From Macrostomum lignano (lineage: Eukaryota): DNA of 64,000 nucleotides. Shown here piece after piece: positions 1 to 64,000 of the stretch. The DNA lies in assembly GCA_002269645.1 (NCBI GenBank), contig NIVC01000249.1, positions 248,001-312,000 on the forward strand, given 5' to 3'. The notes under the pieces are model-generated. The model searched no databases. It was not told the origin of the DNA and saw only the letters and a program-made list of their open reading frames with translations. The stretch's first letter is position 1. Each line of letters starts with the position of its first letter. The position numbers and the translations under genes are program-made.

Positions 1-1353
1 CAGACACAGCAACTGGGGATCTGGGAGGCTGGCAGACACAGCAACTGGGGATCTGGGAGGCTGGCAGACACAGCAACTGGGGATCTGGGAGGCTGGCAGG
101 CACAGCAACTGAGGATCTGGGAGGCTGGCACAGCAACTGGGGATCTGGGAGGCTGGCACAGCAACTGAGGATCTGGGAGGCTGGCACAGCAACTGAGGAT
201 CTGAGAGGCTGGCACAGCTACTGAGGATCTGGAAGGCTGGCAGACAGCAGACACTGCAACTGGGGATATGGGAGGCTGGCAGGCCCAGCAACTGAGGATC
301 TGGGAGGCTAGCAGACACAGTAACTGGGGATCTGGAAGGCTGGCAGACACAGCAACTGGGGATCTGGGAGGCTGGCAGACACAGCAACTGGGGATCTGGG
401 AGGCTGGCAGACACAGCAACTGGGGATCTGGAAGGCTGGCAGACACAGCAACTGGGGATCTGGAAGGCTGGCAGACACAGCAACTGGGGATCTGGGAGGC
501 TGGCAGACACAGTAACTGGGGATCTGGAAGGCTGGCAGACACAGCAACTGGGGATCTGGGAGGCTGGCAGACACAGCAACTGGGGATCTGGGAGGCTGGC
601 AGACACAGCAACTGGGGATCTGGGAGGCTGGCAGGCACAGCAACTGAGGATCTGGGAGGCTGGCACAGCAACTGGGGATCTGGGAGGCTGGCACAGCAAC
701 TGAGGATCTGGGAGGCTGGCACAGCAACTGAGGATCTGAGAGGCTGGCACAGCTACTGAGGATCTGGAAGGCTGGCAGACAGCAGACACTGCAACTGGGG
801 ATATGGGAGGCTGGCAGGCCCAGCAACTGAGGATCTGGGAGGCTAGCAGACACAGTAACTGGGGATCTGGAAGGCTGGCAGACACAGCAACTGGGGATCT
901 GGGAGGCTGGCAGACACAGCAACTGGGGATCTGGGAGGCTGGCACAGCAACTGGGGATCTGGGAGGCTGGCAGGCACAGCAACTGAGGATCTGGGAGGCT
1001 GGCACAGCAACTGGGGATCTGGGAGGCTGGCACAGCAACTGAGGATCTGGGAGGCTGGCACAGCAACTGAGGATCTGAGAGGCTGGCACAGCTACTGAGG
1101 ATCTGGAAGGCTGGCAGACAGCAGACACTGCAACTGGGGATATGGGAGGCTGGCAGGCCCAGCAACTGAGGATCTGGGAGGCTAGCAGACACAGCAACTG
1201 AGGATCTGGGAGGCTGGCAGGCCCAGCAACTGAGGATCTGGGAGGCTGGCAGGCCCAGCAACTGAGGATCTGGGAGGCTGGTAGGCCCAGCAACTGAGGA
1301 TCTGGGAGGCTGGCAGACACAGCAACTGGCGATCTGGGAGGCTGGCACAGCAA
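1..1353. repeat. Minisatellite, ~27-33 bp units (ggcagacacagcaactggggatctgggaggct and variants), with recurring higher-order blocks; lies in intron 1 of the minus-strand gene
   Basis: Tandem units are visible from base 1. The variant block gcacagctactgaggatctggaaggctggcagacagcagacactgc recurs at ~213, ~747 and ~1087. The array ends just before the GTAAG donor at 1365. Confidence 0.95.
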
Positions 1354-1365
1354 CTGCAGTCTTAC

Positions 1366-1714
1366 CGGCAGCCTCCAGCCTGGCCACCTGCTGCGACAGC
1401 CGATGCACATCAGGATTCGCTGAGCTGAAACTGTCGCCATTAGCAACGGGTCCGGGGTGTCTCTGCTGCTGCCGCTGCCCCTGCTGTTTCCCATGCGGCG
1501 CATGCTGATGCCGATGGTCCAGCTCGACCACGGCAACAGCGGTGGGCGCCGCCGGAGCAGCAGCGCCTCCTCGAACTGCGACAGTCCCCGGCGGCTTCTG
1601 CGCTCCAGAGGCAGCAGGCGCGGCGGCCGCCCGGCGACGCACGGAGTTGGCGGAATCCTGGTGCCGCTTGCGCTCCTGCCGGGGGGAGGGGGGGGGGGTT
1701 CGGTTCCGGTTCAT
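1366..1714 (-). CDS. First coding exon (116 codons + 1 nt) of an unidentified minus-strand gene that continues out of the window to the left
   Basis: ATG at 1714 with an in-frame TGA just upstream. Acceptor ...tttgttttgagtatcttcag ends at 1751; donor G|GTAAGA at 1365. GC-rich, Ala/Gln-rich coding style like the other host genes. The rest of ORF 308..1714 is satellite read-through. Confidence 0.65.
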
Positions 1715-4700
1715 TGATCTGCGACAGCGTCACAAATGCCCCTCCTCTCCCTGAAGATACTCAAAACAAACTCAAAAACCGTTCCTATTAGGTATCAAAT
1801 TCAGGTTTAGAAAATTCATACAGAAGATTCAAAGGCACAGCTTACGGAGCCCCTGGCTGAGGCGGTTCGCCTAAGAGAAACCGGCATGACTTTCTGGCTG
1901 GCTGGCTGCGACAGACGGGAAAAATAAGAGAACTGCTGCTCCCGCTGGCTGCCTCCTGCTGACTCAGTAGCCATATTATTAGGCCCTTCCTACCTCTATA
2001 CCTGTCCCCATAATTCACTCAGCAATACGCCGCCAACCCGTCCACAATCCGCTCTCTCTGTCCTCCGCCCTCCCCTCATTGCCCCATTGTTTCCTTTTGC
2101 CTATGCAGCGACGGGCGGGCAGGTGGAAGATTAGGGAATAGAGGAGGAGACGGCGGTTGTCACAGTGAGGAGGGGAGCAGAAAGAGAAGCCCAATTGGCT
2201 ACACAGGGAAGCGACGCGCGATGGTGGGAAACGCAAGCAGAGAGTACGCAGTGTTGTGTGCAGAGCTGAAGCGCTTGCTTTTAGAAGAGATGAAGTGGAG
2301 GCAAGAGGGAGAGAGAGAAGTCATAATTCTGAGTCTGCTCATGCCAACCAATTCCTACCATAAAATCGGGTACACAGTATTAACGGCAACGCCTTAAAAA
2401 ACAAGCCTGGATACAAAATACTAGAGTGGAAGGCCTCGTAAAACTGAGGCACAAACCATAGCTGGCCTTTGTTGGGCATGTTTAAATTAAATTAACTATG
2501 CTGGAACTGAGAGAGGTCTGAAGGAAAAATCGATATTTAAGTCATACGACGTAAAACCTTGGTTGTAACTGCAGATGTTTTCTGAGTTGCAATCATTCAA
2601 TATTTCCAATACTTCAATATTTTGTAAGAAAAGCAACTCCATAATGAAATCAGCTTTTTTAATTTTAAATATGCGCTAAGAAACTACTACCAGTCATAAG
2701 TAGTTCAAGTGCGAATGATGAAATTTTTAATTTAAAAGAAATTACAAGGGGCTAATTTTTATTGTCTCGACGCTGTCAGGATGACGACCGATCGTTTGAG
2801 AGACTTATTGTGGAAGTCCAGCAGTTGAGGCTTGATCAGGAAAGTCAAACCTGGTCACCACAATGCGTCTATGTCAATCTGCTGAAGGTACAGAAGGCCG
2901 CCAAAGTCGAAGCTTATGGGAACAGCTAATCTTCTGGCCGAACTGTTGAATATCTTGACTATCCGGAGGGCTGGATTGCTATTGCGAGGTCTCCAAGGAC
3001 CCGAGGGCTGGAGGGCCGGCCCTGATCTAAAGATAAGATTGCTTAAAGAAGGAGAAGGTCTGAAGCAGCTAATAAATGATGCTGTCTGGGAACTTGAAAG
3101 CTTGTCAATCTGTTAAAAATGCAGTAAATGTATTTATGAATTCATTAAAGCACAGGCATTATAGCACTGTTAATTATCAAAGTGTTCAGCACCTCACGCA
3201 CCTGATCGATGCCAGATGTTGAGCCTGACCGTTTTGCAGACTGACTGCGAGCTCTTGAACTTTTGAGCATTATGACTGACCCAGCGAATCAACAATGCTG
3301 CTCTGATTCAATTAGCTTTATAAGAAACGTGGCAAAAATTTCTATGCTATTCGAATTTCCTAAAACTAACTTTATTATATAAGCTGTTGATAAGAGCGGC
3401 ATCGGTCCGCGGGATTGAGATTAAGCTCAAATAGTAGATAAAAAACTCGCAAGCCTGACCTGAGCAGTTCGGCAGTGTGCACTTAGCAACTGTAGAATTC
3501 CAGTTATTCCAAATATACCACTAGCATAAACCTAGCATTTTCAAATTTGCAAAAAATTGCACCAGAAATAATGCTCTCACCTGCAATAAAAGATTTCATG
3601 GCACCCAATTGTCTCGCTGACTTGAAATCAATGAAATTCAGTGTTTACTTGTCCTGTACAATCTGGAAGCAAACAGAATATTTACATTTGTAACTTGTGT
3701 GCAATAGAGAATAAATTTTATACACTACTCATAGAGCAGTAGTCATTTATGCGCATGTTAAGAAACATTTTATCTATACTTTATTCAACAAAAGCTTAAA
3801 ACAGAACAATATAGTAAAAAGCACTTTTGAAGAATCTTGCATGTCTAAAAGTTTATTGCAATATGTTTGTAATTAGTAGTCACAAAATATGTAAATGTGG
3901 TTAAGCAAAAACTAACATTATTTTGAATAGAAATGCAATTATTGAAAGCAAAATGAATAGAATTCTTACTGAGATAAATCAGCTACAAATACATATGGAG
4001 ATAGTCTTCACATAAATAATTATTACTTGAACAAATGATAAACAAAAGCAAATAAACCCATAAGCTTGGTCATTCTGCATTATTCTAGTTTTTTTGCTAG
4101 CTGACTTTTTGCAATCTTTTTCAAGGGTTGGGTAAATATAGGGTAAAAATAGAAGTTAAAGGAATATTATTACCTGAATAGCATTATAGATAGTATTATA
4201 GGTTCTCCAGAAAAAACAGTTTATATAGCATAAATGATAAAAAAGATCTTTAAGAGTTGCTACAAAAAGATCATTGATAAAGATAAAATAAGATCCTTTA
4301 TAGAAAGTTATTATAAATTTTAGATTCATCTATAAATCTCAATTAGAAAGACTAGGGTAGGTCAAAAATGATGATTTTTTGCTCTGCATTAATTGGCCTA
4401 GTGTGTTTTACTTCCCTAATAGGACATGCAACATTGCACCTCTTTCTTCACATGGCCCACACTGTGTTGCCACTTTGCTAAGTAGGTCAAAGCTGTAAAC
4501 TATCCAAAAAAAGGCCATTGGCTGCAATATCAGGCTTTACCAGATCCACTTTGCTGACCTGGCATCTACCTATGACTATCTCTGACTAGGATTTAAACAA
4601 TATTATCTACTATATTAGTACTTTTATCCAAGAGTAACATTTGCTTATTACTTGAAGATTCCAAATGTTATTAGATATATTAAAGGGGAAGGCTATTAAG

Positions 4701-6116
4701 TTTAATGGATATAATTTGAGTGAAGATTTTGTGCTACTTTGAGCATATTGTTGCAAGATTGATAGGCCTAGGGAAGTGCAAAATGGTAGCATGATAGACT
4801 TTGCCAACCCCCTGGCTTAGCAAGCTGGCTAGCTTGGTACACCTACCCCACCTTAGCTAAACAAAGGTTGGGGGTGTTCAAAGTGCTCAAAGTGTGGAAG
4901 TGTTCACTGAGTGTTCACCAGTTGTATGCATTTTAACTACCATCATCATTAAGAATAACTTCCCAAAATTAATTTCCTTTTCCTTCCTTCACAATCACAA
5001 TCATTACAATCATCACAATATATTATTAAATCTCTAAGGCTTGTTTATTTGTCTAGTATTTCAGTCTACAGCCTGAATGCCTGAACCAATTTTTTTTCAA
5101 ACTTGCTTTATTCAATTGCAAATTCCTGTGAGATTGTGTGTATCTAATTGCATTGAAAAATTCAAATTATGGTTAAATATTCAAAAAACGAGTTTTCCCA
5201 ATGCTTTCAATGGGCGGGTAAAAAAGGTCAAAATCTTGACTGACTGAATTTCAATTTCAATTGAGATTGTGCCATAATTTTCTCTTCACTATGAAGTATA
5301 GGCCTCAAAACTGGCTGCAATGTGCAAGGGAAAAAATAATGCTCAGTGGCTGCATATGTACATTCTGACCCTAGACTGACTGGTGGACTGCATTGATAAT
5401 TGCTATTTAAAGAATTCATTCAACTGTGCATTGGCTCTGCTTGCACACTGAGCAGCCTATCATTGCTATGTAATTGACTGCAATGCCGAAGCATATATGG
5501 CTGATTCTTTTGCCTTCTTATCAATAGGCAGAGTAGCCACATTATAGGCACTAGGACTAGGTTTAGGCTAGGTATAAGGTTCCAGGTTCAATTCCTGGCT
5601 CTGGTGGACAATAAAAAATAAATTTATTCATTCATTTATAGTGTGTGCCTTGACTAATTAAACATTTTTTATTAATTTGCAAGGCACACTTGATGAATTA
5701 TTTGGCTAATTGCCACAAGTTGCTAAGTAAAATTCTATTTGTAAAAAACTGCCTTAGGTATTATTGATCATACCAATAGGCATTGCCTAGCTCTATGAAA
5801 GTATGAAATTGCTGCTAAACTGCAAATGATGCTGCTAAATTGCTGAAGGCATTGCTAAATGCTATGTTGTGCAAAATTGCTGCTGAGCAGACTGCTAAAG
5901 AAATAAATGAGAATTACTTCCAGATTTATGAGCATATTGCTGCGAACTGCTTGAAGGATAATGGTAGACTTCTAAGAAGGATAACTAACTACAAAGTCTC
6001 GAGAAGATATTAACTGTAGAGGATTAAGTGCAGGTTATTGAGGGGATTACTGCTGATTGCTGAACATATTATTTTAGTTTGCTGCAGGAACAATTCTAGG
6101 CTACTAAGGGGATAAT

Positions 6117-6775
6117 CCCTATTGGAATAAGTTGACAAAATGTGGACGACCGTCTGTCGCATTTTCGGATTCTCCTGGTGTTGCGTCGCGTGACAGTGGT
6201 GTCAAGTGGTGTGTCGCGTCGCGCGACACTGGAAACCTGGTGTTGTCATGCGTCGCGTCACGGCCTGGACCTGTAGCCAAAACCTTGCAAACTGTGTTTC
6301 ATTGTAATATGTTTACGGTTGTTTCTCGGTATTTAAATGTTTCAAACATGTTTGATAATAACTAGTTCTTGAATTGTTCTTTTTTATTTTGATGGTAAAG
6401 TAACTAATACTTCAATTTTTAGAAATGTTACTTGTTAGTTACAATGTGTGCACTGTTTTTCTAAGTGTTGTACCTTTGTTGTTTTACTGTTTTAATGTTT
6501 TTAAATTTCTTTTCTTTTTCCGCGAAATTGAAAGGAATACTCTCGTCCTTCACTCCATGGTCTTGGTGTCGGGAGTGAACGGCAGAATGGGAATTGTCAA
6601 TTACAACGTGGCTGCTGTGGCGTCCCCCTCCCCCAGTCATTCGGTCAACATACATCGGTGTTGCGTTGCGCGTTGCTGCCCCCCAGTCAACAAAATTTGG
6701 TGTCGCACTTTTGAGGGCACAATTTTGGCACCCGTGTCACGTGTCCGCGGGTTTTTGAAACTTATTCCAATAGGG
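6117..6775. mobile_element. Non-autonomous DNA transposon (MITE), 659 bp, 17-bp TIR, 8-bp TSD
   Basis: TIR ccctattggaataagtt at 6117-6133 and its reverse complement at 6759-6775. TSD gggataat at 6109-6116 and 6776-6783. Confidence 0.9.
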
Positions 6776-7182
6776 GGGATAATGGCTTAATGCTAATGAT
6801 AGTTGTAGACTAAAAAGGAGACAACAGCAGACTTCTAAGAGTATGGCTGCAGTCTGTTCTATGGGATAAGAAGGGTAATTTCAGGTTGCTATAAGGATAA
6901 TTGCAAATTTGGGGGGGGGGGTTAACTTCAAACTTTCAGGCAATAACAGTAGCCGCCTAATGGCAGTTTGGGAGTGGTGCTAATCTGGGTAAAATACTAA
7001 TCTGGAGGAATAATGCTAATTTGGGGGAGTGAGGCTAACCTGGAGAAGTGGAGCTAATATGGGGGAGTAGTGCTAATTAGAGTAGGAGTGGTGCTAATCA
7101 GAATGGGAGTGGTGCTAATCTGGAAGAGTTAGGCTAATCTGGGAAAGTGGAGCTAATATGGGGGAGTAGTGTTAATCAGGGT

Positions 7183-7461
7183 CATACATGCGCAACCTCC
7201 AAAATTCGGTCGGCCATGCGACTTAGTTTTAACAAAAATGCGACTTACATGTACGAGCTAAAAAACCCTAAAGCAAAATTAACGCAACTTTGGGTAAACG
7301 GCAGAAGTAACTATGACTGTTTTATTAAGTCAAAATGCCTCGTCAGCTACTTAGTACTACTACGGGTATTTTTTTCGGGTGGGCATTTTTGCGACCTCCT
7401 TGGTTGGCCGCCAAATCGGTCGGCCGGATCGGCCGACTCGGCCGACTGTTGCGCATGTATG
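7183..7461. mobile_element. MITE family B copy 1, 279 bp, 14-bp TIR CATACATGCGCAAC, 8-bp TSD (hAT- or P-like)
   Basis: TIRs at 7183-7196 and 7448-7461. TSD atcagggt at 7175-7182 and 7462-7469. Second copy at 9880-10177. Confidence 0.9.
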
Positions 7462-8489
7462 ATCAGGGTAGGAGAAGTGCTAAACTGGGGAGAATAGAGC
7501 AACTTTGATAATAGTCCTTGTGCTAGATTTATTATGCAGTTATTGCAAAATTTAATATAAGACATAAGACTAATAATACATTACTAATAATAATAAAATA
7601 TACAAAAAATATCTAATAACAATAAGAGAACTATAAATTAATTGACATTGCAAAGTTAAAATCATTGAAAAAAATGTTAGGCCTACTTTTTAAAGATTTT
7701 TCTTCTTAGTATAACTTAATGTGAATTTCTTAAAGATTTGCTATTGCAGAACTGCTTGAAGATTAGTGGCATTTGCTCAGCAACTGTGCAAAGCTGCTTA
7801 TGCTAGACAAATGCTAAACTGCTTAGAAGCCACCTAGAAAAGGGCTAAATGGCTAGTCCTCCTCCCTATATACTAAAAATAAAAATCTTGTTTGTGTGTA
7901 TATATGTTTGTGCACAATTGATTTTCTCCCAAATGGCTTAACTGATTTTCACGAGACTTGTAACATTCAACCAGAAATTTTCCTGTGATAGTACATCTGT
8001 CTTGGCTAAAAAATTTCTCCATGTTAAAGGGATTAAATATTTAAAAAAATGCTCATTTGCAAAGATGAAACAAAGTTTCTAACTTGAAATGCATTTTATA
8101 AGAATGCTAAAAACAAAACTAATTGGCTGAATTCTGATTCTAATAAAGATTGCATTACAAGTTAAAAACAGTGTCAAAAAGCACACAATACTTGACTAAG
8201 ATTGTGTAACCATATTGCTAACTTAATTTGAGACTGATACTGGCTGACTGAGAAATTGATTATGTCATAACTTTTTACTCTAACCAACTTGCTATAAGTA
8301 TTGAATTATAAAGGCCACCATTTATGTTCTTCAAATGAAAAGAGATAGCCTAGAATTAGATGCGAATACTGGACTGCTAATGTAGCAACCTAGGTTCAAA
8401 TCTTAGTAGTCTAGTAGTACAAAATATTTTTTTATTAAAATACCTTAAAAACACAAAACTGCTAAACATAAAAAAGCACAATGTTAAAC

Positions 8490-9690
8490 ATAGAAGAGCT
8501 ACCATGTCAAACACATAAAAGAGCCACCATGTCAAACATAAAAGAGCCACCATGTCAAACATAAAAGAGCCACCATGTCAAACATAAAAGAGCCATCATG
8601 TCAAACATTAAAGAACCACCATGTCAAACATTAAAGAAGCACAATGTTAAGCATAGAATAGTTAGCATGTCAAACATTAAAGAGCCACCATATCAAACAT
8701 AAAAGAGCCACCATGTCAAACATTAAAGAGCCACCATGTCGAACATAAAAGAGCCACCATGTCAAATATAAAAGAGCAACCATGTCAAACATAAAAGAGC
8801 CACCATGTCAAACATTAAAGAGCCACCATGTCAAACATTAAAGAGCCCAGGTTGCGGATGGTATGCATGTACGCCGGAACTTTTCCGGCGTACAAAACGG
8901 CCACCCTCAGTCCTTGGCGTACACAATCGGCGTACACAACCCCTGGCGCACTTTGTTGGCGTACACTATTGGCGTACACAAGTAACACAGCCACGCATAC
9001 TTTTTTGGCGTACAAATTTTGGTGAATCAATTCATGCCGTGCATGAAAATTGTAATGTAAATTAATGTTTTTACGTAAAGTAAAGGAAAATTTATATCGT
9101 CAGTGATAAACTTTTTGCTTATTTTAAGTTAAAAAAAAATTAAACTAGTGTAAAATTTTGCTGAAAGTATTAACTTTGCATGATATTTTTTGTAGGTGTT
9201 ATTTAAGTTTGTTTAAACTGACAATATTCGTAATATTTTAAAGACACTTTTCATACGAAAGCCTTTCCTAGAAAACTCTACTCGTGAAAACCGAATGACC
9301 CTTTTTTGGAATTTTTAGTGTACATTTGAGTGCAACTTTTTGTTTTTGGCGTACACTGGCGTACAAAGTCCTTGACGCCCGAATTTTTTCCGGCGTACAG
9401 GGGTACATGATCCGCACACTGGTAAAGAGCCACCATGCCAAACATTAAAGAGCCATCATGTAAAACATAAAAGAGTCACCATGTCAAATATAAAAGAGCC
9501 ACAATGTCAAACATAAAAGAGCCACCATGTCAAACATAAAAGAGCAACCATGTCAAACATAAAAGAGCCACCATGTCAAACATTAAAGAGCCACCATGTC
9601 AAATATTAAAGAGCCACCATGTCAAACATTAAAGAGCTAGGGGCCTACCATGTCAAACATTAAAGAGCTAGGCCTACCATGTCAAACATT
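8490..9690. repeat. 22-23 bp minisatellite (aaagagccaccatgtcaaacat[t/a]) split by a MITE insertion
   Basis: Tandem units on both sides of the 8847-9422 insertion. Confidence 0.9.
8847..9422. mobile_element. MITE, 576 bp, imperfect TIRs (ccag..tgcggat....tgtacgccggaa), 8-bp TSD
   Basis: TSD taaagagc at 8839-8846 and 9423-9430. Removing the element and one TSD restores the satellite unit exactly. Internal ggcgtaca subrepeats. Confidence 0.85.
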
Positions 9691-9879
9691 TGTTTGTTGC
9701 CGAATTTGCGTGCATCCACTAGGCCCTAGGACTAATCAATGGACGATGACACAATTTTGGAAATAGCAATAGCAAAAATAAAAAAAATAGATATCAGTTA
9801 ATCATGTAAGAAAATAGTGCTAGACTTTAGGCCTAGGCCTAGTCTTACTATTTCAGCAATCTATTTTATTGGTTGGGCT

Positions 9880-10177
9880 CATACATGTGCAACCTCCAAA
9901 ATTCGGTCAGCCGTGCGACTTAGTTTTAACAAAAAAGCGACGTAGTTTTTGGTCAAAAATGCGACTTACATATAACAAAACCCGAAAGCAAAATTAACGC
10001 AACTTTGGGTAAACGGCAGGAGTAACTATGACTGTTTTATTAAGCTAAAATGCCTCGTCAGCTACTTAGTACTACTACTTGGGTTATTTTTTGGGTGGGC
10101 ATTTTTGCGACTTCCTTGGTTGGCCGCCAAATCGGTCGGCCGGATTGGCCGACTCGGCCGACTGTTGCGCATGTATG
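9880..10177. mobile_element. MITE family B copy 2, 298 bp
   Basis: Aligns along its length to 7183-7461. TSD gttgggct / gtagggct (7 of 8 match). Confidence 0.88.
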
Positions 10178-12139
10178 GTAGGGCTTCATGCAATGCAAAG
10201 CCAAAGGGGTTCTCCAACTCGACTCCATTAGGCTTTTCACGAAGATTGGTTCTAGAACCAGAATAATTCCGATTCCAGAACCAGAATCGGCAGGAAAATG
10301 AAAAGCTTCAAACCCATTTTATATTTGACAGTCTTTATAATAATTTTGTCTTTCCTTGACTTTGCTTTGTCTTGGATATGACAAACAAACAGAGTACTAT
10401 TACTACTAATAATATATCAATAATAAAAAATTGACGATTTCAAATATATTTTACTGTTAAAGTGTAAGCATGACAACGGATCGATAAAAATTTTCTCTAT
10501 CCAAATTCCAAAACCAAAACACGGTTCTGGAACCGATTCGGGTTCTGGAATTGGTAAAATGAAAAGCCTACATCTACATGTCATGTCGACACACTACTCA
10601 CGCGAGCAAGCGTGTTATTATTTGATTGTACAATAATCATAATTTTATTTTATCTTTTTAAAATACGCTACATTTATACCAATTTATAGTGTATTATGCT
10701 GCAAAAATACTATTTGTTTTTAAGTTTTGTTAAAACGAAAAAAAGCAAATTTTAAAACAATTATTTTCTACGATATCTATATGCCCCTTTATAGTTTTGT
10801 ACGTGTATTTCAAATGGACGATAATTCAGTTGCTTTTGACTTACGTACTAATTCTACCACCGCACTACAATCTACTTCTATTGGAAATTAATATTTAAAA
10901 AAATATTGACGTCAATCGCCCACATAACTTTTAACTGCCAGTTTGATATTAGTATGTTCCTAACTATCTATGACTATGTGTGATTTTATATTTATTCATA
11001 AATACCAGACTGAAGAGCAAAATCGATTAATGTCTATTTTAAGTTTAAAATTTGACTGATAGGAGAAATCTTGTTCATAATTTATTCTAAAAAATATAAA
11101 ATTTGTAGCTAATATTTGTATAGTTCATTTTATTACTATTTAGAATTTTTTTTGTTTCTTAAACCTTACTTCTCAGACTTGTGTTGTGCACAAGCTTCTG
11201 TTCAATTGGTAATTTTATAGCTAGGCCATTTGACAAAAAAGTTAATTGTCATTTCAAAGACAGTAAATAATAAACAAATTTTATCTTATTAAAATTCATA
11301 TTTAATAGGCCTCTTAAAAGCTCCTATTTTTTAATTTAAAGTAAAAGTAAAACCGACAGATAATATATCGTGTCACTAAAATGATCACTTACTCTATCTT
11401 CCCAATATTTTTAGTGCATGCTGGAAAATATGCCAAAACTTAATATATAAAATGCTTGCCAAATCTATTGCATATTAGACTATTCTATCATGAATGATAT
11501 CTTTTAGAGTACAATGCTTGCTTAATCTTCTATTTGTCATTAATATATTTATTTTTTTACCAAAATGATGATTTTTTTAATAATAGCCTATTATCAACAT
11601 AAAGGCTCTATAGAAGCCATACTCCAGATCATAAAGTATATGCCCAAAAATTTGGGCATGCGTTGGCCTTGCATGTCAAAAATAGGTATGTATAGTTGGT
11701 ATGCATCACTCTTGAGAAAATAGTACGCATGTATACCAGGTGTGCACTTTATAGAATCACATGGAAAAGTGATTGTGAAGTAAAAAAATAAAATGTTCAT
11801 TTTTTAGTGTAAATTTCAAGCTTTCTGGGTTTTTTCAGCTCATAATAAAGCATTTAAACAAATCTTTGTGTGTATCATTTTTTTTGCTATAAATAGTATG
11901 GCTAAAAAAGCATAAAAAATCAACCAAAATTCTCTGCCAAAATGGTCCATTATGCAATTTTAAAAAGGTCATTTATTGTTACAATGTAAAAAAGGTTATT
12001 TATTGTTGCAACATTGGCCTAGTTTTGAAAACAGGCATATACCTAATTTTTGGTGTGCATTTTTAATTGTTTATTTTTTGTTTTGGCATGTACACAGCAT
12101 GATCCAGACTATAATAGTATAGAGAGAGTTAGCCTAATC

Positions 12140-13790
12140 ATTGATTTGGCAATTGCCAGAGCTATCCTTATCTACCAACTTGTTCCTTAGCAACCCTGTG
12201 TGCCTTGGGATCTACTTCAGCCTAACAGTATTGCTATTGGACAAGAAGTTGAGCTGCTAGGTATAGATAGCAATTTTCTTAGAGTTTGAAGTAGTGCAGC
12301 TAAGATTCTATAAGGCCACTTGGCTGTTAGAATGGATGACAATAGTCACTCTTTTCAAAACCTTGGCATTTAGCTCTGTAGTGCAGAAGCTAATCACAAA
12401 AACTTTATTCTAGAATATTGTAGATGGTTTGCCAGTGTGCTTGACATATGTGGCAATAATATAGCCATTCACAATGATGTAGACCCTAAAGCTAGTATAG
12501 CCATCTTTGATAGATCTATGTGTCAGTGGACCTCCTAAAAGTTCCAGTGGTCAGTGGCAGCATCCATTGAGGGGGTGGTGACCTTGTAGCACTTTTAGCA
12601 CATATAAGATGTGGAACTGGCCACCATCTCTTAAGTCTGAGGCAGAGGTCAGCATGAGGCATGATCTTGCACTTAGCCATGGCCCTATAGGGGTGGAAAC
12701 GAATGTGCTGACATCAATAAAATGACAGGCAGTCTTGCCAGCTTCCCTGTGGACAAAGATGTCCAGCAGGGGAATGTTAAAGAAGGCATTGAGGTCATCA
12801 TATGGAGCAGATAGGGGGGGGCACCCAAGATCATGCAGCATGTGCGCCCTTGCAGTCTCCCGAGAGTCTCTAGGCAGGTCTTCATCTGCAGAGCACTAGC
12901 CCAGATCATGCAGCATGTGCGCCCTTGCAGTCTCCTGAGAGTCTCTAGGCAGGTCTTCATCTGCAGAGCACTAGCCCAGATCAGGCAGCATGTGCGCCCT
13001 TGCAGTCTCCTGAGAGTCTCTAGGCAGGTCTTCATCTGCAGAGCACTAGCCCAGATCAGGCAGCATGTGCGCCCTTGCAGTCTCCTGAGAGTCTCTAGGC
13101 AGGTCTTCATCTGCAGAGCACTAGCCCAGATCAGGCAGCATGTGCGCCCTTGCAGTCTCCTGAGAGTCTCTAGGCAGGTCTTCATCTGCAGAGCACTAGC
13201 CCAGATCATGCAGCATGTGCGCCCTTGCAGTCTCCTGAGAGTCTCTAGGCAGGTCTTCATCTGCAGAGCACTAGCCCAGATCAGGCAGCATGTGCGCCCT
13301 TGCAGTCTCCTGAGAGTCTCTAGGCAGGTCTTCATCTGCAGAGCACTAGCCCAGATCAGGCAGCATGTGCGCCCTTGCAGTCTCCTGAGAGTCTCTAGGC
13401 AGGTCTTCATCTGCAGAGCACTAGCCCAGATCAGGCAGCATGTGCGCCCTTGCAGTCTCCTGAGAGTCTCTAGGCAGGTCTTCATCTGCAGAGCACTAGC
13501 CCAGATCAGGCAGCATGTGCGCCCTTGCATTCTCCCGAGAGTCTCTAGGCAGGTCTTCATCTGCAGAGCACTAGCCCAGATCAGGCTGCCATCTGAGCAT
13601 GTAGGCCTGACCATTGCAGTGTAGATCTACCAGAGGCACTTGGGGTGAGCCCCCAGGTGGTGTTCAATGACCTTGTGCAGCTGATTGCAATGGCCATCTT
13701 GGCTTTTGCTTGTGCGTGGGGTGACCAGTTCAACCTGTGGTCTAGGATAATCCCTAGGCATTTAGTCTGCTTGCAGAAAGAGACTTTTCT
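12140..13790 (-). mobile_element. Decayed non-LTR retrotransposon fragment (RT C-terminus + RNase H; LOA/R1/I-group-like)
   Basis: Minus-strand translation across stops and frameshifts gives KCLGIILDHRLNWSPH...TTWGLTP...IYTAMVRPT..GSLIW...ILGAPP.APYDDLNAFFNIPLLD. This is followed by RNase H-like STIF*NKV..VIHSNSQVAL..TVRLK*IPRHTGLLRNKLVD, which matches the TVFQAE / SDSQAAL / WIPGH.G..GNE.AD pattern. Confidence 0.75.
12836..13585. repeat. 75-bp tandem repeat, 10 near-identical copies, derived from LINE RT coding sequence
   Basis: Unit starts at 12836, 12911, 12986 ... 13511. It encodes LIWASALQMKTCLETLRRLQGRTCC on the minus strand. Confidence 0.95.
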
Positions 13791-15054
13791 TCCTTAGTAT
13801 GAATGGCCAAATCTGTTACTTGGTCCTGCTGGCTTTTTGACATTTGCCCTCGCTGACAAAGGTGAGTTTACTGAGCTTCTCAGGCCAATTCAGGTTTGGC
13901 AGAAGCTTGTGCAAACTCCAGCTGCTCTTCTTTGAGTTGTACCAGATGAAGATGCAGCCATTAGTCTTCGCTGCTCTGAACATGCTCATGGGGCAGCCTA
14001 CTGGGAGCTGGTCAATAAGCAAGTTTCGATGGTACGAGTATGCCAGGCTCTGTTAAGGGTTGCCAATTATTAATTTTAGTATTTATTAAGGGACCTATAA
14101 GAGTACCGAAAAAACTACCAAGGTACCTTCAACTGGCTCTGATCAAGTGCTGTGTTTACCAGCAGTTTAGGCATTGTAAAACTGAAAGTTTGAATATTTC
14201 TTTAGATAGTACTCATCAGTAGAGTCCCCACATATATTAACTATTATATCAGGAGCAAAAATCGAGTATTTATTATGAAAGATGCAACTATTCCATTTAC
14301 TTTATCTTTATGTGGTAGTATCCTAGTTGTAGTCAAGTATATACTACTCGCTGGATGGCTATTTTAAGTAGTAATTCGTTTTTTGTAAAATTATAGTCTG
14401 GTATCTAATAAAAATATAGTATATTATTGTGATGTGTAAATTAGATATTTGCAAGAAAGTTTTTTATACTACTGTTATTCGAGTAGCATGATGCATTTGG
14501 GTATGTCTCTAGCTCATATTTATCCAGACCTGAGACCTAGGAAGCCTACCTCATGTTTTGCCAAGGATATACCATTGTCAATCCCCATATTCTGCATTAT
14601 TATGTGACATCGTGTAAAAATGTTTGTAAGGCTCTTATCATAGAAATATCTTTTTAATTATAGACCTTTGCGGTCAGCATGGCTGTCTTAATTTTTCCAC
14701 CCGTACAAACTGACTATAAGCTGCTATCTGAATTATTAATTACAGTTTATCTTCTTAGAAGCTTGACTCAATCTACTTGCACTTTTGAGCTCATCGCTAA
14801 CAGCCCCAGTAGTTTTAATCTACTCTGCCGAAGCCAGGTAAGACTCGTGTTCAAGTGCAAATTTGTGTCATTCTGTTTTATCTATTCTGCTTATAACGAT
14901 TCTACCTTTACTACTTCACTTTTATGCAGTAGTATGAAATGTGCATTTCAAACAGTTGAACTTTATTTAATTCAGTTCGACAGCTTTTAACGTTTTTTAG
15001 CACAGACTATGCTTACTGTGTGGTTTGGGTGATGGCACTTTATCAGACAGATTA

Positions 15055-15660
15055 TCGTCCACATCCCACAAGAGAATCGCCCTTCCACATCCCACAAGAC
15101 AATCGCCCTTCCACATCCCACAGGAGAATCAATCGCCCTTCCACATCCCACAAGACAATCGCCCTTCCATATCTCACAAGACAATCAATCGCCCTTCCTC
15201 ATCCCACAAGACAATCAATCGCCCTTCCACATCCCACAAGAGAATCAATCACCCTTCCACATCCCACAAGACAATCGCCCTTCCATATCTCACAAGACAA
15301 TCAATCGCCCTTCCACATCCCACAAGACAATCAATCGCCCTTCCACATCCCACAAGACAATCAATCGCCCTTCCACATCCCACAAGACAATCAATCGCCC
15401 TTCCACATCCCACAAGACAATCAATCGCCCTTCCACATCCCACAAGACAATCAATCGCCCTTCCTCATCCCACAAGACAAACAATCGCCCTTCCACATCC
15501 CACAAGACAATCATCGCCCTTCCACATCCCACAAGACAAAATATCGCCCTTCCACATCCCACAAGACAATCAATCGCCCTTCCACATCCCACAAGACACT
15601 CATCGCCCTTCCACATCCCACAAGACAATCATCGCCCTTCCACATCCCACAAGACAGTCG
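15055..15660. repeat. ~26-30 bp minisatellite (caatcaatcgcccttccacatcccacaaga)
   Basis: Direct tandem units. Confidence 0.95.
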
Positions 15661-16167
15661 CCTTTCCCACTCTGGCGGACGCCGCCAACCCCAGTTCCTT
15701 CGCCTATGCAAAATGCAACGAATTTTACCTGAACATCTATAAAGGTGTTTCTAAGTAAACAGTCTGTAAGCCCGCACTGCTCCGGTCACCGGAACTGCCC
15801 TGCCCTGTATTGTATTTCCTACACTGGCAGGCTCAGCCCTAGCAGTGTTCAATGCTAATAAATCACTCAATGAAACTGGGAATCGATCAGGATTCAATTC
15901 GGGGCCGGCCCCCCCAGCTCTCATGAATTATTCAAATCGGGGTTGTTCACCATTTCCTATACAGCCAGCCATACAGCCCTGTCTGTTGTTCCGCTTGAGA
16001 AATTTAATGAGTTCAGAGTTGCCCGATTTTTTCCCTGATGTATAGGATTGAAGGGGCCAGGCAAAGTCTTTGTTCCACCCTTCCCCGCTTTTGGGCTCTG
16101 CTTTAAAGAGAGCTAAAAACTAGAGTCTGGAGTGGCTCAACCCCCACACAGATTTCTGCTTTGCCCC

Positions 16168-16715
16168 CTCTTGGGTCTTCACCCCTGGAATCCGCCCCCC
16201 TTTTTGGTCTTCACCCCCGGAATCTGCCCCCCTCTTGGGTCTTCACCCCTGGAATCTGCCCCCCTCTTTGATCTTCACCCCCGGAATCCGCCCCCCTCTT
16301 TGGCCTTCACCCCTGGAATCCGCCCCCCTCTTTGGCCTTCACCCCTGGAATCCGCCCCCCTCTTTGATCTTCACCCCCGGAATCCGCTCCCCAGACCCCT
16401 GGAATCCGCCCCCCTCTTTGGTCTTCACCCCTGGAATCCGCCCCCCTCTCTTTGGTCTTCACCCCCGGAATCCGCTCCCCTCTTTGGTCTTCACCCCCGG
16501 AATCCGCCCCCCTCTTTGGTCTTCAACCCTGAAATCCGCCCCCCTCTTGGGTCTTCACCCCTGGAATCCGCCCCCCCCTCTTTGGTCTTCACCCCTGGAA
16601 TCCGCCCCCCTCTTGGGTCTTCACCCCCGGAATCCGCTCCTCTCTTTGATCTTCACCCCCGGAATCCGCTCCTCTCTTTGATCTTCACCCCCGGAATCCG
16701 CTCCTCTCTCTTTGG
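16168..16715. repeat. ~31-33 bp C-rich minisatellite (tcttcacccc[c/t]ggaatccgcccccctctttgg)
   Basis: Direct tandem units. Confidence 0.95.
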
Positions 16716-18545
16716 GTCTTAACCCTCGGGAATTTGTAGTAATCTGGGCACTAAAACCTGTTTTTACCCAGCTCTGTTTACCTGTTTTTATGCTCCAGAT
16801 TCTCCTAGTTATCCTTGGCTTTGCTTTATTAAAATGGGCATTGAATTCAGTGCCTCTTGTGCTTGCGAATGGCGCGTGTCGCAAGCCTCTTTCTATTCTT
16901 CTATTATTCTGTTCCAAGGCCACTTCTGCAGTTGCGTTGAGTTGAGATTCCTTCCCCTTCCGAGCTCGCTGCCCCCAGTGAAGGCATTTGAGATTGCAGA
17001 TTTTTTAGTCGATTCGCTCCAATGAGAAATTCCAGATTCCCAATGGGTCCGCACGCGTGGCGGCAGAGCAGGCTGTAGCGGTAACCAATTTCGATACAAA
17101 TTCCTTCGTGCAGGCAAATTCTTTTTCTTTAATTAATCTCTGCCATTGGCCTTTCGTGACAAGGAATAAAACCGGTTATTATTCAGGCATTCTTGGTGGT
17201 GTTTCCTGAGCTTGCTTGTTCAACAATTTCCGGGTATCTTTCCGCTTTTAAATAATTGGCTTATTTAGAATTTGAGCAACGAATCATTCTTTGTAAATCT
17301 CGACTGCAAGTGTTGAGATTCAGGACATCCGCTGACTCCTGCTTACACTCACTGTGCCTTGGGGCTTGGCGACAGCCCTAAATAAACGGGATCAAACAGA
17401 GGTCGCGGCTGAATGCTCAAAAGCCTCACATGATGAGCCCAGCATTGACACGGGGCTGTAGCTGTTTGCTTTACGGAAATACAACCCGCACAGCTGGGAT
17501 GCATGAGGCCAGCATCTCAACTCAAACTTATTCCCCTGTCAGTCTTGCCGCCATAGTCATACGGCATTGGGACAAAATTGACTTGTCTGTCTGTGTCTGC
17601 CCTTATGTTTGCCTTTATCATAAGCCCGCAAGCAGCCTATGGAATGAGAACTGTGAGACCGAGCTCTATGGGAATTTGTCCACGTGTGTCGCGTCTTACT
17701 CATGTACATGTATAACCAACTATCTTTGGAGACTTGGAAATTCTGATATTGAAATAAATGTCTACATCTAGATCTAAATGAGATTCCCAGAAGTCATTAT
17801 TTATTGAGTCTGCAGGCTGTTTAGCAGATAGATATAGATTTATAGATAGGCACCGAATCAAGGAATGCACTCACCGATTCATGTAGCTTCATATGAATTC
17901 CTATACTGTGCAATAGTTATGAGCCTGGCCATCTGGGGGTGCGCCATGATTGCAGTCCGCCGCAGTCTTGGTGGGTGGGGCCGGGGGGAAATGCTTGACA
18001 GATTGCGTAATCGGCCTCGTCTCCCGCCCAGCTCGGTGGGAGCTCGGAGCGCGGACACGGGGATGGGTTTGAGAACTCTTCTCGGAGTCTCGAGCTGGAG
18101 TAACGGAGCGAGGGTGCCGGGCAGTCATGCAGCTCGTAGAAAGTGGCGGAATTCCCTGCGCAAGTTCAAATCCATTATTTCTCTGGACTTGAAAATCTTC
18201 ACTGACCATCTGCCGGGCCCTGTCCGTCTGTCTGTCTGTCTTTTTAGCGAGTGGCGCGTGCCCTCGGAGCCGTCATTTGTCCCTCAGAGCTGCAGCCCGA
18301 GAAATTTCAACGGACACGTGGCTGCCTTAATCGGTTGAGGCGGTTTACCATTGTGTTGCATTGACCCACGCCTTAAATATGAAAAAACTACTTAAAAGCA
18401 TGGCTTTCTATTGAGATATTGAAAACTTTGTTGCCAACCGATAGAATTCATGTTCATATAGGCATGCTTTGCTCAAAATATTGGCTGGTTATTGAAATAT
18501 GTATTGCGGATGCTGCGAAGGTACGGACGGATATTGTTAAGGCTA

Positions 18546-19092
18546 TGATATTGTGAATAGTTCAGATATTGTGAATGGTTCGGATATTGTGAATGGTTCG
18601 GATATTGTGAATGGTTCGGATATTGTGAATGGTTTGGATATTGTGAATGGTTTGGATATTGTGAATGGTTTGGATATTGTGAATGGTTTGGATATTGTGA
18701 ATGGTTTGGATATTGTGAATGGTTTGGATATTGTGAATGGTTTGGATATTGTGAATGGTTCGGAAATTGTGAATGGTTCGGATATTGTGAATGGTTCGGA
18801 TATTGTGAATGGTTCGGATATTGTGAATACATGTAGTTCGGATATTGTGAATGGTTCGGATATTGTGAATGGTTCGGATATTGTGAATGGTTCGGATATT
18901 GTGAATGGTTCGGATATTGTGAATGGTTCGGATATTGTGAATAGTTCGGATATTGTGAATGGTTCGGATATTGTGAATGGTTCGGATATTGTGAATGGTT
19001 CGGATATTGTGAATGAATCGGATATTGTGAATGGTTCGGATATTGTGAATGGTTCGGATATTGTGAATGGTTCGGATATTGTGAATGGTTCG
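18546..19092. repeat. 18-bp minisatellite (gatattgtgaatggttcg), ~30 copies
   Basis: Direct tandem units. Confidence 0.95.
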
Positions 19093-19665
19093 AGCCTTCT
19101 CCCGTTCAACCGTTCTATTAATTGGATTGTGAATGGCTGTTAGTGAAGCTGCCCAAAGTAAGAAATCCGATTCTGCAGACAGTTCGCGCATCCACAGTAA
19201 AGTCTGTCCGGCATTCCGAAGATTGTTTCGCTACAATTTCAGCGCAAAAATTGATGTCATAATCATAAATTGTGATTTTAGTTGAAAGTTTAGCTTTGAA
19301 GAAAAAAACGACTGCAGCCGCTTCCCTTGCCACGAAGGGTTGAAAACTGAATTTGTATCGAATCTGTTCTGTATGGCAGTCGAAATACATCGGTTTCTAA
19401 ACTTGTTTTTTTTGCCGTTTGACGAGGAGGGTTTGGTAAACCATTGTTCAGGTCTAGTCAGGTTGTAAAAACCTGTCCCGATTAATGCTTTCGATACTTC
19501 TCTTGGGCGACAGTTTCTTTACTAGGATTTTTTACGACTGCGGCACGAGCAGCGAATGCGGATGCGGAGCTGGCATTTCCGGCATGGGGTGCCGCTTCTG
19601 TATGTGACAGGGGAGCTTTTTGGGCTGTGAGACTGCGGTTTGGGGTTTCCGGCTTGAAGGCTGGT

Positions 19666-20349
<684 letters not shown>

Positions 20350-20985
20350 AAATAATTGATGAACAATGCCACAGGTGAGCTGTCATGTTTATCCAACGCA
20401 ACATTCATGTCACGTGACCAGCCGTTATCCTCTGAGGCTCTCAAGGAAAATGATTAAATTGCCGCAAGTCCAACTCCAACCCAGGCTCAAAAGGGGGATT
20501 TCGTTGAGTAGTTTTTTTATCCTCTGAACTGTGTGGATAAAAAACAGTCATCAGAAATAAAGGAGGGCAGGAAGAGGTTTTTATTCGGAATGCTTATATA
20601 GCTTTTTTATTATATCTCTAATTCTTTCTTTTCTTCCTTCATCAATTTTGCAGATGGGATGCGGGAATAAAAGCAAAGTGGGTCATATTATTTGTGCCAC
20701 GGAGGGGGATCGTTTTGATTTTTTATGCGTAATATATATGTATATATTATACTATATATATTATACTGGCAGTTCTCGCGCGTGCCTCCATTGCCCCCCC
20801 CCCCTAGTTCTACCAGCCTGCCTGCTCATGCTCAAGCCCTCACTCAAACAGCGCTCTCGCACAGCCCAGATGTCCCTTCGATTTAAAATTCGAGAAAGAG
20901 AAGGGGTTGAGAGGGGAGGGTCGGATCCCCTATTATAGCTGCTGTGTAGCAAATATATATATATAATATATAGGCCATATTTCAT

Positions 20986-21134
20986 GGAGATGATATATAG
21001 TATAGTTAAGTGCTACAGCTTCGGAACCGAAGGGATGCTGGTTTCGAGTTCTCCTGCCTCCTCAAATTCTGCAACCCAGCGCCGGGGACGCGACGCGAGC
21101 TCCCAGTGGTGTGAGCCTGCGATAAAATTTTGAG

Positions 21135-21165
<31 letters not shown>

Positions 21166-21166
21166 T
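20986..21166 (+). mobile_element. Candidate tRNA-derived SINE (tRNA-Arg(TCG)-like head, (CA)n tail)
   Basis: The head ggaga...tctcc can pair like an acceptor stem. It contains a cttcgga anticodon-like loop and a B-box-like ggtttcgagtt, and a (CA)n tail follows at ~21138-21166. The A box is poor. Confidence 0.35.
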
Positions 21167-21344
21167 TTCATCATTGTTGTATAGGGAGTTGGGGACTCGA
21201 AACTGCCGAGTTGTATTGGTGTTAGTCAGTGTTGATTGCAGGAAAAAGTGTGCGTGCGTGTCTTTTTAGTCTCGATTTGGGTCGTACCTCCCTCCTTTGC
21301 TCAGATTGCGCATCTGATTGCGCATCTGATCAGATTGAGTATTG

Positions 21345-21660
21345 GAGATGTTGGGAGATCGAGTATTGAAGATGTAGGGAGATCGAGTATTGGAGATGTA
21401 GGGAGATCGAGTATTGGAGATGTAGGGAGATCGAGTATTGGAGATGTAGGGAGATCGAGTATTGAAGATGTTGGGAGATCGAGTATTGAAGATGTAGGGA
21501 GATCGAGTATTGAAGATGTAGGGAGATCGAGTATTGAAGATGTAGGGAGATCGAGTATTGAAGATGTAGGGAGATCGAGTAAGGGAGATGCAGATGTAGG
21601 GAGATCGAGTAAGGGGAAGATGTAGGGAGATCGAGTAAGGGAGATGTAGGGAGATCGAGT
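21345..21660. repeat. 24-bp minisatellite (agatgtagggagatcgagtattg[a/g])
   Basis: Direct tandem units that decay rightward. Confidence 0.93.
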
Positions 21661-22444
21661 AAGGGAATTTAGGGAGATTGGGTAGCGGAAGATGTAGGGA
21701 GATCGTGTAAGGGAGGTGAAGGGAGATGTAGATGTAGGGAGTTCGATGAGGGGCCATGTAGTGCGATCAAGTGGAGATGTAGGGTGATCCAGTAGGGGTG
21801 CTCAGATGTGCGCCTTCCAACGCCCGTACATAACAGTTGGCAACTAATTCGCTACTCAAATCCTCAAGCCTACGCAGACAAAAGCTTTCACGCAACAAAG
21901 AGCAGCGGTTCAACGTGTCCGCTTTTTTTTAAATAATCTGTCTGCGCCTCTGGTCTTTGTCATTTGATTGCTATGATTCAGTTTCCATGGCTGCGCTGGC
22001 CATTTGGCGGCCCGCAGCGCACGGAACTCGCTTAGATTCAGACACGCGAGACAGGCGGGCTGGCAGACAGCTCTCTGACTGCTCAAGCCGGAAATTCCAG
22101 GGCCCTGGCACGAGGCCCCGGCCCAGTCCAGTCCAGTCAGTCCACCTTGCTCACCGCCATATTCTCAATCAATCCAATCACTATTAATGAGAGCCCTCAG
22201 TCTTTGTTCCTCTCCGTTGCTCGTCTCATATTTTCTGTCGCTCTTAAGTGGATTTCATACGGCCGCTTGTCCGTATGGCGAGACAATCGCTTGGCTGCTT
22301 GCTGCCAGGTTGTGGCACGTGGAGCGGGTGGCCACCTTTATTGATTTAAATCTGGGGAATTCCTTTGTCATGAACCTGCGCCTCTGACTCTTTCTTGGCC
22401 GTTTTCTGGGCTGCGCCATTTCATTTTTGTTGGTTGCTCTCGCT

Positions 22445-23200
22445 ATCTCTGGCCCCTCCTGCCTCTCTCTGGTCTCTCCCGCCTCTCTCTGGCCTCTCCC
22501 GCCTCTCTCTGGTCCCTCCCGCCTCTCTCTGGTCTCTCCCGCCTCTCTCTGGCCCCTCCTGCCTCTCTCTGGTCTCTCCCGCCTCTCTCTGGCCTCTCCC
22601 GCCTCTCTCTGGTCCCTCCCGCCTCTCTCTGGTCTCTCCCGCCTCTCTCTGGCCCCTCCTGCCTCTCTCTGGTCTCTCCCGCCTCTCTCTGGCCTCTCCC
22701 GCCTCTCTCTGGTCCCTCCCGCCTCTCTCTGGTCTCTCCCGCCTCTCTCTGGCCCCTCCTGCCTCTCTCTGGTCTCTCCCGCCTCTCTCTGGCCTCTCCC
22801 GCCTCTCTCTGGTCCCTCCCGCCTCTCTCTGGTCCCTCCTGCCTCTCTCTGGTCTCTCCTGTCTCTCTCTGGTCCCTCCTGCCTCTCTCTGGTCCCTCCT
22901 GCCTCTCTCTGGCCTCTCCCGCCTCTCTCTGGTCCCTCCTGCCTCTCTCTGGTCCCTCCTGCCTCTCTCTGGCCTCTCCCGCCTCTCTCTGGTCCCTCCT
23001 GCCTCTCTCTGGTCCCTCCTGCCTCTCTCTGGTCTCTCCTGTCTCTCTCTGGTCTCTCCCGCCTCTCTCTGGTCCCTCCTGCCTCTCTCTGGTCTCTCCT
23101 GTCTCTCTCTGGTCCCTCCTGCCTCTCTCTGGTCTCTCCTGTCTCTCTCTGGCCCCTCCTGCCTCTCTCTGGTCTCTCCTGTCTCTCTCTGGTCTCTCCC
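22445..23200. repeat. 20-bp pyrimidine-rich minisatellite (gcctctctctggtctctccc variants)
   Basis: Direct tandem units. Confidence 0.95.
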
Positions 23201-23709
23201 GCTCCCATGTCCCTAGTCTCTAAAACTTTCTCTAAGGCAGCCTTCAATAAAAGTATTGACTTACACACAGGGACTGGGTGGGTGCTTGGCATGCTCGGCA
23301 CAATTGCCTCACCGACTGTCAGAAATTTTCCACAGCCAGGCTTTGGTTGCGTCAATCAGGAGTCGCAGTCCACTCGTACCGGGTTGTGCTGTAAGAATAC
23401 TTCCTAGTTAGTTCTATGCTAATTGTTCACGGCTATTTAAGCTTCCCTTATAGACTTGAAGCTAAGGCAGAGAGAAGCCACTTGTCTCAACTTCAACTGT
23501 AAATCTCTCTTCACTTGCGTATAAAGTTAGGCCAAAACACTTGCGTAACTTCGTCCAGGGCCCGAGGAATCCCCACGTCCGTGATCCAGCTACCTGCAAA
23601 ATTAAACTATCTGAGGATAGGGGTGAAAATATTCAGGCAGAAATTAGGCTGACAGGCAGCCAAAATGATTTACAATCTGTAATAATGCCAGGTAAATAGC
23701 AGTAAACAT

Positions 23710-24180
23710 CAGACAGACAGACAGACAGACACTAAGAAACTAAGACAGGCAAATGCAGACACCAAGACAGACAGACAGACAGACAGACACTAAGACATTA
23801 AGACAAACACTAAGACAGACACTAAGAAACTAAGACAGGCAGGCAGACACTAAGACAAACACTAAGAAACTAAGACAGGCAAACGCAGACACCAAGACAG
23901 ACACTAAGAAACTAAGACAGGCAAACGCAGACACTAAGACAAACACTAAGAAACTAAGACAGGCAAACGCAGACACCAAGACAGACACTAAGAAACTAAG
24001 ACAGGCAAACGCAGACACCAAGACAAACACTAAGAAACTAAGACAGGCAAACGCAGACACTAAGAAACTAAGACAGGCAAACGCAGACACCAAGACAGAC
24101 ACTAAGAAACTAAGACAGGCAAAGACAGACACTAAGAAACTAAGACAGGCAGATAAACAGACAGACAAGCAGACACTAAG
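23710..24180. repeat. GACA-derived compound minisatellite (agacactaagaaactaagacaggcaaacgc...)
   Basis: Tandem 30-42 bp units. Confidence 0.9.
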
Positions 24181-25964
24181 ATACAGAACTCAAGTGTAGC
24201 ACTGGTGTAGAGCAGTTGAGGTTGGAATTGCTGTTCACTCAGCAGGGGGATATCCGCATCGCTAGGATAGCCTATTGTTCCTCAGTTCCCTGGTCAAAAT
24301 ATCAAAAGGATCTTGCATGGCTTGGTTCGTCATGCGTTGCTAAGGGTCTAATTTTTTACAGTCAAATAAATGCTCTGACTTCCGGCGCTGTCAGCTACCG
24401 CTGCGCGCCCTCTCGAGTCTGAAGTGCCCCCCCCCCCCACCAAATGCTTTGGTGCAGGCCTGCCTGTTTTCGGCTCGACTTGCTGCATTGCTTGCTTCAA
24501 AAGATTTTCCTGGAAACCTCTCCTCTGCTTATAGACTTGCTTGGACTCTCCGTATTCACACCTGAAGTGTCTGTAGCCAAGCCAGACACTTATGACTGAC
24601 TGACTGACTGACTGACTGACTCGGGTCATTTTTTTCGCAGAAATTACGCAGCCAGCCTGCATGGTTGTCAAGCAAGCAAGCAAGCTTTTTTTGGTAGGCC
24701 AAAAATCAAACCACGTAGGAAAGTTACGCGAAGACAGGCGGACAGAAGCTGCAGGCGTTAAAGCAGCAGAATTGCGCGTCTTTTAATTGGCCGCATAGTT
24801 GCTATAGTTGCTACCCCGATACGATCAGGATGAAGCATCTTGACAGTGAGAAGAGGGAAGTGTTAATCTCAGACTCACTATTATGTTCTACACGCTTGAC
24901 ATGCTCTTGACACCTCTAGGGGAATTCTTGGGGGGTGTTGAGAAGAAGAGTGAAAGTTGAGTCTGCGGGGCTTCATATATTGAGTTTGAGAAGTCTCTTT
25001 AACAGCCCACGCGACTTGGATACTGTCGGGGCATTGTTGACCTTCACTGTTTCTAGCATCCAGAGGGCGCATGGACTGCAGGGCTGGCCATCTGTCAGCT
25101 AAAAATAGTTTCCACTCCTATATAGCGGACTGAGAATTGCTTTTAGCTTCCACACAGATTCTGCAACACAAAGTGCCGCTGGCGTTGTGCTATCCATGCG
25201 CTCAGTCTCCGCGTGTGCACAGCTGCTCTGTCGGGTATATGTAGCTTAGCAACCGCTGTGTGAGATGGGATTAAATAACGATTATGAGTAACTAGACTAC
25301 AGCGAGCTGCTGTATCTTGCTAGCTTTATTGGGTCACACATTCTTCTATATTAGCCGTGACTGCGATTCTGTTTATTATTAAAATACAAGCGTGTATATC
25401 ATTACTAATTATGCATTAATTCGATGTTTTGGCTTTGCCGTGGACAATTTCATTAGCTTAGCACTGCTAATGAGTCTCGCTGCACTTCTCTCTCGAGGCC
25501 GTTTTCAAGCAGCGAGTTGAGCTCTTAGCCCGGAGGGTCTTTTAAAGCCGTTTGATCCTTCAGCACCCCCTCGGGGGTTCGAGACCAGCGGCTCATGTTA
25601 GCTCATTTTGCCCGTCTAATTTCCACCTTTTTGTGCTCTAAGACTTGAAAGTGTAGACTAAACTAACATGATTTTAGCTATGCAAAAGGTGTGTTAGAAG
25701 GCTCAGCTCAGTCATTAGCTGGATTTGCTCTCAGACCTGTCAAATGAGCACCCAGACTGAACAAGCTCAGCGGGTGGCGGTGTTTTTGCTTCTCCCTCTG
25801 GCCTTTTGTCTGCTTTTTTGCTGCTCTCCTGAGGCCTTCTCGCAACTCTCAAGTCCGTCTCGGGTCACACAGTTCCCTAACTTCAAATCCCCAAAACCTA
25901 ACGTCTCCCAGTTTTTTATACACTTTCATGATTAGAAAAATATAGTAAATTAGGTAAATTAGTA

Positions 25965-26553
25965 GAAGCTTGGGGATTGTGAAGCTTGGGGATTGTGAAG
26001 CTTGGGGATTGTGAAACTTGGAAGATTTTGAAGCTTGGGAAATTGTGAAGCTTGGGAGATTGTGGAGGTTGGGTGATTGTGAAACTTGGGAGATTGTGAA
26101 GCTTGGGGATTGTGAAGCTTGGGGATTGTGAAGCTTGGGGATTGTGAAGCTTGGGGATTGTGAAGCTTGGGGATTGTGAAACTTGGAAGATTTTGAAGCT
26201 TGGGAAATTGTGAAGCTTGGGAGATTGTGGAGGTTGGGTGATTGTGAAACTTGGGAGATTGTGAAGCTTGGGGAGATTGTGAAACTTGGGAGATTGTGAA
26301 GCTTGGGGAGATTGTGAAACTTGGGAGATTGTGAAGCTTGGGGAGATTGTGAAACTTGGGAGATTGTGAAGCTTGGGGGAGATTGTGAAACTGGAGAGAT
26401 TGTGAAGCTTTGGGATTGTGAAGATTGGGGATAGTGAAGCTTCGGGGTTGTGAAGATTGGGTATTGCGAAGATTGGGGATTGTGAATATTGGGTATTGTG
26501 AAGCTTTGGGATTGTGAAACTTGGAAGATTGTGAAACTCTGGAGATTTTGAAA
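25965..26553 (+). repeat. 16-18 bp minisatellite (gaagcttggg[g/a]gattgt), left arm of an inverted pair
   Basis: Tandem units; a reverse-complement array lies at 27090-27361. Confidence 0.93.
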
Positions 26554-27089
26554 CGCTCCCACTATTTCGATTCAATTTTATAAATCAATTTTGATGGTAA
26601 GAACGCCAAATCCAGTCCAGACAAAAGCATTAAAATAAGCATTTTGCTGCAGTTTCAGCCAATTTTTTACTAATTAATTAAAGAAAAAAATGTGAGAACA
26701 AGGGACTCGGTCCTGAAGCTGGCATCCTTCGATGGGGTGTTAGCACATTTTCGATTATTATTCAATTCCATGATAATCTTGACGCCTTTGCAGATCATCG
26801 TGTGTCATTATCGAGCTGACACCATTTTTACTCAAAAATGACCATTTGAGATCCCATTAGATTCTAGACTAGCCATTGGAGAAATGTTCAATTATGAAAT
26901 AGATTGGCATCTCCTAATATTTTTGTTGCAAAGAGAAGCAAACAAAGTAGTTTTGCTGACTAACACCAGATAGCGATCAGGTTTTAATGCTAAACTAATT
27001 AATTTAGGGCGGTATGCACTTTGCTAACTTAGCCATGAGCAGAATTGTGGCATTTTTCATGTGATGGTTTAAATATTTTTGAAATGTTG

Positions 27090-27361
27090 TTTCAACATTT
27101 CACAAAGCTTCACAATCTCTCCAGTTTCACAATCTCCCCCAAGCTTCACAATCTCCCAAGTTTCACAATCTCCCAAGCTTCACAAACTCCCAAGGTTCAC
27201 AATCACCCAACCTCCACAATCTCCCAAGCTTCAAAATTTCCCAAGCTTCACAATCTTCCAAGTTTCACAATCCCCAATCTTCACAATCCCTAAGTTTCAC
27301 AATCCCCAATCTTCACAATCCCCAAGCTTTACAATCCCCAATCTGAACAATCCCCAAGCTC
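27090..27361 (-). repeat. Inverted copy of the 25965-26553 minisatellite (right arm)
   Basis: Units acaatccccaagcttc, sharing rare variant units with the left array in mirror order. Confidence 0.9.
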
Positions 27362-27414
27362 CTGGGGATTTTAACAAAGCTGGGGAGCTTTTGTAGAATT
27401 TTAAAGATGAAGAT

Positions 27415-27978
27415 ATGTAGAGATGTCTGTAAATATGTAGAGATGTCTGTATAGATTTTGTGGAGATGCAGAGATGTTGTAGAGATGTAGAGATGTAAAG
27501 ATGTTGTAGAGATGCAGAGATGTTGTAGAGATGTAGAGATGTAAAGATGTTGTAGAGATGTAGAGCTGTTGTAGAGATGTAGAGATGTTGTAAAGAGATG
27601 TAGAGCTGTTGTAGAGATGTAGAGCTGTTGTAGAGATGTAGAGCTGTTGTAGAGATGTAGAGCTGTTGTAGAGATGTAGAGCTGTTGTAGAGATGTAGAG
27701 CTGTTGTAGAGATGTAGAGCTGTTGTAGAGATGTAGAGATGTTGTAAAGAGATGTAGAGCTGTTGTAGAGATGTAGAGATGTTGTAAAGAGATGTAGAGC
27801 TGTTGTAGAGATGTAGAGATGTTGTAAAGAGATGTAGAGCTGTTGTAGAGATGTAGAGCTGTTGTAGAGATGTAGAGATGTTGTAAAGAGATGTAGAGCT
27901 GTTGTAGAGATGTAGAGATGTTGTAATGAGATGTAGAGCTGTTGTAGAGATGTAGAGATGTTGTAAAGAGATGTAGAG
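27415..27978. repeat. ~19-bp minisatellite (tgttgtagagatgtagagc)
   Basis: Direct tandem units. Confidence 0.93.
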
Positions 27979-28578
27979 AAGAGAAATTCCCTGAAATAAA
28001 TTTTCATAACTGCACAGTAACGCATTCTCGCTGGAACCGGATATTGTAGGATTTGGGAAACATCTTGCACAAAAAAAATTTTTTAAAACTTTTTTTTAGA
28101 TTCCCCATCGCTTCCATTCCTTCGAGCTTTGAGCATCCAAGGCTTCCCTCTGTGCCTTCTGGTCCTGTTTATTCCCCTCCTCGCGCTCCAATTGGGTCCG
28201 AGGCATTTTTCGGACACGTGGGTGGCCTTCTGGCCTTCGCTGAGTCGGGTTGGGGGAGATGGGAGGATGGGGAGAGGGGAGGGCAGGTGTGGGGGTGGGG
28301 GGAAGTTTGGAGGCCTTCATATATTGGCTAAAAGGGGAGTCCCAGGGAGTTCCAAGCTGAATTCCGAAGCCGCCTATAATTCTATATATGCCCGCTTGCC
28401 TTCCTCTCCGAGCTTGTTCGATAAGAAACCGGGGGAAGTTGAATTGAGCCAGAGAGAATAAAGATAAGGAGAAATCCTCCCAGCCTGCTGAGTCAGCCAG
28501 GGCTGTAAAGTGCGGGCCCGAGAAACTGGTAAACAAGCCGCTTTAAGTCCCAAGAAGTGAGGAAGAAGACGCTCAGCA

Positions 28579-30138
28579 ATGCACCGCAAGCTTTCGTCTG
28601 CCGCCAAGCTGAAGTTGAAGTCGCCGCCGCCTCTGGGTATCATCAGCAGCAGCACCAGCAGCTGCGTTGGCCGCTCGTTCGGTCGCCGACTCGAGGATCA
28701 GCCGACATCGGCATCAGCGGATTCCGCTGGCTCCGGCAGCGACCCCGCGCTGCCAGCCGTGCTGACTGTCTGCTGCGACTACCTTCGCTGCCACCTGGCC
28801 GCCGAGGGCCTGTTCCGCGTTGAAGGCTCCAAAGTTCGTCAGCGCGATTTGAAGGCCCGCCTGGAGCGCGGCCTGCCAATCAGGGACGGCACGCCTGTCC
28901 AGGACGTCAGCTCGCTGCTCAAGGCCTGGCTGCGCGAGCTGCCCGAACCGCTGCTGCCGCCCCGGCTGGCCTCCGCTCTGGCCGAGGCGTCGCCGCTGGA
29001 GCGCCGCGTCCGCCTGCTGCGCCTGCTGGGCCGGCTGATGCCGCCGAGGCAGCTGGCCGCCCTGCGTCACCTCTGCCAGCTGCTGCAGGCTGTGGCCGCC
29101 GCCTCCGGCGCCAACCGGATGACGGCGGCAAACCTGGCCACCTGCGTCGGCCCCAGCCTGCACGGCGGCGGCGACAGCGGCGGCAGCCCGGACGTGGCCC
29201 GCCTGAACGCCGCCGTGGCCTTGTTAATCGAATTCGCTCAGGACATTGGCGTCGTCTCCTCAGCTGCTGTTGAAGACGACGAGGCCGTGGTGGCGGCGTT
29301 GCAGACTCCGCCGAGCACGCCACAGCAGCCGCAGAAGCTTCTGAGGCGTCGCAGCAGCGGCAGCGGCTCTCTGAGCAGCGCCTTCCGCGCCGTTGGCCGG
29401 GCAGTCAGCCGGCTGGCCAGCCGCTCCCGGTCGCGCAGCCCCCGCCGAGCCGCCGCGGCAGCCGCGGTGGCGGCTGGTAGCAGCGGCAGCCCGGTCTCCG
29501 TGGTCTCCTCGTCCGCGTCCGCCGCCTCTTCGTCAGCTGTATCGTCTGAGAAGCCGCCCTCGCCGCTGGCCGGCTTCCGCTTTGATCCGTCGGCCTGCCA
29601 CACGCCCGTCATCGTCCGCGGCCGGCGGCAGAACAGCGACGCGTCGTTGAAGCGCGGCGTCATTCTGGTCGGCAAGGACGGCGACGCCAACAACGGCGAC
29701 GTTGACGCCGGGCTGTGCTTCGGTCGGCGTCGGCGCCGGCTTCTGCTCGAGAGAATCAGCGCCGGTCGAAAGGCTTCGGTGGATCTTTGCAGCCTCGGCT
29801 CGCCGCTGCCTCCCGCGCCGCACCTGCTTCCGGCTCCGACGTTTCCGCTGCAGACTCCGCCGCCACCGCCGACGCAGCAGCAGCAGCAGCAGCCTCGGAG
29901 TCAGAGTCAGCAGCCGCCTCCATCGCTGCAGCCCGTCAGGACGCCGCTGCGCCGTTTGCAGCGGTCTCCGCGCGACAGTCTGCACGTTCTGCGCCAGGCG
30001 CGGCGTATTGGCGCCAGCGCCGGGCAGCCGCGCCGGCCGGACCGACTGCGCGGAGTTCGCCGGCTCTGGTCGCCGCTGAAGATGTCGCAAAATGCCCGAC
30101 TGTGCCTGCTGAGGGCTGAGGGTCTGCGCCCCGCCTGA
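28579..30138 (+). CDS. Rho GTPase-activating protein, ARHGAP11A-like, single coding exon, 519 aa
   Basis: RhoGAP domain with the arginine finger HLAAEGLFRVEGS, DVSSLLKAWLRELPEPLL and NRMTAANLATCVGPSL. The N-terminal GAP plus low-complexity basic tail resembles ARHGAP11A. Confidence 0.88.
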   Translation: MHRKLSSAAKLKLKSPPPLGIISSSTSSCVGRSFGRRLEDQPTSASADSAGSGSDPALPAVLTVCCDYLRCHLAAEGLFRVEGSKVRQRDLKARLERGLPIRDGTPVQDVSSLLKAWLRELPEPLLPPRLASALAEASPLERRVRLLRLLGRLMPPRQLAALRHLCQLLQAVAAASGANRMTAANLATCVGPSLHGGGDSGGSPDVARLNAAVALLIEFAQDIGVVSSAAVEDDEAVVAALQTPPSTPQQPQKLLRRRSSGSGSLSSAFRAVGRAVSRLASRSRSRSPRRAAAAAAVAAGSSGSPVSVVSSSASAASSSAVSSEKPPSPLAGFRFDPSACHTPVIVRGRRQNSDASLKRGVILVGKDGDANNGDVDAGLCFGRRRRRLLLERISAGRKASVDLCSLGSPLPPAPHLLPAPTFPLQTPPPPPTQQQQQQPRSQSQQPPPSLQPVRTPLRRLQRSPRDSLHVLRQARRIGASAGQPRRPDRLRGVRRLWSPLKMSQNARLCLLRAEGLRPA

Positions 30139-30719
30139 TACTGGATTGGCAGATTCACTCTGTACAGATGCTGCTGTGTACATAATGAACTCGCGCACAA
30201 TTAGTTTTAAGTTCTTAGCTTTTCATTTGCATAACTGGATGTCGATTAAATTTGTTATTTTGCTTGAATTACTCGAGTCTGCTGTCTATCATTTTCCTTA
30301 TGAATAGTGCATTACGATTCAAATATATATATATATATTGTAGCAATTTATTTTTCTACTATAAGTAGTTTTCTAAAATAACGCATTTTTGTTTCTTTTT
30401 GTGTTTTATTCTCAACAAAAAAATCAGTTGATCTGGCTGGGTAATTATCGTATTAGAATTAGATTATTGTCAGTGGCGCAACTTTTGTTTGCTCATATTT
30501 TTACGCTTTTTAGAAATGCCACAGGCGCCCGCTGTGCGGGACACCTGACTGTGTTCTGTTGATGAAGCAGCGGGGTGGCTTGTTTTAGTTGAAGCAGAAA
30601 TTCAATAATAATATCGACTGAAATGTCAGCCATAATCTTGAATAAGCTCGATATTCATCAATGGAAAGTAGTTGCTAGGAAGGACGATAACTCAAATAGG
30701 CGACTTGTCTTCCCCTCGC

Positions 30720-31395
30720 CATATCTCCCCTACCTACTTCTCTCCGATCCCTGTCTCCCTTACCTACTTCTCTAGCTGTCTTCCTTACCTACTTCTCTCC
30801 CTGTCTCCCTTACGTACTTCTCTTCCTGTGGCTATCTTATCTACCTACTCTACTTTCCCTGTGTCCCTACCTACTTCTCTTCCTGTCTCCCCTACCTACT
30901 TCTCTCCTCTCCCTGTCTCCCCTACCTACTTCTCTCCTCTCCCTGTCTCCCCTACCTACTTCTCTCCGTCTCCCCTACCTACTTCTCCGTCTCCCCTACC
31001 CTCTCCGTCTCCCCTACCTACTTCTCTTCCTGTCTCCCCTACCTACTTCTCTCCCTGTCTCCCCTACCTACTTCTCTTCCTGTCTCCCCTACCTACTTCT
31101 CTCCTCTCCCTGTCTCCCCTACCTACTTCTCTCCTCTCCCTGTCTCCCCTACCTACTTCTCTCCGTCTCCCCTACCTACTTCTCCGTCTCCCCTACCCTC
31201 TCCGTCTCCCCTACCTACTTCTCTTCCTGTCTCCCCTACCTACTTCTCTCCCTGTCTCCCCTACCTACTTCTCTCCCTGTCTCCCCTACCTACTTCCTAT
31301 CCCCTATCTACTTCCACCCTCTCCCTGTCTCCTCTCCCTGTCTCCTCTACGTACTCATCTCCTCTCTCTACTTCTCTCCTGTCTCTCCCTTACTC
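30720..31395. repeat. Pyrimidine-rich minisatellite (cctacctacttctct[cct]ctccctgtctcc)
   Basis: Direct tandem units; almost no G on the + strand. Confidence 0.93.
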
Positions 31396-31924
31396 TAACC
31401 CTACCCTCTTGCGATTGTTCCCAGTTTTTTTCCCAGTTGTGTCAAAAAAGTTCGCCCTTCACAATTCCTCTCTTTGTTTTCCTGTTCATCGCGTGCGGGC
31501 TGTGGGCCTGTGGCTGTCTGTTGCAACTCTGCCAGCAGGGGGGCTTTAGCGAATTGCTCCCAGCAACCGGCGTGTGGGGGTTGAGTCTCCCGCTGGCTGC
31601 TCCCTCATCTTATCCTCTATTGATCTCAGCGTTGCATCTGCCGCTCGGAATCTCCCGAGCTTATTAGATGTTGAAGTTTTTGTTTTAGCTTTTCTCCTAA
31701 ACGTAAATTTGAATCTCTCGATCAGCCCCAATTCTGTCAGGCAGTCAGTCTCAGGGGCCTCGTAGCCTCATCCACTTTCACGGCTTAGTTTAGAGTTCTC
31801 ACTTCGCATTCCGTTGCCCTGACGCTTTCGCATAGCTTAAAGATTTCTTTTCATATAAACTTATGATAGTTCTTGCGTAGTTCTTGAGCTACGCAAAACA
31901 AGAAACGTCACACATGCACGAGAA

Positions 31925-32665
31925 AATTCACAAACTGGAGCCTTCACAAACTGGAGCCTTCACAAACTGGAGCCTTCACAAACTGGAGCCTTCACAAACT
32001 GGAGCCTTCACAAACTGGAGCCTTCACAAACTGGAGCCTTCACAAACTGGAGCCTTCACAAACTGGAGCCTTCACAAACTGGAGCTTTCACAAACTACTA
32101 GAGCCTTCACAAACTACTAGAGCCTTCACAAACTGGAGCTTTCACAAACTACTAGAGCCTTCACAAACTGAAGCCTTCACAAACTGAAACCTTCACAAAC
32201 TAGAGCCTTCACAAACTAGAGCCTTCACAAACTGGAGCCTTCACAAACTGGAGCCTTCACAAACTGGAGCCTTCACAAACTGGAGCTTTCACAAACTACT
32301 AGAGCCTTCACAAACTGGAGCTTTCACAAACTACTAGAGCCTTCACAAACTGAAGCCTTCACAAACTGAAACCTTCACAAACTAGAGCCTTCACAAACTA
32401 AAGCCTTCACAATCTAGAGCGTTCACAAACTAGAGCCTTCACAAGCTAGAGCCTTTACAAACTAGAGACTTCGCAAGCTAGAGCCTTCACAAACTGAAAC
32501 CTTCACAAGCTAGAGCCTTCACAAACTAGAGCCTTCACAAACTAGAGCCTTCACAAACTGAAACCTTCACAAATTAGAGCCTTCACAAACTAGCGCCTTT
32601 AAAACCACAGGATCTTCTCAAACTCTAAGAGCCTTCACAAACTGAAGCCTTCACAAACTAATAGG
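31925..32665. repeat. 15-18 bp minisatellite (ttcacaaactggagcc)
   Basis: Direct tandem units. Confidence 0.95.
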
Positions 32666-34249
32666 ATCGTCACAAACTCTAAAGTTTGTGAGGCAAGCCA
32701 TAGAATTCCAAGCGACCCCACTGTTGTTGAGGTTTCAGTTTCTTTTTTTATTCGGTTCTTCTTGAATTTTTCGAAACAAACAAAATATTTTGTTTAAGTG
32801 GTTTTATCAACCGAGTGGCTGGAGCTCTTGTTATTAATTTAATGAACGAGAGAGAAAAACTGCTACAGTCTGAAGTGGTCGTCTTTACGCTTTGTGTGCT
32901 TTTTTTTCAAGAAATTTCAACCCGAATATCAAATTGCTAACGCAGGATTCGGGGGGGGGGGGGTTTGGCGCCTCGGGGCGAGTTTTCCCGAGGATCGGGG
33001 AAGCGAGATGGCGGGATAACAGGTCAATTGATTTGGCTGGGCAGGCAGTGCATGCGTAGGACACACAAAAACAGTGCTTTTTATTATTCAAAGCGCCTCC
33101 AACTGATGGAGAAGAGGTAGATGGTGCATGGAAGCTGCAAGACTGTGAGGAGGTCACTTAAAACGCGCCTTCGGGGGGCGGGCAGATGAGAGGCTGGCAT
33201 TAGAGGAGAATTTCTGTTATTGCGCATGTTGTGCAAGCTCAGTGATTAGCTATGATGATGCTGTTTGCGTGCGATGGCAGAGACGGAGAGGCTTGAGTAG
33301 GAGAGCCGGCACAGTTATTCCTTCCTTCCGTCACTTGAGCTGTTTCGAGATTTAGTTCGCTGAGCCTCTGCTTGCCTGGGTGGCTTGTAAATTGCGCCAC
33401 TGTTTCTCCGCCAGCTGTGTCTCCTGCGCTGAGGTGTCGGGTGTTTAATTAGCGCAAGTCATTCCATTTTGGCAGGTGTTGGCCCTCGTAGTATATTGCT
33501 TGCAAATGCCTGCTGTTAATGAACTGACAGCCTGAGAGAAGTCGTATGTCTAGATAGGGTTACAATAGTTTATTTCTCAGAATTTGTGTCAGCATCAGCA
33601 GCAGACAGCAAATTGGATGACTGATGTCATTGTAGTTCAAATTTCTGAGCTCTGGTCATTTTCTGTCAGCTGGGATTCCAGCGCCATCAGATTTTGGGTC
33701 GAATTTCTTTACTACGACTTTCCTGCGCTCTGTAATCCGAAACTCAATTCGTGTTGCAGGTGGGTGTCTAAAATAGCTTGCCTTGCTGCTCCAAGAAGTC
33801 TTCTGCTTCTAAAAGTCACCGCCCACCCTCTGGACGCTGGTGGGGGAGCAGAAATCGAAGCATTCCGCTGCGTTGCATTTTCCTTTCTCCGGTTTCGGCT
33901 GTCCGTCCTGACCTAGGAGATCTTGAAGCAGAATCCTGGGAGTGGCTGTTAAATAAGGATGTTTAGAACAGAGATGGTGTCAAGATTTCTAGCCTAAGAT
34001 ATCAGATTCCGCAGTCTTGCTCTGTTCCTTTCTGAAGCCAAATTGATAACTCAGATGCCAGCTATAGCATTCAATTGCTAGTTCAAAATCAAATAAAATA
34101 CCAAAATCTATACTACTCTTTACACTGCTGAACCTCCGACTCACAAAGGTCCTCAGAATCCTCAGAATCACAAGAATGATGAATTACAGAAAAATCCAAG
34201 CTGAAAATAAATGACATCCTGCTTTAGAATTTGGAATCCGGGTTCCAAA

Positions 34250-34390
34250 TAACAGCTGATGTGTCCTGACAAACGCCGTGACACAAAAAACCCAAACAGC
34301 TGATGTGTCCTGACACACGCCATGACACAAAAACCCAAACAGCTGATGTGTCCTGACACACGCCATGACACAAAAAAACCCAAACAGCTT
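34250..34390. repeat. ~44-bp tandem repeat, ~3 copies (ccaaacagctgatgtgtcctgacacacgccatgacacaaaaac)
   Basis: Direct repeats. Confidence 0.8.
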
Positions 34391-34804
34391 TCTTGCACCG
34401 AATGAAATTTGACATCTTCATTTTTTCTTCTATTGCGTCACTGCTCAAAATTAGAGCACCAGAGAGTTCAGAGTCGAATTCCAACTGACCGCTCAAATCC
34501 GGGGCGGTGTGTAATTATTTTTATGGCAGGGAACGAAAGTGTTTGAGGCAGCTCACGAGAAGCCTGCTGAGCAATTCACGCAAGTCACGCAAATTCGCGT
34601 CAGCTAGGGAGATGCCATTCTCAACTCAGCGTGCAGCTCGCGTGACTCGCTCGCCTGCGAAGCCGTGCGCCTCACGCTGAGCTCTGCTTGAAAAATGCCG
34701 TCCCTTCCTATTTGTGTGTTAAAACAAAATTATTTCCTTTTTACTTGCTTGCTTGCTGTCTCACAAATTATAGAAAGCGGCATGCAAAGTGAAAATAAAG
34801 TCTC

Positions 34805-35342
34805 AACCCTCTCCTCCTTATCTCCCTCTCCTCACCATCTCCCTCTCACCCTCTCTTTACTATCCCTCTCTCACCCCTCTCCTCACTATCTCCCTCTCAA
34901 CCCTCTCCTCACTATCTCCCTCTCACCCTCTCTTTACTATCTCCCTCTCACCCTCTCTTTACTATCCCCCTCTCACCCCTCTCCTCTCTATCTCCCTCTC
35001 ACCCCTCTCCTCACTATCCCCCTCTCAACCCTCTCCTCACTATCTCTCTCTCACCCCTCTCCTCACTATCTCCCTCTCAACCCTCTCCTCACTATCCCCC
35101 TCTCACCCCTCTCCTCACTATCTCCCTCTCACCCCTCTCCTCACTATCTCCCTCTCACCCCTATGCTCACTATCTCCCTCTCACCCCTCTCCTCACTATC
35201 TCCCTCTCACCCCTATGCTCACTATCTCCCTCTCACCCCTCTCCTCACTATCTCCCTCTCACCCCTCTCCTCACTATCTCCCTCTCACCCCTCTCCTCAC
35301 TATCTCCCTCTCACCCCTCTCCTCACTATCTCCCTCTCCCCT
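34805..35342. repeat. 26-bp C/T-rich minisatellite (ctcacccctctcctcactatctccct)
   Basis: Direct tandem units. Confidence 0.95.
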
Positions 35343-35929
35343 ATTCCTGCTCTTGATATTTTTATTACACCATTTCCAATTTTCCTCTTCTCAAAGTTAC
35401 CACAGTTCTGTTAACCCGCATTTTATCTCCTCCTTGCATTTCTGCTCATTTGCAAAGCCACCCTGCTCTCTCCTGGCTACAGCCTCCTCCCCCCCAGTCC
35501 GACAGCTGCAGTTTGGGTGACTACCATCGCAATTCATCAACTCCGCGTCACTATTTTATGATTTCTCTGCTATCATCTCACATGGCAGTTCAACTTGCTC
35601 TTGTGGGCGGAGTCCATCTTGATCCCAATCGATACCTGTGTTTTGCCCTGTCTGACCTTCATTGTTATTTGCGATAACAATGATAATAGTGGGTTATCAA
35701 GGGTAGCTGAAGCATTTTAATAACAGAGGTCACTCGCTCGAATGTTCTGGCTTTCAGGGCCATGCTGGAACACCTGTTGAAGTATATCTGTAGCTGGGAA
35801 TGGAAGGGAGTCACTTATATACCTATTCAGATCATTCTATTCAGTCTATACGAGACAGCTCAAGTCAGATCCCGATCCCAACTCAGATTTTCCCACAGCC
35901 TCATCGCATCCCGAATTCCTACCCCGAAT

Positions 35930-36926
35930 CCCATTCCAGATAGATCCCCACACCAGATCCCATCCTAATTGGATCCATCCCAAATCCCATCCCAGATCCC
36001 CATCCCAGACAGATCATCAACCCAGATCTCCATCCTGCCATCCTGGACAGATCCCCATCCCAGATCCCCATCCCAGATCCCCATCCCAGATCCCCATCCC
36101 AGATCCCCATCCCAGATCCCCATCCCAGATCCCCATCCCAGATCCCCATCCCAGATCCCCATCCCAGATCCCCATCCCAAATCCCCATCCCAATTAGATC
36201 CCCATCCCAGATCTCATCCCAGATCTCCATCCCAGTCAGATCCCCATCCCAGATAGATCCTCATTCCAGACAGATCCCCCATCCCAGATCCCCATCCCAG
36301 ATAGATTCCCACCCCAGATCCCCCATCCCAGATCCCCATCCCAATTAGATTCCCACCCCAGATCCCCATCCCAGATCCCCCATCTCAGATCCCCCATCCC
36401 AGATCCCCATCCCAGATAGATCCTCATTCCAGACAGATCCCCCATCCCAGATCCCCATCCCAGATAGATCCTCATTCCAGACAGATCCCCCATCCCAGAT
36501 CCCCATCCCAGATAGATCCTCATTCCAGACAGATCCCCCATCCCAGATCCCCATCCCAGAAAGATTCCCACCCCAGATCCCCCATCCCAGATCCCCATCC
36601 CAATTAGATTCCCACCCCAGATCCCCATCCCAGATCCCCCATCTCAGATCCCCCATCCCAGATCCCCATCCCAGATCCCCCATCTCAGATCCCCCATCCC
36701 AGATCCCCATCCCAGATCCCCCATCTCAGATCCCCCATCCCAGATCCCCATCCCAGATCCCCCATCCCAGATCCCCATCCCAGATCCCCCATCCCAGATC
36801 CCCATCCCAGATCCCCATCCCAGATAGATCCCCATCCCAGATCCCCATCCCAGATCCCCATCCCAGATCCCCATCCCAGATCCCCATCCCAGATCCCCAT
36901 CCCAGATAGATCCCCATCCCAGATCC
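35930..36926. repeat. 12-13 bp minisatellite (cccagatccccat), ending ~45 bp before the lipin 5' acceptor
   Basis: Direct tandem units; the minus strand is (ATGGGGATCTGGG)n. Confidence 0.95.
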
Positions 36927-36988
36927 TTATTGCATGTCCCAATCGCCACAAACTCCCCTCCGCTCCCGCAGCTGTGGCCCCACCGGCC

Positions 36989-39357
36989 ATGACGGACTAC
37001 CTGTACCGGTTCCTGTCGGGCGTGACCGGTTATTACCGGTCCATGAACGCCGCCTACCTCTCCGGCGCCATCGACGTGCTGGTTGTTGAGCAGCCGGACG
37101 GCAGCTTCCGCGGCAGCCCGTTTCACGTGCGCTTCGGCAAGTCGGCGAGCTTCCTGCCCCGCCAGCTGCACGTGGACGTCTACGTGAACGACCGGCCCAC
37201 CGAGCTGCGGATGAAGCTCGGGCCGAACGGCGAGGCCTTCTTTGTCCGCGAGCTGCCGCCAGCAGCGCCGGAGACCCCGCCGCCCCCGGCCGCACTGGTC
37301 ACCTCGCCGATTCAGAGCGACGACGAAGAGGAATACGAGGAGGAAGAGACCCGAAGGCCAGCAGCCGCTGCGGGAGGCGCCGCCGATCCGTCCACGTCCG
37401 CGAAGCTCCAATCGCCGATGCGGATGCTGCGAGCCGCCTCGCTGCCAACTCTGTTGCGGCCAGCTGAGGAGTCGGCCGGCTCAGCCGAGTCCCACCGTCT
37501 GATGATGGAAGGGGCGGCTGCCGCTGCGGCGGGAGCGGCGGTGGCAGCGACAGCGGCGGCTTCTTCGGAGTCTCCGCAGGCCGGGGCGATCGCGGACGCG
37601 GCAGCTACGGCAGCAGCGGCGGTGGCGGCGACAACCGACAGCCTGTCGACGCCCCTGACGGAGCAGCGGCTGATTCAGTGCCTGTCCGACACTGACGTCT
37701 CTGGCTCGGCGGCTGCCGCGGCAGCGGCGGCGGCGGCAGCGGAGGCCCAGCAGGCGGAGGAGCAGGTCGAGTGGCCGTGGGGTCAGTTCCCCCGCCTGAT
37801 GGAGTCGGAGGCTGCGGCTGAGGAGACTCACGCCAAGTCCAACAGCGACGGGGGCAGCGCGGCCGAGGAGGACAGCGACGCTGCTGCTGCTGCGGCTGCC
37901 GCTCTCGCCGCGGCTGTCGCTGCGCCACCGCCTCCGCCGACCACCTCGGAGGCAGCAACTCCGCCGCAGCAGCCGGCGCCCGCTCAGGCGAGCAAGGCCT
38001 CCCAGGAAGGCGGAGTGTACCTGTCCGACCTGGACCCGCAGCTCAGCAGCCTGTACTTGTACGCTCCCGCGCCGAGGGCCGCTTCGCCCGCCTCCGAGGA
38101 CGTCGGCTACAGGTCCTCGGACGACAACGCGCACAACAGCTCGCGGCCGCCGAATCCGCACCGTCAGCAGCTGGAGGGCCTCTCCCTGTCCCTGTGCGGC
38201 CCGCTGAAGCCGGAGGAGCAGCAGCAGCAGGCCTTTGAACTTGAGCAGTGGGCGCGGCACCTCGTCACCTACGAGGAGTTCATCCGGGATCCGGACGGCG
38301 TGCTGAACAGTCCGCAGCTGGTGGTTCAGCTGGCCGGCCAGTACAGCAACTGGCGGGTGGCGGCGCCGCAGATTCTGTCTCTGGTGGCCTTCGGCACGCC
38401 GCTGCCAGACCGGGCCGTCGATCAGCTGCGCAAGAAGCACCAGCAGCCGGCCAAGTCGTCCGCCGCCTCGGCAGCGGCTGGCGGCGCCAACGCCAATTCC
38501 AGCAGCTCGGGGGGCGGCGGCAGCGGCGGTGGCTCCTCCACTGGTCGGCGACGTCGGGCCTGGAACTTCCTGTGGAAGTCGTCTTCATCGACCGCCGCGT
38601 CGACGTCTGGCGCCGCCACAGCGGGCTCGACAACGACGTCGACAGCGTCGGCGGTCTCCGAGAAGTCGGCGGTCTCCGAGAAGTCGGCGGTCTCCGAGAA
38701 GTCGGCGGTCTCCGAGAAGTCGGCGGTCTCCGAGAAGTCGGCGGTCTCCGAGAAGTCGGCGGTCTCCGAGAAGTCGGCGGTCTCCGAGAAGTCGGCGGCA
38801 GAGGCGGAGCCGGCAGCATCGGAGCCGGCAGCACCGAAGGAGGCTCCAAAGCCTCAGCCGCAGCCACAGCCGCAACCGCAGCCGCAGCACTATCACCAGT
38901 ACTCCGACAGCAACGTGTACGTGAAGTCGGTCCGCCTGACCTCCGAGGAGATCGCTAGGCTGGAGCTTCGACCTGGCGTCAATCGAGTTGAGTTCAGCGT
39001 CACCACCGCATTCCAGGGCACCACCAGGTGCTGCGCTTGCATCTACCGGGTGCACCACACCGACAGGCTGGTTGTGTCGGACGTCGACGGCACGATCACC
39101 AGGAGCGACGTGCTCGGCCACCTCCTGCCGATGCTGGGCCGCAGCTGGTCTCACGAGGGTGTCACCCGCCTGTTCCGCTCCATCCGGGACAACGGCTACC
39201 ACCTGCTCTACCTGAGCTCGCGCGGCATCGGCATGTCGGCCGTCACCCGCCAGTTTATCGACTGGGTCAACCAGGAGGACGTGGCCCTGCCCGACGGCCC
39301 CATCATGCTGAACCCGACCTCCTTGGTCACCGCGTTCCGCAAGGAGGTTATCGAAAA
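36989..39357 (+). CDS. LPIN: Lipin (phosphatidate phosphatase) coding exon 1
   Basis: N-LIP SGAIDVLVVEQPDGSFRGSPFHVRFGK; M-LIP LSLSLCG...NWRVAAPQILSLVAF; catalytic HAD motif DVDGT (VVSDVDGTITRSDVLGHLLP). ATG at 36989 with a cag acceptor at 36969-36971; donor AA|GTGAGA at 39358 (phase 2). Confidence 0.95.
38648..38791 (+). repeat. In-frame coding minisatellite, 8 x 18 bp, encoding (SAVSEK)8 in lipin
   Basis: tcggcggtctccgagaag repeated perfectly 8 times. Confidence 0.97.
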
Positions 39358-39394
39358 GTGAGATTTTGGCCTGTTTTGCTGGCAGATAATTGCG

Positions 39395-41860
39395 CCTACA
39401 AGAAACGCCCCCTCTAAGAATCGCCACCTCAAATAATCGCCCTCCAACAATCGCACTGTCGATAATTTCCCTCCAAGAGTCGCCCATTCAAGAATCGCCC
39501 TTCAAGAATCCCCATCAAAAAATCTCTCCCTATACGAATCGCCCCTCCAAGAATCGCCCCCTAAAAAAATCGCCCCTCAAGAAATCGCCCCTCCAAGAAT
39601 CTAAGAATCGCTTCTCCAAGAATCGCCCTACAAAAATCGCCTCTCCAAGAATCGCCCTACAAGAATCGCCCTAAAAGAATCGCCCCTCCAAGAATCGCCC
39701 CCTCAAAAAATCGCCCCTCAAGGAATCGCCCCTCCAAGAATCTAAGAATCGCCCTACAAAAATCGCCTCTCCAAGAATCGCTTCTCCAAGAATCGCCCTA
39801 CAAGAATCGCCCTACAAAAATCGCCTCTCCAAGAATCGCTTCTCCAAGAATCGCCCTACAAGAATCGCCCTACAAAAATCACGTCTCCAAGAATCGCTCT
39901 ATAATAGTCGCCTCTCCAAGAATCGCCCCTCCAATAATTGCTCTCCAAGACTCGCCCCTCCAAGAATCGCCCCCTTAAAAAATCGCCCCTCAAGGAATCG
40001 CCCCTCCAAGAATCTAAGAATCGCCCTACAAGAATCGCCCAACAAAAATCGCATCTCCAAGAATCGCCCTAAAAGAATCGCCCTACAAGAATCGCCCTAC
40101 AAAAATCACCTCTCCAAGAATCGCTCTATAATAGTCGCCTCTCCAAGAATCGCCCCTCCAATAATTGCTCTCCAAGACTCGCCCCTCCAAGAATCGCCCC
40201 CTTAAAAAATCGCCCCTCAAGGAATCGCCCCTCCAAGAATCTAAGAATCGCCCTACAAGAATCGCCCAACAAAAATCGCATCTCCAAGAATCGCCCTAAA
40301 AGAATCGCCCTACAAGAATCGCCCTACAAAAATCACCTCTCCAAGAATCGCTCTATAATAGTCGCCTCTCCAAGAATCGCCCCTCCAATAATTGCTCTCC
40401 AAGACTCGCCCCTCCAAGAATCGCCCCCTCAAAAAATCGCCCCTCAAGGAATCGCCCCTCCAAGAATCTAAGAATCGCCCTACAAGAATCGCCCAACAAA
40501 AATCGCATCTCCAAGAATCGCCCTAAAAGAATCGCCCTACAAGAATCGCCCTACAAAAATCACCTCTCCAAGAATCGCTCTATAATAGTCGCCTCTCCAA
40601 GAATCGCCCCTCCAATAATTGCTCTCCAAGACTCGCCCCTCCAAGAATCGCCCCCTCAAAAAATCGCCCCTCAAGGAATCGCCCCTCCAAGAATCTAAGA
40701 ATCGCCCTACAAGAATCGCCCAACAAAAATCGCATCTCCAAGAATCGCCCTAAAAGAATCGCCCTACAAGAATCGCCCTACAAAAATCACCTCTCCAAGA
40801 ATCGCTCTATAATAGTCGCCTCTCCAAGAATCGCCCCTCCAATAATTGCTCTCCAAGACTCGCCCCTCCAAGAATCGCCCCCTCAAAAAATCGCCCCTCA
40901 AGGAATCGCCCCTCCAAGAATCTAAGAATCGCCCTACAAGAATCGCCCAACAAAAATCGCATCTCCAAGAATCGCCCTAAAAGAATCGCCCTACAAGAAT
41001 CGCCCTACAAAAATCACCTCTCCAAGAATCGCTCTATAATAGTCGCCTCTCCAAGAATCGCCCCTCCAATAATTGCTCTCCAAGACTCGCCCCTCCAAGA
41101 ATCGCCCCCTCAAAAAATCGCCCCTCAAGGAATCGCCCCTCCAAGAATCTAAGAATCGCCCTACAAGAATCGCCCAACAAAAATCGCATCTCCAAGAATC
41201 GCCCTAAAAGAATCGCCCTACAAGAATCGCCCTACAAAAATCACCTCTCCAAGAATCGCTCTATAATAGTCGCCTCTCCAAGAATCGCCCCTCCAATAAT
41301 TGCTCTCCAAGACTCGCCCCTCCAAGAATCGCCCCCTCAAAAAATCGCCCCTCAAGGAATCGCCCCTCCAAGAATCTAAGAATCGCCCTACAAGAATCGC
41401 CCAACAAAAATCGCATCTCCAAGAATCGCCCTAAAAGAATCGCCCTACAAGAATCGCCCTACAAAAATCACCTCTCCAAGAATCGCTCTATAATAGTCGC
41501 CTCTCCAAGAATCGCCCCTCCAATAATTGCTCTCCAAGACTCGCCCCTCCAAGAATCGCCCCCTCAAAAAATCGCCCCTCCAAGAATCTAAGAATCGCCC
41601 TACAAGAATCGCCCAACAAAAATCGCCTCTCCAAGAATCGCCCTAAAAGAATCGCCCCTCCAAGAATCTAAGAATCGCCCTACAAAAATCGCCTCTCCAA
41701 GAATCGCCCTACAAGAATCGCTTCTCCAAGAATCGCCCGCCCCTCCAATAATCGCTCTACAAGAATCCCCCTACATAAATCGCCCCTACAATAATCGCCC
41801 TACAAGAATCGCCCTACAAGAAATGGCCCTACAAGAATCGCTCCTCCAAGAGTCTAAAAA
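39395..41860. repeat. Intronic satellite (aagaatcgccc core, ~14-16 bp subunits) with a 227-bp higher-order repeat
   Basis: The marker gcatctcc recurs at 40051, 40278, 40505, 40732, 40959, 41186 and 41413, i.e. a period of exactly 227. Confidence 0.95.
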
Positions 41861-41913
41861 TCGCCCACCCCGCTCCCCATCAGCCAGACTCCAATCTCTC
41901 CTTGGCCCCGCAG

Positions 41914-42514
41914 GTGCCCGGAGAAGTTCAAAATCGCCTGCCTGTCGGACATCCGCTCGCTGTTCCCCGACGGCAACCCGTTCTACGCCGGCTTCGGCAA
42001 CCGCGACACCGACGCCCTGAGCTACACGGCTGTCGGCATGGCGCCTCAGCGCATCTTCATCATCAACCCCAGCAGCCAGGTCAGCCACCGCCACTCGCTG
42101 GTGCAGTCCACCAGCTACAAGGAGCTGGGCGCCCACGTCGATCTGTACTTCCCCTGCCTGCCGGGCTCGCAGCACCATCAGCGACTGCAGCGGCACCAGC
42201 ATCAGCACGATGGCGAGTCCGAGTTCAACGACTTCTCCTACTGGCGACAGCCGATGCCCGACGCTCCGCCTCCGCCTCCGCCTCCACCATCATCGCCGGC
42301 GGCTGCCACCGCCGCCGCCGCCGCCGCCGCTCCAGTGGCGCCGGCGTCTCCGACTTCTTCAACCAGTCCGGTTCCGCCGGTTGTCATGGTAACTGACGAG
42401 TCTGCGACGACGTCGGCTGGGGCGGCTGTGGTGGTCGACGAGCCGTCCAGTTCACCGCCTGTCAGTGCACCTGCCGCTGCCGCCGGTGCTGACTCTCAGC
42501 AGTCGGCTCAGTGA
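41914..42514 (+). CDS. LPIN: Lipin coding exon 2 (rest of C-LIP domain plus Pro/Ala-rich tail); spliced protein 989 aa
   Basis: Acceptor ctctccttggccccgcag| at 41913. Splicing gives EVIEK|CPEKFKIACLSDIRSLFPDGNPFYAGFGNRDTD..YTAVG...IFIINP. The CDS totals 2369+601=2970 nt, in frame. Confidence 0.95.
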
Positions 42515-42634
42515 GCCGTGAGTTGAGTGCAAGAACCCTGTTTTTTCTAAGAAAGACAGATGGCAGGAGACATTTTGGCTATCGGTTCTAGATCTCGTTC
42601 ATCGCGGCAATAACATTCCCAATTCGTGGATTGG

Positions 42635-43110
42635 CTCCACCAACTCCAAATCTCACCCCATCGTCTCTCTTCAACTCCAAATCTCACCCCATCGTCTCTC
42701 TTCAACTCCAAATCTCACCCCATCGTCTCTCTTTCCTCCAACTCTAAATCTCACCCCATCGTCTCTCTTTCCGCCAACTCCAAATCTCACCTATCGTCTC
42801 TCTTTCCTCCAAATCTCACCCCATCGTTTCTCTCCCACAACTCCAAATCTCACCCCATCGTCTCTCTCCTAACTCCAAATCTCACCCCATCGTCTCTCTC
42901 CTAACTCCAAATCTCACCCCATCGTCTCTCTCCTAACTCCAAATCTCACCCCATCGTCTCTCTCCTAACTCCAAATCTCACCCCATCGTCTCTCTCTCCT
43001 CCAACTCCAAATCTCACCCATCGTCTCTCTTCAACTCCAAATCTCACCCCACCGTCTCCTTCCAACTCCAAATCTCACCATCCTCATCGTCTCTCGACCC
43101 CCCACCTTAA
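42635..43110. repeat. ~32-bp minisatellite (aactccaaatctcaccccatcgtctctctcct)
   Basis: Direct tandem units just downstream of the lipin stop. Confidence 0.93.
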
Positions 43111-43527
43111 CTCCAAATCTCATCTCTATCCTTATTTGTATTTCACCCAATTTATAGAACTGTCGTCATTATCTGCGTCTTCTACTGTAAGTAGCATAAA
43201 CTGTTTTTTACCATATTTCCGAGTATTCAATTATTGTACGTTTAAAATTTAAAGTTCGTCAAAATAATCTTTTCAACGCGATTTAATTCTTATCTTTCTG
43301 AATTTCTTTCATTTTTTCTTTGTTTTCAGTGGTTTTTTCTTTTCTTTTTTTATGTACGACGATTAATACGTAGTGCCAGTACTGTGTACTGTGTGCCAGG
43401 ACTCGGTGGCTTTCAGTATTTAATTGGCAACTTGTCTCTTGATTTGTGCAAACGCTTTGGGCTCTTTTTTTAAAATCTCGTCACGCCTTGTCTTCTGTAT
43501 CTATACAGAATTGCTCTCGGTCAGGAT

Positions 43528-44095
43528 TTGTCTAGATCTGGTCACTGCTTGTCTAGATCTGGTCATTGCTTGTCTAGATCTGGTCATTGCTTTGTCTAGA
43601 TCTGGTCATTGCTTGTCTAGATCTGATCATTGCTTGTCTAGATCTGATCATTGCTTGTCTAGATCTGGTCACTGCTTGTATAGGCCTGGTCATTGCTTGT
43701 CTAGATCTGGTCATTGCTTGTCTAGATCTGATCATTGCTTGTCTAGATCTGGTCATTGCTTGTCTAGATCTGGTCCTTGCCTGTCTAGATCTGGTCATTG
43801 CTTGTCTAGATCTGGTCCTTGCCTGTCTAGATCTGGTCATTGCTTGTCTAGATCTAGTCATTGCTTGTCTAGATCTGGTCATTGCTTGTCTAGATCTGGT
43901 CATTGCTTGTTTAGATCTGGTCATTGCTTGTCTAGATCTGGTCATTGCTTGTCTAGATCTGGTCACTGCTTGTCTAGATCTAGTAGCTGCTTGTCTAGAT
44001 CTGGTCATTGCTTGTCTAGATCTTGTCATTGCTTGTTTAGATCTGGTCATTGCTTGTCTAGATCTGGTCATTGTTTGTCTAGATCTGGTCATTGC
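43528..44095. repeat. 21-bp minisatellite (tgcttgtctagatctggtcat)
   Basis: About 27 direct units, each containing overlapping TCTAGA/AGATCT palindromes. Confidence 0.95.
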
Positions 44096-44919
44096 TCGTT
44101 GATTTTGTCGGATTTATTGCTGCATTGTTTTTGTTATCAGTGTCAGATCATATTTGATTTTATTAACAACCAAATCTTTGATGCATTGATTGATTGATTA
44201 GCAGAAATTGCCACCCTTAAACTTAAATCTCTTTAGATTTGATTTAATCGCTAATCAGCGCGTGTTACTACTTATATTTAGTAACGAAACTGTTAACGCT
44301 TTCATTTATAGTGCAAATACATTGCAAACTGCAACCCAGCCTGGCCAGTGAGCGCGGTTCGAACCTCGAACCGCTGTGACAATTTAGACTACAAGAATAC
44401 ATAATATAAATTTTGTTTTTTTCTTCTGGAGTTTGGCCAGCAACTTTTAAAGATTATTAAGATGAAAATTTAACTGCCATACTAATTAACTCCGGGTGTT
44501 CATTTAAAAAAAATCAGTTAAACAGTTAAACAAAGAAAAATTTAAATTTTGCGAATAATGCACTTTTGATTCTGAATTTCCTAACGTGTTTTGCGTCACA
44601 GGTTTATTTAATTAAGTCAATTTGTATTGAATATAGATTAGATTATCAAGAATAATATCTCTTATAGGTTGCATACTCAATAATTAATTTAATTTAAATT
44701 ATTCATTATTAATGAGCTCTCTCGTCTTTACTTAACCATACGAGTGCGCTAATTTATACTTCCTATCCTATAATAATAGTATTACACATAAATGCCGCAC
44801 GCAAAACAACAAAACGGGAGTTGCATGAAATGAAGCTTTCGGTAGTTAATAATGGCAGGATAAGACAGTAATCCGGACAGGATGTCAGGTAATTAGTTCC
44901 AGAGTCCAGGTAGGCCTCC

Positions 44920-45117
44920 TCAGATGCCGATTCGGATGTGCTGCACGATCTCGAAGATGGCCGAGCCGCACACGACAAAAACGAAGACGCCGAGTAGCCA
45001 GGCGCTAACGGGCGGCCCGTCGCTCTTGGTCTTGAGCGATTTGGGAATGTTGCCACGCTGTGTGATGTTGTTGCTGGCCCGCTCGTTCATTATTCGCATT
45101 CTCTGCTTGGGCGCCAT
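44920..45117 (-). CDS. SERP1: Stress-associated ER protein 1 / RAMP4, 65 aa
   Basis: MAPKQRMRIMNERASNNITQRGNIPKS...PVSAWLLGVFVFVVCGSAIFEIV matches the RAMP4 family signature and C-terminal TM helix. Confidence 0.95.
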   Translation of the reverse strand: MAPKQRMRIMNERASNNITQRGNIPKSLKTKSDGPPVSAWLLGVFVFVVCGSAIFEIVQHIRIGI

Positions 45118-45364
45118 TTGATTTCTGTTGCAGTTTGATGAAGGCTCTGCACTCCTTTATTTGCTTGCGTTATTGCTGCGGTAGTTAGAGGCGGTGAAGA
45201 GAAAGGCTTGGTTCAGCAAACCGCGGGCCTCTAAATAGGCGAAGCTAGAAAGGCTTAGAACAGTTTGTGCGGTAGCCGAACTCTTACACAGGGCTAGTGC
45301 TGAATCACGCTCAATTGCTTACCCTTAGGCCCCCAAGTGGGCGGCAAGAGTTTGACGGCTCAAA

Positions 45365-46367
45365 GAGCGGGCGGCCTCGGAGAGGGGGTCTGAATGTACA
45401 ATCAGGGCGGGGGTTGCCTCCCGATATCTATTTTTAGAACAATTGTGCAAAGCACAACGTGCTGCCCCGGCCCGGGCTTCGCGCACGTGGGGTCTATCAG
45501 CGCACGTCGCGCGCAATGGAAAATTCCTCTGTATTTCCGAAGCCCGAGCTGTTGTCCCTCTATGCGTACATTTGAGATAAGCTTGTGGGATGACCGTGGA
45601 GGCACTTCTCAATGCAACCAACCGCCAGATTCTGCGTGGGTGTGCTGTGGAAGATTCTAGAAGACGGGGGACAGAAAATAAGTTTGCTAACTCTTCCTCT
45701 CTACCACGTACATTTATATCGGGGGAGTATGGACGAAAATTGTGTTGGGGATTTCCTAACATGGAAAGGGGAATAAGGGACGGGCATTTGAGTGCTCAAG
45801 TCCCCTGGAGTGAAGGCGCAGTATTGCCATTCTAGCTCGTGGAATAGATTTGCTGACAAAAGCAAAATTTCTGCCTCAACTACTAACCCTGGTAGAATAT
45901 TTTGCCAAGTAAGCACTTTCATAGCTGTACGTTCAAAGCCAGAGCGCGTGACTGCATTGCTGCTTTTGCGCAAAACATATTTCCTGATACAGCAAAATAA
46001 TTGCTTTCAATTCGACGGATCATTTTCATGGAATGGTTATCTGTCTTTTTTACGCAGTTTTTTAGTTCATTGCTGCAATTACTGTGAATTACGAAGCTAT
46101 TAATTGCTGTAAATTGTAATCGATTAGGCTACATACATGTAATTATAAATTAACCAAAGCGGTGTCACGTAGCTCTTTAGACTCGGTTTCAGCCTCCATT
46201 GTCTTCAACAGTTCCCCTAATTACATGCAGTGGAAGATGAATACTCGCGGGACCAGAAGCAGTCTTGTCAGGCCTTCAAAACACTGGAGTTCTCGCCTAC
46301 TGTCGCACAAATTCTACAGATTAACAACTTCTTTTGTACACTGTAGATGCAAAAATGACCCGACCCG
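45365..46367 (+). repeat. 1003-bp duplicated segment, copy 1 (continues uninterrupted as gacccg|ggcttccggg)
   Basis: Matches 49537-50539 at a constant offset of 4172; ORF translations inside the two copies are identical. Confidence 0.93.
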
Positions 46368-46723
46368 GGCTTCCGGGCTTCTTGCCGTTTTTCAGTCGAG
46401 TGACGGTGGAGACAATTCTGGATTTGCGTTATTTTATTCGTACTGAAATCTATCGCTGTACACATTCTCCTACTTTTAAGTAGCATTATTGAAACATGAC
46501 GATGTTGATAATATTGTTATTTCTCTTGCTTGTTTGTACAGTCGAAAGGAAATTGAGTTAGACGCTTTTTTTGTGCAATTTATTGGCAAATAGTTCTTTA
46601 TTTTCACTCTTGCTATATCTCGTTTATTTATTTGGGTCTCAAGACTTTTCAAGAATAAGACCTGCAAAACACGCGGGGCTACCTGCCTACATTTTTAACG
46701 CTTTCAAATCCTCGGCTGGCTTT

Positions 46724-47695
46724 TTAAGGGAAGCCAGGGATGCTAACGCTGCCGAGGACCTTAGACAGCTCGTGACGGATCGGCGACTCGATGGCAGCTA
46801 CAATTTGGTGCTGGACGGCGTTCACAACGACGTTGGCCACCGGCGTAAGGATCCAGTCCAGAGGGCCGAGGCCGCTGATGCTGACGGCAACTGGGCTGCC
46901 CTCGCTGATGGCGAAGTGATCCAGTCTCGGGCTCGAGCCGGCCGCGACGTCGGCGCTGACGCGGAAGACGATTCGGATTCGGGAGACCAGGAAAGAGATG
47001 CCGGCGTTGACGCCGATGTCCATGAACTCGGCGCGGGAGTCGAAGCTTCCACGGATGTTGTCAATGCCAATGACGCAGCCGACGACAACGTTGGTGCCCT
47101 GCGCGCTGATGATGCAGTTTCCGGCCCTGTGGATGGTGGACAGACCGTAGGCCAGACCGTTGTACAACCTGGCGCTGCCCCACACGGTGACCAGAAGGAT
47201 CTTCTTAGAGAAGCTGACCCGCTGCTCTGGAATGCTGATCGGGTCCAGGTTGTTGGCGTGGATGAGCGGCCTCAGGCTGGCCATCAGCCTATCGACGTAG
47301 TTGTTGGCGCTTTCATCGACGGGTCGGAGGCGGTTGCTGCTGTAGGGGAGCATGCCGCCCAGGATGTCGCGCAGGTCCACCTTGGCAAGCTCGTTGTTGA
47401 TGACCGTGCGCAGGATGCGGTTGACCTCGGGCAGCAGGTTGCCCTTCAGCCTGTCGTAGATCAGCTTGCCCATGGCGTTCAGCAGGGTGTTGACCACGCT
47501 ACCGAGGTTGCCGCCGCCGACGATGCCCTCCAGGTACATCTGCACCTGAGAGAAGGTCAGGTCGACTTGCAAGTTGTTCAGTTGAACACGGGTGAAGTCC
47601 TCGATGGACACGGAAGCCACGAAGCGAATGCTCAGGTCGTTGATTTGGATGGCAGCCGGACCGCTGCCGTACAGCGGGAAGATCAGAATCTTGCC
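46724..47695 (-). CDS. JHBP/takeout + Der p 7 (Grp7 allergen)-like secreted lipid-binding protein, exon 2
   Basis: Acceptor ...ccaccag|GGC AAG ATT at 47696/47695 is in frame with ORF 46724..47620. It encodes the rest of the JHBP domain (GKILIFPLYGSG) and a second domain, ANNYVDRLM...LDPISIP...GLSTIHRAG. Confidence 0.8.
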   Translation of the reverse strand, partial: GKILIFPLYGSGPAAIQINDLSIRFVASVSIEDFTRVQLNNLQVDLTFSQVQMYLEGIVGGGNLGSVVNTLLNAMGKLIYDRLKGNLLPEVNRILRTVINNELAKVDLRDILGGMLPYSSNRLRPVDESANNYVDRLMASLRPLIHANNLDPISIPEQRVSFSKKILLVTVWGSARLYNGLAYGLSTIHRAGNCIISAQGTNVVVGCVIGIDNIRGSFDSRAEFMDIGVNAGISFLVSRIRIVFRVSADVAAGSSPRLDHFAISEGSPVAVSISGLGPLDWILTPVANVVVNAVQHQIVAAIESPIRHELSKVLGSVSIPGFP

Positions 47696-48035
47696 CTGGT
47701 GGTGGGGTTGATGAGTACATGTTTAGTGGCTCGGATGCTTCACGTCCGTCTGTATACAGTAAAGAGGCTTTCGATAGATTATGGAATATAATCCTTCTGG
47801 TTTAAACTTTTTCTTCTGGTTTATAATTATTCTAGTGCCCCTAAGTACTAAGGACTCAAGAAGTCTAGTCATTGGAAGGCGCTTCAGAACGGCCCTGCTG
47901 TGAGCAAGGAATTTGATTTCCTCAGAAGCAGGCCGACTTGCAGGAGAAACTCTACAGTCTATAAGCCTACAGTTGAGGGTAAATATTGATTCTCACACGC
48001 TTACAACTTTCTCTGTAAGCTTAAAAACAACTCAC

Positions 48036-48419
48036 GTCCAGATTGTAATCGGCTCGGGCCGCCACCTGCGGGAAGAACAGGTCGAGCTCGATGCTCATGC
48101 TGCCAGTGTGGCCCTTGGCATCGCGCACGACAAAGGAGGACAGGCCGTTCATGACGAAGTTGCGCATGTTGAGCTTGACGTCGGCGACGCCCTCTTTAAT
48201 CCGGGGGATGTCGATGACCGGCAGAGACAGCGGCTCAAGCGGCGGGATCATCAGCTCGGGGATTCCGTGCGGCATCGCCTGGCGCAGGTTCTCCAGAGTG
48301 GCCTTGATGTAGATGCTGATGGTGTCCAGGTCCGGGTCGGACAGAGGCGTCTCGGCAGTGCGGCAGCTGACCGCTGCCAGCAGGCAGCAGGCGACGGCGA
48401 GGCTCAGTAGTTTTAGCAT
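48036..48419 (-). CDS. JHBP/takeout + Der p 7-like protein, exon 1 (signal peptide + JHBP N-half); spliced protein 451 aa
   Basis: ATG at 48419 directly follows a cag acceptor. Signal peptide MLKLLSLAVACCLLAAVSC; takeout/JHBP motif GIPELMIPPLEPL; donor GAC|GTGAG at 48035 (phase 0). Confidence 0.85.
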
Positions 48420-49249
48420 CTGTGCGGGGACGAGAAATGCACGATGGGCGTCACAGAATCGCATTAAAGATTTTACACTATAGGCTGAAAGGTTGATTCG
48501 AACCCCAATTCTCTGTAGATCGAGATTCAACTTTACCAAGCGAAGCAGAGAAGCTCGGGTTACATTTGCAGGATTGATACTACACATTTAAGAGGTGAAC
48601 ACAGGTAGACTTACCTTCGTCAATATAGGTTTAGAACTAATAATTAACTTTTTACTGAAGTCTCGCCTACACTACTGAGACCTATAGAAGCAGAGCGTTG
48701 GTCCGACTCGCGCCTTTTTGTAAGGCGAGAGATGAGACCGCATGGGTCCACGGTGAGGCGCCCGGCACCTCGGACCACCGCGCCCTCTGCCTGGCACGCG
48801 CTGGCCGGCTGTCTTGGGTGAGATACGAATGGGATTGACATGCTACAGGCACTGCAGTGTGCAGTGGGAACCGCGGCAGAAGCGACTGAAAAGAGACAGA
48901 GGCAGTTGGACAGGTTGAGAACCCCCTGTGTGCCGTAGTCAGCTGGCGGACCGCAGCGCAGCGCGGTGTCAAGCGTCCAAAGTGGCCAGATCTTTTTCTG
49001 CTTTAAATGATTCAAGATAAAAGTCTAGAGTATTAAAATCTCATGATTGCTATGTTTACTAAGATTGGAGTTCTAAAAATGCTTATCCTACAATGAGAAT
49101 TTTTCTGCTGATGCTATTGTCTATACTCGTATTTGCCTTTGTGTTACTGTAATTGACGTGTGTTTACTTATTTATTTATTACATCAAGACCAACTGACTA
49201 GCCATCCCAGTCATGCGATCAGACCCTCATGAACTTTAACCCTAACCAA

Positions 49250-49530
49250 TAACCCTCCCACAGTCAGGCCACCAGACCCCTATGACCCCAAACCCAGGCC
49301 ACCAGACCCCTATGAGCCCCACAGTCAGGCCACCAGACCCCTATGAGCCCCACAGTCAGGCCACCAGACCCCTATGACCCCAAACCCAGGCCACCAGACC
49401 CCTATGAGCCCCACAGTCAGGCCACCAGACCCCTATGAGCCCCACAGTCAGGCCACCAGACCCCTATGACCCCAAACCCAGGCCACCAGACCCCTATGAG
49501 CCCCACAGTCAGGCCACCAGACCCCTAAGA
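49250..49530. repeat. ~31-bp minisatellite (ccagacccctatga[gccccacagt|ccccaaacc]caggcca)
   Basis: Direct tandem units of two alternating variants. Confidence 0.9.
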
Positions 49531-49536
49531 CCCAAT

Positions 49537-50539
49537 GAGCGGGCGGCCTCGGAGAGGGGGTCTGAATGTACAATCAGGGCGGGGGTTGCCTCCCGATATC
49601 TATTTTTAGAACAATTGTGCAAAGCACAACGTGCTGCCCCGGCCCGGGCTTCGCGCACGTGGGGTCTATCAGCGCACGTCGCGCGCAATGGAAAATTCCT
49701 CTGTATTTCCGAAGCCCGAGCTGTTGTCCCTCTATGCGTACATTTGAGATAAGCTTGTGGGATGACCGTGGAGGCACTTCTCAATGCAACCAACCGCCAG
49801 ATTCTGCGTGGGTGTGCTGTGGAAGATTCTAGAAGACGGGGGACAGAAAATAAGTTTGCTAACTCTTCCTCTCTACCACGTACATTTATATCGGGGGAGT
49901 ATGGACGAAAATTGTGTTGGGGATTTCCTAACATGGAAAGGGGAATAAGGGACGGGCATTTGAGTGCTCAAGTCCCCTGGAGTGAAGGCGCAGTATTGCC
50001 ATTCTAGCTCGTGGAATAGATTTGCTGACAAAAGCAAAATTTCTGCCTCAACTACTAACCCTGGTAGAATATTTTGCCAAGTAAGCACTTTCATAGCTGT
50101 ACGTTCAAAGCCAGAGCGCGTGACTGCATTGCTGCTTTTGCGCAAAACATATTTCCTGATACAGCAAAATAATTGCTTTCAATTCGACGGATCATTTTCA
50201 TGGAATGGTTATCTGTCTTTTTTACGCAGTTTTTTAGTTCATTGCTGCAATTACTGTGAATTACGAAGCTATTAATTGCTGTAAATTGTAATCGATTAGG
50301 CTACATACATGTAATTATAAATTAACCAAAGCGGTGTCACGTAGCTCTTTAGACTCGGTTTCAGCCTCCATTGTCTTCAACAGTTCCCCTAATTACATGC
50401 AGTGGAAGATGAATACTCGCGGGACCAGAAGCAGTCTTGTCAGGCCTTCAAAACACTGGAGTTCTCGCCTACTGTCGCACAAATTCTACAGATTAACAAC
50501 TTCTTTTGTACACTGTAGATGCAAAAATGACCCGACCCG
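49537..50539 (+). repeat. 1003-bp duplicated segment, copy 2, interrupted at 50539 by the Polinton-like element
   Basis: Identity to 45365-46367 stops abruptly at gacccgacccg|agtagtagg. Confidence 0.93.
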
Positions 50540-50837
50540 AGTAGTAGGTAAAAGTACGCTTCTAGACCCAGAGGCACCTATCAAACAGGTGATTTAAAGG
50601 GCTAGAGGGGGGACACGAGGGGGGAAACCAAAAAACACAATTAAACACCCACCGAAACCCACCGACACCAACCGACACCAACCAACACTAACCAACACAA
50701 TTAAACACCCCCAACACTACTAATAAACAAAAACACCCCCAACACTTCCAAAAATCCCCTCGAGTCCCCCCATTCAAGCCCTTCAAATCACCTGTTTGAT
50801 AGGTGCCGGATCTAGAAGCGTACTTTTACCTACTACT
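50540..50837. repeat. Terminal inverted-repeat hairpin: ~83-bp arms (50540-50622 / 50756-50837) around a 133-bp A/C-rich spacer
   Basis: agtagtaggtaaaagtacgcttctaga...ggcacctatcaaacaggtgattt.aagggct...ggggggac.cgagggg is present in both orientations with few mismatches and small indels. Confidence 0.92.
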
Positions 50838-50904
50838 ACATTTAACCCCAGGCCGCGCCGCAGGCGCGAAGGGTCTTTTTCTGTTACTATAAATTGACAA
50901 AAGG

Positions 50905-51339
50905 ATGACACATGTTACCCAATTATCCAATCTGAATGAAATACAAATTGGAGACCCCATAGAATACCGAGGTGAGGGTCTTTTTGATATGGTTGGTACA
51001 GCAGCAAATTTTGTTAAAGACAATATGGGTCTTATAGGTCAAGCGGGCTCTGCAGCAGGTTCTATAACAAATGCTGTAAAGGGTGGAATTGAAGCAGCTA
51101 GGGCAGCAGAAGAACTAAAGAAATTGAGAGAATTTAACGACACCCTCTCGCAAATAAAAGCAATAAAAGATTTAAAGCTAGCACAGGATGCAACTCAAGC
51201 CGCACAACCAACAGAAATCCCCACGAAAAGCACACCAATAAGTAATAAAGATAATCAGGATTTTAATAAAATGTTAACCTCAATTAAAGGTGGAAAAGGA
51301 TTAAAGAAATTAAAAAAATATAAAAATGGGCTCAATTAA
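50905..51339 (+). CDS. Polinton small core-like protein, 144 aa, with adenain-type IKGG motif and basic tail
   Basis: Intact ORF with ..YRGEGL.., AVKGG and SIKGGKGLKKLKK. The resemblance to virion core proteins is an inference from motifs only. Confidence 0.55.
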   Translation: MTHVTQLSNLNEIQIGDPIEYRGEGLFDMVGTAANFVKDNMGLIGQAGSAAGSITNAVKGGIEAARAAEELKKLREFNDTLSQIKAIKDLKLAQDATQAAQPTEIPTKSTPISNKDNQDFNKMLTSIKGGKGLKKLKKYKNGLN

Positions 51340-51728
51340 TGATGAAAATCGGTTATATTTTATAGGAGAAATTGTAGACACGTTAAATCTAGACGATAAT
51401 AAACATAGTCACTCAATGTTAAAAAGATTAGATCGTTTAGGAAAAAAACTTGACATATGATATCGATACATTTAAACTTGCTGCAAAATATGCACAAGAA
51501 GCAAGGCCAATATCCTTTAAGAATCGTAGTAGAAACTATAGGTTAACAGACTCCGATGTGAAATTTTTAATGGAGACTCACACTAAAAAGGATGGTGGAT
51601 TACTACCCATTCTACCAATCCTTTTAGGTCTTGGAGCAGCCGGAGCAACCGGATTAGCAGGACGATCGAGGACGATCACATATGCATCCAGGATTCAAAT
51701 CTCCCGCAATCATAAATCCCGACAATAA
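51326..51728 (+). pseudogene. Adenovirus pX (mu)-like protein of Polintons, frameshifted at an A run (~51442-51448), 3' end fused to PolB remnant
   Basis: KKDGGLLPILPILLGLGAAGATGLAG resembles the pX signature GG(I/F)LPLL.P.....GA..G.A. The upstream frame from ATG 51326 joins across a poly-A slip. Confidence 0.6.
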
Positions 51729-54700
51729 AGATAATAGGTGTTTATTATGGTGTTTACTAATTCATAAATATCACAAACATGTAAAATCACATGTAAATAA
51801 AATATATAATTATAGATATTATGAGGATGAAATAATAATGAAAGACATATCATTCCCAGTATCGATAGACGATATATATATAAGATAGAAAAAATGAATG
51901 GAATAAATATTAATGTATTTTCAATTGAACAGCCAGTAAACATTATTGAAGCTGATAAAGAATGGTATAAAAAAGATGTTATCTTGTTAAACCAGCAACT
52001 GATATAACAGCACCAGATCAAATTGATTTATTGTATGTACAGCGCGGAAATGAAACACACTATGTTTACATAAAGGACATTAGTTCTTTTTAAGAGAAAA
52101 TGGAAATAGAATGCCATTGTGTAGAAACTGTTTCAAATTTAAAAAGGATGAAACAGCTCTTAAAAACCATCAAAGTTTTTGTTTAGATCACAAATTTACT
52201 AATGTTGTCATGCCCAATGAAAAAGAACAAATCCTAAAGTTCCAACAACACTATATGGCAATTAAAAAACCAATTGTAATATATGCTGATTTTGAAGCAT
52301 CAAACATCCCCTTAAAAGAATCACAGACAGTATCTTATGGTGAATGTACAAAAAAATAGCACAACAGTTTCCAAATAGTTATTGCATTTATGTACATTCT
52401 GTAGCCGAACATATATTTAAATCGAGGATGTTCACTTATCATGGCAGTGACAGCGCAAATCATATGGCTCGTAGACTAGTAAATATATTTGAAGTTATAC
52501 AATATCAATATGAGGCACTATCAAAAAATATTATTATGACAGATAGGGATATATCTAATTATAAGAATGCAACGAATTGTTTTCTATGCAAAATTAAGTT
52601 AAGTAAGAATAATAAAATAAGAGAACATTGTCATCTAACAGGAAATTATCGCGGGGCAGCATGTAAATCATGTAACGCAAAAGAAGGAAAAGGATGTAAG
52701 GAAATACCAGTATTTTTTCATAACGGATCTGGTTATGGTTTTCATTTCCTCGTTCGAGAAGTGCTACAATTAGGTAGGGATGAATATGAAGTAAATATAT
52801 TACCTAAAACATCAGAAAACTATATATCAATAACATATGGTAAGAAACTCTCATCTAGTTTTTCTAGATTCATTGAGATTCTTATCAACTTCTTTAGCAA
52901 ATGTTGTTTCTTCATTAGTTCCAAAACCTATGGATATAGAAATACTAAAGAAGAACTTTCCAATTTTATTGAATAAATTCAAAGAAGAAAAACTATCTGA
53001 AGAAGAACTAAGTATATTAACTCGCAAGGGCGTTTATCTATATGAATATGTAACATCTGAAAAGGTATTTAATGATACCGAACTACCACCCATAGAAAAA
53101 TTTTATTCAACATTATCACAATCTTATATATCTGAAGCAGATTATGAACATGCTCAAAAAGTATGGAAATATTTTAATTGTAAAACATTTAAAGATTATC
53201 ATAACCTATATCTTAAAGCAGATGTTCTCCTGTTAGCTGATGCGTTTGAAAACTTTAGAAATCATACATATGAGAATTTAAAAATTGATCCAGCCTATTG
53301 TTTTAGTGCACCAGGATTAACATGGGCGTGTGGCTTGAAATATACAGATGTTAAGATTGATTTATTAACTGATCATGATATGCTGGTAATGATAGAGCGC
53401 GGAATTCGAAGTGGATTCTCAGGGGTTTTAGGAGATAGATATACTAAAGTAAATAATAAATATCTACCAAATTATAATAAAAAACAAAAATCATCATATG
53501 TATTATATCTAGATGCAAACAATTTATATGGTGTTTGTATGAAACAAAAATTACCAATTGCTGATTTCCGATGGGAAGATGATCCCAATTATTATAAAAA
53601 CATTCCCAAAGGAAGGGGATGTATTGTAGAAGTAGATTTAGAATATACTCGGCAAGCAAAAGCAAGAACGTATAAATACCCATTAGCTCCAGAGCATTGC
53701 TCAGTTAAGGAAGACGATTTATCACAAACGCAAAAAGATTATCTCAAAGCCAATAATACAAAACACCTAGCGACAAAAAAGTTAATACTAGATTTATTTG
53801 ATAAGAAAAACTATGTAGTGCATTATAAGCTTCTACAATTTTATGAAAAGCAGGGACTAAAAGTTACAAAAGTACATTGAACCATCTCCTTTATTGAGGA
53901 ATATTGGTTAGCTAAATATATCGACTCTAATTCAAATCAGAGACAGATGTCAAAAACAAATTTTGAGAAAGATTACTGAAAATTAATGAACAATGCTTTT
54001 TATGAAAAAAACTGTTGAAAATATTAGAGATAGAACACAATTCCATTTAGAAAAGGATATTGAAAAAGCAAAGAAATATTTTTCAAAACCAAACTTTAAA
54101 GACTTTATAAAATTTGATGATGAATTTATGGGAATACATACGCGCAATAAAACAACAAAATCTCTTAAACCAATATTTATTGGAATGGTTGTGTTAGATT
54201 ATGCTAAGTTAGTAATGTATGAATATTATTATGATGTTATTAATAAAACTTGGCCAGATAACTATCCAATATATGCAGACACCGATAGCTTGGTATTTAA
54301 GGTTGAAACACCAGCCGTCTATAAAGACATGGAAACAATTCAGGATACCTTAGATACACCCGACTATCCGGATAACCATCCCCTAAAATCAAATAAAAAT
54401 AAGAAAGTTGTACTTAAAATGAAAGATGAATTAAATAGTAAAATCATAACCGAGTTTATAGCAATAAGATCAAAATGTTATGCATTTAAGGTTTTAGGAC
54501 AGGAGGGAGAGGTAAAAAAATAAAAGGGGTATCAAGAGCAGCAGTTAAAAATATAACCTTTGATGATTATAAAAATGTATTATTAGATTACCTTAATACA
54601 ATTGAAAATTATCATGCTCCACAATATCGATTAAATTCAAATAATCATCAGATGTTTGTTATTGAGACGGATAAAAAAACCTTAAACCCATTTGATGATA

Positions 54701-54970
54701 AAAGGTATTTAGGTAATCAAATTAAAACATATCCATATGGTTTAAAAGAAGAAATAAAAAACATGAAAATAGATAAAAAACAAAATGAGGATATAATGCA
54801 TCGGTTTGCGCGAGCCCGCGAGGGCTAACCGCTGTTAGTGCAAGGGGGGGCTGTTTGGGTGCTGGCGGTCTGGTGGGGTGGTGGGTGCGTTGGTGCGTGC
54901 GCGTGCCTATTTAGGCCGCCACCTTTGTGGCTGCGCGGGGTTGCTCGCGGTTGAATTTTTTTGCTGAATC

Positions 54971-56062
54971 ATGGCAGATAGCCTTGTACTGCCCGCAACT
55001 AACAAAGCGCTACGAGAAGCCCTTAGTGAGCGCGGCCTGCCTACTAATGGCAATAAGCAAGAGCTAACAAGTCGTCTAAAACTCAGCATTGCCAAGGAGC
55101 TTGAGCGGCAGGCGTTGGAGCAGGACAGAGGCTCATCTCGTCGTGCTCAAGATGACAAGACATCACCGACGAATGCGGGCGCACCCGAGCTAAGTCTGGC
55201 TCCACCTGAGGACGAGATGCTACCGGCGGTGGGCGCCTCGGCCGAGGGTCGGGCGGCGACGGGAGGCGGTCTCGAGGATCAGCTGCGAGAGACTGAACTG
55301 CGCATTCGGCTGCTGGACCTGAAAAAAAGAGAGGCTCAGCTCGAAGCCGAGCTCGCTGAAGCGCGTCACAGTGGCACGGCGGCTGCGAGAGAACGTGATC
55401 AGACTCCCGGTGAGTGGCATGATTTGGTTGGCGAGTGTATACTCGGGCAGGCTGGGGCTGCAACTTCGCATGCTCAGGCGCCGGCGGTGTACAGAGTCGT
55501 TGATTTTATCAGTGAGCGTAAGCGGAGACAAGGAAGCCAGTCTGTTGTGGGAGCGGCAAAGCCAGAGAGGTTGAGACACGTCAGTCCCGAGTCACTGTCG
55601 TTTGGCGATTTCATCTCCGGTAGCTGTAACTTACTGGTGCAAATGCTGCGTGATGGCAAACTGCTGCGCATTGTTGATGGCAGAATCGATTCATCCGAGT
55701 TGATCGATCATCTCCGACATAACGCTAGAATTGGTGACCTGCTAGATTTAGGCTTCGATCGCACTAAAGTCATGAGATATGATGACGAATGTCGGCTTCT
55801 CCAGCATGATGGAACGCGGTGGAGCGCTGTTAGCGCAGACCTGGGTCTGGTGGCAACACACTTGATGGCACCAACAAAAATGATAAACGCAACAGCGCCT
55901 AAAAAGCGAACGCAGCCACCTGTCTGTTTCGACTTCAACAGTCTTAGCGGCTGCAACAGAACTCACTGCCGCTTCGCCCATCAGTGCCGCAGGTGCTCAC
56001 AGCCGCACTCTGAAGCCCGAGCCCACGCTGATGGGGACCCGGGCCAATTTTCAAAAAACTAG
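54971..56062 (+). CDS. Gag-like ORF1 (363 aa) with N-terminal SAP-like motif, coiled coil and C-terminal CCCH/CCH zinc knuckle
   Basis: LPATNKALREALSERGLPTNGNKQELTSRL (SAP consensus); LRETELRIRLLDLKKREAQLEAELAE (coiled coil); CFDFNSLSGCNRTHCRFAHQCRRCSQPH. Confidence 0.9.
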   Translation: MADSLVLPATNKALREALSERGLPTNGNKQELTSRLKLSIAKELERQALEQDRGSSRRAQDDKTSPTNAGAPELSLAPPEDEMLPAVGASAEGRAATGGGLEDQLRETELRIRLLDLKKREAQLEAELAEARHSGTAAARERDQTPGEWHDLVGECILGQAGAATSHAQAPAVYRVVDFISERKRRQGSQSVVGAAKPERLRHVSPESLSFGDFISGSCNLLVQMLRDGKLLRIVDGRIDSSELIDHLRHNARIGDLLDLGFDRTKVMRYDDECRLLQHDGTRWSAVSADLGLVATHLMAPTKMINATAPKKRTQPPVCFDFNSLSGCNRTHCRFAHQCRRCSQPHSEARAHADGDPGQFSKN

Positions 56063-56149
56063 CGTGCGAGGTGGGGGCACAGGACTCAATGTCTGCCGTC
56101 GGGTCGCCCTCCTGTGCCCCCACGGGGGAGCTCCCCCTATGTGACCCGA
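56053..56149 (+). promoter_or_regulatory. Predicted -1 programmed ribosomal frameshift signal: A_AAA_AAC heptamer + three-stem pseudoknot
   Basis: Heptamer 56053-56059 is in Gag phase. Stem 1 is 56071-56084/56110-56123 (14 perfect bp); stem 2 is 56099-56107/56141-56149; stem 3 is 56124-56128/56133-56137. The -1 frame is the RT ORF. Confidence 0.75.
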
Positions 56150-57984
56150 GTTCAACTGAGTTGTCGAGCGACCTTGTGTTTGCGGTTTGGCGGGAAGAGC
56201 TGGCTGGGACCGAGATGCCGGAGGACCGTGTCAGGTTCGTGCTCGATGGTGTGAAGAATGGCTTTCGAATTACTAATAAAGTGATGGATTGTAAGAACCA
56301 CACTGAGATGGCAAATCACAGATCAGCTACCATTCACCAGCAAGCTGTTGAGGCCCAGGTGCGCCAGGAGCTCAAGCAGGACCGCTACAGGCGCTGCCAG
56401 GCAGGCAACCGGCCGCTCATCGTTAGTGCCCTTGGTGCGATCCCTAAGGCGGATTCGTCTTCCATCCGCCTTATTCACGACTGCAGCCTGCCAACTGGCG
56501 CCTCTGTGAATGATTTCTTTGAGTCGAAACGGAAGTTGCGTTTTACTTCGGCCAGCAACTTTGCCTCGAAGCTGTACAGCGGCGCGTACATGTGCAAAGT
56601 GGATCTGTCGCAAGCATATCGTTCATGTGGTGTGCACCCTGATGACCACCGGGTCACAGGCATGAAGATTCAGCTCCAAGGCGAGGGCCAGCCAGTGTAC
56701 CTGTACGACACGCGGCTCCCGTTTGGTGCTTCGGCTTCCGTCTTCTGCTTTTACGAGCTGAGCCAAGCTGTGCGTTTTATGATGTTGAAGCATGGTTTCT
56801 ACGCTATGGAGGCCTACATGGATGACTTCGCCTTTTGTGGAGATCTGGAGTCCTGCTGGAAGTTCTACAACCATCTCATCGATCTGCTCGAGCGGCTAGG
56901 CTTCACCGTTAACCGTAGCAAGTGTGTTCCGCCGACAACGCGGATGACCTTTCTGGGCATTTTATTTGATAGCGTGGCAGGCCAGATGTCTCTTCCTGCC
57001 GAAAAAGTCCAAGACTTGTTGCATGTTTTATCCCTCTGCTCTTCGAAGAAAAGGCTGTCAAAGTCGTGTTTGCAGAAGTTGATCGGCAAGTTAAACTGGG
57101 CGTCGCAAGTTGTTCGGCACGGGAGAGTTTTCCTCCGACCTCTTATCGACATTGTTAACAAGCTGCATCGGCCTCATGACAGGGTTCTTGTTAGTCCCTC
57201 CGTGGTGCACCACCTCTCCTGGTGGCGGTTGGCTTTGCAGCATCGCATCGGTGTTGGCCTGTGGACTTCGCCGAGGGCTTGTGTTGCCATAGAGACTGAC
57301 TCGTCGTCTTCAGGCGCCGCGGCGGTGCTCCGTGACGGTGATGGGATTCGTGATTGGTGCTTTATTGACTGGCAGATCGACGCAAATGGTGTTTTTCAGA
57401 ATTACTGCATCAATTACAAGGAGGCTGTGGTTATATTGCTGGCTGTTTTGAGATGGGGCCAATCCTTGGCTGGTTGTCGGCTTGCTGTGTACTGCGACAA
57501 TGAGACGGCGTGTTGGATTCTAAGGCGAGGTGTCTCCAAGGACTCGCGTCTGATGTGGTTGCTGCAGTCTGTGGCGTTGCTCTGTCTGCGTTTTGACGTT
57601 GAATTTGAGGTCTTTCACGTTCCTGGTGCTTATCAGCTGTTTGCTGATGCAGGGTCCCGCCTGCACTCGCGTCATGAGTTGCTTAATTTTATTTTCCGTG
57701 TTTACGGGTCTGTACCAGTTTGCCCTGTGGAGTTTTCGGATCACGCGTTTTCTGTTTTTGCCTCCCGTTTTTTATTTTCACAGGCCGCCTCCCTGCAACG
57801 CCGACCCTCGGCGCCGCCGCCTCCAGCCTCCTCGCCGCAGCATACGCACCGCAGTCACGCAGGGCGATCTCATCGGCCGTCCGGTCCTGGCACAGCTTCT
57901 GCAACGAGAACGGGACCAACCCGGCTCGATCCGACCGGTCGGTGCTACTCAACTACCTGGCTCACCTGGTCGAATGCCGCCTGA
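56071..57984 (+). CDS. Reverse transcriptase / RNase H ORF2 (frame open from 56032)
   Basis: IRLIHDCS, CKVDLSQAYR, RLPFGASASV, YMDDF, FLGILFD; RNase H ETDSS / NYKEA / YCDN / HVPG..QLFADAGSR. Confidence 0.95.
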   Translation: MGAQDSMSAVGSPSCAPTGELPLCDPSSTELSSDLVFAVWREELAGTEMPEDRVRFVLDGVKNGFRITNKVMDCKNHTEMANHRSATIHQQAVEAQVRQELKQDRYRRCQAGNRPLIVSALGAIPKADSSSIRLIHDCSLPTGASVNDFFESKRKLRFTSASNFASKLYSGAYMCKVDLSQAYRSCGVHPDDHRVTGMKIQLQGEGQPVYLYDTRLPFGASASVFCFYELSQAVRFMMLKHGFYAMEAYMDDFAFCGDLESCWKFYNHLIDLLERLGFTVNRSKCVPPTTRMTFLGILFDSVAGQMSLPAEKVQDLLHVLSLCSSKKRLSKSCLQKLIGKLNWASQVVRHGRVFLRPLIDIVNKLHRPHDRVLVSPSVVHHLSWWRLALQHRIGVGLWTSPRACVAIETDSSSSGAAAVLRDGDGIRDWCFIDWQIDANGVFQNYCINYKEAVVILLAVLRWGQSLAGCRLAVYCDNETACWILRRGVSKDSRLMWLLQSVALLCLRFDVEFEVFHVPGAYQLFADAGSRLHSRHELLNFIFRVYGSVPVCPVEFSDHAFSVFASRFLFSQAASLQRRPSAPPPPASSPQHTHRSHAGRSHRPSGPGTASATRTGPTRLDPTGRCYSTTWLTWSNAA

Positions 57985-58763
57985 GATCGTTCAACAGTCT
58001 GCGTGTCCATGTCAGTGCACTGTCCAGCTGGTTCAAAGCCTGTGGTGCTGAGGACCTAACAAAACACCACCTGGTCTCACTGCTCGTTCGCGGCGCTAAA
58101 CGGAGGATGGGCCAGCGACCAAGACGGAAGCTGCCGATCTCGCCTGCGATGCTGCTGTCTGTGAAAAACCGGCTTAACTCGAGCAGTTCGCTTGACAGAG
58201 TCTGCTGGCTTGTGACGCTTATTGCTTGGTGGGGGATGTTTCGGCGCTCCAGTCTCCTGCCCAGTCAGCAGTCCGCTTCACCGATTTCCGTCTCAGCCTT
58301 TCAACGCCACCCGAAGGGGGTTGTGCTCTCTGTCAGTTATGGCAAGACGAATCAGTTCGGCGCGAAGCTGCACCGGGTGTTGCTTCCAAGGCTAAAAGAA
58401 GGACATCCGCTTTGCCCAGTGGCTGCGCTAGAGGGTCACCTCCGTGTCAGCAAGCTTGGCTGCAGGCAGCCTGTGTTCTCCTACCAGTTGGCGAGCGGAT
58501 CCTCTGTTGTCCTGTCTGCCTCAAGATTCGACAGGTTCCTCAAGCGCTGCCTAGCAACTGCTGAGCAGGACGCTCGTTCTTTCTCAGCGCACAGCCTGCG
58601 CAGAGGTGGTGCCACCTGGGCCTACCGTCTCGGACTATCTGTTCAGGAGGTGAAGTGCATCGGTGACTGGCGAAGTGATGCTGTGACTGCCTACCTTCCA
58701 TCTGCTGATTCTGTGCGGGCTGGTTCGCGTTTTGCTGGTGCTTTTAACGAGAGTTGCCTTTGA
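57720..58763 (+). CDS. Tyrosine recombinase ORF3 (no ATG before the conserved N-terminal domain; probable entry via splice acceptor at 57783)
   Basis: Catalytic set: WWGMFRRS (R), KTNQFG (K), HSLRRGGAT (HxxR), GDWRSDAVTAY (W...Y). N-terminal SAM-like region AYAPQSRRAISSAVRSWHSFC. Confidence 0.95.
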   Translation: MPCGVFGSRVFCFCLPFFIFTGRLPATPTLGAAASSLLAAAYAPQSRRAISSAVRSWHSFCNENGTNPARSDRSVLLNYLAHLVECRLRSFNSLRVHVSALSSWFKACGAEDLTKHHLVSLLVRGAKRRMGQRPRRKLPISPAMLLSVKNRLNSSSSLDRVCWLVTLIAWWGMFRRSSLLPSQQSASPISVSAFQRHPKGVVLSVSYGKTNQFGAKLHRVLLPRLKEGHPLCPVAALEGHLRVSKLGCRQPVFSYQLASGSSVVLSASRFDRFLKRCLATAEQDARSFSAHSLRRGGATWAYRLGLSVQEVKCIGDWRSDAVTAYLPSADSVRAGSRFAGAFNESCL

Positions 58764-59463
58764 GTAACTTTTGCTTGTGTTCAAAGTTTTATTTCCGTTC
58801 TTATCCCCAGCCTTATTTCCGCCGTTTCGTAAATTCTCTCCTTCGTTCATTCATTTGTTTGTTTGGCCTTGGGGTTGCATCCTCTGGCTTTTCGCTGCCT
58901 CGCCATCGCCACACTCGGTTTGTCTTGTCTTTGCCTCCCCTTCACTAATGCATCGGTTTGCGCGAGCCCGCGAGGGCTAACCGCTGTTAGTGCAAGGGGG
59001 GGCTGTTTGGGTGCTGGCGGTCTGGTGGGGTGGTGGGTGCGTTGGTGCGTGCGCGTGCCTATTTAGGCCGCCACCTTTGTGGCTGCGCGGGGTTGCTCGC
59101 GGTTGAATTTTTTTTTCCTCGCTAATTATAATTTTTAATCAGTTTAATTCGTTTTAACAAGTCATGAAATAAATACGATCGTCTGAGGGTTGCATCCTCT
59201 GGCTTTTCGCTGCCTCGCCATCGCCACACTCGGTTTGTCTTGTCTTTGCCTCCCCTTCACTAATAAGTAGATATAAAGAATACAAAGAGTCAATAAATAT
59301 TTATTATTATAATTATGATTGTGAATACGAATGTGAATGTGAATATAATAAATTTCTAGAATATGAAAAAGATATAGATAATTATTATGCAACATTTCCA
59401 AAAGAACTTAAAAAAATAAACAAGGAACAAGTCTTGGATAACTGGAAGAGATTAACAGAACAA

Positions 59464-59814
59464 TTACTTATAAAAAACCAAAGCATGTAATTGTTTAAGC
59501 ATAATATCCAGTTCAATTTCATATTTTATAGAACACCAATTGTCTTCACAGTCAGGTGGGTAAGACAAACATTTTTTTATTTTTTTCCCAAGCAATTTTA
59601 TTCTCCTAACCAACCTATCTATTTCAATTTCAATTACTGTTTCCGCATAATCAATTGCAGCTTTTATAAAACGCTTTCTTTTTTCTAAGTCATATCGAAT
59701 TGGAAAAATATCGTCACCATAATCACTATATTTCAGATTTTTTATCTTATTTAATTTTTTATTAATATCATAAAGTTCACGTTCTTTCGTGACAAAGATT
59801 TTTAGTGTCTCCAT
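59464..59814 (-). CDS. Polinton hypothetical protein, 116 aa
   Basis: Intact ATG ORF in a tightly packed viral gene array; no recognisable motif. Confidence 0.55.
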   Translation of the reverse strand: METLKIFVTKERELYDINKKLNKIKNLKYSDYGDDIFPIRYDLEKRKRFIKAAIDYAETVIEIEIDRLVRRIKLLGKKIKKCLSYPPDCEDNWCSIKYEIELDIMLKQLHALVFYK

Positions 59815-60206
59815 TTTCTTATAAAAATTTTGTCTGAATTTTCTTCATTCCATAAAGTAGCTAATTTTACAGTCCTGTCACTCTTTTTATTTCTTGTTTG
59901 TTTTAGTATAAATTGCAACCCACCATCTAGACTGTATTTCATAATAAAAGTTTTTGGTTTGTTAGTAACTAAAACTAGAAAATTTTTAACATCATTGCCG
60001 CTTAAACATAGGACTTTGTTATCACTCAATTGTAAAAATATAGATTGAATTCCAATAAATTTAACTTGTCGCAAACATATTATATCATACTCTTTAGGCT
60101 CCAGAGAATTGGGTGTGAGAAAATTAATGATATTAGTGTGACAGTGTGATTCGTAGAAGCGTGTATCGTATTTCTTTATTTTCATATGCATACCGTATTC
60201 TTTCAT
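59802..60206 (-). CDS. Polinton hypothetical protein, 134 aa
   Basis: Intact ATG ORF overlapping the next gene by 13 nt. Confidence 0.55.
   Translation of the reverse strand: MKEYGMHMKIKKYDTRFYESHCHTNIINFLTPNSLEPKEYDIICLRQVKFIGIQSIFLQLSDNKVLCLSGNDVKNFLVLVTNKPKTFIMKYSLDGGLQFILKQTRNKKSDRTVKLATLWNEENSDKIFIRKWRH

Positions 60207-64000: not shown

Follow-up and report, generated by a model that had tools for sequence, protein, structure and literature searches.

The 298-bp inverted unit at one end of a Polinton in Macrostomum lignano is the heritable, normal end of a Polinton family, and its polarity is fixed. We observed directly the architecture of this end (an outer arm, a loop and an inner arm that repeats the tip in inverted orientation), the fixed polarity, the co-evolution of the two arms, a conserved AC after the inner arm, and a second family built to the same plan. 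We analyzed one such end in a window of 64,000 nucleotides, the whole stretch of DNA under study (G000:C249:248001-312000 of a 764-Mb assembly), and its copies elsewhere in the genome. The features of the end are listed in Table 1.

Table 1. Features of the left end of the Polinton, in window positions.
Feature	Position	Strand	Remarks
Left TSD copy, GACCCG, 6 bp	50534..50539		right copy after the far end, G000:C249:328205
Left TIR, complete, 358 bp	50540..50897	+	98% identical to the right TIR, which lies outside the window
Outer arm	50540..50622	+	83 nt; starts (AGT)2, a motif as in the consulted text of PMC8097293; integrated tip
Fixed internal loop, arm positions 27-36	50566..50575	+	the two arms differ from each other at these positions in almost every copy
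Loop (spacer)	50623..50755	+	133 nt; A/C-rich, G-poor; predicted unstructured on either strand
Inner arm	50756..50837	-	82 nt; tip sequence inverted
AC	50838..50839	+	conserved; takes the inner copy 2 nt beyond the integrated tip; putative match to the free genome end
Mini-hairpin GCGCC-GCA-GGCGC	50854..50868	+	GC-rich, GCA triloop
First ORF, 144 aa	50905..51339	+	no Pfam family; occurs in sister copies
pPolB gene	52344..54523	+	broken into three ORF pieces; endonuclease VII domain in the first
Tyrosine-recombinase retroelement insertion	54797..59100	+	RT, RNase H, YR and a repeated end; right border approximate

A preliminary description of the unit (50540-50837) had reported a tip copied in inverted orientation around an A/C spacer with direct repeats of its own, no TSD directly around the unit, and genes beginning 67 bp past it. 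Each of these features was borne out. The arms are 89% identical overall, and the 27 nt nearest the tip contain no mismatch. The spacer is 88% A+C and 3.8% G, and aacacaattaaacaccc is repeated inside it. The TSD brackets the whole 29.7-kb element instead of the unit. The far end of the element lies beyond the window (G000:C249:328204) and has a matching outer-loop-inner unit, so the hairpin is present at both ends, as the description had proposed to check. The predicted fold of 50540-50880 reaches -87.6 kcal/mol on the plus strand and -93.3 kcal/mol on the minus strand (z about -16.6), far better than shuffled sequence for either strand (0 of 100 shuffles equally good). By fold prediction, then, the element has a terminal fold-back stem of the parvovirus type. 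The loop, the inner arm and the downstream DNA are all present in short-read contigs from three studies, no single contig spanning the whole stretch; a record that is possibly a source of the assembly (X1) shows 0 differences over 50604-50882. An assembly error or a one-off rearrangement is ruled out by these contigs together with the family-wide copies.

We identified the element as a Polinton from the genes of its sister copies, which are 17-20 kb long and encode a pPolB with an EndoVII domain, an rve integrase, an A32 ATPase and a double-jelly-roll MCP. The pPolB is a 1320-aa ORF in a sister copy, with polymerase motifs and 35% identity over 84% to a named adintovirus PolB; a PDB sequence search with it returned no match. 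Its N-terminal region can be aligned with the adintovirus protein beginning at residue 105; GSG, Cys and His motifs are retained, and we read them as candidate TP and vOTU motifs, following 10.1101/2024.03.18.585575. The integrase was above the cut-off in one sister copy (PF00665, E=4.8e-8), the packaging ATPase matched PF04665 Pox_A32 (E=6e-7), and the predicted MCP structure (pLDDT 58) had the mavirus MCP as its top Foldseek match (E=3.9e-13). A 157-aa ORF without a Pfam match is a candidate for an adenain-like protease; its Atlas neighbors score 0.97, and 13-62% of their members carry Peptidase_C5. The candidate minor-capsid ORFs had no Pfam match. No HUH Rep/NS1 nickase family was found by Pfam among 49 proteins, several ORFs being unnamed, and no primase-helicase was found at the loci of this family. 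The EndoVII domain is disfavored as a dedicated cruciform cutter, given that PF02945 occurs in most of the PolB relatives listed (at least 120). We note that the copy in the window carries a second inserted retroelement, of Ty3/gypsy type (L032:1982-6093). A ~320-aa ORF ahead of pPolB (L035:2691-3647, L040:1193-2164) has a weak match to Adeno_PX (adenovirus core protein X), and possibly encodes a DNA-condensing protein. An Eco47II-like nuclease ORF below the Pfam cut-off adjoins the integrase in one copy (L036:7804-8199), and other ORFs take its slot in other copies of the family.

The unit was present in all 30 of the top loci (40 of 226 candidates were scored). Genome-wide pattern counts, in which type was assigned by arm positions 27-36 and duplicated contigs are included, found 196 arms of the outer type and 197 of the inner type, against 0 matches for the control; restriction of the inner arm to a single copy, which the preliminary description had named as fatal, is not what we see. 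A 6-bp TSD lies directly outside the outer arm in 21 of 24 scored end pairs (26 tried, 2 unscored), TIRs are about 250-380 bp long, and several end pairs are 17-20 kb apart. For comparisons among ends we used 78 distinct ends, having dropped two solos, their duplicate and one deleted end. In all 78, the A/C-rich strand of the loop is the strand with the tip at its 5' end. The description had asked whether spacers occur in flip and flop orientations; they have a single polarity, with no flop end among the 58 non-solo ends examined.

Arms are 80 bp and loops mostly 80-145 nt. Family-wide, the loops consist of 47% A, 34% C, 17% T and 2% G, with a mean fold of about -0.4 kcal/mol. Their pairwise identity is 66%: sequence is replaced between subfamilies and composition is kept, although some motifs are common to them, such as TAAACAC in 59 of 68 units. 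The mini-hairpin lies 17-86 nt further inside and is exact in 70 of 78 ends; its loop variants, GAA (L082/L098) and GTA, are only of the GNA type. One locus (L067) has a compensatory stem change, GCCCC-GTA-GGGGC, and at another (L011, right end of G000:C1319) the GCA triloop is inverted to TGC.

The inner copy runs two nucleotides past the integrated tip. GT precedes (AC follows) the inner arm in 194 of 197 cases, and the outer arm in 7 of 196. In those seven, GT is host flank in four, belongs to converted inner arms in two and to the extended tip of L092 in one; none is a flop end. The three inner-type arms without AC are ordinary inner arms inside full TIRs, and a diverged subfamily has AT in place of AC. 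We compared 28 distinct post-arm sequences: the first base is A in 27, the second is C in 26, and the third varies (A19, T6, C3), so conservation ends after two bases. Retrovirus-type integrases remove 2 nt from each 3' end. Because of this trimming, and because the inner copy extends 2 nt past the tip, we infer that the free linear genome ends 5'-GT-AGTAGT and that the inner arm reproduces this end as it is before trimming. Modest backing comes from two metagenome contigs of one distant pPolB/A32/MCP virus, which both stop at 5'-GTAGTAGT, one per genome end (L123:1-8 and the far end, L124); in this virus no integrase was detected and no nested arm was found. Another metagenome contig stops at AGTAGTAGG, which counts against such a tip. 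The TIR of the L123/L124 virus has a perfect 24-bp inverted repeat with an 11-nt C/A loop, ~130 nt inside.

The two arms of an end have evolved together. Over the first 26 nt, outer and inner arms differ by 2.0 mismatches within an end and by 5.9 between ends (42 haplotype pairs from the 78 ends), and none of 10,000 permutations was as extreme, a result that gives no probability over independent events, as the haplotypes are related. A single duplication left alone would predict equal distances and is therefore not the explanation. By segment, within-end and between-end distances were 0.04/0.18, 0.75/0.76, 0.26/0.40 and 0.14/0.17; the signal is present at positions 37-64 too (0.26 versus 0.40). 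At positions 27-36, outer and inner arms of one end differ by 0.75, whereas outer arms differ from each other by 0.23 and inner arms by 0.27. Three inner arms have been converted to the outer type (L091, L093, L102). In L092 (G000:C2245:9530-9580), one case at the level of the assembly, the tip is extended by 19 nt that are complementary to the DNA behind the inner arm and end at the mini-hairpin stem. Exchange between the arms is only occasional, since 195 outer/inner mismatches are retained at both ends across 21 TSD-matched elements, which rules out that the tip must be copied anew from its inner counterpart in every cycle. End-coupled columns number only 7, all in one mosaic element (C926); we dropped hairpin repair as their explanation because its two ends come from different subfamilies.

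The second Polinton family (L206/L218, G000:C2696:30607-48420; L222-L251) has an integrase 66% identical to that of the first, and encodes pPolB together with a D5-type primase-helicase (Prim-Pol/PriCT-2/D5), which the loci of the first family do not have. The end sequences of the two families have only the AGT motif in common. Even so, each end of the second family has a nested-tip unit, of 99-100 bp, in which a 25-bp stem encloses a GC-rich loop of 49-50 nt with a small branch. The stem is perfect in 23 of 28 ends, AC is present in 26 of 28, and polarity is again single (0 of 28 flop). The core common to both families is thus a 25-27-bp terminal stem plus AC. One end (G000:C2696:30607-30705) has a private substitution in both arms, with 2 matches genome-wide and none at the other end of the element; this is a single case, seen in the assembly only. 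An Eco47II-like nuclease ORF adjoins the integrase in this family.

We favor a reading in which the inner arm duplicates the free end in its untrimmed form and would supply a displaced strand with both a local origin, formed by folding back, and a template for repair, protein priming being kept; we judge its chance of being right to be about even. The integrase would trim 2 nt from a genome ending 5'-GT-AGTAGT. During replication pPolB would displace one strand, the 3' end of which would pair flush with the inner arm ~300 nt away in a local panhandle, the partner being the inner arm at the same end and not the far end 17-20 kb off. Terminal-protein-primed initiation on the folded duplex would then start the second strand and keep the polarity, and the same pairing would occasionally template tip repair or conversion. 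A displaced adenovirus strand likewise regains its duplex origin by pairing its end with an inverted copy, in a panhandle whose partner is the far end; adenovirus tips also have trinucleotide repeats, and the difference here is that the partner is nearby, at the same end.

This fold-back reading draws on the family-wide arms, their co-evolution, the 2-nt offset, the sister family and the traces of pairing (the private substitution, the conversions and L092), as well as on the metagenome contigs that stop at GTAGTAGT and the TP/vOTU-like motifs of pPolB. The G-free loop, the GNA triloops, the conversions and L092 suggest that the arms pair in single strands. The evidence comes from integrated copies, from which folded and free molecules would be deduced. 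Several observations count against the reading. The GCA triloop lies on the 5'-end strand and not on the would-be priming strand. Perfect runs from the tip have a median length of 20 nt and, in the largest subfamily, a mode of 9 nt; the strands show a weak wobble bias (46 versus 31 distinct mismatches, 107 transversions). Jump-back on the AGT repeats alone could restore 2 nt, and to our knowledge most Polintons have been described without such an inner arm.

A sizable minority chance belongs to the possibility that second-strand synthesis routinely starts from the folded 3' end as primer, the ends being hairpin-closed and nicked by the integrase at ACTACT^AC. This nick would be the same cut as 3' processing, and the hairpin would stay on the parental strand, so no flip/flop would arise; host gap repair would refill the TIR after strand transfer, and the inner CT^AC could be a provirus nick site for copy-out. 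Such priming needs no enzymes beyond those of the element to account for the fixed polarity and the conserved AC. Polymerases should naturally accept a 3'-OH that lies flush on a template overhang, and the 19-nt extension of L092 resembles a fold-back product. In the consulted text of the sources, hairpin priming has been proposed for protist virophage and PLV palindromes (10.64898/2026.07.28.741278), and the MVM left end is resolved asymmetrically (PMC1185569). Against routine priming, no full junction is integrated among the 196 outer arms, TP/vOTU-like motifs and AGT repeats are retained, and integrase nicking at the hairpin base is an assumption of ours. Moreover, the palindromes are reported mainly in non-pPolB elements in the text consulted (10.64898/2026.07.28.741278), whereas no primase-helicase was found in our first family. 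From sequence alone, a local panhandle and routine self-priming look the same. We consider it rather unlikely, though consequential, that this lineage exits and re-enters chromosomes as hairpin-ended DNA, with the integrase, nicking CT^AC, as both hairpin resolvase and copy-out nickase. If true, the lineage would have a hairpin cycle that involves neither Rep nor flip/flop, and this would explain how an integrated Polinton escapes. We know of no excision by retrovirus-type integrases.

It is improbable that the arms are inverted protein sites in double-stranded DNA, serving as origin, packaging signal or promoter and homogenized by conversion, with folding incidental. Genes begin 67 bp inside the unit, the loops have TAAACAC (59 of 68 units) and other motifs in common, and conversion events are seen, all of which fit such sites. 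They leave unexplained why G is avoided in the loop, why triloop variants are restricted to GNA, with a compensatory stem in L067, and why the copy stops precisely 2 nt beyond the tip in both families.

We think still less of an ancient template-switch scar, neutral and homogenized by recurrent quasi-palindrome correction. Hairpin micro-events do occur (the inverted triloop of L011), and accidental annealing is named as an alternative in the consulted text of 10.64898/2026.07.28.741278. Against neutrality, inner and outer arms are found at nearly every end (197 and 196) although inverted repeats are deletion-prone, the same plan and AC recur in a family with unrelated ends, and the asymmetry at positions 27-36 is fixed. 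A one-off scar of replication, as the preliminary description had suggested, is refuted by ~200 ends, the co-evolving arms and the second family.

The same description had suggested a mini-Polinton that excises as a 298-bp unit, comparable to the solo LTDRs of KolobokP, and this is very unlikely. Two distinct solo remnants with 6-bp TSDs speak for it: L065 (335 bp, TSD GAAATT), in which a G/T loop separates an outer/inner hybrid arm from an outer arm, and L078/L097 (202 bp, TSD GACTAT), which has an internal deletion. Both have outer-type tips at either end and resemble products of deletion; recombination between the left outer arm and the right inner arm, which are direct repeats, would be expected to yield the hybrid arm of L065. 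We found no free outer+inner unit with its own TSD. None of the 197 inner-type arms abuts host DNA, as 194 run into AC and the other three lie inside full TIRs. Least likely of all, and barely credible, is an AAV-type rolling hairpin resolved by a Rep nickase, which the terminal stem with its inner tip copy and the small branch in the sister family's loop would suit, but which the lack of flop ends refutes for integrated copies unless a single orientation integrates, and for which no HUH/Rep family was found among the 49 proteins (several ORFs unnamed). Hence, of the parvovirus-like hairpin telomere first suggested, a fold-back role is plausible, and parvovirus-type hairpin transfer in its simple form finds no support, given that neither flop ends nor, among the 49 proteins, a Rep/HUH family was found.

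We compared the ends with known systems, among them the AAV ITR, a parvovirus telomere, alongside the MVM left end. The latter is likewise a fold-back end with a fixed asymmetric bulge, and its dimer junction is resolved asymmetrically (PMC1185569, text consulted in part). Parvovirus telomeres need an NS1/Rep nickase, not found here, and ours is an integrating dsDNA element with pPolB. Animal Polintons/Mavericks of the adintovirus-like kind, as described in the consulted text of PMC8097293 and 10.1101/2023.08.22.554363, share (AGT)2//(ACT)2 ends, a 6-bp TSD and TIRs of a few hundred bp, as well as a length of 17-20 kb, pPolB, rve integrase, A32 ATPase and double-jelly-roll MCP; here, in contrast, every TIR has a nested inverted tip copy plus 2 nt. 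The word "hairpin" is absent from the searched text of both papers, and "palindrome" from that of the nematode paper, where alone it was checked. Jump-back initiation is cited in PMC8097293. KolobokP composite-like transposons have terminal units with their own inverted ends, and solo units occur; according to the consulted text of PMC9587614, these units lie in direct orientation, have TIRs of at most 18 bp and undergo excision as non-autonomous elements, whereas ours are inverted, with long arms and solos that look like deletion remnants.

A close parallel is found in the 52-nt terminal palindromes of Halocafeteria virophages and PLV subtype 4, which lie within the TIR beside the TSD, and for which a hairpin-priming model has been proposed (10.64898/2026.07.28.741278, text consulted in part). 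Terminal palindromes in protist virophages/PLVs are thus already reported, and hairpin priming is already proposed for them. Those palindromes were screened with a gap of at most 10 nt and belong mostly to non-pPolB elements of a protist; here an animal Polinton with pPolB has 80-bp arms and a loop mostly of 80-145 nt. For the palindromes, the text consulted reports neither polarity nor arm co-evolution nor a 2-nt offset; it also dates an excision-and-annealing model for Polintons to 2006. In the portions of the literature consulted, we found no account of nested tip copies in animal Polintons or of the 2-nt offset; Kapitonov and Jurka 2006, Repbase or preprint supplements might contain one. 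Nothing on Polinton end structure was added by the consulted parts of PMC4028283, PMC6431247, PMC9863843 and PMC11296320. New here are the arm counts, the +2 rule, the second family and the pairing traces.

Searches of IMG/VR for the hairpin architecture, by patterns and protein queries, returned 0 loci. Two gap patterns gave 119 loci (39, and 80 of at least 120), mostly simple repeats, with arm identity of at most 23/30. No nested tip copy was found in the 80 of 188 metagenome PolB loci inspected, few of which reach an end. The ends predict that the free tip exceeds the integrated one by 2 nt, that the cut falls at CT^AC, that the 25-27-bp stem is the unit recognized and that polarity is fixed. 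Two families with different replication genes keep one plan, and it may therefore be a general, overlooked feature of Polinton TIRs.

On the host side of the window, near-identical repeats at 45325-45762 and 49509-49934, 4.2 kb apart, contain the same minus-strand ORF, and between them lie pieces of a JHBP/Grp7-allergen-like gene (46724-48587). Host RhoGAP and lipin ORFs (28579-30138 and 36989-39361) are found amid many minisatellite arrays.
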